Positions 1 to 44,386 of a stretch of 44,386 nt of DNA are shown here, piece by piece. Origin of the DNA: a virus (lineage: Duplodnaviria; Heunggongvirae; Uroviricota; Caudoviricetes). Every line of letters starts with the position of its first letter. Positions within the stretch are counted from its first letter, which is position 1. The notes beneath the pieces are model-generated. The model searched no databases. It saw only the letters and a program-made list of their open reading frames with translations, and was not told where the DNA came from. Both the position numbers and the translations under genes were made by a program. The DNA lies in IMG/VR virus record IMGVR_UViG_3300026737_000001. One strand, written 5' to 3'.

Positions 1-2
1 GT

Positions 3-347
3 TCAAACAAAGATGAGTTTATTTCAGTCAGCACAAAACATGCTTCAAACAGGATTTATTTCAACTCTGCTTTAGTCAAAAATTATTTTATAGACTGTCC
101 TGGCTATCTGCGTTTTGGCTTTTATGACAATCGTTATCTTATCTTGGAATGTACTAACTCCAATGATGAGCTTGGCTACCCTGCCAAAAAACAAGGAAAT
201 AAAACTAGCGAATCTAAAGTCGTTATTTCAAGCCCACTTGTAGAAAAGATAACAGAAATTTCAGGACAAAAAGACAATATAGTAAAAAGATACAAAGCTT
301 CTTTTAATGAAGAACACAATTTAGTTTACGTTGATTTAAAGCAGTAA
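3..347 (+). CDS. 5'-truncated hypothetical protein (frame is open from the window edge)
   Basis: The frame of track ORF 144..347 has no stop back to base 3 (SNKDEFISVSTKHASNRIYFNSALVKNYF...). It resembles the ORF at 30670..31023. Confidence 0.7.
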   Translation, partial: SNKDEFISVSTKHASNRIYFNSALVKNYFIDCPGYLRFGFYDNRYLILECTNSNDELGYPAKKQGNKTSESKVVISSPLVEKITEISGQKDNIVKRYKASFNEEHNLVYVDLKQ

Positions 348-348
348 G

Positions 349-380
349 AAAAAGCCCGGTTTTATCCGGGCCATTTTTTT
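349..380. terminator. Bidirectional intrinsic terminator between convergent genes
   Basis: GCCCGG/CCGGGC stem with an A-tract on the left and a T-tract on the right. It lies between the stop at 347 (+) and the stop at 379 (-). Confidence 0.85.
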
Positions 381-672
381 ATTTATTTCCAAAGTCTGGT
401 CTAATTATTTTGCCATTTCCTTTTTTCTTTTTGTCTACAGCATCTTCAGGCACAAATAACTTGCTGCCCTTTTTATTCTCCTCAGCTTCCTGCATTCTCA
501 TGTACTGTTCAACTTGGAATTGGTAATTTTGATATAATGATAGCAGTAAAACTGTATCATAAATTTCTTCATCAAAATTTTCTGAGCCAATACCAACATC
601 ATCAAGCCACATCTTAAAACCCTCAAGTGCCTCTTTTTTTACATCTTCTTTTTCAACTTTTTCGTTATTCAT
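379..672 (-). CDS. Hypothetical protein
   Basis: Track ORF; likely start is the ATG at 672 (MNNEK) after a GAGG RBS. Confidence 0.7.
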   Translation of the reverse strand: MNNEKVEKEDVKKEALEGFKMWLDDVGIGSENFDEEIYDTVLLLSLYQNYQFQVEQYMRMQEAEENKKGSKLFVPEDAVDKKKKGNGKIIRPDFGNK

Positions 673-868
673 TATTAAGTAGTTCCTCTCTTGTATATTT
701 TTTGCCGCAGTCGGCACATACTAAAACTGTTTTTTTATTTAAAACTCTTGATTGAGCTGTAGGATAATCAAGCCCAACATCTTTAGCAATCAAGTAAATT
801 TCATCAAATTTAAAGTAAGGATAGTTACAATTTGGACATCTAAAAAATTCATCACCGTATTTAGCCAT
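665..868 (-). CDS. Small zinc-ribbon protein
   Basis: CPNC...CADC motifs. Confidence 0.7.
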   Translation of the reverse strand: MAKYGDEFFRCPNCNYPYFKFDEIYLIAKDVGLDYPTAQSRVLNKKTVLVCADCGKKYTREELLNNE

Positions 869-869
869 T

Positions 870-1400
870 TTAATCTTCCTTTTCTAGTCTGTTTATTTTT
901 TCTTCTAGGTATTTTACTTTATGAAGTAGTTCTAATAAGTACTCGTATTTTGTAGAAAAATACACCTCCTCCATATCATAATCACTTTCTCCCTCAACAT
1001 TGAATCCATATATTAAAATAGGTATTAAACCATGATTAAAGGCTTCGTCTTCAATTTGGTCATGCCATTCTTTTTTAATTGTTATTTGTTTTTTGCCACC
1101 TGATTTAACGTTTTTTTCTTTGCATTCAATTAATGTGTGCACAGTTTTAACATCGCCCTCAAGACCTGTTATTCCTCCAGATAGGGGCATTCTTTTAGCC
1201 ATGTACTGATTATACTCTGTTCTTACTTTTTCCTCTAAACCCATCCCTTTCTTCTTTTTAGAGGGCGTTTTATACTTACTCATTGAGTTGTAGTTTTTAT
1301 ATTTAACTTCTTTATATTGAGAGCGTCCATCACAAAAAAGACATCTTTCATTTGCATTTTTACAATGAGCTGCTTTTTCGCAGTCATCCACATCCATCAT
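870..1400 (-). CDS. Holliday-junction-resolvase-like PD-(D/E)XK nuclease
   Basis: G..LE...R.P.SG....GDV....IECK pattern typical of Hjc-like resolvases, with an N-terminal Cys cluster. Confidence 0.6.
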   Translation of the reverse strand: MMDVDDCEKAAHCKNANERCLFCDGRSQYKEVKYKNYNSMSKYKTPSKKKKGMGLEEKVRTEYNQYMAKRMPLSGGITGLEGDVKTVHTLIECKEKNVKSGGKKQITIKKEWHDQIEDEAFNHGLIPILIYGFNVEGESDYDMEEVYFSTKYEYLLELLHKVKYLEEKINRLEKED

Positions 1401-1412
1401 TTTATCCCCACC

Positions 1413-1709
1413 TTAATCCGGCAATATAGTTATTACATAGTTATAAAACTCAGGCATCACAACAGCTTTAAAGTCCTTTGTTATAACTAAAAGAGAGCCG
1501 TCTCTTTGCTCGATTATTTTCTCTCTTCTTTTTTTGATTGACTTAATTATTTTCTGATTTAAGGTATGCTTACCCATATTTTTAATCTTTTTATTTCCTA
1601 TATATTCATTACCATGCCTATCTTTGAATCTATCTCTAGCATGCTTTCTTACTTTAAACTTACCCTTTAAACTTTTGTTGTAACATCTGTATCCCACAAA
1701 CGACATCAA
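1413..1709 (-). CDS. Basic hypothetical protein (DUF4258-like HAxxR motif)
   Basis: KVRKHARDRFKDR motif; the family resemblance is weak. Confidence 0.5.
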   Translation of the reverse strand: MMSFVGYRCYNKSLKGKFKVRKHARDRFKDRHGNEYIGNKKIKNMGKHTLNQKIIKSIKKRREKIIEQRDGSLLVITKDFKAVVMPEFYNYVITILPD

Positions 1710-1715
1710 CCTCCT

Positions 1716-2225
1716 TTAAGCACTTGCTCCATAACCTGATATAATCTGTGACTCAATCTTACCTGCACCAATATCAGTATTAAGCGCATCTCTTTTAGCT
1801 TTAATAGTTGCTATTACAAAGTCTCTAAAGAAATAATATCTTTCTCTAATTCTATTTCTAATCTCAATTAAGTTCTGAGCGTCATCTCTTTCTGTCCCGT
1901 AAGGATAATAAATCAGCATCTTATATGCTCGTGACTTTCTCTCTTCAGGATTGTTGCCTTTATCCCGATAGACATACTTAACTGCATCAATATAATCTTC
2001 CATATTCTCATACATTGCTCTGTATTTACTAAAAAGATACGAAGCCTCACTGTGCAGTAAATCCAGTTCGTACTCAGCCTTTACTATCATCTCTGGCGAA
2101 GAAGCCAGGTCTTTAGGGAGAGTTACATTCTTTATTTTTTTCTCCCATAACTTTCTGGCCTCTTTCCATTTTCTTTCGTTAAAATCATCAATTGTTACTG
2201 GTATATTAATTTTACCCACCTCCAC
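1716..2225 (-). CDS. Helical hypothetical protein
   Basis: Track ORF whose start overlaps the primase stop. Confidence 0.7.
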   Translation of the reverse strand: MEVGKINIPVTIDDFNERKWKEARKLWEKKIKNVTLPKDLASSPEMIVKAEYELDLLHSEASYLFSKYRAMYENMEDYIDAVKYVYRDKGNNPEERKSRAYKMLIYYPYGTERDDAQNLIEIRNRIRERYYFFRDFVIATIKAKRDALNTDIGAGKIESQIISGYGASA

Positions 2226-3453
2226 TTACTGAAGCAGCTTTTTTCTTTAAAGCGTCAATACTTATACCCAAGCTATTAGATAATGAACTCAGCGCTATTT
2301 CTGTCTCAATTCTATCCAGCCTATCTCCAAAAGTTTCTGCAACATTTTCTATTGCTTTTCTTTGAGCTTCATTTACTTCTAAATTAAACTCTTCTAAATA
2401 TTTATTTGCATAAAACTGCTCTGGGGTTTTTGCATTTTTAAGAATCCAGTCTTTAAATTTAGCTCCCATAATATTTGCCATATCATCAGGGTCCATATTA
2501 TTTTTGCAGTGAACTATCTTCAGTAGTATGTTTTGTTTATCGAACAAATCTAAACTACGATGTATAGCTTTAACTCCGGAATCGTCTCCGTCAAGAAACA
2601 GTATTATATTTTTTGTAAAGCGACTCATTAATTTTATCTGTTCTTCTGTAATCGCAATTCCCATTGATGCGACTACATTTTCAACCCCGACTTTATGAGC
2701 TGAAGCAACATCCATATATCCCTCAAACCAGATTACAAAGTTGTTTGTCCTGATTGACTTTTTCGCAAGGTCTAGGCCATATATTAATTTCTTTTTCTTA
2801 AATAAAGGATTCTTAGTCTTGCTGCTGTTTACATACTTTGCATATTTACCTTCGTCTTTAGGTAAACTCCTGCCTGAAAACCCACAGATTTCTCCATAGT
2901 GGTTGAATACAGGAAATATAATACGGTTTGTAAACTTCTTATATTCATCATCATTTAGAAAATCTTCGTTACAATAGCCAAGTTTATATTTATCTATAAC
3001 CTCTTTAGTTAATCCTCTTTCGTTCATCAAGTAATCTTTGGCAAAAGAGTATTCTTTTTTATTCATCAGATTATTATAAAAAACTCTTGCCTTCTGCATC
3101 ATATCTTCTCTTTGGCTTCTTACCCTTTTAAACTTCTCATTTTCTTCAGATGGTATTTCAAGTCCAGCCCTTTCTGCAAGTTTTATAACTGCTTCTGGAA
3201 AACTTAGACCTTCCATCTGTTCAAGTAGAGCTATGGAATCCATAATGTTTGTGTCACAACCAAAACAATAGGCAGAATCATTATCGAAAATTGTCATTGA
3301 TGGTGTCTTTTTATCCTCATGATTAGGGAGTGGGCAGTTACATTTATACCTACCACCCTCCCCTTTTCTTTCAATGTTTGTATATTCAGACATAGTTTCT
3401 ATTAGAGGATTAGCTCTTTTAACTTCATTTATAAATTCATCATCGAAGTGCAT
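2212..3453 (-). CDS. dnaG: DNA primase (CHC2 zinc finger + TOPRIM)
   Basis: CPLPNHEDKKTPS...CFGC; RIIFPVFN; GFSGR; KYVNS; FEGYMDV; FLDGDDSG; DPDD. Confidence 0.95.
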   Translation of the reverse strand: MHFDDEFINEVKRANPLIETMSEYTNIERKGEGGRYKCNCPLPNHEDKKTPSMTIFDNDSAYCFGCDTNIMDSIALLEQMEGLSFPEAVIKLAERAGLEIPSEENEKFKRVRSQREDMMQKARVFYNNLMNKKEYSFAKDYLMNERGLTKEVIDKYKLGYCNEDFLNDDEYKKFTNRIIFPVFNHYGEICGFSGRSLPKDEGKYAKYVNSSKTKNPLFKKKKLIYGLDLAKKSIRTNNFVIWFEGYMDVASAHKVGVENVVASMGIAITEEQIKLMSRFTKNIILFLDGDDSGVKAIHRSLDLFDKQNILLKIVHCKNNMDPDDMANIMGAKFKDWILKNAKTPEQFYANKYLEEFNLEVNEAQRKAIENVAETFGDRLDRIETEIALSSLSNSLGISIDALKKKAASVSGGG

Positions 3454-3467
3454 TCAGTCACCCCCTA

Positions 3468-3821
3468 TTAGTAATTTTTTCTCATAAATTCTGCTAAATA
3501 GTATTTTTCATCTTCATAATCAAAGTAGGCGTAAGCTTCTCCTTCGTTGCCATATTCCCACTCTTCGTCGTAAAAAATTTCAGCTTCTTCGATATCCTTA
3601 CTGCCGCTATCCCAAACTTCCTGTACAAATACTCCATCACCAGATTTATTAACCAGGATAACCATACCACCAAAATTGCTCTGTGTCAAATAGGCAGTGT
3701 TTTCTATATCATCAAGTGTATCTAGTTTTTTTCTTTCCATAATTTCTTTTAATTCTTCTAAATCAAATGCTATTACTGTTGCTCCCATATTAATTTTCAC
3801 CCCTTTTATTTTTGTTGTCAA
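3468..3821 (-). CDS. Acidic hypothetical protein
   Basis: Track ORF in the operon orientation. Confidence 0.65.
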   Translation of the reverse strand: MTTKIKGVKINMGATVIAFDLEELKEIMERKKLDTLDDIENTAYLTQSNFGGMVILVNKSGDGVFVQEVWDSGSKDIEEAEIFYDEEWEYGNEGEAYAYFDYEDEKYYLAEFMRKNY

Positions 3822-4035
3822 CTACTTTTTGCGCTTCTTCTTTAGATTTATAAACCTCATCCCAATCAAGGTTTATATATTCATCCATTTTGCCTAACTC
3901 AACATGCCAGCCTCCGAAAGAACATTCTCCAAACTCAGCCTTTTTTAAAAAATCATTAACCTCTTCTTTGCTGTGTTCTCCGATATCCATTAATCCATAG
4001 CTTTTACATTTGCTGCACTGACCTACTATAAACAT
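3790..4035 (-). CDS. Small Cys-containing hypothetical protein
   Basis: CSKC motif and a GGAGGG RBS. Confidence 0.65.
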   Translation of the reverse strand: MFIVGQCSKCKSYGLMDIGEHSKEEVNDFLKKAEFGECSFGGWHVELGKMDEYINLDWDEVYKSKEEAQKVVDNKNKRGEN

Positions 4036-4237
4036 ATATATATCCCTCCTTTTTTTATTCTTTAATTCTTTTCATGACTTCTTCTTTACAGTATCTTAGT
4101 TCTCTATAGGATTTTTTAGTGTTTTTTATATATGCTTCTCCTGCTAAACTTTCAAATACTTCCAGTAATCTTTCGTTAGAAAGTTTGCTAATCCACTTTT
4201 TAGTGATTCTTTCGCTCATCTTGTACCCCCTTATTTC

Positions 4238-4260
4238 GGGGGCACAAGGCCCCCTTTTTT
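4238..4260 (+). terminator. GC hairpin with a T-tract on the plus strand (antisense-oriented terminator or RNA-stabilising hairpin)
   Basis: GGGGGC-acaag-GCCCCC-TTTTTT, overlapping the dut stop. Confidence 0.5.
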
Positions 4261-4756
4261 ACTGTTTACCTGTTGAACCTATTCCGCCCCTATTCTCATT
4301 TTCTAAATCTTCAACAATCTTAAAATTAATATCAGGCATCTTTTTATTGATTCTAAATTGACAGACCCTGTCATTTTTAGATATTTTTCCATCTTTTAAT
4401 GCATATCCCATAAATATCCATTGGTCATTATTTCCATTATAGCTTTCGTCTATAATCCCAAAATGGTTGAGCTGTATTAATCCGTAGTGTTTAAATGTGC
4501 TGCTTCTTGGCACTGCATTAGCTTCATAACCTTTAGGAAGCTCCATTGCTACTCCCAAACCTATTTTTAACACATCACCTTTTTTAAAACTTAACTCTTT
4601 TCCTTTGGGGTCTGCTTTACTTATTTCAACAAAAGACTTCTTATTCCTGCTTAATTTGACTGAGCTGACTCTCAAATCAACCCAGTCACCATGCTCTACT
4701 TTTTTTAATTTATCTATATTTTTATCTAAATACTTTATTTTAATTTCCTCTGACAA
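4259..4756 (-). CDS. dut: Trimeric dUTPase
   Basis: GDWVDLR; PRSS; GIIDESYNG; RVCQF; C-terminal RGGIGSTG (motifs I-V). Confidence 0.95.
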   Translation of the reverse strand: MSEEIKIKYLDKNIDKLKKVEHGDWVDLRVSSVKLSRNKKSFVEISKADPKGKELSFKKGDVLKIGLGVAMELPKGYEANAVPRSSTFKHYGLIQLNHFGIIDESYNGNNDQWIFMGYALKDGKISKNDRVCQFRINKKMPDINFKIVEDLENENRGGIGSTGKQ

Positions 4757-4758
4757 GA

Positions 4759-5343
4759 TTAGCCAGCCTCCTTGATTTTTTGCATTTTGTTTTTGGTGTA
4801 AATTCTTATAGCAAGTGACTTTTTAGCAATTACATAAGTTTCAATAGTTTTTGCCAAAATTACAGCCTGTTTAGGACTGATAGAAAACTTAACTTCATCA
4901 ATAGGGTTGCCAGAAGGTTTAATCTCTCCTCTATTTCCTACACTACCTCTTCCAATACTGATTTTAAAGTCAAACCAGCCACCTTTGTTAACACCTATTG
5001 TTAACTTTCTGGATTCCACTCCGTTTACTAAAGGCTGCATTTCCTTACCTTTAAGCTGTTCAGCTAAACCTCTTTTTTTGCTGCCCCCGTAAAATTCATG
5101 CCAGCCAATTGTTTTTGAATAATTGCCGGTTAATATCTGTGATAGACAGCCGTTAAGTTCATCTGCATCCACAAATACAGGATATCTTTTTACAGCTGTG
5201 TTGCTTTTATTATACTGAACATATTCAAGCTTAAAACTGTTGTAATCCTGCACATCCCACTCATCATTGGTTATATCTTTAACAACCAGCATCTCGCCTC
5301 TTTTGTCCATCTTGTGTATTACATTATTATAATAATCACTCAT
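4759..5343 (-). CDS. Hypothetical protein
   Basis: 194-aa track ORF with a GGAGG RBS. Confidence 0.75.
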   Translation of the reverse strand: MSDYYNNVIHKMDKRGEMLVVKDITNDEWDVQDYNSFKLEYVQYNKSNTAVKRYPVFVDADELNGCLSQILTGNYSKTIGWHEFYGGSKKRGLAEQLKGKEMQPLVNGVESRKLTIGVNKGGWFDFKISIGRGSVGNRGEIKPSGNPIDEVKFSISPKQAVILAKTIETYVIAKKSLAIRIYTKNKMQKIKEAG

Positions 5344-5375
5344 TTATATAACCCTCCTTTTTATTAATAAATCTG

Positions 5376-5645
5376 TCATGCTGCTTTTGAATTTAAAGCC
5401 AAAACTTTATAAACAAAATATTGATTAAGCAGTTCTTCTTGTTTTCTCTCTTTATAAAGTCTAATTTCGAACTCGGTTTCTTCTTCATTCCAGCTTAGTA
5501 CATCATAACTTTCCAAATCAAAAGCCTCCATAAATGAATCAATTGCATTATCAGGATTTTCAGCTAAAACAGAATAATTATAACATCCTAAATCATAACC
5601 TCCAACCTCATATAGAAATGAAAATTCATACATTTCTTTCTTCAT
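5376..5645 (-). CDS. Acidic hypothetical protein
   Basis: Track ORF with a GGGGG RBS. Confidence 0.65.
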   Translation of the reverse strand: MKKEMYEFSFLYEVGGYDLGCYNYSVLAENPDNAIDSFMEAFDLESYDVLSWNEEETEFEIRLYKERKQEELLNQYFVYKVLALNSKAA

Positions 5646-5827
5646 CTTTAATACCCCCTTTTAAAATATATCTTTATTTAATTCTTCGACTATATGGTCA
5701 AGAGCATCATCTAATCTTGTGTTATGCTCTTCCTGAATACTTTTAATAAGAAAATCCTCATCTTCTTCAACGTCAGGATAAAAAAGAATTTCTTCTTTAA
5801 TATTGTCTCCAAACATAAAATTACCTC

Positions 5828-6019
5828 CTAGTTAAACTCAGAGCTTACAACTTCATCAATTTCTTCGTTTACTATCTGTATTGCATACCCCATATTGGCA
5901 TTCTCAACAGCAGAAACTGCTCTTTCAATATTGTCCTCTGTTAATTCAATTTCATTGTCCTCCATTGCTCCTAGAACATCATCTTCTGTCCAAATTAAAC
6001 ATCCTACCTGTTTACTCAT
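5828..6019 (-). CDS. Small acidic hypothetical protein
   Basis: Track ORF with a GGAGG RBS. Confidence 0.65.
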   Translation of the reverse strand: MSKQVGCLIWTEDDVLGAMEDNEIELTEDNIERAVSAVENANMGYAIQIVNEEIDEVVSSEFN

Positions 6020-6034
6020 GATTTATTCCTCCTT

Positions 6035-6226
6035 TTAATAATTCTCATTGTTTATTAAGGTTTCTAATCTCCAACCTGTTAAATCCATCATCAGCTCATC
6101 CACAACTGCTTTTTTATCAGAGTTAAGTTCGTTATAAAAATCTGTGATATAAATTTCTTTTTTGTCACTTGATACATCATCATTGTTTATAGCATCAACA
6201 ATTCTATCAATTAAATTTTCTTCCAT
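6035..6226 (-). CDS. Small acidic hypothetical protein
   Basis: Likely start is the ATG at 6226 (MEENL) after a GGAGG RBS. Confidence 0.65.
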   Translation of the reverse strand: MEENLIDRIVDAINNDDVSSDKKEIYITDFYNELNSDKKAVVDELMMDLTGWRLETLINNENY

Positions 6227-6227
6227 T

Positions 6228-7844
6228 TTATGCCTCCTTTTTACCTGGTTTAAATAAATCTCTGACCTCACTTTTGTGAATAGTTAAACCACAGCTTTTA
6301 TGCTCAGGACAGTAACCTATAACCTGACATTTAGGCTTGATATATTCTCCAAAGATAGGCCATTTGGCCACAACCTGGTTTCTCATCTGCCAGACAATAT
6401 CTCTTATTTCCCACTGAGCTCTGGTACATAACCTTTCTTTTGCTAAATCCATAAGTGAATGAAGGTTAATCATTACATCTATTTCTGTTTCAGTTGAATT
6501 TGGAAGTATAAATCTTGCGTCTTCTTTTGGTATCCCCATTTCAACAAATTGATTATATAAATCATGGAGCTTAGAAATCATTTCATCATATTCATAGTGA
6601 GTAAAACTCTCTTTTTTGATGGTATCTGGTGTTACATAACCAAAACCATCCTCATTTACATAGCGCTGTGAACGCTGAGAATTGTGTACAACAAAACCAT
6701 TAGCTATAAAATTATGATGTGGATTTTTCATTTCTAAATCATAAGTCATTTCTTTTCCTGAATATTCAATGCTTTTAATTTCTGAAAGTCTTATTTGTTT
6801 AACTTTTACTCCATAATGCTGGACTGCGTGGCATGTTCTACAAAGCTCTATTAAATTATCATCTGAATCATTTGAAGGGTTTTTATCTATATGATGAACT
6901 TCGGTAAATTTAGTTTCTTTATCGCAAATTTCACATTTATATTTTCTATCAAAATGCCTCTGGACACGAGTATATCCACCAGTATTTTTGATATTATTTC
7001 CTTTCCATTGATGATTTTTTTCTCCTACAAATTTTTCACCTTTTTTATAATTAGGGTTATTTTCTCCTTTTAATTTTTCAGAGCTTATTTTCATTGGTTT
7101 ATAATTATCTTTTGTTTTTCCTTTATTTGGCGGCTCAACACCTAAAGACCAACTTCCTAACTCTTTTTGTAAATTATATTTTCTAATCCATTTCCTAATA
7201 GTGTGATGAGAACAGTTACATAAAGTGGCAATCTTTTTTTGTGATAAATTTTCTTTGTGATATTTTTTTTCTAACCAGTTTTTATCCATATATAATGGCT
7301 CTCCATTTGTGTAAATTATATCTCCTTCTTTTATGTTTTTTAATCTTTTCCAGCCGTTATCTGTTAAAAATTTATGCTCTTTTGTAGATTTTATACTATA
7401 ACCATCTTTTGTTTTTACAGTATAAACATCTTTTATACCAGATTTTATTATGGATATTGGTTTATTTTTAGTAATTATTTTATTTTCTTCATCAACACAT
7501 CTTACGTTTGTGTGTTTTAATCCATTAATTGTAGTATTATAGAGTTCTTTGAGTGTCTTAGGATGTACACTACCATTTTGATAGTCTGAATATATTCTTG
7601 TATCACCACTTAAACAAAAACTTACCCCCGCTCTTTTTCTTACAAGCTGATGAGAAAACACTCTGCTTCCCTTTTTGATATTAAAATGAAAAGCTGCAAA
7701 CTCAGCCATAGAATTATGTCCTGAATTCAATACATTTCTGACTAGCTCTTTTGTCGGTTCCGAATCATAGCAACGACTGGCAGCCATCGCTATACTCATT
7801 ACTGGATTATTTGATGTTCCTTCCTCTAATAAGGTCACCTTCAT
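6228..7844 (-). CDS. thyX: Flavin-dependent thymidylate synthase interrupted by an intein
   Basis: After intein removal the exteins read SRVFSHQLVRKRAGVSF|SQRSQRYV...EDARFILPN...RLCTRAQWEIR...CPEHKSCG. Confidence 0.93.
   Translation of the reverse strand: MKVTLLEEGTSNNPVMSIAMAASRCYDSEPTKELVRNVLNSGHNSMAEFAAFHFNIKKGSRVFSHQLVRKRAGVSFCLSGDTRIYSDYQNGSVHPKTLKELYNTTINGLKHTNVRCVDEENKIITKNKPISIIKSGIKDVYTVKTKDGYSIKSTKEHKFLTDNGWKRLKNIKEGDIIYTNGEPLYMDKNWLEKKYHKENLSQKKIATLCNCSHHTIRKWIRKYNLQKELGSWSLGVEPPNKGKTKDNYKPMKISSEKLKGENNPNYKKGEKFVGEKNHQWKGNNIKNTGGYTRVQRHFDRKYKCEICDKETKFTEVHHIDKNPSNDSDDNLIELCRTCHAVQHYGVKVKQIRLSEIKSIEYSGKEMTYDLEMKNPHHNFIANGFVVHNSQRSQRYVNEDGFGYVTPDTIKKESFTHYEYDEMISKLHDLYNQFVEMGIPKEDARFILPNSTETEIDVMINLHSLMDLAKERLCTRAQWEIRDIVWQMRNQVVAKWPIFGEYIKPKCQVIGYCPEHKSCGLTIHKSEVRDLFKPGKKEA
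6681..7616 (-). mobile_element. Intein (312 aa) with HTH and HNH endonuclease domains, in thyX
   Basis: Starts CLSGDT, ends HHNFIANGFVVHN, +1 Ser. Internal CEIC...EVHHIDKNPSND...NLIELCRTCH. Confidence 0.92.
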
Positions 7845-8104
7845 TATTTTAAAACCACCTTTTCTAAATTTGCTGTTATATAATATTCTGTGTCATTGGA
7901 TACTTCATGCTCAAAACTAGTCTTGCAATTTGTACAGTAAACTTCTTCATCTAAGATGTCCACAGTTTCTTTGTGTTCATAAAACTCCATTTCTACAACC
8001 CTTGGTGAATCCTGACTTTCATGACCCATTGAGTAAACTGTTGATTCTTCTGTGATTCTTTCAGTTACAATTTCTCCCTTTTGGCATACTGGACATTCTA
8101 CCAT
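7844..8104 (-). CDS. Zinc-ribbon protein
   Basis: CPVC...CTNC; TAATG coupling to thyX. Confidence 0.7.
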   Translation of the reverse strand: MVECPVCQKGEIVTERITEESTVYSMGHESQDSPRVVEMEFYEHKETVDILDEEVYCTNCKTSFEHEVSNDTEYYITANLEKVVLK

Positions 8105-8120
8105 TTAATCTCCCCCTTTT

Positions 8121-8735
8121 TTATTTGAAATAAAATGCAAATTCCTTTTTTTTATTAAAACCAATAAGCTCTAAATCTCTTTTAATGTTGAAGCTTTCTT
8201 TTAAGCTGTTTATTTTTTGGCCAGAAATTTCTTCTATTAACTTGATATCTTTTTTATCCATGTAATCAGCATTAAAATGAACCTTCTTTGATATTATATT
8301 TTCTTTATCATAATCAATAGAGAATGCGTAAATAAAATTTTCATATTTTTCCCTTTTAAATACAGATTTAATATCTTTATAAAACTCATAATCAAAGTTT
8401 CTAAGTGTGATAAATGCGTTTTTGGAATAATAAAATGAAAATAGGTCTTTGTTTACCGAAAATAAATATTTCTGACCTCTTAATCCATATTTGAAAAATT
8501 CTTTCTCTATTTCTAAATTACTTACTGGATGTAGATAGTACACCTCACCATTTGAATTAAATATGTGAGGTATACCATACTTTTACCAATTCCAATTTAA
8601 TTTACTATCTATAATTCTATTTATTTGAGATTTAACATCCTGTTTGTTGTTTGTGTCTCTGTACAAAATATAGTTTTTACTTTTTTTATTTTTTTTTATT
8701 TTCACATCAAACTCTTTTACACTAAACAAAATATC
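8121..8735 (-). pseudogene. Apparently interrupted hypothetical gene (intact 3' part is 8121..8543)
   Basis: Coding-like frames upstream of 8543 are broken by a frame change in an A-run and by an in-frame TAA near 8584. Confidence 0.4.
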
Positions 8736-8740
8736 AACTC

Positions 8741-11569
8741 CTAAATAGCCCTCTTACTTTTGTCACTATAAATCATAAACTTTGAATACTTCATAGGTAT
8801 TTCATCTATAAACCTTGAAGGCTTTTTATCTACAAACTGATAGAACTGAAATCTTCTCTTGCAGTAGGTAAGAAACAATCTTTCTTCAGCTCTTGTCATA
8901 GCTACATAGCATAATCTTCTTTCCTCTTCCTCTCCGTCAGGCTCTTCAAGTGAGAACTTGTGAGGGAATGTCTCTTCTTCCATCCCAACCATGAACACTA
9001 CAGGAAATTCTAAACCTTTGGCTGCATGTACAGTCATTAATTTAACCTTATCTGAGTCCTGGTCGAGCTGGTCTTGGTCACTTATAAGCTTTACATTTTG
9101 CAGAAAGTCTACAAGTGAATCATCGTTGGAATTTTTCTCAACATAGTTATTAACAAAATCAAAAAATGCTTCTACATTCTTCATTCTGTTTTCATAAGTT
9201 TCTTCATCCTGTAGTAATATATCTTCAAAGTGAACGTCTTCGTATATTTTTAGTATTGTCTCCTGCAGGCCTAGGTCTTCTTTCCTAATCTCTATAATCG
9301 GCTTCAGGTATTCATCAAACATCTTTAATACTGCCTCCCCCTTTACTTTACCTATACCCTTTACAGATGAGGGAAACTTTACTACGTCTATCAGAGGAAG
9401 CATTGTATTGTAGCTGTGTTCAAGCATTTTTGCTACAGTTACAGGACCTATGCCGTTACTCTCTAGATTTATTATTCTATTTAAACTAGGAGAGTCTTCA
9501 ACATTTGCAGTCAATCTAATAAATGCTAGAAGGTCTTTTATTTCTTTTCTATCAAAAAACCCTGTACCTTTAACAACTGTGTAAGGTATTCCTGCATTAA
9601 CAAAAGCTGTTTCGAAATTCTGCGACTGATAATTACTTCTATAAAGAAGTGTAATATCTTTATAGTCATAATTATTTGCATCTGTAAGAGTTTTGATTGT
9701 ATTGACTATAAAGTCAGCCTCTTTATATGAGTCAAATGTTTCAGCTATAACTATAGGAAACCCGGGCTTAGCTTTAGTAAAAGCAACTTTCTCTCTTCTT
9801 TTTTTATTGTTTTTAACTACCTCATTTGAGGCTTCTATAATGTTAGATGTGCTTCTGTAATTTCTTTCAAGTTTTATTATATTTACATTTTTATACTCTT
9901 TTTCAAAATCTATTATATTCTGGATATCAGAACCCCTAAATCCATAAATACTATTGCAGGTTACAATTCCATCCGCTATATATTTGTGATATTTATCAAC
10001 ATTTAAACTATAAACAGGTCCATCATAATCATAAATTCTAAGCTTTTTTATTTTTTTCCACTCTGTCTTCTTTCCTTTAATATGGACTGGAACTTTCATA
10101 AGTTCTGGAATAAAATTGCATGCTTTTATTTTTATAATAGATTTTCCGCCACGTCTTTGGTAAACATTTTCAACGTCAAAAAATGGAAATTCTATTTCTC
10201 TGTCGTGGTCTTTGAGGCATTTTTTTGCATTTTTATAAAGTCTTTCATATGATAAGTTTTCATAAACAGAACTTATTACTTCTTTTGTTAAATAACCATT
10301 AGTCGCTCCGTCATTTGTTTCCTGAAAAGTTAATTGTGGAATTCCATACCTGCTAGCAATAATACTTTCCCAGGCAAATGCTTCTTTTTTAGTTTTTACA
10401 ACCTTTAAAATCCATGCTTTATCTGCTTTTTCGATTCTTGACCTAACTCCTAAATGAAATCCCCCATCTGCTTTAAATAATTGACACCATCCTACTCTAA
10501 ATTTGTCATCTTTTTGCATCAAGTAGACTACATTATAGTTAGTAGATTTATTTGTCCACTTAACAAGCCATTTATGGTTATAAGTTGATTTAGATATTTT
10601 GCCATCTTCAGTTTCTATTTCATACATTTTGCCTTTGTAATTTCTCATACCTTTTTTAATTTCGTAACCATAATCATCACTTAATCCAATTACATAAGAA
10701 CCACGCCTGTCATAGCTAGGAACCTTGTCAACACCAGGCTCTAAGTCTTTGATTTTTTTGTAACCTTTAGTAGTTAAGACTTCGGTATTTGGTGGTTGGC
10801 ACTGGTCGGAATCACCTACGGCCATAATATTTTTGTGTTTATCTGCCAGCATCTTAAGTATTATATACTGACTGTGATTTGTGTCTTGATACTCATCACA
10901 CTGAATATACTTAAATTTATTTTGATAGTGTTCTAAAACTTCAGGATATTTTCTAAACAGATAAATTGTTTTTGTTATCAGGTCAGTAAAGTCAAAGGCA
11001 TTATTTTTCTTTAACCTTTTATAATATTCCTTGTATATCTTCTGGATATACCTATCTCTTTCAAAAGGCTCTCTACCAAGCTTTTGCAGATAATTAGCAA
11101 ATGATATTAAGTTTCTTTTAGCTTCTGTTATTTTAAAGAATACTTTTTTATCTTCATAGACTTTATCATCAAGCCCCATTGAGTTTATGATATCGTTTAC
11201 TATTTTTACAGAGTCATCAGTGTCATATATGAGGTAGTTTGGTTTGTAGCCTATCTTATCTAAGTTCTCGCTTAAGATTTTCAAACACATTGAGTGAAAA
11301 GTCCCAATCCACATGCTTGATATATCACAGTCTACAATCTTTTTTACTCTATCTTCCATCTCGCTTGCTGCCTTATTTGTAAAGGTTACAGTTAGGATTT
11401 CAGAAGGAAAAATACCTTCTTTAATAAGTCTTGCTATACGATATGTGATAACTCTTGTTTTTCCACTACCAGCCCCGGCAACAACAAGTGACGGCCCTTT
11501 ATCGTGCAAAACTGCTTCTTTTTGTTTCTTGTTTAAATCAAGTGTTAAATTCAATATTTGCACCTCCAT
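8741..11569 (-). CDS. pcrA: PcrA/UvrD superfamily-1 helicase interrupted by an intein
   Basis: VVAGAGSGKT; TFTNKAA; DEYQDTN; VGDSDQ|SIYGFRG; LERNYRS; LMTVHAAKGLEF; EEERRLCYVAMTRA. Confidence 0.95.
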   Translation of the reverse strand: MEVQILNLTLDLNKKQKEAVLHDKGPSLVVAGAGSGKTRVITYRIARLIKEGIFPSEILTVTFTNKAASEMEDRVKKIVDCDISSMWIGTFHSMCLKILSENLDKIGYKPNYLIYDTDDSVKIVNDIINSMGLDDKVYEDKKVFFKITEAKRNLISFANYLQKLGREPFERDRYIQKIYKEYYKRLKKNNAFDFTDLITKTIYLFRKYPEVLEHYQNKFKYIQCDEYQDTNHSQYIILKMLADKHKNIMAVGDSDQCQPPNTEVLTTKGYKKIKDLEPGVDKVPSYDRRGSYVIGLSDDYGYEIKKGMRNYKGKMYEIETEDGKISKSTYNHKWLVKWTNKSTNYNVVYLMQKDDKFRVGWCQLFKADGGFHLGVRSRIEKADKAWILKVVKTKKEAFAWESIIASRYGIPQLTFQETNDGATNGYLTKEVISSVYENLSYERLYKNAKKCLKDHDREIEFPFFDVENVYQRRGGKSIIKIKACNFIPELMKVPVHIKGKKTEWKKIKKLRIYDYDGPVYSLNVDKYHKYIADGIVTCNSIYGFRGSDIQNIIDFEKEYKNVNIIKLERNYRSTSNIIEASNEVVKNNKKRREKVAFTKAKPGFPIVIAETFDSYKEADFIVNTIKTLTDANNYDYKDITLLYRSNYQSQNFETAFVNAGIPYTVVKGTGFFDRKEIKDLLAFIRLTANVEDSPSLNRIINLESNGIGPVTVAKMLEHSYNTMLPLIDVVKFPSSVKGIGKVKGEAVLKMFDEYLKPIIEIRKEDLGLQETILKIYEDVHFEDILLQDEETYENRMKNVEAFFDFVNNYVEKNSNDDSLVDFLQNVKLISDQDQLDQDSDKVKLMTVHAAKGLEFPVVFMVGMEEETFPHKFSLEEPDGEEEERRLCYVAMTRAEERLFLTYCKRRFQFYQFVDKKPSRFIDEIPMKYSKFMIYSDKSKRAI
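9953..10801 (-). mobile_element. Intein (283 aa) in helicase motif III
   Basis: Starts CQPPNTEV, ends VYSLNVDKYHKYIADGIVTCN, +1 Ser. Removing it restores GDSDQSIYGFRG. Confidence 0.92.
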
Positions 11570-12661
11570 TTATTTTCTAATCGGCATTAACATATAATTT
11601 ATATCTCTGTCATTTAAAATTACAGCTGTATCTCCTTTATTAAATGATATTTTAAAATCATCACTTCCTGTATCATTTATAAAGTCTAATAAAAACCCCG
11701 AATCAAAATTCTTATCTATTGGAGTTTTAAAGTCAAAGTTTAACTTTTCAAGGTTTTTCATATCTGAAGAATAAACAAATAAACTATCATCTTCAGTTTT
11801 AATTGTTATAACTTTATCTCCAATCATAAAATCACTGATAATTTTAACTCTATTGATAGCATCTTTAAACTCTGATGTCTTAATCTTATTTTCAAATTCT
11901 AGATTTTTTGGAATAATCTTTTCGTATAAAGGGAAGCTGCCTGCTATTAATTGGTGCTTTAAAACTAAATCATCTTTTAGAAGTTTGATGTATTCATTAT
12001 TTAAAATTAGCTTAACTTCCTTTTCTCCTCCATCTAAAACCCCAAGGATATATTTAACCATATTCTTAGGTATTAAATACTGGCCTTCTCTCTCTCCGCT
12101 TATATGAAAGTCTTTTAGATTTGAAAAATACATTCTAAATGTATCAGTAGTAACAAAATCAATAGTGCCATCTTCTTTAAGCTTTATATTTAATCCTATT
12201 ATTGAGTTTTGATGTGATTCATCAGGTATTATTTTGATGAAACGCTTAAAGACATCCATAATTATTGACTCTTTTATTGTGAGTTCTGTTTCTTTTTCTA
12301 CAATGTATTCTTCAGGAAAATCAATATTTAAAATTGGAACCTTAAATAAGTTATCCTTACTTACAAGTTCTAAGTTGCTGTCATTTAATCTTAAGTGTAT
12401 TTTTTCATTTTTATATTTTCTAACTAAATTATTAAGCAAAGAGAAAGGAATTAAAACATCTCCTTCCTCCTTTATTTTAACTTCATCAATCTCATCTTTG
12501 ATATACATATTAAAATTAGTAGCTTTAATAATAACCCTGTCATATTTAACAGAAATTAAAACAGAAGATGAAATTTCTAAAATATTTGTGCTTGTGGAAA
12601 TACATTTTTGTACTTTTTTAAAAACATTTTGTAGTGCTTTTTTATCCACTATACATTCCAT
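11570..12661 (-). CDS. dnaN: DNA polymerase III beta sliding clamp
   Basis: 363 aa; ATNFNMYI; FVTTDTFRM; GSFPLYEKIIP; C-terminal YMLMPIR. Confidence 0.85.
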   Translation of the reverse strand: MECIVDKKALQNVFKKVQKCISTSTNILEISSSVLISVKYDRVIIKATNFNMYIKDEIDEVKIKEEGDVLIPFSLLNNLVRKYKNEKIHLRLNDSNLELVSKDNLFKVPILNIDFPEEYIVEKETELTIKESIIMDVFKRFIKIIPDESHQNSIIGLNIKLKEDGTIDFVTTDTFRMYFSNLKDFHISGEREGQYLIPKNMVKYILGVLDGGEKEVKLILNNEYIKLLKDDLVLKHQLIAGSFPLYEKIIPKNLEFENKIKTSEFKDAINRVKIISDFMIGDKVITIKTEDDSLFVYSSDMKNLEKLNFDFKTPIDKNFDSGFLLDFINDTGSDDFKISFNKGDTAVILNDRDINYMLMPIRK

Positions 12662-12678
12662 CTAAAAACCTCCGCTAT

Positions 12679-13338
12679 TTAATATTCTTTAAAAAGCATT
12701 TCATAATAACTTATTCTTCCAATAGCTTTAAAGAAGTATTCTCTTTTTTTCTTTTGGCTTACATCAAGTCCAGGGCCAACGTTATAGCCCACAATCGCTG
12801 ATAATCTATCTCCATTGTAGTAGCGTTTTAATAACTTATAGTAGTACCAGATACCGTATTTGACCTGTTTTTCAACGTCAGAACGCAACAATTCTTTGTG
12901 ATTGATATTTTTTGAACTTCCATAGAGCTTTAATCCATCACCAAAAAAGTCAGAAGCTGCTTGAGCTGTCTGCCATGTTAGTGCAGTCATTCCAAACGAC
13001 CTACCATTATCCATATCGTAATAGTTTACAAAATGGCTTTCTAACTCAACTATAGCAAAGAAATCTTTGGCAACTCTTCTAGGGTGTATTTCAGGATGAA
13101 GATAGTTTAGGTCATAAGCATATTTAATTATCCATCCACTTCTGTTTTGAGCCTGCTCAAGTGTTATTGCATCATCAACAGTTAACTCACTTCTGTATCT
13201 GCAGTACCACCTATTTACATCCATAGAACGTTCTGTCATAAAATTGTGTAAGTTTACTGCCTCCGCATTAGAAGGCAGTATTGTTGTCGTTAATAATAAA
13301 ATTGCTAATATCAATAAAGACAAATTAGTTTTATTCAA
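12679..13338 (-). CDS. Secreted lytic transglycosylase (SLT-like)
   Basis: Signal peptide; IVELESHF catalytic Glu; FGMTAL; GIWYY...AIVGYNVGPG. Confidence 0.7.
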   Translation of the reverse strand: MNKTNLSLLILAILLLTTTILPSNAEAVNLHNFMTERSMDVNRWYCRYRSELTVDDAITLEQAQNRSGWIIKYAYDLNYLHPEIHPRRVAKDFFAIVELESHFVNYYDMDNGRSFGMTALTWQTAQAASDFFGDGLKLYGSSKNINHKELLRSDVEKQVKYGIWYYYKLLKRYYNGDRLSAIVGYNVGPGLDVSQKKKREYFFKAIGRISYYEMLFKEY

Positions 13339-13339
13339 T

Positions 13340-13549
13340 TTATGTTTCCTCCTCTACCCCTAATGTTTCTCTTTCTCTTAAAGCTAAGCATCCATTTGCG
13401 GGGCAAAAATAATAATCATCACTTTTTTTTCTGTCCATTATATTTTTGTGGATTAGAGCGCTTTTTGTCATTTTTTCAGCATATATACACTTTTTAATGA
13501 CCCCTTCTTTAAGCAGGCACCTTTTCCTTTTCTGCTCCAGTCTGTTCAT
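13340..13549 (-). CDS. Small Cys-containing hypothetical protein
   Basis: Track ORF overlapping the recA end. Confidence 0.55.
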   Translation of the reverse strand: MNRLEQKRKRCLLKEGVIKKCIYAEKMTKSALIHKNIMDRKKSDDYYFCPANGCLALRERETLGVEEET

Positions 13550-14639
13550 CTTCTTCTACATCCCCTTCTGTATTAATTTCTGCATCATCTTCTGCATAAT
13601 ATAAAGGTTCTTCTCTTCCGAGTAGTATTCTTTCTTTTATCTCTTTTAGCATTAAGTCTGGATTATCTAAAGAGTAAATAGCCTGAACGAAATTATCCAT
13701 GCCGTTTTCTTTTAACTCTCTCTCGCTTCCTTCTTCAACACCTAAAGGAGTATATGTTCTCCAGCCACCTGCTTTTTGAATGACACCTGTTTTTTCTCCT
13801 GCTGCTAAAATATCCTTGTTTAAATTAAATCCCTTATCGTAGTAGAGGTCTACAAACCCTTGTCTTCCTACAGTACCAACTTTGTTTTTAATAATTCGTG
13901 CTCTCAATCTATGTCCGTGAACCACAAGAGTATCGCCTGACCCCTCACTAAAGGTGTCACGTTTTTTAACTTCTATACGTTGGTCGCTATAAAATTTAAT
14001 TGCTCGACCACCAGGAGTTATTGAGGGGTCTCCATAAAGCTGACCAACCTTTTCTCTCAGCTGGTTAATTAGAATTAATGTACACTTATTTTTATTTAAT
14101 ACAGCCTTTAATTTCTTCATTGCTTTAGACCACATACGAGCGTCTACGGCCATCTGTTGGTCTTCCATTGAAGATGTCAGAATTGCTGCTGCAGAGAGTG
14201 CAGCTACTGAATCAATAGCAATTAGTCTTACCTCACCAGTTTTAGCAAGTGCCTCAATAACATCAAGTACTGATTCACCTTCTGATTTCTGTGACATAAT
14301 TAAATCTTCAGTTTTTACACCAAAAAGGTCAGCAAAATCAGGGTTGTATGAGTTTTCTGCGTCGAAAAAAGCACATTTATGTCCATCTTTTTGAGCCTGA
14401 GCTATAATTGACAGTACTAAAGTCGTTTTACCAGAACCCTCTGGTCCATATATTTCAATAATACGGCCAATAGGTATTCCTCCACCACCAGTATTAGGCT
14501 GGGTTGCAAGGTCGATATCTAAAACCCCTGTTGATATCCATTTAATTTCTAGCTTTTCTCTGTCAGCACCTGAAAATAATGCATCTTCACCGTAAGACTT
14601 TTTAATCTGCTTCATGGCTTTATCTAATTCTTTATTCAA
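13509..14639 (-). CDS. recA: RecA recombinase
   Basis: GRIIEIYGPEGSGKTT; IDSVAAL; INQLREKVG; TPGGRAIKFYS; IIKNKV. Confidence 0.97.
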   Translation of the reverse strand: MNKELDKAMKQIKKSYGEDALFSGADREKLEIKWISTGVLDIDLATQPNTGGGGIPIGRIIEIYGPEGSGKTTLVLSIIAQAQKDGHKCAFFDAENSYNPDFADLFGVKTEDLIMSQKSEGESVLDVIEALAKTGEVRLIAIDSVAALSAAAILTSSMEDQQMAVDARMWSKAMKKLKAVLNKNKCTLILINQLREKVGQLYGDPSITPGGRAIKFYSDQRIEVKKRDTFSEGSGDTLVVHGHRLRARIIKNKVGTVGRQGFVDLYYDKGFNLNKDILAAGEKTGVIQKAGGWRTYTPLGVEEGSERELKENGMDNFVQAIYSLDNPDLMLKEIKERILLGREEPLYYAEDDAEINTEGDVEEDEQTGAEKEKVPA

Positions 14640-14657
14640 ATTCTACTCCTCCTTTAA

Positions 14658-15122
14658 TCAAAATGGTACATCAAAATCATAAGCGTCTTCATCATCTGTA
14701 TAATCTTCAGTGTCAAAATCCTCTACATTATCCTCACTTATATTTTCTTTTTGGCCATCTAGTTTTTCTATATCTCTTTTAGGATTTTTGCTTACACTTT
14801 TTCCATCAGGAAAATCTAGATATCTTATTTCATTTGCGGTAATTACTATGTCTGAAAGAATTTTATCTGATGTATTGCTCTGAAATTCTTCCAACTTGAC
14901 ATCGCCCTGGACCATTACAAGTCTTCCCTTACCTAGATTATTATTAGCAGCCTCTGCCTGCCCGTTCCAGCATGTAACTTTAACAAACTGTGTATCATCA
15001 TCTGTTTTTGAAAATGGATTGTTAACTGCTATTGTGAAGTTGCAGACAGACTTATCTGTCTTAGTTTTTCTTAGCTTCGGGTCTTTTGTAAGCCTGCCGA
15101 TTGCCGTTCCTTTAAAATACAT
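14658..15122 (-). CDS. ssb: Single-stranded DNA-binding protein (divergent copy)
   Basis: IGRLTKDP...FTIAVN...GKGRLVMVQG; acidic tail ending DFDVPF. Confidence 0.92.
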   Translation of the reverse strand: MYFKGTAIGRLTKDPKLRKTKTDKSVCNFTIAVNNPFSKTDDDTQFVKVTCWNGQAEAANNNLGKGRLVMVQGDVKLEEFQSNTSDKILSDIVITANEIRYLDFPDGKSVSKNPKRDIEKLDGQKENISEDNVEDFDTEDYTDDEDAYDFDVPF

Positions 15123-15175
15123 TCATTCACCTCTTTTGTGATGTGTTTACTTTACATTACTAAACCAGTAGTTTA

Positions 15176-15204
15176 ATTCTAACACAACTTGAACCACTTT
15201 GCAA
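15176..15204 (-). promoter_or_regulatory. sigmaA-type promoter upstream of ssb-recA
   Basis: TTGCAA-N17-TAGAAT with TG in the spacer; intergenic. Confidence 0.7.
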
Positions 15205-15218
15205 GTAGAGTGTTAAAA

Positions 15219-15575
15219 TTAATAATCTAATTCAAGCTCGCTATAAATTTTTGAAATTAAATCATATATATATTCGTATAAGCCCATAGAAACAAACTCA
15301 TGGATATCAAAATAGCATTGTCCAAGCTGGTCAATTTCTTTATTTATTTCAAGTTGAATATAATCTCTTAACTCTTCTGCAAGTTCAATTGTATTTAAAT
15401 CAGCTATTGACCATACTTCACTTTCGTAATAGTTAGCATTTTCAGAGATATTGGTTTCGGAATATTCGCCCTCAATAACTGAAGTTCTTAAATCATCCAC
15501 AAGCCATTCTTCAAATCCTAAATCTCTGTTTATATCTTCGATAAATTCTAAATATTCTTCTGTTCTTTTACACAT
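15219..15575 (-). CDS. Acidic hypothetical protein
   Basis: Start MCKRT after a GGAGG RBS; resembles the C-terminal half of 15568..16248. Confidence 0.7.
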   Translation of the reverse strand: MCKRTEEYLEFIEDINRDLGFEEWLVDDLRTSVIEGEYSETNISENANYYESEVWSIADLNTIELAEELRDYIQLEINKEIDQLGQCYFDIHEFVSMGLYEYIYDLISKIYSELELDY

Positions 15576-16248
15576 ATGATTCCTCCTTCGTGCTTTCAAA
15601 AACCTCATTAAAGAGCATTTCTATATATTCGTATATTCCAAAACCTAAAATTAAATCTTCAAATTCCATATCGAGATTAAAGTCATTATATTGATTGATG
15701 TCTTGATTTATTTCATCTTTAATAATATCCCATAATTTTAAGCCCATCTTTACTACTTCAATATTTTTATAGTTGTTGGATATTTCAACAGTAAAGCTAT
15801 CAGCAAAATAGCCTGAGCCTACTAAAGGGGCACCATTTTCTGTAACATAATTTTTAAATAAATCAATCAGCATTTCTTTTTCAAAACCTAAATTCCTATT
15901 AGATTCCTTAATTGAGCTTAGTGCATCGCTTACCATATCTAGTTCTTTTATATCTTCTGTCATATAGTCAACAAACTCATAACTGTCTTTAAACCCTTTT
16001 TTAAACTCTCCTTCAATAAATCTTTCGCACAAAATATCATATCCTATATTATCCAATAAATCTTCACCATAATCTTTTAATAAAACACTATAAATATCAA
16101 GGAATCTATTTTCATAAATTCTGTTTATTTCATTCATAGTTTCTAGAAGTGAACCATAAAAATATGGAGTTTTATCTTCTGTTTCGATTTTTGCCAAAGA
16201 ATAAGCAAAAAGAGATATTGTCTGTTCTTTATTAGGCGTTTTTAACAT
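15568..16248 (-). CDS. Acidic hypothetical protein
   Basis: Track ORF with a GGAGGG RBS. Confidence 0.75.
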   Translation of the reverse strand: MLKTPNKEQTISLFAYSLAKIETEDKTPYFYGSLLETMNEINRIYENRFLDIYSVLLKDYGEDLLDNIGYDILCERFIEGEFKKGFKDSYEFVDYMTEDIKELDMVSDALSSIKESNRNLGFEKEMLIDLFKNYVTENGAPLVGSGYFADSFTVEISNNYKNIEVVKMGLKLWDIIKDEINQDINQYNDFNLDMEFEDLILGFGIYEYIEMLFNEVFESTKEESYV

Positions 16249-16264
16249 TTGTAATCCCTCCTTA

Positions 16265-16576
16265 TTATAATTTAAAACTTTTCAAATATTGTGCTTTATA
16301 GCAAGATTTTAACTCAGTTATTGTCATTACTGCAAGTTCTTCTGCTTGGTAATGTTCTTTAAGATTTTTAAACAAAGCCTTCCTTTCTAAAGCTTCTTTT
16401 CTATCATGAATTTTTTCTTTGACTTCTGAGTTTGTATATCCACCTTCATATTTTTCCCATGTTTTACCATCTTCAAAGTCATCTGCATCATAATCTCTTA
16501 TATATACATCAATGTTTTCTGATGCAAAAACATCTCTAACAACACTATCCTCTACTTCAATTAATACATTTTTCAT
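16265..16576 (-). CDS. Hypothetical protein
   Basis: Track ORF with an RBS. Confidence 0.7.
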   Translation of the reverse strand: MKNVLIEVEDSVVRDVFASENIDVYIRDYDADDFEDGKTWEKYEGGYTNSEVKEKIHDRKEALERKALFKNLKEHYQAEELAVMTITELKSCYKAQYLKSFKL

Positions 16577-16591
16577 TTTTATCCCCCTTTT

Positions 16592-16855
16592 TTATTCCCA
16601 CAATTTCCAGCCTAAATCAATATCATATTTTCCTTCATCTAAATCTTCCCAAAAAAGCCTTACTGTTTTATCTCCTTCAATTTGATAAAAAAGAAGCCCA
16701 TAAACACTACTGACATCTTCTATACTTAATCCATGAATTTCTATTCCAGCCAGTAAATCACTCAATGAATTTTCATTTTTAGAGTCCCAGTACATATCAT
16801 TTATTCTAGTAAAAGCATCCTCTACCGAGTCAGCAATTAAAATTTTATTTTTCAC
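16592..16855 (-). CDS. Acidic hypothetical protein
   Basis: Track ORF coupled to the upstream gene. Confidence 0.65.
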   Translation of the reverse strand: MKNKILIADSVEDAFTRINDMYWDSKNENSLSDLLAGIEIHGLSIEDVSSVYGLLFYQIEGDKTVRLFWEDLDEGKYDIDLGWKLWE

Positions 16856-17367
16856 TCTGTTACCTCCTCTTCAAAGTCATGCCACTGTAAGCCTCTGGCC
16901 TTATATAAAGGTATCCAGTGATTATCCATAAAACTGTAGCCGGCACCGTCTACCCCCAGAAAAATATCTCCTGTTGGGTAATATTCAAAGGCTCTTAATC
17001 CACATTCTTTTACTTTTTCTAAATTGTTTTGTATCCACTCTTCGTCAAGACCGCTTTTTGGGTTGAATAAGGTGCCCCACATAGGGAATAATCCCGAATA
17101 ATCGTCGTATTCAGGTTCAACCTCCCAAGTTTTTACCTCAATAATTTCAAGCTCATCGTCTAAAGGTTCTAAAGTAAGAAATTCGCCGTCAACTTCTAAG
17201 ACTTCCCAATCTTCTCCATCATAATAGACTATTTCACCTACTGTTATAATATCTCGTGTCAAATCAATCCAGTCACTTAAGTCATCTCCTACAGCATTTT
17301 TGATTAAAGCCTCTGAAACAAAATTAAACTCATTAATCCATTTGTTTGTTGCTTCTTTAATATTCAT
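16852..17367 (-). CDS. Acidic conserved-type phage hypothetical protein
   Basis: FPMWGTLF...GVDGAGYSFMDNHWIPLY motif. Confidence 0.75.
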   Translation of the reverse strand: MNIKEATNKWINEFNFVSEALIKNAVGDDLSDWIDLTRDIITVGEIVYYDGEDWEVLEVDGEFLTLEPLDDELEIIEVKTWEVEPEYDDYSGLFPMWGTLFNPKSGLDEEWIQNNLEKVKECGLRAFEYYPTGDIFLGVDGAGYSFMDNHWIPLYKARGLQWHDFEEEVTE

Positions 17368-17379
17368 CTTAATCCTCCT

Positions 17380-17709
17380 TTAAGCTTTTTGGTCTGCTAT
17401 TACGTACTCAATAAGCTCTTCCTTTTTATCTTCAGCTATCTCAAGTGCTTCCTGACTTCTTTTTTTGCTTCTTCTATTAACTTCTTTAATCAGCATTTTA
17501 GTGCCGCTGAAAGCTGTTGTTTCTACAGACATAATACTTCCGTTTTCTCTTCTATTTACAGTCACAGGTGTTACTGATAGGTAATAACCTCTTTTTTCTT
17601 TATCTCCGCTAAAATAATTCCAGCCACCTTTATCATAATAGACCTGAATCTTTAATTCTTTAGGAAATCCTTCTTTTTTGATGTATTCTTTTGATAATAA
17701 TTTATCCAT
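17380..17709 (-). CDS. Hypothetical protein
   Basis: Track ORF with a GAGGTG RBS. Confidence 0.7.
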   Translation of the reverse strand: MDKLLSKEYIKKEGFPKELKIQVYYDKGGWNYFSGDKEKRGYYLSVTPVTVNRRENGSIMSVETTAFSGTKMLIKEVNRRSKKRSQEALEIAEDKKEELIEYVIADQKA

Positions 17710-17712
17710 TAT

Positions 17713-18045
17713 TTACACCTCTCTTACGTATTCTGCATAATTAATATCAAGGGTACTACAGATGTTTTTCATTGAAGTTTCGTGCTTGTTCTCTTCTAAT
17801 ATCCATGTATCCTGGTGTTCGTCTAGGTATTCTTCCACGCTTGAGTAAACAAATATACCCATACCAAAACCGGAAGCTAACTCGGCAGCTATTACTTGAA
17901 AGTTGCCCACTAACCACGCATTATGTTTTTGGTTTTCATATTCAGAAACTACTATAGCGTCATCAGTAATCATTGCCTTATCTAAGTCTAGCGTAATTTT
18001 ATCACCGTAATCATTTACTACATCCTTCAAAAACTTTTTACTCAT
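17713..18045 (-). CDS. Acidic hypothetical protein
   Basis: Track ORF with a GGAGG RBS. Confidence 0.7.
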   Translation of the reverse strand: MSKKFLKDVVNDYGDKITLDLDKAMITDDAIVVSEYENQKHNAWLVGNFQVIAAELASGFGMGIFVYSSVEEYLDEHQDTWILEENKHETSMKNICSTLDINYAEYVREV

Positions 18046-18240
18046 TATTTATTCCTCCCTTTTTTTTAGTTGAATTCTTTCTAATTGGTCTTTTGATTCA
18101 AAAATATAATCTCCATCAGAGTCATGGTGTCTTACGTTTTTTGAAGTTTCTATTACATTACCATTATCATCTACTCTAAAAGCACAAAGTGTACTTCCAT
18201 TTTTGCTCTCTATTTCATATACTCTCATTATTTATGCCTC

Positions 18241-19497
18241 CTAACCTTTAATAACTGCAATAGTTTTTAGTTCATCAATCACGGATACTAAATCTTTTTG
18301 ATTTTCCATAACCTGATGAATGTCTTTATATGCCTTCATGTATTCTTCTGCAACATCTTTTTTATTAGTTTTACCAAGTACAACATTCTTTTCTTTTAAA
18401 TCTTCCATAACCTCTTGCACTGAATATTCTTCTTTGGCTGCAGTTCTGGTGTGAGTTCTCCCGGCTCCATGGCTGCAGGACTTGAATGAAGCATCATTCC
18501 CAAGACCCTGAGCAATAAAGGAAGATGAACCCATTGCTCCTGGAATAGGCACCATATCTGTACCTCTGGCCCGCACAGCTCCTTTCCTATGCACCATGTA
18601 GTTAACACCGTTCACATTTTCATAGGCAGCATAATTGTGGTGGACATTTAATCTTCTTGTAATTTTATAATTATCAATAAGACCTCTTTTTTTAAGTAAA
18701 TCAATAGTCTTATTTAGAACTAAATCCATAATTTTATCTCTATTTAACTCAGCAACTTTTAAGGCAAAATTCATGAATTTCATATATTCCTGACCCTCAT
18801 CACTATCGAGTGGTAAAAAGGGCATTGTTACATCATCAGATAAAACATCAACATACCATTTTTTATTTAAACTTTTTGCTAACTTACTAAAATGAGAGTT
18901 TATTTTAGCGCCAACACTTCTGGAGCCGGTGTGAATCATAATTGCAAGATTACCCTCTTTGTTTTCCTGCAGCTCAACGAAGTGGTTGCCACCTCCTAGA
19001 CTTCCAACAATTTCCATAGACTCCATGACAGCTTCCATTAAAAGAGGTTTTTCTTCAATATCTCCACCATAGTTTAAATTATTAATTAGATTTAGAAGCT
19101 CCATGTTATCTTTGTTTTCTTCTTTTTTGCAGTGCTGAAATCCTGTTGGTAAATCTCTCATAATTGACCCAACCAGTTCCTGAGCAACTGTTCCTGAATC
19201 CATGTGTGTTGTTTGCATAAAGCAGGCCTCAATATCTGTCTGTATAAAGGCGACACCGCACCCTATATCGTTCGAGACTGCATCAGGTACTATAACATCC
19301 TTTGTAGCTAAAACCCCGCCAACTGGCATATGGTAGCCCGTAGCGTGTACATCAGGCATCAATGCTATGTGTGATTTAGCGTATGGGAGCTTTGATATTT
19401 CTACTGCTTCTTTAAATGTGTTATCATCTAAATCTTCACTTTCATCAATCCAGACTTTAACAGGCAAGCCTGTATATAAACCATTAAAAGTGTACAT
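18241..19497 (-). CDS. rtcB: RtcB family RNA 2',3'-cyclic phosphate/5'-OH ligase
   Basis: MPDVH; DIGCG; SLGGGNHFVE; IHTGSR; VHHNY; VHRKGA; SCSHGAGR; AYKDI. Confidence 0.96.
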   Translation of the reverse strand: MYTFNGLYTGLPVKVWIDESEDLDDNTFKEAVEISKLPYAKSHIALMPDVHATGYHMPVGGVLATKDVIVPDAVSNDIGCGVAFIQTDIEACFMQTTHMDSGTVAQELVGSIMRDLPTGFQHCKKEENKDNMELLNLINNLNYGGDIEEKPLLMEAVMESMEIVGSLGGGNHFVELQENKEGNLAIMIHTGSRSVGAKINSHFSKLAKSLNKKWYVDVLSDDVTMPFLPLDSDEGQEYMKFMNFALKVAELNRDKIMDLVLNKTIDLLKKRGLIDNYKITRRLNVHHNYAAYENVNGVNYMVHRKGAVRARGTDMVPIPGAMGSSSFIAQGLGNDASFKSCSHGAGRTHTRTAAKEEYSVQEVMEDLKEKNVVLGKTNKKDVAEEYMKAYKDIHQVMENQKDLVSVIDELKTIAVIKG

Positions 19498-19877
19498 TAA
19501 AAATCACCTTTCTGTAATGCTATCCACATATCTCCTGAATCTCCCGGTTCTAAAACAAGAAACTCCTCTTCTTCTAAGTGTTCAGACATTTCTTCATTGA
19601 GCATTTCTTCAACATCCTGTCTGATATATAAAGTCCACTCGTCCATGTATTTAAAGGTGTCTTTTTTATATTCTTCTTCTGTCAGTCCTTCTTCTGTGAA
19701 AATATCAAGTAGAGCCTGTGTTTTAAACTGTCCCAAAGCTCCGTCAACAAGAATTTCTACACCCCATAAATTTGAACCTTCTTCATGGTCATCTCCGCTC
19801 ATTTCAATTCTAGAATTTGCTATCTCATCAGCAAGTTTATCTCTGTAAAATATATCATCAAACTTTTTGGTTTTCAT
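19497..19877 (-). CDS. Acidic hypothetical protein
   Basis: Start MKTKK after a GGAGG RBS; TAATG coupling to rtcB. Confidence 0.7.
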   Translation of the reverse strand: MKTKKFDDIFYRDKLADEIANSRIEMSGDDHEEGSNLWGVEILVDGALGQFKTQALLDIFTEEGLTEEEYKKDTFKYMDEWTLYIRQDVEEMLNEEMSEHLEEEEFLVLEPGDSGDMWIALQKGDF

Positions 19878-19878
19878 T

Positions 19879-20235
19879 TTATACATCCCTCCATTTGCCA
19901 TAATTAGTATCTGCTATATCCTTAATATCATTTAGCAACTCATTTAATACCTGTTTACTTGAATCTTCTGGTGTAAACTCTATCATTTCTGATATGCCCT
20001 CAAACTCTTTGTCCATTTCTTCATGTTCGCTTACAATTTTAGCTTTTACTATTTTGTAATCATGCTCTTGAAGCCACTTGTGGAATTTATAGGCTTCACA
20101 TTGATTTTTACAAAACGGTTTAGCGAAAACCTTAGATAGTTCTTTGCTCAATTCTGTCCCGTTACCATTATCAATTAAATCCTGTATGTCACACTCAACA
20201 TCTTTGCAATATTCTCGGTTCTTATATTCAATCAT
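19879..20235 (-). CDS. Cys-containing hypothetical protein with a C-terminal module repeated at 43510..43700
   Basis: Track ORF; the C-terminal EMDKEFEG...DIAD.NYGKWR is duplicated elsewhere in the window. Confidence 0.75.
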   Translation of the reverse strand: MIEYKNREYCKDVECDIQDLIDNGNGTELSKELSKVFAKPFCKNQCEAYKFHKWLQEHDYKIVKAKIVSEHEEMDKEFEGISEMIEFTPEDSSKQVLNELLNDIKDIADTNYGKWRDV

Positions 20236-20705
20236 TTAGTTAAACTCTCCTTTAATAGCTTTCTTCCTATCTCATAGCTGTTATGATGTTTGTGGTAGGG
20301 TTCCCAGAAAAACTCCTTAATTATTTCGAATGTCATCTCAGAAATAGTGAGAGACTTGTATTCTGAGTCAACATTTTTTCCAAACACCTGATTTGCTGCA
20401 TCTGATATTTTATGATAAACGGGAAGGTAAACTTTAAACCTAAAATTATCTGTTTCCTGCCAACCATCTTCGAAGGTAGCAATTAGGTCATCTAAACCAT
20501 CTATTTCGTCGTTTATTATATCCTCTTTTATTACTGACTCGGTGTCAGCCATCCAAGTAGTTGTTCTTGCATATTGAGTGATTTCATCTAAAAATTGGTG
20601 GCCGTAATCAATGAGCATACAATCAACAATTTTTTCCTCTTTATCATCAAAATAATTTAATCTTTCTTTAATCTTTTCCCTTGCTTTTTTATTATAATCT
20701 AGCAT
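20232..20705 (-). CDS. Acidic hypothetical protein
   Basis: Track ORF. Confidence 0.7.
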   Translation of the reverse strand: MLDYNKKAREKIKERLNYFDDKEEKIVDCMLIDYGHQFLDEITQYARTTTWMADTESVIKEDIINDEIDGLDDLIATFEDGWQETDNFRFKVYLPVYHKISDAANQVFGKNVDSEYKSLTISEMTFEIIKEFFWEPYHKHHNSYEIGRKLLKESLTK

Positions 20706-20709
20706 CTCA

Positions 20710-21246
20710 TCACTCCTCCTTAAAATAATTCATCCACCCTGATTTGATTTTTCTTTTTTTCTCAATCAGGATATGGATATCGCCCCACTCTGTTAGATAG
20801 TCAATGTAGTCGCTGGCAAATTTTTCGATTAAATATAGTTCATATGGTTCCTGTAGGTCAATTTCATCATCTAAAATTCCATCTTCAAGCATTTCATAGT
20901 ATTTTTCCTTAAAAAGATTGTTTTCTTTCATAATATCCTCAATTATTCTTTCATGATAATCATAAATAAATTCTCTTAAAGGCATGAAATAACTTTTTTC
21001 ATAGGCACCATAATGGTCAGATGGAATATCTAAATATATTTTTTCATCATGCTGTGTTGTTTTTACTTTAGAACATTCCCACTCTCTCGTTTCAGATTTA
21101 GCACCAATACTATAGTAATGATTGATATAATCAGCAATTGAGCTATTTATATTGTCGAAAGTAAGCCCTTTAGAAAATTCTCCCTTTTTTAAGCTGACCC
21201 CCTGGGCCAGCCACCTTAAAAGTTCTAATTCTTTTTTAAAGTCCAT
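20710..21246 (-). CDS. Acidic hypothetical protein
   Basis: Track ORF with a GGAGG RBS. Confidence 0.7.
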   Translation of the reverse strand: MDFKKELELLRWLAQGVSLKKGEFSKGLTFDNINSSIADYINHYYSIGAKSETREWECSKVKTTQHDEKIYLDIPSDHYGAYEKSYFMPLREFIYDYHERIIEDIMKENNLFKEKYYEMLEDGILDDEIDLQEPYELYLIEKFASDYIDYLTEWGDIHILIEKKRKIKSGWMNYFKEE

Positions 21247-21266
21247 TGTAACCCTCCTTTTAAATA

Positions 21267-21785
21267 TTAATAACCAGCAAGTTCTCCAGATGAGTGGTAT
21301 TCTTCTAATAAATTATCGGCAGCAATAATTATTCTTTCAAAGCGACTGTTATTGTCGATGTGGTCTAATTCCATTTCAAGTTCATCTTCAACCATTTTCT
21401 GATTATCATTAATAAATCTCTTTATTTTTGGGTGGATATCCAAATCTTTATTGATATAATCAGCAGCTATATTAAAAACAAGCTGGTATAAATTGTCATA
21501 TAAAACATCTGTTAGATATAAAGAGCATCCACTAAAAAAGGCATCATCTAAATCAGTAAAAGGCTGAGACATATCAACTAAACCGTTTCTCATTGCTTCT
21601 TTAACATAACCCTGCAGCTCTTCTCCTTTTTCCCAGTAAACATCTGCATATCTGTCCCCGTATTCTGCAATAGCATCGCCGATATAATCAGTTTCGCTTA
21701 TCCCTTCCATATCTACAAAGTCATCTAGCATTTCCTGTTCTCTGCCTGTTATAACATCAAAATTATATTCTTTAAATTTAATCAA
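21267..21785 (-). CDS. Highly acidic hypothetical protein
   Basis: Track ORF with a GGAGG RBS. Confidence 0.7.
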   Translation of the reverse strand: MIKFKEYNFDVITGREQEMLDDFVDMEGISETDYIGDAIAEYGDRYADVYWEKGEELQGYVKEAMRNGLVDMSQPFTDLDDAFFSGCSLYLTDVLYDNLYQLVFNIAADYINKDLDIHPKIKRFINDNQKMVEDELEMELDHIDNNSRFERIIIAADNLLEEYHSSGELAGY

Positions 21786-21799
21786 ATTAAACCCTCCTT

Positions 21800-22072
21800 T
21801 TATTCTGAACTTCCATATTTTTCATCTGCCATTTCTTCATAAGTTTTATCTTCGTATTGTGGCAACTCGTAATTTAAAATTTGAAGAGCTTCCCTGATTT
21901 CCTTATCTATTTTTTCAATACTTTCTTTGATATCAAACCAGCTGTCCATGTCATGCATTACTGACCAGCCCGGAGCATATTCCAGACCTGTATTTAATTC
22001 TTTTATTGATTCTTTTTGATTTTCTAAGGTTTCAATATAGTATTCAATTAAACGTTTTGGTCCTGCAGCCAT
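21800..22072 (-). CDS. Acidic hypothetical protein
   Basis: Track ORF with a GGAGGTG RBS. Confidence 0.7.
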   Translation of the reverse strand: MAAGPKRLIEYYIETLENQKESIKELNTGLEYAPGWSVMHDMDSWFDIKESIEKIDKEIREALQILNYELPQYEDKTYEEMADEKYGSSE

Positions 22073-22086
22073 CTAATTCACCTCCT

Positions 22087-22713
22087 TTAAGCATTTATAG
22101 TTTTAGCGGCTCTATCTAATGATACAGAAAAGGCATTATCAATTATTTCTAGTCGTTCCTGTAATAAATCCCAGTTGGTTGTCCCGATACCATTTACAAC
22201 CTGGTCCATATAAAACCCAAATAATCCATCAATAGCTGTTATAGCATTTGCTGCATTGAAGAACTCTTCATCCATATCCTCGTATCTGATTAAGTCTTCA
22301 GAGCCATCCATTCGCATTCCGTATCCGGCCTCAACGATTATATATTCAATGAAGTCTGTTTCGAAATTCTTCCATTCACCCTCCCAGCCGTAAGCGCTCA
22401 TAATATCAGATATGGTTTCATCTGAAAGGCTGTCCAAAGTAGGAACCATATAGATATCAATACTTAAAGGTTGGTCTTCAAAATCATAAGGGTCAATGCC
22501 AAAAATCTCTTTAATAAGGTAGCCTTCCCAAAAACTTCCGTGTAGTACATACCTATAATCAAAATTAAGGCCGGGTTCTCTGTGTTGATAAACTTTTTTT
22601 GAGATATAACTTTTGTGGTAATCAGCATCTTCGACTAAAATAAAATCTTCTAGACTTGTATCACAGGTTCCTGATACACTCCCAAACTCAAACTTTTCTT
22701 TTTTATTTTTCAT
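22087..22713 (-). CDS. Highly acidic hypothetical protein
   Basis: Track ORF with a GGAGGTG RBS. Confidence 0.75.
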   Translation of the reverse strand: MKNKKEKFEFGSVSGTCDTSLEDFILVEDADYHKSYISKKVYQHREPGLNFDYRYVLHGSFWEGYLIKEIFGIDPYDFEDQPLSIDIYMVPTLDSLSDETISDIMSAYGWEGEWKNFETDFIEYIIVEAGYGMRMDGSEDLIRYEDMDEEFFNAANAITAIDGLFGFYMDQVVNGIGTTNWDLLQERLEIIDNAFSVSLDRAAKTINA

Positions 22714-22724
22714 TTGACACCTCC

Positions 22725-23171
22725 TTATAGTCCCTCACTTACATCTAAGAAATGTTCATATTTAGAGTCAGCTAAACATTCAATTGCAATTTTAAAACTT
22801 TCAACATCTCTAACTGGGTTAAAAGCTAGATTTTTATATTTTATACTTCTGATTAGCTCTAATTTTTCACCTATTAAAAGGTCAGCCGGCCTATCAACAA
22901 AGTAAAGTGTATCCTCATTCTTTTTCATATTTAATTTATCAAGAATATGATTTGCAGTTGAGGTAGCATTATGTTTTGTTAAAAATGTTGACTTGGTTTT
23001 TAAATCTCCAACCTCAATAACTCCTGATTCTAATTTTAAATAATAACTGTCTGGCATATCATCGACATTATAAATCTCCCATCTTTCATTTTCGTTATTT
23101 TCCAAAAATTCTCTCAAATCTGTTTTTTCTATCAGAACACCATCAACATAGTTGCTTCTTTTCATTTTCAT
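22725..23171 (-). CDS. Hypothetical protein
   Basis: Track ORF with a GGAGG RBS. Confidence 0.7.
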   Translation of the reverse strand: MKMKRSNYVDGVLIEKTDLREFLENNENERWEIYNVDDMPDSYYLKLESGVIEVGDLKTKSTFLTKHNATSTANHILDKLNMKKNEDTLYFVDRPADLLIGEKLELIRSIKYKNLAFNPVRDVESFKIAIECLADSKYEHFLDVSEGL

Positions 23172-23364
23172 TATTTATTCCTCCTTATATTTTTTCTAAA
23201 ATCATCTTTAAGTGCGTGTTATCTTTGATTTCGATACCAAAGTCCCGTTCTACAACCCTCTGTGTGTAGGGCAGGGCAAACATAGTTTCATAGCGAATCA
23301 TGAAGTTGTCTGGAATCAACATATCAAGCCTTTCCCGTGATAGAGGGAAGTAATTCTCCCTTAT

Positions 23365-23643
23365 TTATATACTTTCAATGTACTTTTTAATAGTATTAAT
23401 ATCATAATCTGTATAAACACTTCCTATATATTTTAAACAATCATTTTCAATTATAAAACACTTTGATTCATTAAGTTTGAATTTTATTAATATAACATCA
23501 TCATTTTTAATTAATTCTGTATCATTTTTTAAATTATCATATATATAAAAAGCATTTTCTTTTAACCATTTAGCACTCCTTACTACTTCCTTACCTTTTA
23601 ATTTGTTCAATAATTTCAATTTTTCTTTATCAATAGCGTTCAT
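23365..23643 (-). CDS. Hypothetical protein in a very AT-rich segment
   Basis: Track ORF with a GGAG RBS. Confidence 0.6.
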   Translation of the reverse strand: MNAIDKEKLKLLNKLKGKEVVRSAKWLKENAFYIYDNLKNDTELIKNDDVILIKFKLNESKCFIIENDCLKYIGSVYTDYDINTIKKYIESI

Positions 23644-24244
23644 ATTTTAACAACTCCTTATTTTATTAATTCTGAAAAAGAAGTATCTAATTTAAAATCT
23701 TCACAAATAGAATCTTCCGGATTTACTTGTTCTTCAAAAATACCACAATATTTTGGCTCTCCCCAACAATAATATTTACAATTATAACAGGTATATTCTC
23801 TTTTCTTATTTCCCATTTTATCCACTCCTTATTTATATTCCCCTTCGATTTTTGCTTGATATACAGCAAAGTGTTTATTTGGATTATCTTCGTATTCTTC
23901 ATAAACAATTAACTTTTCTTCATCAATTTTGGTTTCTCCCTCTAAAATAAAATCACCTTCAATCAATAATCACCACATCATCAGGTATCTTATCCAAGAA
24001 AAACATCTTATCTAAGACACTTTTTGACATCGAGTTATTATATTGTTCTGTATTAGTTATTTCATTCAATATTTTTCCTCCTTTAAAACATACTCATTAT
24101 TACAGCTTCAAATTCTTCATTACAATAATTACAGCTTAATAAGAACTCGTCCGGTGCAGTTTTCATAATCTCGTCGTAATTATCACTTCCGCATTCTGGA
24201 CAAACTACTTCGTCTAATGTTATAAAAGCTTCAGTCATTTTTAT

Positions 24245-24571
24245 TTACCCCCCAAAATATTCTTTAATATCTTCTTTAAGCTGTCTTGTTATTTCTTTGC
24301 CCTCATCAGTTTCCATAAATTTATTAAAAGCGATGCTAGTGTATTCCTGTAAATAGATGCTCTCTATCATCTCATTTACTGTTGGTCTTTCTTTAAGCTC
24401 TCCTCTGTAATGTTTAGCTAAAAGACAGTCAGAACAACCCTGACAGCCTCCTGTGCAGTTGTGTTTTTCGGGATTATAGCAGTGATTATCCCAATCTATT
24501 TCGTAATTTTTTTTAAAACACTTAAACTCTAAATTTTTAAACTTCTCATAAGACATATTTTTTATATCCAT
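24245..24571 (-). CDS. Cys-rich hypothetical protein
   Basis: C...C..GCQGCSDC cluster. Confidence 0.65.
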   Translation of the reverse strand: MDIKNMSYEKFKNLEFKCFKKNYEIDWDNHCYNPEKHNCTGGCQGCSDCLLAKHYRGELKERPTVNEMIESIYLQEYTSIAFNKFMETDEGKEITRQLKEDIKEYFGG

Positions 24572-24572
24572 C

Positions 24573-24866
24573 TTATTTACTCCTTATCTTTTCTTCTTTT
24601 ATTAATCGATATGCTTTGTCAACAACCCATGGCTCTCCTGTTGGTAAATCAAAGCCTGTTGAGCCGTCAAAATCTTTAAATTCATCATACAGGAGAGTTG
24701 ATTTTGATATTTCTGGATTATTTTTCTGCAATTCAACAAGTTCATAAGCCCACTCATCGAATGTGCTATCTTCAACAATGCTTGTTCCAAATCTATAGTA
24801 AATACAGCTGTGTACTAAGATTTGTCTTCGTCTTCTTCTTATAAGTTCTTTTATTTTCTTTTTCAT
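24573..24866 (-). CDS. Stand-alone protein resembling domain Ia of NAD-dependent DNA ligase
   Basis: RRRQILVHSCIYY....SIVEDSTFDEWAYELVELQKNNP matches the LigA N-terminal HxxxYY...D..YD..L..LE..P pattern. Confidence 0.65.
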   Translation of the reverse strand: MKKKIKELIRRRRRQILVHSCIYYRFGTSIVEDSTFDEWAYELVELQKNNPEISKSTLLYDEFKDFDGSTGFDLPTGEPWVVDKAYRLIKEEKIRSK

Positions 24867-24885
24867 TTTTTTATCACCTGAATTC

Positions 24886-25821
24886 TTAAGCTACTTTTTC
24901 CTCCTCTAGAACTAAATTATTAAATATAAAGCTGATAACATTAACCGTCCAGCCATTTCCAAGCATCTTATATCTTTGGGTATTGCTTACGCCTTCAGTG
25001 TAGTTGTCTGGAACATTTTGCAGTCTTTCATATTCAATAGGTAGCAACTTTCTTGCTCTTCCGTCTTGAAGTACCTTAGCCTGTCTGTGTCCTCCCTGTG
25101 CTGTTGTTAAAGTAGGTGATTTATGATTAGGGTTATAAACTCTATTTATAGTGTCATAACTTGATATACTTAATTTAGCTACTACCCTTTTGTTCATATC
25201 TATTTTTAGCTTTTCGTCATACCAAAAATTCATTCTGCCGTTATTTTCTATTTCTGTAACAACATCTGCTGGTTCCAAAATATCCTTTAAAACCTGATTG
25301 TTCTTTTTTGGTTTTTTATTTATATTAATATTTGTCCAGTAATATCTTTTTCTGTCCTGTGCTGAAAATAAAGCACTATTTATTAATTGAGGTTTTGTAT
25401 AAAGAGTCTCTGATATAATCTCTTTGTCTTCATCTTTCATGCTGGCCACATTTTCAAACATAAATTTAAAAGTTGGATTATATTTTTCTACAAGGTCAAG
25501 AACCCTCACAAACTCATAAAAAAGTTTTGATTTCTCTCCCTTAAGCCCCTGGTTGTAACTGTCACGATTAATAACTGCTCTGCTTAAGTTTTGACAGGGA
25601 CTACCTCCAATTAAAAGATGTATAGGTGATATCTCTTTTATAAAACTATCATCTATTTCTTTTATGTCTCCAACATGGATTGTTTCTGGATAGTTTTTCT
25701 TTGTAATTTTTACTGCGTATTTATCTATTTCGCTTGCATAATATTTATCAACTTTTATTCCGTTTTTTTCTAGTGCAATCTGGCCCGACGAAATTCCATC
25801 AAATAAAGATAGTATATTCAT
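24886..25821 (-). CDS. C5-cytosine DNA methyltransferase
   Basis: MNILSLFDG (motif I); GGSPCQ (IV); FENV (VI); SAQDRKR (VIII); YKMLGNGW (X). Confidence 0.93.
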   Translation of the reverse strand: MNILSLFDGISSGQIALEKNGIKVDKYYASEIDKYAVKITKKNYPETIHVGDIKEIDDSFIKEISPIHLLIGGSPCQNLSRAVINRDSYNQGLKGEKSKLFYEFVRVLDLVEKYNPTFKFMFENVASMKDEDKEIISETLYTKPQLINSALFSAQDRKRYYWTNININKKPKKNNQVLKDILEPADVVTEIENNGRMNFWYDEKLKIDMNKRVVAKLSISSYDTINRVYNPNHKSPTLTTAQGGHRQAKVLQDGRARKLLPIEYERLQNVPDNYTEGVSNTQRYKMLGNGWTVNVISFIFNNLVLEEEKVA

Positions 25822-26282
25822 TAAATACACCACCTCTTATTCTTAATGATATATCCTATCTCTGTCTTCCCTATATCATATTTTTTTGCAAGACTTCTAT
25901 AAGTATAAGAACCTGTTGAATATAACTCTCTAATTTCGTTAGCAATTTCCATATTTATCTTAGTATTTTGCAAATCATTATCTCTAGAATGTATTTGATT
26001 TTGAGAAGGTGTACACCATTCTAAATTATTTACATTATTATTTAATTTATTACCATCTTTATGATTAACCTCTGGATAATTTTTAGGATTAGGTATAAAA
26101 GATTCAGCTACTAATCTATGCAAATTAGGGTAGATTTTCTTCCCATTAACTGTTAATACCATCATTCTATATCCAGACTTGCTAACCTTACCTTTTAATT
26201 CTTTCCTTTTCCCTACATTACTAAATACTTTACCGCTAGAAGTAACTTCATATTTTCCGTCAAATAAGCTTAGTACATTCAA
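25821..26282 (-). mobile_element. NUMOD4-type HNH homing endonuclease with a C-terminal HTH
   Basis: YEVTSSGKV...HRLVAESFIPNP...VNHKDGNKLNNNVNNLEW. TTG start at 26282 after GGAGG; TAATG coupling to the methyltransferase. Confidence 0.9.
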
Positions 26283-26350
26283 TTTCGTTGACCTCCAATT
26301 ATAGATTTGTTTAAACAATTAAACTAAACTAATAAAATAAAAAAATACCC

Positions 26351-26536
26351 CTAATTAAAGACCCACTCCTTTTTTACACCCAAGTCGAAAACCTCAATAA
26401 CTTCAAACTCAGGTTCTTTATCCTGGTTGACAAGATTTAGTTTTTCTTTGAAACTTTCTATTGCATCTTTGACATTTGCTGCATATACTATATCTTTATA
26501 TCCTTGAATATTAGTTCTTACATTATATTTTGGCAT
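26351..26536 (-). CDS. Small hypothetical protein
   Basis: Track ORF with a GGAG RBS. Confidence 0.6.
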   Translation of the reverse strand: MPKYNVRTNIQGYKDIVYAANVKDAIESFKEKLNLVNQDKEPEFEVIEVFDLGVKKEWVFN

Positions 26537-26561
26537 TTAAAATTGCTCCCTTTTATAAATT

Positions 26562-26945
26562 TTAGTCTACATATCTATTGATATACCATCTCATAATTTC
26601 TGTTGCAGTATTTGGTTCTAAATTACGACTTCTTATTTGTCCTCTTAAATCTGAAAGACTTTCAATTCGTTTTTGTTGATTTCCAACAATAATATAAATT
26701 CTATTGTAGTCATCAATATAAACCTGCACACCGTTTATAACAGTGACATTTTTTGCATGTTCATTAAAAAGTTTAAATTGATAAGTTAACTCTTCAATAT
26801 CATAAGGAAATCCTACTTCATCTGCCACCTGTTCAAGTTGTTCTCTTTCATGGTCGTCTAAACTCTCCCAGCTACCACTTAATCTGATTAATAAGTCTCT
26901 TACATTTTCTATATCAGTTTTAACCTTTTCTATTGTACTAATCAT
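26562..26945 (-). CDS. Hypothetical protein
   Basis: Track ORF with an RBS. Confidence 0.7.
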   Translation of the reverse strand: MISTIEKVKTDIENVRDLLIRLSGSWESLDDHEREQLEQVADEVGFPYDIEELTYQFKLFNEHAKNVTVINGVQVYIDDYNRIYIIVGNQQKRIESLSDLRGQIRSRNLEPNTATEIMRWYINRYVD

Positions 26946-26960
26946 TTTTTACCCCCTTTT

Positions 26961-27380
26961 TTATATTAATTCTAAAAGATATTCCTGTAGCACTTGCTGT
27001 AGCTTAATTTTAAAAAATGCAGTCTCTTTTTCTATATTTTTTATATTATTAAACTCTTCCAAAACTAGCTTTTTCTCCTCACTGCCGCTTACTTCCAGCT
27101 CAAAATCAATCTTTAAAAACTCGATGTCGTTTTGTCTGTGAATATTAACGTTCAGCATGTAGTAACCGGGATTTTTAGAAATACCCAAGAGACATGTCTT
27201 TTTTTCTAAAATATCAATGTGTTGAAATCTGATATCTTTTTCTCTGACTCCGGCAATAAAAGCTATATCTTTTATGTTCTCGCTTATAAATTTAGAGATT
27301 AAAATTCTTGCTCTGTCAAGTTTTTCATTTTCTTTTTCGGTATTTTTAGCCATTTTCTTGATTAAATTTGTCATTTTCAT
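26961..27380 (-). CDS. Hypothetical protein
   Basis: Start adjusted to the ATG after GGAGG. Confidence 0.65.
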   Translation of the reverse strand: MKMTNLIKKMAKNTEKENEKLDRARILISKFISENIKDIAFIAGVREKDIRFQHIDILEKKTCLLGISKNPGYYMLNVNIHRQNDIEFLKIDFELEVSGSEEKKLVLEEFNNIKNIEKETAFFKIKLQQVLQEYLLELI

Positions 27381-27525
27381 CCCTCCAGAACACACACTTT
27401 TTTAAGATACTGTAGAAGCTACCATCGCAGTTTATGCTGTTTTTAAAATTTCTCATATGATAAGGACAGCTTCCGCATTTTTCTTTTTTCCACTTAAGCA
27501 GAACTTCTTTTTTTGGTTTTTTCAT
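27346..27525 (-). CDS. Small Cys-containing hypothetical protein
   Basis: CGSCPYH...C...C motif. Confidence 0.55.
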   Translation of the reverse strand: MKKPKKEVLLKWKKEKCGSCPYHMRNFKNSINCDGSFYSILKKCVFWRDENDKFNQENG

Positions 27526-27700
27526 TCTGAACCTTCCTTTTAGCATTATTTTCAATGTAGTCTTTTTGATACATCTGGTTTTGCGACTGTGCTGTTCTTA
27601 ATTTTGATTCTAGTTCTGAAATTCTGGCCCCTGCAAAAAGCCCTATAGTTAATGCACCAGCTATAACCCCTACAAAAACTCCTATTAAAAGTAAATTCAT
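27494..27700 (-). CDS. Small membrane-anchored coiled-coil protein
   Basis: N-terminal hydrophobic helix and a GAGGT RBS. Confidence 0.6.
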   Translation of the reverse strand: MNLLLIGVFVGVIAGALTIGLFAGARISELESKLRTAQSQNQMYQKDYIENNAKRKVQNEKTKKRSSA

Positions 27701-27701
27701 T

Positions 27702-27944
27702 TTAACTACCTCTTTTATATACATATTTTGAATCTAAAAAAATTGAAGTATAGGGAGCATCATCAATAAGTATAGGTAAGCAGTCTATCTCTCTTAAGCT
27801 TACATTTTGCTCTGTTATTACTCCCTTTTCTTCTTCTCTTTCAACAGCGTTTACAACATAAAGATTTCTTTTAACATTTTCTGGAATATGCTCAGCATCA
27901 TCTCTAATTAAAACCATGTCTCCAGGATTTAATCTTTCATACAT
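27702..27944 (-). CDS. Hypothetical protein (SH3/KOW-like start)
   Basis: LNPGDMVLIR motif. Confidence 0.6.
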   Translation of the reverse strand: MYERLNPGDMVLIRDDAEHIPENVKRNLYVVNAVEREEEKGVITEQNVSLREIDCLPILIDDAPYTSIFLDSKYVYKRGS

Positions 27945-27958
27945 TTTGGTCTCCTTTC

Positions 27959-29767
27959 TTAAATGACCTTCTTTAAAAATTCCTTTAACGCTTTTGTTTG
28001 GCTGTCAGTATTTTCGACAATTTTATCGAAGTACTTTCGCTTTTTAGTAATTGTTTCATGAATTTGAATGTCTACACTATTTCTAGTAATTAAATTAGTA
28101 ATGAAAATATCCTTCCATTTAGAGCCTATACGACGTATACGACCGTTTCTTTGGTCTAAGGTTGCTGGGTTCCAAGGTTCATCAAAGTTGATTAGATGGC
28201 TGGCATTCTGCAAATTATACCCCTCAGCACCTGCATCGGACATGATAATAATTCTACATTCATCATCGTTTAAGAATTTCTGTATTTCTTCATCTCTTCT
28301 ATTCTCATTAAAAGCTCCGTAGATTTTGGCTGTTTTCTTAACTTCTGGCATCTGAGAAAGCTCATCTTCTAGTATATTTACCATTCTGGCAAAACGAGAA
28401 AATATTATAACCTTGAAGTCATCATTGTAATCAACAATTGCTTTTACAAGCGATTTTAGCTTTTTAGTCTTTGGTGAGGTATAGTTACTATCTATACTTA
28501 CAAGCTTCTGTATCCAGACTTCTTCTGACATCGATAGTGTTCTTAAGTCATCTGCTGCTGAAGCCTGTATATTTTTAAGTCCCATAATTTTACCGCTAAT
28601 TTCTTCCATCTCTTTTTCTTTCTGGCTTTTCTTCATCTTAGAGTCAGCTATCGAATCAGCTTCAAGCTTTGCTCCGTCTATCATTTGCTCTATTTCTTCG
28701 TGAACCCTAAACTGCTGAATATCCTGTTCTACAAGGTGTATTCTGTGATGTGGTGTTGGTAATTCTTCATCTAAATCATCTGATTTTCTTCTAATCATTC
28801 TTTTGCCTACAATTTTCTTTAAGTCAAAAAGATTTCTGTAAGATACAGGATAACCTCTAGTGTAATCAAATAATACATATTCTTTTCTGAAATCTGTTAT
28901 CTTACCCAAATAGCCAGGTAATAAGAATTCAAATATACTGTGTACATCAACAGGCTTGTTTTGCATAGGAGTACCTGTTAGCCCAAGGCGATATCTAGGT
29001 TTTAATTTTTTAATAGCCTTAGTTCTTAGTGCTCCGTGAGATTTAAAGTAATGAATTTCATCGGCCACGACTAAATCTGGCTTTATTTTCTTTTTAATCA
29101 TCTCAAAGTCGTCATCGCTGATAAGCAGGTCGTGATTGATAATATAAATATCAGAATCTTCATCGTAACACTCAAATCTTTTATCTCTGTTGTAACCATC
29201 TATAACTGTGAAGGTTAAATCAGAGAATTTTTCTATTTCATGCCCCCACTGTAGCTTTACGTTTTTAGGACAGCTGACAAGAACCTTTTTTATTTTACCT
29301 CTCTTTTTTAAACTGTTGATTACTGCGAGAGCCTGAATCGTTTTACCAAGCCCCATGTCATCAGCTATTAAAAATCCGTTTTCTTTTTCTAAAAAATGAA
29401 TTGCTGTAGAAACGCCAAGTTTTTGAAAATCCTTCAAGGTCAGGTTCAAACTGTTAATTTCTTTGTCTCTCATAAACTTTTTTATATTTCCATCTATTTC
29501 TTTTAGGAATATATCAGCAGAAGTCTTAACATATGGAGCTTTGGTACCCGACAATTCATAAATGTCATAATTTGAGCCTGTCATAAATTTATTTTGTATC
29601 CTTTTAATGTTTGACATGTTCTTAGGTATTGTCCATTCCTTAATATCAGGGTTGTAGCTGCTTCCATTTATACTTTTTATATAATCAAGTGCTTTAAAAA
29701 ATTGATTCCTGCTTCCTGTAGGCTGCACAACCAGCTCATCTTTATCATTTAAATCAAAAATTATCAT
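27959..29767 (-). CDS. SNF2-family (SF2) helicase/ATPase
   Basis: IADDMGLGKTIQ; ADEIHYFK; LTGTPMQN; VIIFSRF; AGAEGYNLQ; WNPATLDQRNGRIRR. Confidence 0.95.
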   Translation of the reverse strand: MIIFDLNDKDELVVQPTGSRNQFFKALDYIKSINGSSYNPDIKEWTIPKNMSNIKRIQNKFMTGSNYDIYELSGTKAPYVKTSADIFLKEIDGNIKKFMRDKEINSLNLTLKDFQKLGVSTAIHFLEKENGFLIADDMGLGKTIQALAVINSLKKRGKIKKVLVSCPKNVKLQWGHEIEKFSDLTFTVIDGYNRDKRFECYDEDSDIYIINHDLLISDDDFEMIKKKIKPDLVVADEIHYFKSHGALRTKAIKKLKPRYRLGLTGTPMQNKPVDVHSIFEFLLPGYLGKITDFRKEYVLFDYTRGYPVSYRNLFDLKKIVGKRMIRRKSDDLDEELPTPHHRIHLVEQDIQQFRVHEEIEQMIDGAKLEADSIADSKMKKSQKEKEMEEISGKIMGLKNIQASAADDLRTLSMSEEVWIQKLVSIDSNYTSPKTKKLKSLVKAIVDYNDDFKVIIFSRFARMVNILEDELSQMPEVKKTAKIYGAFNENRRDEEIQKFLNDDECRIIIMSDAGAEGYNLQNASHLINFDEPWNPATLDQRNGRIRRIGSKWKDIFITNLITRNSVDIQIHETITKKRKYFDKIVENTDSQTKALKEFLKKVI

Positions 29768-29779
29768 ATTACCACTCCG

Positions 29780-30082
29780 TTAGTTTCCCTCTTTTTTTCT
29801 TTTTTTAAAGTATGTTTCTACTTCAGATTTGTCTGCGGCTACATAATAAAGGCTTTTACATTCTGGACATATTGCATCACCATCAGCTATATTTTCTGCA
29901 TTTTTTGAATCAGGCCCTCCAGCTACATAAATTATTTTATCCAAGTCAAAAAAACCTTCTTCATTTATTTCAACATCTGAATGTATTATGTCTCCGTCTT
30001 CATTTTTCCATAGCCAAATTGCTTTTTTTGAAACAAGTCCACAATCAAGACATTTATTAAAAACTTTATTGTTTTTATTCAT
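29780..30082 (-). CDS. Zinc-ribbon hypothetical protein
   Basis: CLDC...CPEC. Confidence 0.65.
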
Positions 30083-30440
30083 TATCTTCACTCTCCTCGT
30101 ATATCCAGTCCGGAAAATTATCTGAGATTGTGTCTTCAAGTTTTTTTCTTTCTTTTATTACTTCACTTAACTTTTTGGGCTCAAAGTATAAATCTCTCTC
30201 AATTTTGAATCCTTTTACATTAACACTTTCAAGCTCATTAAGAGAAAAATAGCCGAGCTCATTTTCATTGCCGCATACCAAACCAAAAAACATTCTTCTT
30301 TCAGGGTCATATTCTGTTGCGTACCACCGCCATGGACTTATTCCGTGAAAAAATGAAATATAAACTATTGGGTCTTTAACATCTTCCTGTTCGCCAGGGC
30401 CAGCAATTTTCTTTTCTAGCTCTTTAGTTATAAGTTTCAT
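30075..30440 (-). CDS. DUF2958-like protein
   Basis: WYATEYD...FFGLV...[10 protein letters not shown]...IERDLYF. Confidence 0.8.
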
Positions 30441-30637
30441 TATTTATTCCTCCTCTATCTTTTCCAGGCTTTCTATATGAACACCATTAGCCCACTCCAT
30501 TTCACTATAAATAGAGTCAGTTATTAAACCATCATCAATTTCATAATTTCCATCAACTAAATCAGCTGCATCTACAACAACTTCTTTATCTACATATAAT
30601 ACTGCTTTAAATCTCATTCTTAACCCCCTTTTTTATT

Positions 30638-30666
30638 GCCCCGAGCATAAAGCCCGGGGCTTTTTT
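30638..30666 (+). terminator. Strong hairpin with a T-tract on the plus strand
   Basis: GCCCCGAGC-ataaa-GCCCGGGGC-TTTTTT. Confidence 0.55.
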
Positions 30667-30669
30667 AAA

Positions 30670-31023
30670 TTATATTAGTGAACTTAAAAAACCATCTTTA
30701 GTAGCATATACTTCTAGTCTGTTTTTTATAGCTATTTTTAATCTTCTTGTTGGTACGTGCCTAACCATCATTGTATTGCCATGTTTTTCAACCTTAAAAG
30801 AGTTGATTGGAGTTTTGGAAGGCTGAAGAACAAGTAGTTTTCTGTCTTCATCTATTCCAATTTTCATAAAGTTTGTATTTTTGTCAAAATGTTTTGAAAG
30901 TTCCTTATTAATGTAAATAATCCCATTATTATAAAGTGAAATAAATCCTTTAGCTTTTGCTACTTTTCCGTCTGGTGATAAAAAATTAATGTCATGTCTG
31001 TGTGGTAATCTTTGTCTTTTCAT
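30670..31023 (-). CDS. Basic hypothetical protein, similar to the ORF at 3..347
   Basis: Shared FIS...IY.N..L.K.F...G...L.L pattern. Confidence 0.7.
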   Translation of the reverse strand: MKRQRLPHRHDINFLSPDGKVAKAKGFISLYNNGIIYINKELSKHFDKNTNFMKIGIDEDRKLLVLQPSKTPINSFKVEKHGNTMMVRHVPTRRLKIAIKNRLEVYATKDGFLSSLI

Positions 31024-31046
31024 AATAAAAAATCTCTCCCTTTAAA

Positions 31047-31376
31047 TTATTTTTTGGATTTTTGAATGTATCTTTCTGCATCACTAAAAATTTCTTTTAC
31101 ATTTTTTGCATATGGAAAAAGCCAGTCTGTCCTGTACTGCTCCCAACTTGAATTTTCTATTTCTTTACCCTGTACCATTTGTAGTTTTTTGTTTTTATAT
31201 AAAAGTCTGGCTCCAACACATCTTAAACCGTGTAAGATATTGTATAGATTTTCATCCTTTCTTTCGGCAATATTTAAGAGTATATACCAGAGTTTTGAAT
31301 CATTTACTAAGTCACGCCTAGGGTCATATTTATTCTTCTCTCTTATTTCTTTTATATATTCATTAAATTTCGTCAT
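31047..31376 (-). CDS. Hypothetical protein
   Basis: Track ORF. Confidence 0.7.
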   Translation of the reverse strand: MTKFNEYIKEIREKNKYDPRRDLVNDSKLWYILLNIAERKDENLYNILHGLRCVGARLLYKNKKLQMVQGKEIENSSWEQYRTDWLFPYAKNVKEIFSDAERYIQKSKK

Positions 31377-31620
31377 CTGAAATTTCCTTTTTATAGTATT
31401 CTGCGACTTCTTTTATAACCTGACCTAAACTAGCAATAGGTTTTTCTGAAAGTAAACCGTCAATATCCTTATCCATACAGTAAACATCTAAGACTTCTTC
31501 AACAAGCTCCATAGGAACTTTTTCCACTCCATATTGTTTAAATTCGTTTCTTATTTCCATTCTGGTAACTGTTGTTGTGATAAAAACCTCATCACCTTCT
31601 GAACCATATTCTGTAAACAT
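31363..31620 (-). CDS. Acidic hypothetical protein
   Basis: Track ORF with an RBS. Confidence 0.65.
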   Translation of the reverse strand: MFTEYGSEGDEVFITTTVTRMEIRNEFKQYGVEKVPMELVEEVLDVYCMDKDIDGLLSEKPIASLGQVIKEVAEYYKKEISDDEI

Positions 31621-31632
31621 TTAAACACCCCC

Positions 31633-31977
31633 TTAATACCATTCAGTTTCAGTAAACCCTATACTAGCAACAGTAAATACTTTTTCATCTATTTGGATAA
31701 CGTCACCAACCATCATTGAACGGTCATGCTTTACTGCATTCTCATGATAGTCTAAATTCTGACAATCATGCCAGAGTTTATTTAAAATTGTATTTTCGGG
31801 AATATCGTTATCCAGCTCAAATTCTAAAACTTTTCTGTAATCTTTTTTTAAAGGAATCTCTTTTTCTTCTCTATAACCTGTTGTCATTCTTAAATACCTT
31901 TGCCAAACTTCAGTTCCTCTCTCTCTGTCATCTTCTGGTGGATGTTTAATATAATAAACTTTTATTTTTTTGCTCAT
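31633..31977 (-). CDS. Hypothetical protein (YodL-like SMxVGDV motif)
   Basis: RSMMVGDVIQID motif. Confidence 0.6.
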   Translation of the reverse strand: MSKKIKVYYIKHPPEDDRERGTEVWQRYLRMTTGYREEKEIPLKKDYRKVLEFELDNDIPENTILNKLWHDCQNLDYHENAVKHDRSMMVGDVIQIDEKVFTVASIGFTETEWY

Positions 31978-31996
31978 TTTAGCCCTCCTTAAATTT

Positions 31997-32022
31997 AAAA
32001 AGGAGCGGTTTAACCCGCCCCT
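31997..32022 (-). terminator. Intrinsic terminator after phoH
   Basis: AGGGGCGG-gttaaa-CCGCTCCT-TTTT on the minus strand. Confidence 0.85.
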
Positions 32023-32027
32023 CAGTT

Positions 32028-32936
32028 TTAATTTGCTTTTTTAAACTCCTCATATGAAAAGTTTTTGATTACAAATCTAGTTACTTTACCTTTGCGAGAG
32101 GTTATAGGATTATTTATATGAGCGACAAAATCCTGCCCATAAAACTTTTTGATTGCATATGTTAAAGGTATATTGTCTTTAGAAAACGTTCTGTCATCAA
32201 TTTGTTTTATATCACCGCATATAATAACTTTAGAGTTATTTAAACGGGTTAGCAAAGACTCAATCTCTCTATAGCGCATATCTTCAGCCTCATCAACGAT
32301 AACGATTGTATTTTCGAAACTTCTACCTTTAATTTTTTCTAGAGGCTGGAATGTTATTCCAAATGTGTCTTCACCTCTATTTACCATTCTCTGAAAATCC
32401 TGACTGCATCCCATTGAGCGTGCATTGTCATAAAATGGCATCATGTACGGCATAATTTTATCGTCTTCTCCACCAGGGAGAAATCCTTCATCTCTTTCTA
32501 GTTCCTGTTTCGGTCTTGATAAAACTATCTTATTATATTGACTGTTTTCTACTTTCGAAAGTGCATACGCAAGTGATAAGAAAGTCTTACCACTTCCAGC
32601 AACTCCTGTCAGTATCACAACTTCTATCTCATCTCTTAAGAGAGCATCAATGGTGGCCCACTGATAGGGGTTGTTTCCTGTCTGGCCGTTTACAGCTCTA
32701 TTCTGGTCGACAAGCTCAACCTCTCCGTTCTCATAATAGACCAAAGCCCCTGCTGGATAGAAATATGTTGAACGAGGAAAACCATCATATTTTTTTGAGT
32801 CTACTGATAAAATCTTTAAATCATCATAAGCATAAATATGACAGTATCCATTCTCTAGGTCATATCCATTAGAGCTTATTCTTTTGTGCTTAAATACTGA
32901 TTCTAGAAATTCCTGGCTTACTTGGGCGTGATTCAC
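32028..32936 (-). CDS. phoH: PhoH-like ATPase
   Basis: LTGVAGSGKT; GFLPG; IKGRSF; IVDEAED; GDIKQID. Confidence 0.92.
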   Translation of the reverse strand: MNHAQVSQEFLESVFKHKRISSNGYDLENGYCHIYAYDDLKILSVDSKKYDGFPRSTYFYPAGALVYYENGEVELVDQNRAVNGQTGNNPYQWATIDALLRDEIEVVILTGVAGSGKTFLSLAYALSKVENSQYNKIVLSRPKQELERDEGFLPGGEDDKIMPYMMPFYDNARSMGCSQDFQRMVNRGEDTFGITFQPLEKIKGRSFENTIVIVDEAEDMRYREIESLLTRLNNSKVIICGDIKQIDDRTFSKDNIPLTYAIKKFYGQDFVAHINNPITSRKGKVTRFVIKNFSYEEFKKAN

Positions 32937-33113
32937 AACTTCTACCTCCTAGTATATTTCTTATTATTTTTTAGTATATATTCTGATAGTTTTATCTTTC
33001 TATTTAAAGCGCATCTGAACCACCCCCTATTTTTACAGTTTCAACATCTGTTAAGTTCTCATCACAGTAAGGGCATATCCACTTACTATTCTTACTTGAT
33101 GAGTGGCTTTTTT

Positions 33114-33590
33114 TTATTGCAATTTGGACATTTTTTGTGATACATTTTTACCACCTAACATTTTTAAAGATTTAATGTAGTCATGGTTATCAAAACCTGT
33201 TTTTCTTTTTACATGTATTAACCTGTCTAAAAATGGCTCCATATCTCTATCGTCGTCAATTATTATAAAGTCTTCTATATTTTTATTTAACTTTAAATAC
33301 TTTTTGATTTCTGCACCCCTTGTAGATTCTAAAAAGGGAGTTCTCCCAACTATATTTCTTGTTTTTAGATTGTTTTTTTTAAAAACTTTTATAACCTTTT
33401 CCATGTTGTAACGCCACGTACTTGAGATTACTACATCTGCACTCTTTACACTTGTAAGCATGTTTATTAAGAATACAGATTGAGGTATAAAAATTTTATC
33501 TGCATCTTCTTTATTTCCTTTAAGATAATTTTCTTCTATAGATTTAGTTGAATTTAAAACTCCATCTATATCTAAAAAAATAGTACTCAT
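33114..33590 (-). CDS. HAD phosphatase of the 'Swiss Army Knife RNA repair' type (HAD_SAK_2-like)
   Basis: IFLDIDGVLN; VISSTWR; GRTP...RGAEI; IIIDDD; GF. Confidence 0.8.
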   Translation of the reverse strand: MSTIFLDIDGVLNSTKSIEENYLKGNKEDADKIFIPQSVFLINMLTSVKSADVVISSTWRYNMEKVIKVFKKNNLKTRNIVGRTPFLESTRGAEIKKYLKLNKNIEDFIIIDDDRDMEPFLDRLIHVKRKTGFDNHDYIKSLKMLGGKNVSQKMSKLQ

Positions 33591-33621
33591 AGTTTACTCC
33601 TTTTAATTTATTTTAACTATT

Positions 33622-33828
33622 TTAACTATTTAAAACTTTAACAACTGCCTTATCAAATGAGTACCAGCTTAAAAATACAAACTTAAGCATCTTTAAAAAA
33701 TCAAAACTCTCACTAACAGATGTTACGATATGAGTTCTTTTGTGGTTTGCGATTAAAACTAAAACTATAAAGCTATTTACAATCACTCCAAGAAAGTAAA
33801 CTCCTAAAATCATATAGATAATATCCAT
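33622..33828 (-). CDS. Small membrane protein
   Basis: Hydrophobic N-terminus and a GGAG RBS. Confidence 0.6.
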   Translation of the reverse strand: MDIIYMILGVYFLGVIVNSFIVLVLIANHKRTHIVTSVSESFDFLKMLKFVFLSWYSFDKAVVKVLNS

Positions 33829-33839
33829 TTGAACTCTCC

Positions 33840-34199
33840 TTATTTAAGTTTGTTTTTGGCGTGTTTTACAGGTTTTATAGTTGATGGGTCTTGTTCTATG
33901 TCCTGCTCAATTAAGTCTCCATATGAGTCAATATATTGTCCTACTATGGTTTCTAGCTTTGTTTCAAGCTGGCATATATCATCAAATTGAGATTGTGTAT
34001 TTTCTTCTTTTACTTCCTTCATGTTTTTAATGTTTTCTATAAAGTCTGCTTTAATTTTATTAAATTTATTTTGAGTTAATCTTCTTTTCTTTCTGTTTCC
34101 TTTAAGAATATAAAACTTTTCTGAGTAAATTACATTAAGCCCGTTTCTTTCCCAGTAGTCAGCTCTTTTGGCAAATTGTTTTGATTTTATTAATCCCAT
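33840..34199 (-). CDS. Hypothetical protein
   Basis: Track ORF with a GGAGG RBS. Confidence 0.65.
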   Translation of the reverse strand: MGLIKSKQFAKRADYWERNGLNVIYSEKFYILKGNRKKRRLTQNKFNKIKADFIENIKNMKEVKEENTQSQFDDICQLETKLETIVGQYIDSYGDLIEQDIEQDPSTIKPVKHAKNKLK

Positions 34200-34222
34200 T
34201 TTAATTTCCTCCAGTTATAGTT

Positions 34223-34717
34223 TTAGGTCCACATGTGTCCTAAGAGTGCAAATACAAACTGCATAAATACAGTATTGTCTTTTATATCAAGCATAGCGTT
34301 CCAGACTGCATCATAGTGAGTATAAGGCCCTTTATCAGATATCATAGACCTTAAATGGTCTTTTACTACCTCTACTACCTCATTGTCTTCCATCCATCTG
34401 TCTTCAAGATAATGCAGTACTTTGTTATATTCTAAAGTGCCCTCAACTTTAAGGTGCATATAATTATCCCTATTATCCTTTGGGACTTCATAATCTTCAA
34501 GCCCAAATTTGTCACAGAGCTCACCCCAGTCCCAACCTTTGAGTCTATAGTCTGTAATTTCTGCTTTTTTACCTATGTGTTCTTCATAGGTATCCATTTG
34601 AAAAAGCAATCTTCTAGCAACAGATTCTGTAATTCCATTTGCATCATAGTCGCTGTTTTTAAAGCGATGACTGTAAGATATTACATCTTTTAGGTCTTCT
34701 TTGAAATAAGACCACAT
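34223..34717 (-). CDS. Hypothetical protein
   Basis: Track ORF. Confidence 0.7.
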   Translation of the reverse strand: MWSYFKEDLKDVISYSHRFKNSDYDANGITESVARRLLFQMDTYEEHIGKKAEITDYRLKGWDWGELCDKFGLEDYEVPKDNRDNYMHLKVEGTLEYNKVLHYLEDRWMEDNEVVEVVKDHLRSMISDKGPYTHYDAVWNAMLDIKDNTVFMQFVFALLGHMWT

Positions 34718-34734
34718 TTTTTTATAGCTGATTT

Positions 34735-35007
34735 TTATTCCTCCTCCACAACATATTGATATTTGACCATTAAAGGATTGTCGCTTTTAACGCGCTTTTT
34801 ATCTACTATTTTCTTTAGGACTATTTTGTTTAAAAATTCATGCTCGCAATCTACCGTAGGCCTTTTGCACCTTAAATTAATTACTGAGTCCTGCTTAAAA
34901 CTCAAGGGCCCGTAGCTGAATTTACAGGATATACACTTCTCTTTTTGACAGTACCACTCACCATTTCCTTTATAATCAGCTGTATATTCTTTAAAATAAT
35001 CAGGCAT
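34735..35007 (-). CDS. Cys-containing hypothetical protein
   Basis: Track ORF with a GGAGG RBS. Confidence 0.65.
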   Translation of the reverse strand: MPDYFKEYTADYKGNGEWYCQKEKCISCKFSYGPLSFKQDSVINLRCKRPTVDCEHEFLNKIVLKKIVDKKRVKSDNPLMVKYQYVVEEE

Positions 35008-35027
35008 TTTAACCTCCTTATTTATTT

Positions 35028-35948
35028 TTAGAATGCATTACTTTCAATCATCTTATCCAAAACTTTAATACATCTTTTTGGAACTTCTTTGTGTAGAATA
35101 TTAAAGTTTACATCTTTTATTCTATTATCCTCATAGATTTCAAGAATATTTTCTCTTAAAAAATCCTTGATAACTCTCGGGATAAGCTTATGCATTAAAG
35201 TTCTTTCAAGCTTATGTCCTTCATCAACAACCATTTTAGCTATTATCTTTTTAATTCTCGCCTCATTTACATAAAGCTCAACTGCTAAAGGAGTGTCTGT
35301 TTCTTTAGGCTTTGGCTTTTTAGCTTTAGCTTTTTGTCTTTCCAAATACTCGTCATTTAAAACTTTGGCAAATAGAGGCTCATTGTATTGGCTTAACCTG
35401 TTATAATTTTTAATAACATAACCTTCAGGCTTTTTTGAGTTGTACTTAGAAATTTCTAAAAGTTTATCTCTGTCCATCCCAAGATATTCTTCCATTGTTC
35501 CCTCAAATAAGATATTTACAAATTCTAAACCCAGACTTTCAAAAGTCTTTTTGGCGACTTTATAATCAAGTGGCATTCCAGTTTCTTTATCAAGAAGGTC
35601 AAACCCTATAAATGGTGGATGATTATCAAAATCATAATTTACTATGTGTTTTTTCATTGCCTCTCCGACATAAATAATATCTCTGCCAAGAGCATTTACA
35701 TCAAGCTTTTTATTTAAATATTCAATCTGTTTACCCCATCCATCACGAGGTCTGACATCTTTAACTTTTCTAGAACCGTATACAATCCTATCTCCTTCTC
35801 TCCAGAACCTAAAGTTACTGCCGTCAATTTTTTCTTCAATTACAATTTCATCCTCTTTGTAATTTGTAATCTCTTGATTGCTACTACTGCCTAAGATATA
35901 AATTTTGTTGTACTCTCTTAATTCCTCTAACTTATCTTTATCCATCAA
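35028..35948 (-). CDS. ATP-dependent RNA ligase, Rnl2-like
   Basis: Nucleotidyltransferase motifs EKIDGSN, YGSR, VGE, FIGFD, EGYVIK, AKV. The helical C-domain (YVNEARI...I.K) resembles that of Rnl2. Confidence 0.85.
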   Translation of the reverse strand: MMDKDKLEELREYNKIYILGSSSNQEITNYKEDEIVIEEKIDGSNFRFWREGDRIVYGSRKVKDVRPRDGWGKQIEYLNKKLDVNALGRDIIYVGEAMKKHIVNYDFDNHPPFIGFDLLDKETGMPLDYKVAKKTFESLGLEFVNILFEGTMEEYLGMDRDKLLEISKYNSKKPEGYVIKNYNRLSQYNEPLFAKVLNDEYLERQKAKAKKPKPKETDTPLAVELYVNEARIKKIIAKMVVDEGHKLERTLMHKLIPRVIKDFLRENILEIYEDNRIKDVNFNILHKEVPKRCIKVLDKMIESNAF

Positions 35949-35949
35949 A

Positions 35950-36246
35950 TCACTCCATTATTATTTTTTCTGTATCTACTCTATAAAAACCACGAGTGTC
36001 ACATGCTATTAGTGCAATTTTTTTATTTTCTAAAGGGTTATAATCCATTCCATAATCATTTTGTGTGGTATAGCCCCTATAACCTATTGTTCTATAGCCA
36101 CAAAATATGCCTTCTTTAAATTCTTCAAGTTCTATAGTGTCATACTTCAAATACCCGGTGTCCTTGTCGATTTTGCTGTAATAAGAGTTTACATAAGGTT
36201 TCTTTTTTAGATATTCTTTAAATTTAATTTTTTCTCCTAACTCCAT
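35950..36246 (-). CDS. Hypothetical protein
   Basis: Track ORF with a GGAGG RBS. Confidence 0.65.
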   Translation of the reverse strand: MELGEKIKFKEYLKKKPYVNSYYSKIDKDTGYLKYDTIELEEFKEGIFCGYRTIGYRGYTTQNDYGMDYNPLENKKIALIACDTRGFYRVDTEKIIME

Positions 36247-36262
36247 AAAAACCTCCTATTTA

Positions 36263-36406
36263 CTATCTTAAGTTTAGTTTACTACACTTCACTTCATTAT
36301 TCAAGTCTTTTTCTAATATTTTTTTATTTTTTTCTACGTAAAAGCCAAATATTGTCTTATCTAGCTCTTGTGGCAGCACTTTTGCATACTTAAACTCTTT
36401 ATCCAT
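36263..36406 (-). CDS. Small ORF (47 aa), not in the track
   Basis: GGGGTG RBS; MDKEFKYAKV...LNLR followed by a stop. Confidence 0.5.
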   Translation of the reverse strand: MDKEFKYAKVLPQELDKTIFGFYVEKNKKILEKDLNNEVKCSKLNLR

Positions 36407-36421
36407 TTTTTTCACCCCAAT

Positions 36422-36453
36422 AAAAAAAAGACAGACCGATTAAGGCCTGCCTT
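36422..36453 (-). terminator. Intrinsic terminator ending the RNA cluster-neuB-DUF2828 transcript
   Basis: AAGGCAGGCC-ttaatc-GGTCTGTCTT-TTTTTT. Confidence 0.85.
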
Positions 36454-36463
36454 AGTAATTTTA

Positions 36464-37969
36464 TTAAACTGTAATTCTATCGTACTGTTCGTCTGTGATT
36501 ACATCGAGCATCAAGTCGTAGGCGGAAACAAACTCACCCTTCATTGTGTGCTCAAAAACAACTGGAGAAGCTCCGCTTACAAGCTGGAATCCTCTTTCGT
36601 CTTTGTCAAACTGAAAAACTTCATTTCTTGCTTCAACATTCCAGAAGACTAAATCCGGCATTTTGTAGCCATAATATTTGAATGATTCCTTTAACTTTTC
36701 AAAAAGTGTTTTAGTTACTTTGTTACGAGAACTAAGTCCATAACTATTATTTGTACACTGGTCAAATTCCATATCAGAAATAATGTATAACTTTTGAGGT
36801 ATTTCATCCTGATGGAGATGATTTTCTATAGCAGTATCTAAAATAAGATTAAATACAGCTTCGATATCGGTATTCATATCCCAGTGAGCTCTTCTCATGT
36901 TCTTAATTTTCTGCACAAAATCACTGCCTTCTACTTTTACTAAATCAGGACTGGCAGAGAAGGTAATAAACCTATCTTTAAAGGGTCCTGAGTTTCTTTC
37001 TGCCATATATAATCCTAATGAAAGGGCAATATGAAGTGGCAACCCATCTGAGCTCATCATAGAGCCTGAAGTATCTACAACGCAAATAGAATTTTCATTT
37101 TTATCATTGATATAATCAGGCAATGCTTTCCACTGCTCATTTAAAACATCTCTTTCACTTTCAGAAACTGAATGGCCCCAACCAACACCGATAACTTTTC
37201 TTACTAAATCATAAGGATATAAAGTTGAAGCATTAATTTTGTCCTCTCCAGACTTAACATTTTCAATATATTCATGGTAGCCTTCAGGGTCATGTCTTTC
37301 AAAAGCATTATTGTAAATCATTTGTGCTCTTGAAGGAACAGATGAGTAGTCAATATCTTCCCAGTCATTATTCGACATTTTTCTTTCGACAACACCTATT
37401 TTCTTTCTTAGCTTAGAAAGTGTTTTTCTATATCCTCTTGCTGTCATCTCAAAATGTTTTCTGGTTTTTTTGGCAAGTCTTTTTGTTTCGTCTGAGCTTG
37501 CATTTTCTGATTTAAGCCATTTTGCTAATAAGCTTGGTTTTTCAGAATTGATATCCTTAAAGAACTGGGCTTTCATAAAATTTGCTGCATAGCCTTCAAG
37601 TCTTGTATCAAATAAGGCATATAAATCGTCCCATCGACCATAATGAGGTATGTGTTCTAAGTTTTTTAGAACTACCTCAGGCTTTACCTGTGTCAGATAT
37701 TTTAAAATAACTCTAAATATTCTTCTTTCTCCTAGCCCACCCCTAACATTTCTGGCATAAAAAAGAGTTTTTACTGCTAGAAGGTCATCTTCTGTTAAAG
37801 CCTTATCAAAAAGCCTTATAATATCTTCTTTATTCCTGTTTCTTAAAGCTCCCACCTGAGCAAAGAAATCGAGTAGGTTATCTTTAGTTGTATGTTTTGC
37901 TGTTGCACCATTTTCTGTTGCTGTGTAATTAACTTTATCTTCCATTGCGTCTAAAAATTTATTTGACAT
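36464..37969 (-). CDS. DUF2828-type TROVE/Ro60-like RNA-binding protein with a C-terminal vWA domain
   Basis: TENGA; LDFF; LFYARNVRGGLGER; YGRWDDL; LAKW; YRK; VPS; INASTLYPYDL; MIDAS motif VVDTSGSM; ISDMEFD; VFWNV. Confidence 0.85.
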   Translation of the reverse strand: MSNKFLDAMEDKVNYTATENGATAKHTTKDNLLDFFAQVGALRNRNKEDIIRLFDKALTEDDLLAVKTLFYARNVRGGLGERRIFRVILKYLTQVKPEVVLKNLEHIPHYGRWDDLYALFDTRLEGYAANFMKAQFFKDINSEKPSLLAKWLKSENASSDETKRLAKKTRKHFEMTARGYRKTLSKLRKKIGVVERKMSNNDWEDIDYSSVPSRAQMIYNNAFERHDPEGYHEYIENVKSGEDKINASTLYPYDLVRKVIGVGWGHSVSESERDVLNEQWKALPDYINDKNENSICVVDTSGSMMSSDGLPLHIALSLGLYMAERNSGPFKDRFITFSASPDLVKVEGSDFVQKIKNMRRAHWDMNTDIEAVFNLILDTAIENHLHQDEIPQKLYIISDMEFDQCTNNSYGLSSRNKVTKTLFEKLKESFKYYGYKMPDLVFWNVEARNEVFQFDKDERGFQLVSGASPVVFEHTMKGEFVSAYDLMLDVITDEQYDRITV

Positions 37970-37997
37970 ATTAATAATCCCCCTTTTGTTTTTATAC

Positions 37998-38052
37998 TAG
38001 GCACATATTTTGTTGGATTTACAGTCCTTGATTTGGTTGCTGATTGTGCCTA
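37998..38052 (-). ncRNA. CAGCAA hairpin H1 carrying a Tyr(GUA) anticodon stem-loop
   Basis: UAGGCACA-AU-CAGCAA...GGA-CUGUAAA-UCC...AAAAUA-UGUGCCUA, with a perfect 8-bp closing stem. Confidence 0.8.
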
Positions 38053-38077
38053 AATTTAATTCCTAAGACTCTACTAC

Positions 38078-38143
38078 AAGACAGTATCCGCATTTCGCGG
38101 GTTTTATGATACCTTCATAAGAATTGGTTGCTGCATCTGTCTT
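38078..38143 (-). ncRNA. CAGCAA hairpin H2
   Basis: AAGACAG-AUG-CAGCAA...UUAUGA/UCAUAA hairpin, CCGC-GAAA-U-GCGG hairpin...AUA-CUGUCUU. Confidence 0.75.
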
Positions 38144-38188
38144 TAATTTGAAAGGAGTGTTGGTTAACTTAATTTAATTGCCGGCTGA

Positions 38189-38319
38189 TGGTGGCAGTAG
38201 CAGGATTTGAACCTACGTCTTTTCTTTTACATAGAATTGTTAGTTGTAGTTTGCTGTAAGGGCCCGCCGGCCTATGCCCATTAACTTTGTTTGCTCTCTA
38301 CCAGTTGAGCTATACTGCC
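38189..38319 (-). ncRNA. tRNA-like RNA A (131 nt) with a CAGCAA insert and a local UUCU-AUGUAAA-AGAA loop
   Basis: Acceptor GGCAGUA/UACUGCC + ACCA; D arm GCUC/GAGC; T arm GUAGG-UUCAAAU-CCUGC. Confidence 0.85.
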
Positions 38320-38327
38320 ATATATAC

Positions 38328-38391
38328 AAGGCACCATTACTATTGGATTCAAATTGGAAGTTTGATTTAGTAAGTTTGCTGTTGGCGCCTT
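38328..38391 (-). ncRNA. CAGCAA hairpin H4 carrying a Gly(UCC) anticodon stem-loop
   Basis: AAGGCGCCA-A-CAGCAA...UUACUA..UCAAA-CUUCCAA-UUUGA..UAGUAA-UGGUGCCUU. Confidence 0.8.
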
Positions 38392-38399
38392 TAAGATTT

Positions 38400-39221
38400 T
38401 TATTTTCTAAGTTTTTCTTTTACTTTTTCTTCAGATTCATAAACTTTAATATTATCACTCCCGAGCCAGTTATCAACTCTGTTAAGATTGTCGATAAGCT
38501 CTTTTAGCTCTTTGTATTCTAGACTTGCACTGTGGTCGCTGCCCCACATATCCTTATCTAGAGTGATATGTCTTTCAATTATCTCAGCTCCTAAAACTTT
38601 AGCTGCTATTGTCGGTTGAATCCCTTTTTCGTGGCCGCTGTAACCTATAATATTTAAAGGATACTTTTCTTTAAGTCTTTCAATTATTCTTAAGTCAAGC
38701 TCATTCTCAGCTGATGGATAACTGCTGTTGCAGTGCATGATACTTAACTTATCTTCATATCCTTCAAAAACATTAACTGCTTTATCAATTTCTTCTTCTG
38801 TACTCATACCAGTGGATAAAACTACAGGGATTCCTGTCTTTCTTACAGCTTCTAAAAGCTTCATATCTGTGATTGAGGCACTAGCAATTTTTATGAACGG
38901 CACATTAAAATCAGTTAGAAATTCAAGAGAGTCAATATCCCATACACTTGCTGTCCATTTAACTCCCAGCTTGTGACAGTAAGCATTCAGTGCTACATAT
39001 TCGCTATAACCAAATTCCATTCTGTATTTATAATCAATATAGTCCATCTCACCCCACGGTGTTTTTTTCTTTTTATGCCACTGGTCTTTGGGCACACACT
39101 TTTTAGGGTTTCTTTTCTGAAATTTAACTACATCTGCTCCAGCTTTATATGCCATATCTATTAACTCATAGGCATACTCTAAATTTCCGTTATGATTAAT
39201 ACCAATCTCTGCTATAAACAA
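38400..39221 (-). CDS. neuB: NeuB-family nonulosonic-acid synthase (no C-terminal SAF/AFP domain)
   Basis: FIAEIGINHNG; ADVVKFQ; KIASA; LSTGMS; MHCNSSYP; GYSGHE; IERHITL; DHSASL. Confidence 0.9.
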   Translation of the reverse strand: MFIAEIGINHNGNLEYAYELIDMAYKAGADVVKFQKRNPKKCVPKDQWHKKKKTPWGEMDYIDYKYRMEFGYSEYVALNAYCHKLGVKWTASVWDIDSLEFLTDFNVPFIKIASASITDMKLLEAVRKTGIPVVLSTGMSTEEEIDKAVNVFEGYEDKLSIMHCNSSYPSAENELDLRIIERLKEKYPLNIIGYSGHEKGIQPTIAAKVLGAEIIERHITLDKDMWGSDHSASLEYKELKELIDNLNRVDNWLGSDNIKVYESEEKVKEKLRK

Positions 39222-39342
39222 ATTTTACACCTCTTTATACAAAATTAACCGGGTTTAAAAGCACCGGCAAGTTCGAAAGAATATATTATAATGAACAAAA
39301 TCATAAAGATAAACTGACACCAAGATATCGCCCTTTAATGAC

Positions 39343-39420
39343 AAGACGGCTCAGGGATAAAAAAGTGTCAGTCTTATTCGTCTTTTATTATATAATAGTT
39401 TGGTTGCTGTGTGCCGTCTT
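39343..39420 (-). ncRNA. CAGCAA hairpin H5, upstream of neuB
   Basis: AAGACGGC-ACA-CAGCAA...GCCGUCUU, perfect 8-bp stem. Confidence 0.75.
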
Positions 39421-39457
39421 TAAAAATTACAAAAAATTAATCTTTAATTCCTAAAGT

Positions 39458-39580
39458 TGGTGGAGAGTGGTGGATTCGAACCACCATGGTCATCGACCGC
39501 AGGCTTTTCACTTTTTTTGCTGTTAATGTTTAATCTAAACATATTTTGGCCGGTACCTTTGCCATTAGGAGAATCTCTCC
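39458..39580 (-). ncRNA. tRNA-like RNA B: Tyr-type body with a 37-nt CAGCAA insert in the anticodon loop
   Basis: GGAGAGA/ACUCUCC + ACCA; variable arm GGUC-GAU-GACC; T arm GGUGG-UUCGAAU-CCACC; the 3' loop side reads U-GAA-AA. Confidence 0.85.
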
Positions 39581-39588
39581 TTAAAAAA

Positions 39589-39706
39589 TGGTCGAAGGGG
39601 CAGGATTCGAACCTGCAACAAGCTCCTCCTCAAGGAAAATTGATTGCTGTTAACGCTTAAAACTAAGCATATATTTTAGCTGCTCTACCAGTTGAGCTAC
39701 CCTTCG
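39589..39706 (-). ncRNA. tRNA-like RNA C (C1-G72, A73) with a CAGCAA insert and a Leu(GAG)-like loop
   Basis: CGAAGGG/CCCUUCG + ACCA; canonical D and T arms; UUCC-UUGAGGA-GGAG. Confidence 0.85.
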
Positions 39707-39718
39707 AAAAATTGTAAT

Positions 39719-39837
39719 TGGTGAGGACGGGAGTTGAACCCGCGAATCCCGGCTTGACATAGAAGAATTGCTGTTGGTGACTAAACTAGTCACACTTTCT
39801 TTTTGCGCCGGAGCCTTTCCATCTTGGCTACCTCACC
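39719..39837 (-). ncRNA. tRNA-like RNA D with a 46-nt CAGCAA insert; Asp(GUC) triplet retained
   Basis: GGUGAGG/CCUCACC + A (CCA not encoded); CCGGC/GCCGG stem spans the insert; the 3' loop side reads U-GUC-AA. Confidence 0.85.
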
Positions 39838-39847
39838 GTAAATTAAC

Positions 39848-40056
39848 CCGTCGCAACAGCTAGCCCACAGAGCTCGGCAGTTGTTTCCATGTATTTCCTA
39901 AGCCTGGCAGTTTGTTTTTAATATTGTAGCCAGGCTGTTTACATGTTGCTGACAGATTAATTTTGAATTAAGCCCTCTGGCAATTTTGTAGAGGAATCTT
40001 AATTCTGTCGCATTTATTTGAAGATAGTTTAAATTGCCAAAAACTATCACTGCGGC
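39848..40056 (-). ncRNA. ~210-nt multi-hairpin structured RNA G of unknown family
   Basis: Several perfect 6-8 bp stems and complementary loops (see findings); lies between two tRNA-type genes. Confidence 0.7.
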
Positions 40057-40062
40057 TAAAGT

Positions 40063-40154
40063 TGGCAGAAGGAGAGGGATTTGAACCCTCGATACCCATT
40101 AAGGTATAACAGATTTCAAATCTGTCTTCATAAACCAGACTCGAACATCCTTCT
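40063..40154 (-). tRNA. tRNA-Ser(UGA)
   Basis: AGAAGGA/UCCUUCU + GCCA; ACAGA-UUUGAAA-UCUGU; long variable arm. Confidence 0.95.
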
Positions 40155-40163
40155 ATATAAAAA

Positions 40164-40278
40164 TGACCGGGAGAGCAGGATTCGAACCTGCGACACGCTC
40201 CTTTAATGGGATGTGATTGCTGTTAATACCTTATACAAGACATATTTTAGCTGCTCTAGCCTGCTGAGCTATCTCCCG
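40164..40278 (-). ncRNA. tRNA-like RNA E, paralog of C, with a CAGCAA insert; ends G-UCA
   Basis: CGGGAGA/UCUCCCG; D and T arms nearly identical to those of C; UCC-CAUUAAA-GGA loop. Confidence 0.85.
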
Positions 40279-40284
40279 AAAAAA

Positions 40285-40369
40285 TGGAGGAAGAGAGGGG
40301 ATTTGAACCCCTGAACCTGTCGGTAACAGTTTAGCAAACTGTCTCCTTAAACCACTCGGACACTCTTCC
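40285..40369 (-). tRNA. tRNA-Ser(GCU)
   Basis: GGAAGAG/CUCUUCC + UCCA; ACAGU-UUGCUAA-ACUGU; variable arm. The discriminator is U rather than the usual G. Confidence 0.92.
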
Positions 40370-40378
40370 TTTAAATTT

Positions 40379-40424
40379 TGGAGCCGGCAGGGCAGGTAAC
40401 TAACCTGTAGTTTCCCGAACCGGC
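40379..40424 (-). ncRNA. 46-nt minihelix-like RNA ending UCCA
   Basis: GCCGG..GGG / CCC..CCGGC + UCCA, with an internal CAGG-UUAGUUA-CCUG hairpin. Confidence 0.55.
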
Positions 40425-40434
40425 ATATATATAA

Positions 40435-40580
40435 TGTCATGGGTGAGGATTTACACCTCACATGAACATTCGCATGTTGCAAAGCTGCTTTTAAATGTAT
40501 AAGCATATGCCCCTCTGGTTATTATGTTTCCCACCGAATGCCTTACCATTATAGCGTCTACTTATTCCGCCACCAATGAC
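40435..40580 (-). ncRNA. Large tRNA-Leu-like RNA F (146 nt) with an expanded anticodon region
   Basis: GUCAUUGG/CCCAUGAC; Leu-type D arm UG-GCG-GAAUAAGUAGA-CGC; variable hairpin AACAU-GCGA-AUGUU; T arm GUGAGG-UGUAAAU-CCUCAC. Confidence 0.75.
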
Positions 40581-40599
40581 TTGTTTATCTGTTAAGTTT

Positions 40600-40628
40600 A
40601 TTATATCATACTTCACTACATTTTTCAA
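40600..40628 (-). promoter_or_regulatory. Strong sigmaA-type promoter driving the RNA cluster
   Basis: TTGAAA-N17-TATAAT with an extended -10 TG and an AT-rich upstream region, about 20 nt before RNA F. Confidence 0.85.
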
Positions 40629-40695
40629 ATAATATAAAATAAATATAATTTCTGGCCATAATAAATATGGACTTTTAACCCCTTTGAAATTTTCC

Positions 40696-40878
40696 TTAAC
40701 CCCTAAATACTAATTTTTCACTTAAATTTCTGAAGTTACACCATAATGTTTTGCCATCTTCTGTATTTACTTTTACTCTATTTTTGCTTCTTCCTACAAC
40801 TCTAACAACTTCTCCCTCTTCTAAAATTAAATGATGCTTTTTGTCCTCTGTTCTACAAATTACAACTGCCTTTTTCAT
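40696..40878 (-). CDS. Small SH3-like hypothetical protein
   Basis: LEEGEVVRVV...VKV..EDGKTLW; GGAGG RBS. Confidence 0.6.
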   Translation of the reverse strand: MKKAVVICRTEDKKHHLILEEGEVVRVVGRSKNRVKVNTEDGKTLWCNFRNLSEKLVFRG

Positions 40879-41006
40879 TTTTTTATCCTCCTTTTAGCTA
40901 AGCTTTTATCATTCCTCTCTTTTTATTTTTTGGATATTAGTTTAGCTTCTTGTGAACTTATGAATATATGGAGCTAGAAATATAGCTTCTTAACTTCATA
41001 CCTTCA

Positions 41007-41516
41007 TTACAATATGTCATTTATATTTTTATCAGCCTCATGGCTGTTAATAAACATAAAAATATCCTTGTTTTTTACTTCTGTCTCTTTTTTAAACCAA
41101 TCTGGAAATTCAAAGTTTTCCATCTCTTTTTCACTTTCAAACTCAATTTCAGCAAAAATAGGAAAGTTATCATATAAAGGAAACTCATCAACTTCTATTA
41201 TTTTTCCTTTATAGGGTATTAAATATCTAAGTTTATGAATAGCTCTTTTGCTGTTTACATCCCAAAGATTATCAAACAATGACGGCGAGATACTAATTTC
41301 TGTTTCTTTTCTGACATCTCCATTCCCTTCTTTGATAGTTATGTTTTGAGTTTTTTTAGTAAACTCTCCTTGCTTATTAAAATAAAGCTTTTGTCTGATT
41401 CTTATTTCAGAAATAGAGTCTATGTGTAAATACTTTTGCATAATATCATAACTTTCATATTCAGCAGGAAACTCATAATTTTTGCTGACAATAAATTTCT
41501 TTTCTATTTCTTTCAT
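41007..41516 (-). CDS. CYTH-domain protein (adenylate cyclase/triphosphatase family)
   Basis: MKEIEKKF (ExExK motif); EIRIR; RKETE; IEVDEF; AEIEF. Confidence 0.88.
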   Translation of the reverse strand: MKEIEKKFIVSKNYEFPAEYESYDIMQKYLHIDSISEIRIRQKLYFNKQGEFTKKTQNITIKEGNGDVRKETEISISPSLFDNLWDVNSKRAIHKLRYLIPYKGKIIEVDEFPLYDNFPIFAEIEFESEKEMENFEFPDWFKKETEVKNKDIFMFINSHEADKNINDIL

Positions 41517-41530
41517 TTTTTTACCCCCTA

Positions 41531-41564
41531 AAAAGAATTAAGGCAGAGCACAAGGCCCCGCCTT
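41531..41564 (-). terminator. Terminator after ssb
   Basis: AAGGCGGGGC-cttgt-GCTCTGCCTT followed by AATTCTTTT. Confidence 0.65.
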
Positions 41565-41569
41565 TTTGC

Positions 41570-42028
41570 CTAAAACGGTACGTCAAAGTCGTCATCATTA
41601 AATTGTGAGCTCTGGTTCTGGTTTTGATTCTGGTTTTGGCTCTGTGAGTTATTATTATTGTTGTAAGAGCCCTTATTTGAGTTCCTGTTTGACTTTCCGC
41701 CACCGTTATTATCTCCAAAATCAAGGAAGCGTACATTGTCAGCCTTTACTTCAGGGTTAATATACTTGCGTCCGTTATTTTCTGAGTTTCTAATCTGCAG
41801 TGAACCGTCAACTCCTACAAGTCTTCCTTTACCAAGGTGCTTAGCACAGCTTTCTGCAAGACCTCTCCAGGTTACGATATTGATGAAGTCCACATCTCTT
41901 TCTCCATCACGATTAGTGTAGTTTCTCTCTACCGCCAGTGTAAAATTACATACTGGAGTTCCATTAGATGTATAGCGAAGCTCCGGGTCTCTTGTCAATC
42001 TTCCAATTAATACTATTCTGTTTAACAT
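41570..42028 (-). CDS. ssb: Single-stranded DNA-binding protein (host-like copy)
   Basis: MLNRIVLIGRLTRDPELRYT...DFINIVTW...; N/Q linker; DDDFDVPF tail. Confidence 0.96.
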   Translation of the reverse strand: MLNRIVLIGRLTRDPELRYTSNGTPVCNFTLAVERNYTNRDGERDVDFINIVTWRGLAESCAKHLGKGRLVGVDGSLQIRNSENNGRKYINPEVKADNVRFLDFGDNNGGGKSNRNSNKGSYNNNNNSQSQNQNQNQNQSSQFNDDDFDVPF

Positions 42029-42109
42029 TTTAAACCACTCCTTTTAGTTTTTTAATTTCTTAATACTCTTAACGACGTCTTTACCAATTTCTATATAGAC
42101 CACCACCTA

Positions 42110-42322
42110 TTAAGAGATTTTTGTCTTACGCTGTAAAGATTTAATTTTAGCCTTTAAAGATTGAGCTTCAGCTCCATACTTCATTAAAGCTTCTTCAGAA
42201 CTATATCTGTCATAGCTATCTTTTCCTGAGCTCTCATATTCTTTGAAGGCTTCATCTATTTTTTTTCTAATTTCCTGAAGTTTTGCCGTGTAATAAAGTA
42301 CACTTTTAAAGTTAGTACTCAT
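42110..42322 (-). CDS. Small coiled-coil hypothetical protein
   Basis: Track ORF with a GGAG RBS. Confidence 0.6.
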   Translation of the reverse strand: MSTNFKSVLYYTAKLQEIRKKIDEAFKEYESSGKDSYDRYSSEEALMKYGAEAQSLKAKIKSLQRKTKIS

Positions 42323-42334
42323 CTTAACTCCTTT

Positions 42335-42451
42335 CTAAGCTCCAGCAGCTCCTATTGCAAGCAGTAAAGCAACTATTCCAACCAATATATTACCGCTAAA
42401 AAAGTTTGCTATTGCTGATAGAAATAAAATAGCAGCAAGAATGACAGTCAT
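42335..42451 (-). CDS. 38-aa hydrophobic membrane peptide, not in the track
   Basis: GGGAG RBS; MTVILAAILFLSAIANFFSGNILVGIVALLLAIGAAGA. Confidence 0.55.
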   Translation of the reverse strand: MTVILAAILFLSAIANFFSGNILVGIVALLLAIGAAGA

Positions 42452-42471
42452 TTTCTCAACTCCCTTCATTT

Positions 42472-42500
42472 AGTTTATCATACAAAACACAACTAAGCAA
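42472..42500 (-). promoter_or_regulatory. Possible sigmaA-type promoter
   Basis: TTGCTT-N17-TAAACT; intergenic. Confidence 0.45.
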
Positions 42501-42509
42501 GTTTTTAAA

Positions 42510-42848
42510 CTAAATTTCTCCCAAATTTTCTATAACACATGATATTATTTTCTCAGCATTTTTTATAGATATATTATCCACCATAAATTCGTCGTAAACT
42601 GTCGTCATATAATTATATTCTTTATTGTCTGGTGTTGGATATATATAAATTGATATAATTTTATCAAAAGAGGCTTTCTCTTTTTCTGAGTGCCTGCCTA
42701 TATAATAAAGACAGGCTTTTTTATTATTTAATTCATAATTTTCATAAAAATCAATAAGCTTATAAATTCTCTGGTAGTCAAACCACTCCTCAAGCTTTTT
42801 ATAATGTTCTCCATCCATATATTTATGAGCATAAAACAAACTTACCAC
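42510..42848 (-). CDS. Hypothetical protein
   Basis: Track ORF. Confidence 0.6.
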   Translation of the reverse strand: MVSLFYAHKYMDGEHYKKLEEWFDYQRIYKLIDFYENYELNNKKACLYYIGRHSEKEKASFDKIISIYIYPTPDNKEYNYMTTVYDEFMVDNISIKNAEKIISCVIENLGEI

Positions 42849-42852
42849 CTCT

Positions 42853-43137
42853 TTATAAAACTCTTATTTCATCAAGTTCTTTTATTTTATCTAAAACTTC
42901 AATTAAAGAGTTTAGTCTTTTTATATGAGCTTTTTGTGATTCAAAATCTAAATTCATGGTTCCTATATTTAATTCAAATTTAGGGTCAGGCTCGGCTTTT
43001 ATATTTGTATCAAAATATATTAACTTAAAAAATGGAGATACCTGTTTCCAAATATGAATATCATCTTTTTCACTGTCATACTCACATTCATAGCCGATAT
43101 TATTTAGAAACTCAACAGCCTTTTTTTTGCTATTCAT
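42853..43137 (-). CDS. Hypothetical protein
   Basis: Start MNSKK after a GGAGG RBS. Confidence 0.65.
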   Translation of the reverse strand: MNSKKKAVEFLNNIGYECEYDSEKDDIHIWKQVSPFFKLIYFDTNIKAEPDPKFELNIGTMNLDFESQKAHIKRLNSLIEVLDKIKELDEIRVL

Positions 43138-43510
43138 TATTATCCTCCTCAACAATTAACTTATAATCAACATCATCTTCTAAACCCTCAACCTCAATAG
43201 GTTTACCCTCATCATCTGTGATAATCCTTAAAGGAGTTTTCTTTATTGATAAAGCTTCTAAGATATGATAATCCACATATTCCTGAAGTGCCTCATTAAA
43301 GTTATCACGCTCCTCTTTTTTATTATATTCAAGCATTCCAGCCATCTCATTAAGCTTATCCTTATATGCCTGCTGCATACTTTTAACATTGGCAGTTATG
43401 TTAATAGCCATTTTGTTTTTACTTTTTTCATGTATTTTATTTATGCTGAAATCAGCTTCTATTATCGCTGTGTAGCTATCATCATTTTTTCTTAATTTAA
43501 TATTATACAT
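43130..43510 (-). CDS. Hypothetical protein
   Basis: Track ORF. Confidence 0.7.
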   Translation of the reverse strand: MYNIKLRKNDDSYTAIIEADFSINKIHEKSKNKMAINITANVKSMQQAYKDKLNEMAGMLEYNKKEERDNFNEALQEYVDYHILEALSIKKTPLRIITDDEGKPIEVEGLEDDVDYKLIVEEDNNE

Positions 43511-43683
43511 TATCCTTCCTCCTTTTTGAGCAATTCTTCAACATCTTCTACATTCCTCCATTTTCCATAATTATTATCAGCTATATCCTTAATATCATCT
43601 AATAGTTCATTTAAAACTTCCCTCGGTGCATTTTCTGGTCTATATTCAATCATTTCAGCTATACCCTCAAATTCTTTGTCCAT
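43510..43683 (-). CDS. 57-aa acidic module homologous to the C-terminus of 19879..20235, not in the track
   Basis: MDKEFEGIAEMIEYRPENAPREVLNELLDDIKDIADNNYGKWRNV...; TAATG coupling to the next gene. Confidence 0.65.
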   Translation of the reverse strand: MDKEFEGIAEMIEYRPENAPREVLNELLDDIKDIADNNYGKWRNVEDVEELLKKEEG

Positions 43684-43697
43684 TTCTAAATGCTCAT

Positions 43698-44081
43698 CTA
43701 ATACATTTTCGATAAAATCTTCAACTCTTGATTTTCATATTTGTTGCCGATAACCTCGAAAGTATTAAGTTGTTGACGACAAATTAGTGTATTACCACTT
43801 AAATTCTTAGTGGCAAAAGATGCTAACTCTTTGTCATATACAACTTCACCCATGTGTGGGATTCCTTTGCCTTCAAAAGATATTTTACTTTTTATTATAT
43901 CCCCTTCATATATTTCTTTCCCGTTTTTATCTTTTAAACCGGTTGACTGCATTAATTCTGCCTTTGCTAAACTTTGAATTTCACCAAACTCATTCCACCA
44001 TATCAAACCTTGTATATCTTTACCATGATATAACATTTCTTTGCTTATATCATTCCAAGCTCTAAATTTAATTTTTTTCAC
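43698..44081 (-). CDS. YopX-family protein
   Basis: IKFRAW...LMQSTGLKDKNGKEIYEGDII...EVIGNKYEN. Confidence 0.92.
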   Translation of the reverse strand: MKKIKFRAWNDISKEMLYHGKDIQGLIWWNEFGEIQSLAKAELMQSTGLKDKNGKEIYEGDIIKSKISFEGKGIPHMGEVVYDKELASFATKNLSGNTLICRQQLNTFEVIGNKYENQELKILSKMY

Positions 44082-44092
44082 TCTCTACCTCC

Positions 44093-44341
44093 TTATAAAT
44101 GAGCTATTAAAGCTATAATAAATATCAAACCTGCAATTCCTAATGTTATCCAGGTAGGGGCAAAAACCCACCACCAACTCCAATCAATATGGCCTGTCAA
44201 TTTTAAAGTTATGAATATCAATTCTAATGCAGATAAATAACCTATTCCTGAACCACTATTATTTTTATTAATTAATTCTTCTTGCTCTTTATTGGGTATA
44301 ATTCTAAAACTATATGCTTTATCAACAATTTTAGTCTGCAT
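44093..44341 (-). CDS. Small membrane protein with an IS605 TnpB-like N-terminal peptide
   Basis: KAYSFRIIPNKEQEELINK fused to GIGYLSAL.LIFITLKLTG.IDWSWWWVFAP.W. Confidence 0.7.
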   Translation of the reverse strand: MQTKIVDKAYSFRIIPNKEQEELINKNNSGSGIGYLSALELIFITLKLTGHIDWSWWWVFAPTWITLGIAGLIFIIALIAHL

Positions 44342-44386
44342 AATTCCACCTCCTAATTAGATTTTTGATTTTGAATGTATCTCTTA

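What the first reader, a model, noticed from the sequence alone, without database searches (positions are those of the whole stretch)
37998..38391. Free-standing CAGCAA hairpins display authentic anticodon stem-loops (Tyr-GUA and Gly-UCC): possible decoys for anticodon nucleases
Seen: H1 encloses GGA-CUGUAAA-UCC, the canonical bacterial tRNA-Tyr anticodon loop and inner stem. H4 encloses UCAAA-CUUCCAA-UUUGA, a 5-bp stem with the canonical tRNA-Gly(UCC) loop. Neither has acceptor, D or T arms. H2 instead carries a GAAA-capped hairpin and a 5-nt-loop hairpin. Established: host abortive-infection anticodon nucleases (PrrC, RloC, VapC, colicin E5-type, PARIS AriB) recognise anticodon loops, and phages counter them with tRNAs and RNA repair. 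Inference: these are anticodon-loop decoys, or modules that present cleaved loops to the Ro-like protein or the ligases. They complement the tRNA bodies whose anticodon arms are disrupted.
Basis: partly seen in the sequence, partly recalled or inferred. Interest (0 to 1): 0.8.

Follow-up and report, generated by a model that had tools for sequence, protein, structure and literature searches.

The report
Phage RNAs displaying tRNA anticodon loops
Two of the three small hairpin RNAs just upstream of this phage's Ro60-like gene carry exact tRNA anticodon loops, as do about a fifth of several hundred related RNAs in other phages, which points to an undescribed RNA-protein particle that imitates tRNA anticodon arms, perhaps to bait host enzymes that cut tRNAs.

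Summary
H1, H2 and H4 are members of a conserved small-RNA family. Each has a 7-9 bp closing stem, then two or three bases and CAGCAA, then a variable payload. The family lies beside, and on the same strand as, a DUF2828 gene whose predicted fold is Ro60-like.

Earlier AI follow-ups in this scan noted the same family on other DNA. I reached it independently. I found it neither in Rfam nor in the papers searched.

New here: the payloads of H4 (Gly-UCC) and H1 (Tyr-GUA) are anticodon-arm mimics, and this is a family property. Exact canonical anticodon loops on stems of 4 bp or more occur in 24 of 133 modules (0.6 expected) and 15 of 86 (0.4 expected). They include isoacceptor-specific features such as the proline-type loop. 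The stems covary and are AU-rich, unlike those of phage tRNAs. Anticodons are skewed towards Lys-UUU and Asn-GUU.

The decoy function is untested. It fits the RtcB, RNA-ligase and phosphatase neighbours and a report that a Felix-type phage's Ro60-like protein counters a host defence. The idea that the hairpins complement tRNA bodies with broken anticodon arms is not supported. tRNA-like A carries its own Tyr-type anticodon arm.

The parts
38327..38391 (-). H4: handle RNA with a Gly(UCC)-type anticodon-arm payload. Closing stem 38391-38383 / 38336-38328, CAGCAA 38381-38376, anticodon-arm mimic 38365-38349 (loop 38360-38354), trailing G 38327.
   Evidence: the MFE fold shows the closing stem, an inner 6-bp helix and the 5-bp/7-nt arm; model R1 scores 51.6 bits, but this sequence was in the training set; the loop equals the commonest phage tRNA-Gly(UCC) loop.
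37997..38053 (-). H1: handle RNA with a Tyr(GUA)-type loop. Closing stem 38053-38045 / 38005-37997, CAGCAA 38042-38037, GGA-CUGUAAA-UCC at 38027-38015. It ends 28 nt before the DUF2828 start codon.
   Evidence: 45.8 bits; in the training set. The same loop sits on 4-6 bp stems in modules of L010 and L066. The inner stem here has only 3 bp.
38078..38143 (-). H2: handle RNA of the same family without an anticodon-type payload. Closing stem 38143-38137 / 38084-38078, CAGCAA 38133-38128, two hairpins with 5-nt loops.
   Evidence: fold; 25.7 bits, E = 8e-4, not in the training set.
38189..38319 (-). tRNA-like A: acceptor, D and T arms and an encoded CCA, with a GC hairpin plus CUUACAGCAA handle inserted after the D arm. 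This is followed by its own anticodon arm, UUCU-AUGUAAA-AGAA (38236-38222, Tyr GUA).
   Evidence: Rfam tRNA, 43.6 bits, with a 71-nt insertion; the R1 local hit at 38261-38212 aligns the arm.
36464..37969 (-). DUF2828 + DUF7788 protein (501 aa): a Ro60-like ring plus a vWA domain with an intact DxSxS motif. It is the presumed partner of the handle RNAs.
   Evidence: Pfam, E = 4e-41 and 7e-48; pLDDT 82, and the 13 best PDB matches are all Ro60/TROVE (E 2e-6 to 3e-3, TM 0.38-0.57; 0.45 or more for 12 of the 13); invariant D299, S301, S303.
39342..39421 (-). H5: a further free-standing handle RNA upstream of neuB, with a possible weak Val(GAC)-like arm at 39375-39361.
   Evidence: 22.6 bits, E = 0.004.
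36428..40628 (-). Presumed transcription unit: promoter-like site (40628-40600), tRNA and handle-RNA cluster, neuB, H4, tRNA-like A, H2, H1, DUF2828, terminator-like hairpin (36453-36428).
   Evidence: promoter 11 of 12 with an extended TG; 10-bp terminator stem followed by a T run. Consensus matches only.

Best explanation
H1, H2 and H4 are small RNAs of a conserved family that travels with a phage Ro60-like protein (DUF2828 plus a vWA domain), much as Y RNAs travel with Ro60.

The constant part is the 'handle'. It is a closing stem of consensus AGRCNC, two or three bases, CAGCAA, and a trailing G after the 3' strand. It is most likely the docking site for the protein (inferred).

The variable part is a payload made of tRNA pieces. 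In H4 and H1, and in roughly one fifth of family members, the payload is an anticodon-arm mimic. It has a stem of about 5 bp with free sequence, capped by the exact 7-nt anticodon loop of a particular tRNA. Related modules differ mainly in the anticodon triplet.

I think the particle displays these arms to factors that read anticodon loops during the conflict over tRNAs. The most likely role is bait: a competitive substrate or a sensor for host anticodon nucleases. The phage's RtcB, RNA ligase and phosphatase would be on hand to reseal cut loops.

Shown: family membership, association with DUF2828, the Ro60-like fold, and selection on the loop and on stem pairing.
Inferred: protein binding to the handle, and the bait function.

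My odds: family membership 0.9; the anticodon arm is a selected functional element 0.85; the handle docks DUF2828 0.7; bait for anticodon nucleases specifically about 0.3.
For: (1) Family and handle. Stem plus CAGCAA modules lie next to DUF2828 genes in Bacillus phage Tsamsa, gut-phage scaffolds and 80 IMG/VR loci. The consensus is fixed in register.

(2) Association. A 16-mer of the handle was scanned through IMG/VR without reference to the protein. Of its matches, 57 of 123 have a closing stem of 7 bp or more. Of those, 29 have a DUF2828 gene in the fetched locus, all on the same strand and 70-2300 nt away. Only 1 of 66 stemless matches does. All 117 hits of model R1 in 89 loci are on the DUF2828 strand.

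(3) Fold. The 13 best PDB matches are all Ro60/TROVE.

(4) Anticodon arms.
- Loops of the YU-NNN-R type on 5-bp stems occur in 30 of 133 modules, against 3.8 +/- 1.9 in dinucleotide shuffles.
- Exact canonical loops occur in 24 of 133 (0.64 expected) and, in an independent motif-anchored set, in 15 of 86 (0.36 expected).
- Density is 4.8 per kb in payloads against 0.155 per kb elsewhere in the loci.
- Loops match those of phage tRNAs, including the proline type with U32 and G37.

(5) Selection on structure rather than descent. Both sides change in 11 of 12 pairs, and the covariation score is 0.73 against 0.20 shuffled. Stem GC is 24% against 59% in tRNAs. The same stem (AUAGA/UCUAU) carries Lys, Asn, Ser and Thr triplets in different loci.

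(6) Conflict context. RtcB, an RNA ligase, HAD_SAK_2 and PhoH are in the window. RtcB, a ligase and a CCA-adding-type enzyme lie beside the homologue in L008. Lys+Asn+Thr(UGU) make up 17 of 36 module arms against 63 of 518 tRNAs, and these are the AriB target set (PMC12409363). Bas63 gp130, Ro60-like and sited just upstream of the tRNA genes, counters the Ppl defence (PMC11482910). The DUF2828 homologue holds the same position in Felixounavirus VpaE1.
Against: - There are no expression, processing or binding data.
- Only about 20% of family members carry an anticodon arm. H2 and all four Felixounavirus modules do not. The arm therefore cannot be the family's general function.
- H1's arm has only 3 bp and the MFE fold does not predict it.
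- Bas63 gp130 alone, moved into T7 without its RNAs, was enough to counter Ppl (PMC11482910).
- AriB needs contacts outside the anticodon arm (PMC12409363), so a bare arm may be a poor bait for that enzyme.
- The AriB site UAAUC is no commoner in modules than in phage tRNAs (8 of 22 against 44 of 133).
- I noticed the match between the anticodon skew and the AriB targets after seeing the data. The modules are also not phylogenetically independent, and AU-rich triplets may be favoured by composition alone.
- The modules used for the covariation count were chosen because they pair.
Confidence: 0.45

Rival explanations
1. Adaptor rather than bait. The anticodon arm recruits a tRNA-binding helper (a repair ligase, a modification enzyme, an exonuclease or a synthetase domain) to the Ro-like particle. 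[quoted passage not shown]
For: The Ro60-like fold. Payloads are tRNA parts of several kinds: anticodon arm, T arm and whole tRNA bodies. Repair enzymes are encoded nearby. There is precedent in Chen et al. 2014 (PMC4201824).
Against: The arms are diversified by anticodon, with a strong skew to Lys and Asn. That is easier to explain by specific enemies than by one general helper. No partner has been identified.
Confidence: 0.2
2. Relics. The modules descend from tRNA genes that acquired the handle. The anticodon arm is a decaying remnant with no function of its own.
For: Some family members still hold a T arm or a whole tRNA body. Only about a fifth keep an anticodon arm.
Against: The loops are letter-perfect while the stems have drifted to 24% GC and still pair, with compensatory changes. 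Identical stems carry different triplets. Enrichment over the rest of the loci is 31-fold. Decay would destroy the loop first.
Confidence: 0.08
3. Cis-regulatory leader. H1, and perhaps H2, are binding sites in the 5' leader of the DUF2828 mRNA through which the protein controls its own synthesis. On this view the anticodon-like loop is incidental.
For: H1 ends 28 nt before the start codon. A module sits 64-135 nt upstream of the start in L008, L009, L010, L011, L013, L016 and L017.
Against: Most modules lie up to 2.3 kb away, on either side of the gene, and are interleaved with tRNAs. This view does not explain the canonical loops. It could hold in addition to the main explanation.
Confidence: 0.07
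4. Minimal 'armless' tRNAs that are charged and used in translation.
For: The layout has a stem of about 7 bp followed by one base (G), an anticodon arm with flanking linkers of about 10 nt, and a total length of 55-65 nt. This recalls armless mitochondrial tRNAs (my own knowledge).
Against: There is no CCA, D arm or T arm. The invariant CAGCAA is shared by all isoacceptor types and by H2-like members with no anticodon. Canonical tRNAs of the same identity often lie in the same locus. Bacterial synthetases, EF-Tu and ribosomes are not known to accept such RNAs.
Confidence: 0.02

Closest known systems
Ro60 (Rsr) with Y RNAs, especially the tRNA-mimicking YrlA of bacteria and mycobacteriophages (Rfam RF02553; Chen et al. 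2014, PMC4201824)
   Same: A ring-plus-vWA protein with a Ro60 fold is encoded beside several small RNAs on the same strand. Each RNA has a terminal stem and a variable module that imitates tRNA. The genes are linked to RtcB and RNA repair.
   Different: The protein belongs to a different sequence family (DUF2828/DUF7788; no Pfam TROVE hit). The handle sequence is unrelated to the Ro-binding helix, and no RF02553 hit reaches threshold (24.7 bits against 69, and that hit spans two neighbouring tRNA-like genes). The mimicry here includes bare anticodon arms with diversified anticodons. YrlA lacks this: its anticodon-stem position leads into the Ro-binding stem.
Class I RNAs of dictyostelid social amoebae (Rfam RF01414; Kjellin et al. 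2021, PMC7919456)
   Same: The RNAs are about 60 nt, with a 6-bp stem joining the 5' and 3' ends. The motif CUUACAGCAA follows the 5' strand directly, the interior is variable, and the genes occur in clusters. Phage modules align to the Rfam model end to end.
   Different: Scores are below the family threshold (14-24 bits against 41.5). Class I RNAs have their own promoters in a eukaryote, and they are reported to bind the RRM protein Rnp1A. The paper states they are absent outside Dictyostelia. No anticodon-type payload is described. I could not test whether dictyostelids have a DUF2828 protein.
Phage countermeasures to anticodon nucleases: nuclease-resistant phage tRNAs (T5 against PARIS AriB, PMC12409363) and tRNA repair by polynucleotide kinase and ligases (phage T4; my own knowledge)
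   Same: The battlefield is the same (the anticodon loops of Lys, Asn and Thr tRNAs), and the RNAs sit among phage tRNA genes and RNA ligases.
   Different: Those systems replace or mend whole functional tRNAs. The modules here cannot decode, keep the ordinary host-like loop, and carry a protein handle.

Membership tests
CAGCAA-handle RNAs next to DUF2828 (no Rfam family; noted before only in this scan's AI reports) | Closing stem of 6 bp or more whose 5' strand ends 1-3 nt before CAGCAA, with consensus AGRCNC and a G after the 3' strand | tested here: met
   H4, H1 and H2 have stems of 9, 9 and 7 bp with the correct register and the trailing G. H2, which was not in the training set, scores 25.7 bits, E = 8e-4, with model R1.
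CAGCAA-handle RNAs next to DUF2828 (no Rfam family; noted before only in this scan's AI reports) | Encoded near and on the same strand as a DUF2828 gene | tested here: met
   The three RNAs lie 28-420 nt upstream of the gene at 36464-37969 on the minus strand. The general association is shown.
CAGCAA-handle RNAs next to DUF2828 (no Rfam family; noted before only in this scan's AI reports) | The RNA is made as a discrete species and binds the protein | not testable with these tools
The complex tool takes proteins only.
tRNA (RF00005) | Cloverleaf with acceptor, D and T arms | tested here: not met
   Neither ARAGORN nor Rfam hits H1, H2 or H4.
tRNA (RF00005) | Anticodon arm: 5-bp stem and 7-nt loop with U33 and a purine at position 37 | tested here: met
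   H4 meets it in full. H1 has the loop but only a 3-bp stem. Both loops equal the commonest phage tRNA loops.
Y RNA / YrlA (RF02553) | Match to the covariance model at the gathering score (69 bits) | tested here: not met
   The only hit scores 24.7 bits and spans the end of one tRNA-like gene and the start of the next, not H1, H2 or H4.
Y RNA / YrlA (RF02553) | The partner protein is a Ro60/TROVE ring with a vWA domain | tested here: met
   Met by fold only: the 13 best Foldseek matches are all Ro60. Pfam assigns DUF2828 and DUF7788, not TROVE. A profile search of PDB sequences finds nothing.
Dictyostelium Class I RNA (RF01414) | Terminal 6-bp stem plus an 11-nt motif (CCUUACAGCAA) next to the 5' strand, length 42-65 nt | tested here: inconclusive
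   The architecture and the last 6-10 letters of the motif are shared. Full-length alignments score 23.6-24.3 bits in L003 and L004, and a partial one scores 14.4 bits in the window, all below the 41.5-bit threshold.
Dictyostelium Class I RNA (RF01414) | Occurs in dictyostelid genomes with an upstream DUSE promoter element | tested here: not met
   This is phage DNA with bacterial-type signals.

The most novel reading that the evidence does not exclude
Phages carry an interchangeable panel of anticodon-arm baits mounted on a common handle and held by a Ro60-like protein. The particle would neutralise or report anticodon nucleases of the PrrC, RloC or AriB kind, and changing three loop letters would retarget it. 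The same handle-protein pairing may also explain the orphan Class I RNAs of social amoebae.
Probability: 0.25. Interest if true: 0.9.

Novelty: new variant of a known kind. Interest (0 to 1): 0.8.

Why it matters
tRNA cleavage is now recognised as a major bacterial defence. The known phage answers are spare tRNAs and repair enzymes.

A protein-held RNA that imitates only the anticodon arm, with the anticodon as the variable element, would be a third answer. It would be the first case in which an RNA mimic serves this purpose.

It also gives the widespread DUF2828 protein a concrete, testable RNA partner. That protein is present in more than 700 sequenced phages, including Listeria, Staphylococcus, Bacillus, Mycobacterium and Felix-type phages.

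The work also supplies a lead on what the unexplained Class I RNAs of Dictyostelium might bind. All of this can be tested in laboratory phage-host pairs.

Tried and rejected
- blastn of the RNA cluster against the sequenced phages: no match. The relatives are too diverged for DNA search.
- Profile search of PDB sequences with the DUF2828 alignment: nothing. Only the fold search showed Ro60.
- The closest relative (L007, protein 98% identical) has an identical 430-nt RNA region, so it gives no covariation.
- Whole genome and read mapping: not available for this window.
- Complementarity between module anticodons and the tRNAs of the same locus: none.
- Enrichment of the AriB site UAAUC in modules: none.
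- A second inner helix under the anticodon arm (UGG/CCA type; in H4 a 6-bp helix): only 63% paired in the unfitted alignment. It is present in a subset and I do not claim it as a family feature.
- Protein atlas look-up, to see whether eukaryotes such as Dictyostelium carry the protein: uninformative.
- Literature: the five papers that mention DUF2828 are irrelevant, and searching the motif as text finds nothing relevant.
- Felixounavirus VpaE1: it has four handle RNAs but no anticodon-type payload.
- I considered and rejected these readings: protein-dependent tRNA introns, permuted tRNA genes, promoters, and chance hairpins.

Full report
**What is there**

The window is phage-like. Almost all ORFs are on the minus strand, and they include RecA, a sliding clamp, primase, an SNF2 helicase and SSB.

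The finding lies in the non-coding stretch between neuB (38400-39221) and a 501-aa gene (36464-37969), both on the minus strand. Read on that strand, the stretch holds H4, a tRNA-like gene (A), H2 and H1.

- H4 has a 9-bp closing stem, then A and CAGCAA. Inside is UCAAA-CUUCCAA-UUUGA.
- H1 has a 9-bp closing stem, then AU and CAGCAA. Inside is GGA-CUGUAAA-UCC.
- H2 has a 7-bp closing stem, then AUG and CAGCAA, and two hairpins with 5-nt loops.

The MFE folds reproduce the closing stems and the H4 arm. They do not reproduce the 3-bp H1 arm. Neither ARAGORN nor Rfam calls a tRNA in these three elements. The description is therefore correct.

CAGCAA occurs 47 times in the window against about 23 expected. 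Ten of these copies lie on the minus strand within the 2.2-kb RNA cluster.

**The neighbouring protein**

The 501-aa gene is DUF2828 plus DUF7788. With a 39-sequence alignment it folds at pLDDT 82. The 13 best PDB matches are all Ro60/TROVE proteins over their full length, including a Thermus phage Ro60 (E 2e-6 to 3e-3; TM 0.38-0.57, 0.45 or more for 12 of the 13). The vWA metal-site motif (D299, S301, S303) is invariant. Sequence profiles do not reach Ro60.

Homologues occur in 711 sequenced phages of many hosts. They are often annotated as RNA-binding or Ro-like protein and often sit in tRNA clusters.

A strong promoter-like site (40628-40600) and a terminator-like hairpin (36453-36428) bracket the RNA cluster, neuB and this gene.

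**The hairpins belong to a family**

The same design recurs beside DUF2828 genes in these places:
- Bacillus phage Tsamsa;
- gut-phage scaffolds;
- relatives with 58-59% protein identity;
- 80 IMG/VR loci.

The design is a closing stem, two or three bases, CAGCAA, a payload, the 3' strand and a G. Aligned on CAGCAA, the upstream consensus is A-G-R-C-N-C-W-W-A in a fixed register.

On the gene's strand, 237 of 487 CAGCAA copies have a closing stem of 7 bp or more. On the opposite strand only 37 of 319 do.

I also ran a test that does not start from the protein. I scanned IMG/VR for a 16-mer of the handle. Of 123 matches, 57 have the closing stem. Of those 57, 29 have a DUF2828 gene in the fetched piece, always on the same strand and 70-2300 nt away. 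Only 1 of the 66 stemless (chance) matches does.

A covariance model built from 40 modules finds 117 hits at E of 0.001 or less in 89 loci, all on the DUF2828 strand. In the window it finds H4, H1 and H2 (H2 was not in the training set; E = 8e-4). It also finds a further module upstream of neuB and a local match inside tRNA-like A.

Rfam 15 has no family for these RNAs. The only related signal is a sub-threshold match to the Class I RNA of Dictyostelium. Its consensus (a 6-bp terminal stem and then CUUACAGCAA) aligns end to end with phage modules at 23.6-24.3 bits against a threshold of 41.5. The published description of Class I RNAs matches the architecture, and it states that they are unique to Dictyostelia (PMC7919456).

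After reaching these points I looked up the scan's earlier notes. Several AI follow-ups on other genomes describe the same handle family, its DUF2828 link and the Class I resemblance. They agree with my results but are not independent evidence.

**The anticodon-arm payload is a conserved property**

*First set.* I took 133 unique modules with payloads of 15-70 nt from the DUF2828-anchored loci.
- MFE folds give 131 hairpins. Of these, 48 have 7-nt loops, and 35 of the 48 have U at position 2 and a purine at position 6. These fall in 33 modules, against 1.6 +/- 1.4 modules in mononucleotide shuffles.
- The loop consensus is C-U-N-N-N-A-A and the commonest stem length is 5 bp.
- Without folding, a Y-U-NNN-R-N loop on a 5-bp stem occurs in 30 of 133 modules, against 3.8 +/- 1.9 in dinucleotide shuffles.

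*Comparison with real tRNAs.* I took the anticodon arms of the 680 canonical tRNAs that ARAGORN finds in all the loci fetched (518 unique) and asked for exact recurrent tRNA loops.
- These occur on stems of 4 bp or more in 24 of 133 modules (0.64 +/- 0.81 expected).
- In the independent motif-anchored set they occur in 15 of 86 modules (0.36 +/- 0.62 expected).
- Their density in payloads is 4.8 per kb, against 0.155 per kb in the rest of the loci outside tRNAs and modules.

*Isoacceptor features are copied.* Lys, Asn, Tyr, Gly, Ser, Thr, Cys and Ile modules carry the C-U...A-A loops of those tRNAs. Pro modules carry the U-U-U-G-G-G-N loop with G at position 37. H1's loop recurs on 4-6 bp stems in modules of L010 and L066. 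H4's loop recurs in L035.

*The arms are under selection and are not recent tRNA copies.*
- In an unfitted MAFFT alignment, 11 of 12 pairs of the two helices show changes on both sides. The covariation score is 0.73, against 0.20 shuffled and 0.15 or less when partners are slid. One caveat applies: the modules were chosen because they pair.
- Arm stems are 24% GC, against 59% in the tRNAs.
- One stem (AUAGA/UCUAU) carries Lys, Asn, two Ser and Thr triplets in different phages. This is what diversification at the triplet would look like.

**Limits**

Among 296 modules:
- about 18% hold a canonical anticodon arm;
- about 21% hold a T arm;
- a few hold both, which makes them tRNA-like RNAs with the handle in place of the D arm;
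- two thirds hold neither.

H2 and the four modules of Felixounavirus VpaE1 belong to the last group. The arm is therefore one kind of payload and not the family's definition.

**The tRNA bodies**

In tRNA-like A the handle is inserted after the D arm. Here the handle is a GC hairpin followed by CUUACAGCAA. It is followed by a 4-bp, 7-nt arm with a Tyr-type loop, a 5-nt variable region, the T arm and CCA.

By eye, the tRNA-like genes at 39719-39837 and 39592-39706 also end their inserts with loops of Asp and Leu type. I did not test these.

Module anticodons are shared with a canonical tRNA of the same locus in 16 of 35 cases, against 12 +/- 2.5 on permutation. This shows neither complementarity nor linkage.

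**How it probably works**

By analogy with Ro60 and Y RNA, the handle is the docking site and the payload is what the particle shows to other factors. In that system a terminal stem docks on the ring and a variable module engages other proteins, and in YrlA the module imitates tRNA (PMC4201824). This docking step is inferred, not shown.

The context points to the conflict over tRNA.
- The window encodes RtcB (18241-19497), an ATP-dependent RNA ligase (35028-35948), a HAD phosphatase of the RNA-repair type and PhoH.
- L008 has a ligase, RtcB and a CCA-adding-type enzyme right after the gene.
- The 36 unique arms of short modules are skewed. There are 9 Lys-UUU, 6 Asn-GUU and 2 Thr-UGU, together 17 of 36 against 63 of 518 among the tRNAs.
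- tRNA-Lys(UUU) is the classical target of anticodon nucleases. Lys, Thr(UGU) and Asn are exactly the targets of the PARIS nuclease AriB (PMC12409363). I noticed this match after seeing the data, and the modules are not independent, so I treat it as a lead.
- In phage Bas63 a Ro60-like protein encoded just upstream of the tRNA genes is needed against the Ppl defence, and it protects T7 when transplanted (PMC11482910). The DUF2828 homologue holds that position in another Felixounavirus. I did not verify that the two are orthologous.

I therefore favour bait: a competitive substrate or sensor for anticodon-directed nucleases that is possibly resealed by the phage ligases.

Several points count against this reading.
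- gp130 worked without its RNAs.
- AriB needs contacts outside the arm.
- The AriB site is not enriched in modules.
- Most family members lack an arm.

An adaptor role, recruiting tRNA enzymes to the particle, is the main rival.

**Verdict**

- The RNA family appears undescribed in Rfam and in the literature I could search, although this scan's own notes have met it before.
- The anticodon-arm payload, with its diversified triplets, is the new element.
- The function remains to be tested at the bench.

Noticed in passing
window 38222-38236 (-), inside tRNA-like A (38189-38319): tRNA-like A is not missing its anticodon arm. After the inserted hairpin and CUUACAGCAA handle comes UUCU-AUGUAAA-AGAA (Tyr GUA, with an unusual A at position 32), then a 5-nt variable region, the T arm and CCA.
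   Followed up: partly
window 39361-39375 (-), inside module H5 (39342-39421): Possible third anticodon-type arm, AAGA-CUGACAC-UUUU (Val GAC-like). It has 4 bp including a G-U pair and competes with a longer A/U helix in the MFE fold.
   Followed up: no
window 37997-38053; L008, L009, L010, L011, L013, L016, L017 just upstream of their DUF2828 genes: A handle RNA recurrently sits 64-135 nt upstream of the DUF2828 start codon. In the window H1 ends 28 nt before it. This arrangement would allow the protein to regulate its own mRNA.
   Followed up: no
L003 1855-1919; L004 2070-2129 and 2157-2239; window 38212-38262 (-): Phage handle RNAs align end to end with Rfam's Dictyostelium Class I RNA model (23.6-24.3 bits; threshold 41.5). 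The published view is that Class I RNAs exist only in Dictyostelia.
   Followed up: partly
L093 (IMG/VR giant-virus bin GVMAG-M-3300017963-53), minus strand near 157-714: Three handle RNAs with closing stems lie in a giant-virus metagenome bin. No DUF2828 homologue is present in the fetched 11 kb.
   Followed up: no
L209 6223, 6390, 6787, 6875 (Escherichia phage VpaE1): A cultivable Felix-type coliphage has four handle RNAs (stem GAAGACC/GGUCUGG) just downstream of its DUF2828 gene, among the tRNA genes. None has an anticodon-type payload. It is a convenient model for binding tests.
   Followed up: partly
window 6228-7844 (-) and 8741-11569 (-): The ThyX-type thymidylate synthase and the UvrD-type helicase both carry intein-splicing domain hits. 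The ThyX gene also has an HNH hit.
   Followed up: no
L011 1518-1591, L015 3198-3275, L025 693-767 and 966-1040, L069 8461-8531: Several related phages encode tRNAs with a CUA anticodon (called tRNA-Pyl by ARAGORN). These are possible amber suppressors.
   Followed up: no
L007 917-1346 against window 37970-38399: A metagenome contig whose DUF2828 protein is 98% identical has a letter-identical 430-nt RNA region.
   Followed up: yes
window 39682-39745 (-): The weak Rfam YrlA hit (24.7 bits) spans the T arm and acceptor end of one tRNA-like gene and the acceptor and D arm of the next. It reflects the tandem arrangement and is not a Y RNA.
   Followed up: partly

What the first reader, a model, noticed from the sequence alone, without database searches (positions are those of the whole stretch)
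38189..40278. Five tRNA bodies with the CAGCAA module grafted into the anticodon arm: a circular permutation of YrlA architecture, or a new type of tRNA intron
Seen: RNAs A, B, C, D and E have normal acceptor, D and T arms but about 37-53 extra nt in the anticodon arm. In B-E the insert is an A-rich stretch (AAAAU in B, C, E), then a 7-bp hairpin (AUGUUUA/UAAACAU, AUGCUUA/UAAGCGU, GUGACUA/UAGUCAC, AUGUCUU/AAGGUAU), then (U/C)AA-CAGCAA. The two helix strands are in the opposite order to the free hairpins, so the module is permuted. A purine-flanked triplet is kept at the anticodon position: GUA (A), GAA (B), GAG with G37 (C), GUC (D). Removing 46 nt from D or 37 nt from B between positions 32 and 33 gives canonical-length tRNAs (73 nt without CCA; 86 nt) with 7-nt loops. 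Body and anticodon disagree: B is Tyr-like but carries GAA, and C is Pro-like (C1-G72/A73) but carries GAG. Established, as I recall it: YrlA RNAs place the Ro-binding helix where the anticodon arm would be, with their ends at that helix. Inference: these are either CCA-ended YrlA analogues that tether the Ro-like protein to a tRNA mimic, or precursors cut and rejoined by the phage RtcB/Rnl2.
Basis: partly seen in the sequence, partly recalled or inferred. Interest (0 to 1): 0.88.

Follow-up and report, generated by a model that had tools for sequence, protein, structure and literature searches.

The report
tRNA-shaped RNAs carrying Ro-like handle
Five phage genes look like tRNAs with an extra hairpin-plus-ACAGCAA block in the anticodon arm; the block is most likely the docking site for the neighbouring Ro60-like protein, which would make these a widespread and apparently undescribed tRNA-shaped relative of Y RNAs, not broken tRNAs.

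Summary
On the minus strand, RNAs A-E have tRNA acceptor and T arms (plus D arms in all but B). Each carries a 37-54-nt insert on the 5' side of an otherwise intact anticodon stem-loop. In B-E the insert is an A-rich linker, a 7-bp hairpin, 2 nt, then ACAGCAA. A has a divergent 4-bp GC hairpin.

The hairpin strands match, in swapped order, the closing helix of the free CAGCAA hairpins beside the DUF2828 gene, so the circular-permutation reading holds.

This is a family, not an oddity:
- One RNA-only pattern found more than 113 stretches in IMG/VR, about 88 of them well formed. The insert usually lies after tRNA position 28 or 29, and the anticodon stem re-forms around a canonical 7-nt loop.
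- 44 of 50 such contigs encode DUF2828.
- The DUF2828 model matches Ro60 structures best.
- Helix covariation is strong.

Best reading (about 0.6): unspliced Y-RNA-like partner RNAs of the Ro-like protein, a topological variant of YrlA. Splicing is not excluded, and no expression data could be obtained. I found no paper describing this. Earlier AI notes from this scan record the same module in at least 31 other genomes and reached similar conclusions.

The parts
38189..38319 (-). RNA A: tRNA-shaped body, A73 and encoded CCA, with a 54-nt insert (38237-38290) lying 5' of the stem-loop UUCU-AUGUAAA-AGAA (GUA)
   Evidence: Rfam tRNA 43.6 bits; model R1 56.6 bits; hand parse
38251..38272 (-). A module: divergent 4-bp GGCC/GGCC hairpin (38261-38272), 3 nt, ACAGCAA (38251-38257)
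39458..39580 (-). RNA B: long-variable-arm tRNA-like body with a degenerate D arm and encoded CCA; 37-nt insert 39512-39548; loop GUGAAAA (GAA)
   Evidence: (R1 37.7 bits); no Rfam tRNA hit
39517..39542 (-). B module: 7-bp hairpin 39526-39542, UA, ACAGCAA 39517-39523
39589..39706 (-). RNA C: tRNA body (C1-G72, A73, CCA); 42-nt insert 39636-39677 between positions 29 and 30; stem GCU^CC/GGAGC; loop UUGAGGA (GAG, G37)
   Evidence: Rfam tRNA 47.5 bits
39644..39670 (-). C module: 7-bp hairpin 39653-39670, UA, ACAGCAA 39644-39650
39719..39837 (-). RNA D: tRNA body, A73, no encoded CCA; complete 5-bp anticodon stem CCGGC/GCCGG; 46-nt insert 39761-39806 at the 5' edge of the loop AUGUCAA (GUC)
   Evidence: Rfam tRNA 44.3 bits; R1 58.4 bits
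39768..39793 (-). D module: 7-bp hairpin 39777-39793, CA, ACAGCAA 39768-39774
40167..40278 (-). RNA E: paralogue of C (same D, anticodon-stem and T sequences), G73, no CCA; 38-nt insert 40211-40248 between positions 29 and 30; loop CAUUAAA (UUA, no U33)
   Evidence: Rfam tRNA 43.7 bits
40217..40243 (-). E module: 7-bp hairpin 40226-40243, UA, ACAGCAA 40217-40223
36464..37969 (-). DUF2828/DUF7788 protein (501 aa), a Ro60-like helical ring plus vWA domain; presumed binding partner of the module
   Evidence: Pfam; AF2 model pLDDT 83.9; the 12 best PDB matches are all Ro60/TROVE
37997..38053 (-). Free module H1: UUAGGCACA-AU-CAGCAA ... UGUGCCUAG, enclosing a Tyr-like anticodon hairpin; lies in the DUF2828 leader
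38078..38143 (-). Free module H2 (AAGACAG-AUG-CAGCAA ... CUGUCUU)
38328..38391 (-). Free module H4 (AAGGCGCCA-A-CAGCAA ... UGGUGCCUU), enclosing a UCC anticodon-like hairpin
39343..39420 (-). Free module H5 (AAGACGGC-ACA-CAGCAA ... GCCGUCUU)
40600..40628 (-). Sigma-70-like promoter (TTGAAA, 17 nt, TG-TATAAT, 11/12 matches) upstream of the RNA cluster
   Evidence: consensus match only
36428..36453 (-). Terminator-like hairpin plus U tract just after the DUF2828 gene; the cluster and the gene may form one transcription unit
   Evidence: consensus match only
35028..35948 (-). RNA ligase (PF09414), RNA-repair context
18241..19497 (-). RtcB RNA ligase, RNA-repair context
33114..33590 (-). HAD phosphatase of the 'Swiss Army Knife' RNA-repair type (PF18143)

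Best explanation
A-E belong to a widespread, phage-borne family of tRNA-shaped RNAs. In this family a conserved handle is grafted into the 5' side of the anticodon arm of an otherwise complete tRNA body. The handle is a roughly 7-bp hairpin, 2 nt, then the invariant ACAGCAA.

The handle is the same module that closes the free CAGCAA hairpins and the YrlA-type permuted tRNA mimics beside DUF2828 genes, but with swapped connectivity. Here the protein-binding helix is capped by a loop and the acceptor end is open. In the YrlA type the acceptor is capped and the helix carries the RNA ends.

Inferred steps:
- The Ro60-like DUF2828 protein encoded just downstream binds the helix plus ACAGCAA.
- The RNAs are cut out of the polycistronic tRNA-type transcript by RNase P and 3' processing.
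- They then act unspliced as Y-RNA-like partners. They couple the ring protein to a tRNA-shaped body that displays a real anticodon stem-loop and an acceptor end.
- The likely setting is phage tRNA surveillance, repair or counter-defence, given the RtcB, Rnl-type ligase and HAD phosphatase genes nearby.

Shown here: the anatomy, family membership, covariation, genomic linkage to DUF2828, and the Ro60 fold of the protein. Not shown: binding, expression, absence of splicing, and biological role.
For: 1. Anatomy. Rfam tRNA hits with 49-71-nt skips. The hairpins and ACAGCAA sit at the stated coordinates. MFE folds recover the acceptor and T arms and the hairpin.

2. Same module in free form beside DUF2828, on the same strand, in 9 of the 12 DUF2828 loci examined. 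These include Bacillus phages 2S-4 and PBC2, Felixounavirus VpaE1, Listeria P100 and mycobacteriophage Wamburgrxpress. Some of them enclose a T arm, closed acceptor and D arm. Rfam YrlA aligns full-length to two of those at 37.8-39.8 bits.

3. The embedded form is common. More than 113 IMG/VR stretches match an RNA-only pattern. Eighty-eight are well formed, with the insert after position 28 (32 cases) or 29 (34 cases) and the 5-bp anticodon stem restored.

4. Covariation. 98.1% of cells are paired, against 64% in shuffles and about 43% when partners are slid. All 7 hairpin pairs and all 4 split-stem pairs show compensatory changes. Thirty-four of 45 non-redundant copies have a perfect hairpin of at least 7 bp, against 4.7% of shuffles.

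5. Linkage. DUF2828 is present in 44 of 50 contigs chosen by RNA alone, in 12 of 13 near-complete ones, and in 0 of 14 control genomes. Its background is 711 of 50,697 phage records.

6. The DUF2828 model (pLDDT 83.9) finds Ro60/TROVE structures as its 12 best PDB matches, with TM 0.57-0.60 to phage phiLo Ro60.

7. No gap-filling signal. In 13 of 21 loci with at least 8 ordinary tRNAs, the displayed anticodon is already supplied by an ordinary tRNA. One clade of 10 carries GCU on a short-armed body.

8. Phage-encoded ligases are less tightly linked than DUF2828. Three of the 13 near-complete genomes have neither RtcB nor PF09414; two of these (G013, G044) still encode DUF2828, and the third (G032) is the one record that also lacks DUF2828.
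Against: - There is no binding or expression evidence.
- Most family members keep a canonical 7-nt loop with U33 and a purine at 37, and a perfectly restorable 5-bp anticodon stem. One has the tRNA-His G-1:C73 identity pair. This is what one would also expect of precursors of decoding tRNAs.
- RNA ligases are frequent in these phages: 10 of 13 near-complete genomes. This window has both RtcB and an Rnl-type ligase.
- The A-rich/U-rich helix that would close the insert is not better than composition-matched shuffles, so the three-way-junction geometry is unproven.
Confidence: 0.6

Rival explanations
1. A new kind of tRNA intron. The module is recognised, perhaps on the DUF2828 platform, and cut out on both sides. 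The halves are rejoined by RtcB or the Rnl-type ligase to give ordinary decoding tRNAs.
For: Removing the insert restores a 5-bp anticodon stem and a canonical 7-nt loop in most family members. Some bodies match their anticodon, for example His with G-1:C73 and Lys or Val with A73. RtcB and an RNA ligase are in the window, and in 10 of 13 near-complete genomes that carry such RNAs.
Against: - The same module occurs free-standing and in YrlA-type RNAs, which cannot be spliced into tRNAs.
- The insertion point varies (26-31) and lies in a stem strand, not at a bulge-helix-bulge or at 37/38.
- No endonuclease candidate was identified.
- Anticodons are often redundant with ordinary tRNAs nearby.
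- In this window several bodies look mismatched to their loops, and E lacks U33.
- Two near-complete genomes have DUF2828 and an embedded tRNA but neither ligase family.
- One search for an insert-free allele found none.
Confidence: 0.17
2. Working tRNAs that keep the handle. The bound Ro-like protein shields or marks phage tRNAs, for example against host anticodon nucleases, and the RNAs still get charged and decode.
For: Canonical anticodon loops, an open acceptor end and encoded CCA in A, B and C. The genes lie within tRNA arrays.
Against: From established knowledge of ribosome-tRNA contacts, a 40-50-nt arm emerging at positions 28-30 of the anticodon stem should clash with the decoding and P sites. 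Anticodon redundancy and body/loop mismatches and the degenerate D arm of B also argue against decoding.
Confidence: 0.1
3. The module is not a DUF2828 site. It is instead a processing or stability signal, or the site of another factor (a ligase, PhoH or a host protein), and merely travels with the tRNA cluster.
For: DUF2828 genes usually sit beside tRNA arrays, so linkage could be indirect. Six of 50 contigs with the RNA lack DUF2828, although most of those are fragments.
Against: Linkage is near-universal in complete genomes (12 of 13) and spans unrelated phage lineages and hosts. It parallels the established Ro60-Y RNA pairing, in which a conserved helix plus a single-stranded motif is the binding site (PMC4201824). 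PF09414 and RtcB are linked much less tightly.
Confidence: 0.08
4. Decaying tRNA pseudogenes, or tRNA genes hit by a small selfish insertion, with no function.
For: ARAGORN does not call them. B has a poor D arm and E a non-canonical loop.
Against: The family has more than 100 members with compensatory changes in every helix and an invariant 7-mer. The RNA stretch around A is identical in a relative that differs at 0.94% of positions across the locus.
Confidence: 0.03

Closest known systems
YrlA / bacterial and phage Y RNAs with Ro60 (Rsr) (Rfam RF02553; Chen et al. 2014, PMC4201824)
   Same: A tRNA-derived body with T and D arms is joined to a conserved helix plus a short single-stranded motif. 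The RNA is encoded next to a ring-shaped TROVE/vWA protein, often several per locus and in an RNA-repair neighbourhood. The helix emerges where the anticodon stem would be.
   Different: - Connectivity is reversed: the acceptor end is open (CCA encoded in three of five) and the protein-binding helix is capped.
- A real anticodon stem-loop is retained.
- The motif is ACAGCAA, not GNCGAA.
- The protein is DUF2828, whose similarity to Ro60 is detectable only by fold.
- Rfam YrlA does not reach its gathering score here or on the related free forms.
Thermus phage phiLo Ro60 with Yrl1/Yrl2 (PMC12135203; PDB 9KOP, 9L5Y)
   Same: A phage-encoded Ro60-type ring with phage-encoded partner RNAs upstream of its gene. 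It is the best structural match to the window's protein.
   Different: The phiLo RNAs were picked by a CGAA motif and are plain stem-loops. No tRNA with an embedded handle is described there.
'Enigmatic' tRNA introns of Lak megaphages (Devoto et al., bioRxiv 10.1101/356790)
   Same: Oversized phage tRNA genes with conserved inserts in the anticodon arm. Lak-B7 also encodes a distant DUF2828 homologue, 27% identical.
   Different: The Lak-B7 tRNA-Tyr insert I read is about 140 nt, lies in the loop, contains a T-arm-like element and has no ACAGCAA. No ACAGCAA-type tRNA was found in the 550-kb record.
Classical tRNA introns: bacterial group I introns in anticodon loops, and archaeal/eukaryal bulge-helix-bulge introns
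   Same: An intervening sequence in the anticodon arm whose removal would restore a canonical tRNA.
   Different: The insert is 37-54 nt, far too small for a group I ribozyme, and there is no Rfam intron hit. It usually lies within the 5' strand of the stem at 28/29 or 29/30, not at 37/38, and I saw no bulge-helix-bulge.

Membership tests
tRNA (Rfam RF00005) | Score at or above the gathering score (29 bits) with the cloverleaf model | tested here: met
   A 43.6, C 47.5, D 44.3 and E 43.7 bits. B gave no hit, so the feature is met for four of the five.
tRNA (Rfam RF00005) | Continuous 5-bp anticodon stem with a 7-nt loop, U33 and a purine at 37 | tested here: not met
   All five carry a 37-54-nt insert in or next to the 5' strand. 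E also lacks U33. ARAGORN calls none of them.
YrlA (Rfam RF02553) | Score at or above the gathering score (69 bits) | tested here: not met
   The only hit is 24.7 bits, and it spans the T arm of D and the D arm of C, so it is an artefact of adjacency. Related free forms score 37.8-39.8 bits.
YrlA (Rfam RF02553) | The 5' and 3' ends form the protein-binding helix, and the acceptor-like stem is closed by a loop | tested here: not met
   The opposite connectivity is found in A-E.
YrlA (Rfam RF02553) | GNCGAA(N0-1)G motif near the 5' end (PMC4201824) | tested here: not met
   The motif here is ACAGCAA, invariant in 45 of 45 aligned copies. The pattern used to collect those copies required it.
YrlA (Rfam RF02553) | Encoded next to a Ro60 orthologue and bound by it | tested here: inconclusive
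   Adjacency to a structural Ro60 homologue is met. Binding cannot be tested with these tools.
DUF2828-linked hairpin-ACAGCAA RNAs (working family defined here; no published name found) | Hairpin of about 7 bp, a spacer of 0-3 nt (usually 2), then ACAGCAA | tested here: met
   B, C, D and E have a 7-bp stem, a 3-4-nt loop and a 2-nt spacer. A is divergent, with a 4-bp stem and a 3-nt spacer.
DUF2828-linked hairpin-ACAGCAA RNAs (working family defined here; no published name found) | Same strand as a DUF2828 gene and within a few kb of it | tested here: met
   The gene is at 36464-37969 and the RNAs at 38189-40278, all on the minus strand.
DUF2828-linked hairpin-ACAGCAA RNAs (working family defined here; no published name found) | Insert within the 5' strand of the anticodon stem (positions 28-30), with the stem re-forming around it | tested here: met
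   C and E have the insert at 29/30 with 5 of 5 pairs. B and D (31/32) and A (about 27/28) are less common variants also seen elsewhere.
Group I intron in a tRNA | Ribozyme core (P3-P9) of more than about 200 nt | tested here: not met
   The inserts are 37-54 nt, and no Intron_gpI hit appears even at E up to 1.
Bulge-helix-bulge tRNA intron | A BHB motif at the exon-intron boundaries, typically at 37/38 | tested here: inconclusive
   The position criterion is not met. I saw no BHB by eye but ran no dedicated search.

The most novel reading that the evidence does not exclude
The handle-bearing RNAs are conditional tRNAs. The Ro-like DUF2828 ring docks on the hairpin-ACAGCAA module and either guides its excision, with rejoining by RtcB or Rnl, or holds and shields the tRNA until it is needed. 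This would be an RNP-dependent tRNA maturation or protection pathway in phages with no known precedent in bacteria. It would also show how Y RNAs arose from tRNAs by circular permutation.
Probability: 0.15. Interest if true: 0.92.

Novelty: new variant of a known kind. Interest (0 to 1): 0.7.

Why it matters
Why bacterial Y RNAs mimic tRNAs has been an open question since 2014. This family gives a natural series built on one protein-binding module: bare anticodon hairpins, back-to-front tRNA mimics, and complete open-ended tRNAs carrying the handle. That makes the question testable.

The series points to a large, unannotated class of phage RNPs. DUF2828 is present in more than 700 sequenced phages, including Felix O1-like, Listeria P100-like and mycobacteriophages. 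The class probably works on tRNAs during the contest with host tRNA-cleaving defences.

It also explains a recurring annotation problem, namely oversized or 'pseudo' tRNA genes in phage tRNA arrays.

Tried and rejected
- Whole-genome context: no genome is held for this window.
- Closing helix (A-rich 5' arm with U-rich 3' arm) for the insert: mean best helix 4.0 bp against 3.7 in shuffles, and no case beat 5% of shuffles. I dropped it as a supported feature.
- Insert-free allele of the Val(UAC) clade in IMG/VR: an exact 24-mer search found none. This is a narrow test.
- Covariance model R1 as a membership score: A, B and D score 37.7-58.4 bits, but ordinary tRNAs in other phages reach 45-58 bits. 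Only the aligned module is informative, not the score.
- Lak megaphage 'introns' as the same element: no ACAGCAA-type tRNA in Lak-B7.
- Embedded forms in the cultured phages PBC2, VpaE1, P100 and Wamburgrxpress: none found, only free and YrlA-type modules.
- Sequence-only link of DUF2828 to solved structures: nothing found. The link needed a fold search.
- Literature search on 'DUF2828': five unrelated plant and animal papers. The Annual Review on bacterial Ro60 was not held.
- blastn of the 2.5-kb RNA region against phage records: no match.
- Gap-filling test: the displayed anticodons are not preferentially absent from the neighbouring tRNA sets.
Full report
**What is in the sequence**

Every gene in this part of the window is on the minus strand. 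ARAGORN calls only two ordinary tRNA-Ser genes, at 40285-40369 and 40063-40154.

Rfam's tRNA model also hits four longer elements above its gathering score:
- A, 38192-38319
- C, 39592-39706
- D, 39719-39837
- E, 40167-40278

Each alignment skips 49-71 nt in the anticodon arm. The fifth element, B (39458-39580), is missed by both programs. It has a 6/7 acceptor stem, a perfect T arm, a long variable hairpin and an encoded CCA, but its D arm is degenerate.

Each is a 7-bp stem with a 3-4-nt loop, followed by two nucleotides and ACAGCAA. A carries only a 4-bp GGCC/GGCC hairpin before CUU-ACAGCAA.

CAGCAA occurs 47 times in the window against 22.9 expected, and no shuffle reached 47. Ten non-coding copies lie on one strand between 38037 and 40222.

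**Where the insert sits**

In C and E the three nucleotides after position 26 (GCU) and the two just before the loop (CC) together pair with GGAGC. The insert of 42 or 38 nt therefore interrupts the 5' strand of the anticodon stem between positions 29 and 30.
- In B and D the stem is complete and the insert lies at its 3' edge (31/32).
- In A the insert follows position 27, so only A27 lies 5' of it, and it precedes the four inner stem pairs UUCU/AGAA.

The loops read AUGUAAA (A), GUGAAAA (B), UUGAGGA (C), AUGUCAA (D) and CAUUAAA (E). The last has no U33.

**The permutation is real**

The free CAGCAA hairpins in the window have the form 5' AAGRCAC, 2-3 nt, CAGCAA, cargo, GUGYCUU-G 3'.

In A-E, the strand next to ACAGCAA (UAAGCGU, UAGUCAC, AAGGUAU, UAAACAU) fits the consensus of the free 5' strand. 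Its partner lies just upstream, across a short loop that begins with G. That G corresponds to the trailing G of the free 3' end.

So the protein-side helix is capped and the tRNA acceptor end is open. This is the reverse of the free forms.

**The module belongs to DUF2828 loci everywhere**

The gene downstream of the cluster (36464-37969) is DUF2828/DUF7788.

Modules of the free type lie on the same strand beside DUF2828 genes in the following loci:
- an IMG/VR contig
- Bacillus phages 2S-4 and PBC2
- two metagenomic relatives of the window's protein, 58-59% identical
- a 98% relative
- Felixounavirus VpaE1
- Listeria phage P100
- mycobacteriophage Wamburgrxpress

Several of these modules enclose a T arm, a closed acceptor-like hairpin and a D arm, which is the YrlA design. 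Rfam's YrlA model aligns end to end with two of them, but at 37.8-39.8 bits, below its cut-off of 69.

**The embedded, tRNA-first form is also widespread**

The two 58-59% relatives each carry one:
- A tRNA-Lys(UUU) with the insert at 29/30.
- A tRNA-His(GUG) with the insert at 28/29 and the bacterial His identity pair G-1:C73.

Of 98 parsed copies:
- 88 have good acceptor and T stems.
- The insert follows position 28 in 32 copies and position 29 in 34.
- The 5-bp anticodon stem re-forms around a 7-nt loop.
- More than 20 different anticodons appear: GUU 13, UGU 11, UAC 11, GCU 10 and others.

The same pattern in 596 Gb of cellular genomes gave 122 matches, of which only 40 are well formed. 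Most of those are on Lachnospiraceae or Clostridia MAG contigs.

**RNA-level selection**

On an alignment of 25 diverse copies, 98.1% of cells form standard pairs. The figure is 64% when partners are shuffled and about 43% when they are slid. All seven hairpin pairs, all four pairs of the split anticodon stem and all seven acceptor pairs show compensatory changes.

Thirty-four of 45 non-redundant copies have a perfect hairpin of at least 7 bp ending 0-3 nt before ACAGCAA, against 4.7% of shuffled controls.

A possible A·U helix closing the insert did not beat composition-matched shuffles, so I do not claim it.

The 431-nt stretch holding A and three free modules is identical in a relative whose 3.3-kb locus differs at 31 positions.

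**Link to the protein, and what the protein is**

Of 50 viral contigs chosen only by the RNA pattern, 44 encode DUF2828, including 12 of the 13 that are at least 90% complete. None of 14 control genomes does. For comparison, 711 of 50,697 phage records encode it.

Sequence search against the PDB found nothing. An AlphaFold model built on 48 homologues (mean pLDDT 83.9) has Ro60/TROVE proteins as its twelve best PDB matches over the full length. The best is Thermus phage phiLo Ro60, followed by Xenopus Ro60 and Deinococcus Rsr.

The window also encodes RtcB, an Rnl-type RNA ligase, a 'Swiss Army Knife' HAD phosphatase and PhoH. A strong promoter-like site at 40600-40628 and a terminator-like site at 36428-36453 bracket the RNA cluster, neuB and the DUF2828 gene.

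**Handle or intron?**

For splicing:
- Removing the insert gives a canonical anticodon arm in most members.
- Some bodies match their anticodons.
- RNA ligases are common in these phages.

Against splicing:
- The same module works in contexts that cannot yield a tRNA.
- The insertion point is in a stem strand and varies.
- I saw no bulge-helix-bulge and found no endonuclease candidate.
- In 13 of 21 loci with at least 8 ordinary tRNAs, the displayed anticodon is already supplied. One clade shows GCU on a short-armed body.
- In this window B, E and probably A and D look unfit for charging or decoding.
- Among near-complete genomes, DUF2828 (12 of 13) is linked more tightly than PF09414 ligase (9 of 13) or RtcB (2 of 13). 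Three have neither ligase.

The handle emerges at the point where the Ro-binding stem of YrlA-type RNAs leaves the tRNA-like domain. That fits a shared three-dimensional arrangement. I therefore favour unspliced Y-RNA-like partner RNAs at about 0.6 and keep splicing at about 0.17.

**Comparison with the literature**

Chen et al. 2014 (PMC4201824) described YrlA RNAs next to Ro60 in bacteria and 22 phages, with the motif GNCGAA and closed acceptor stems. The phiLo study (PMC12135203) found two stem-loop Yrl RNAs. Devoto et al. reported 'enigmatic' tRNA introns in Lak megaphages. Lak-B7 encodes a distant DUF2828 homologue, but its tRNA inserts lack this module.

I found no paper on DUF2828 RNAs.

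Earlier AI notes of this scan report the same module next to DUF2828 in at least 31 other genomes, with similar conclusions. They are leads, not evidence.

**Limits**

There are no expression, binding or charging data. The pattern used to collect family members required a particular D-arm heptamer and ACAGCAA itself. The invariance of the 7-mer and the isotype spectrum are therefore biased by the search.

Noticed in passing
L005:4312-4445 (Bacillus phage PBC2): A third topology. The CAGCAA helix (AAGGCAC ... GUGCCUU) encloses a tRNA-Ile(GAU)-like D arm, anticodon arm and T arm with no acceptor stem of its own. Rfam tRNA aligns only model positions 6-65.
   Followed up: partly
window 39840-40060 (minus strand): A structured non-coding stretch of about 220 nt between tRNA-Ser(UGA) and RNA D. 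It has one CAGCAA and several long hairpins, and no Rfam hit.
   Followed up: no
L144 (PBC2 record 150450-150740, minus strand): A YrlA-type RNA whose motif reads ACAGCUA instead of ACAGCAA, so the 7-mer is not absolutely invariant outside the pattern-selected set.
   Followed up: no
L125:4465-5016 (Listeria phage P100): A ROOL RNA-like match (86 bits, below the gathering score of 99.1) inside the tRNA array, about 1 kb upstream of the DUF2828 gene.
   Followed up: no
L140 (Prevotella phage Lak-B7, record 130900-131200): A tRNA-Tyr(GUA)-like gene with an insert of about 140 nt in the anticodon loop. The insert contains a T-arm-like GGUUCGAAUCC hairpin. The same genome has a DUF2828 homologue 27% identical to the window's, so this may be a distant analogue of the handle.
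   Followed up: partly
window 6228-7844 and 8741-11569 (minus strand): ThyX and a UvrD-type helicase both give Pfam intein-splicing-domain hits (with HNH and HTH in ThyX), so both genes appear to be interrupted by inteins.
   Followed up: no
window 38400-39221 (minus strand): A NeuB-family (sialic-acid-synthase-like) gene sits in the middle of the RNA cluster, between free modules H5 and H4. The 98% relative L006 has the same arrangement.
   Followed up: no
L005 and L125 (GenBank records KT070867.1 and NC_007610.1): The deposited tRNA features lie on the opposite strand from where ARAGORN and Rfam place the tRNAs. This is probably an annotation error in the records.
   Followed up: partly
L048, L067, L091 versus L059, L029 (IMG/VR): Near-identical bodies and handles display different anticodon loops (UAC against a CAA/AAA-like loop). 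The same is true of the window's C and E, and of L008. This suggests rapid swapping of the displayed loop on a fixed scaffold.
   Followed up: partly
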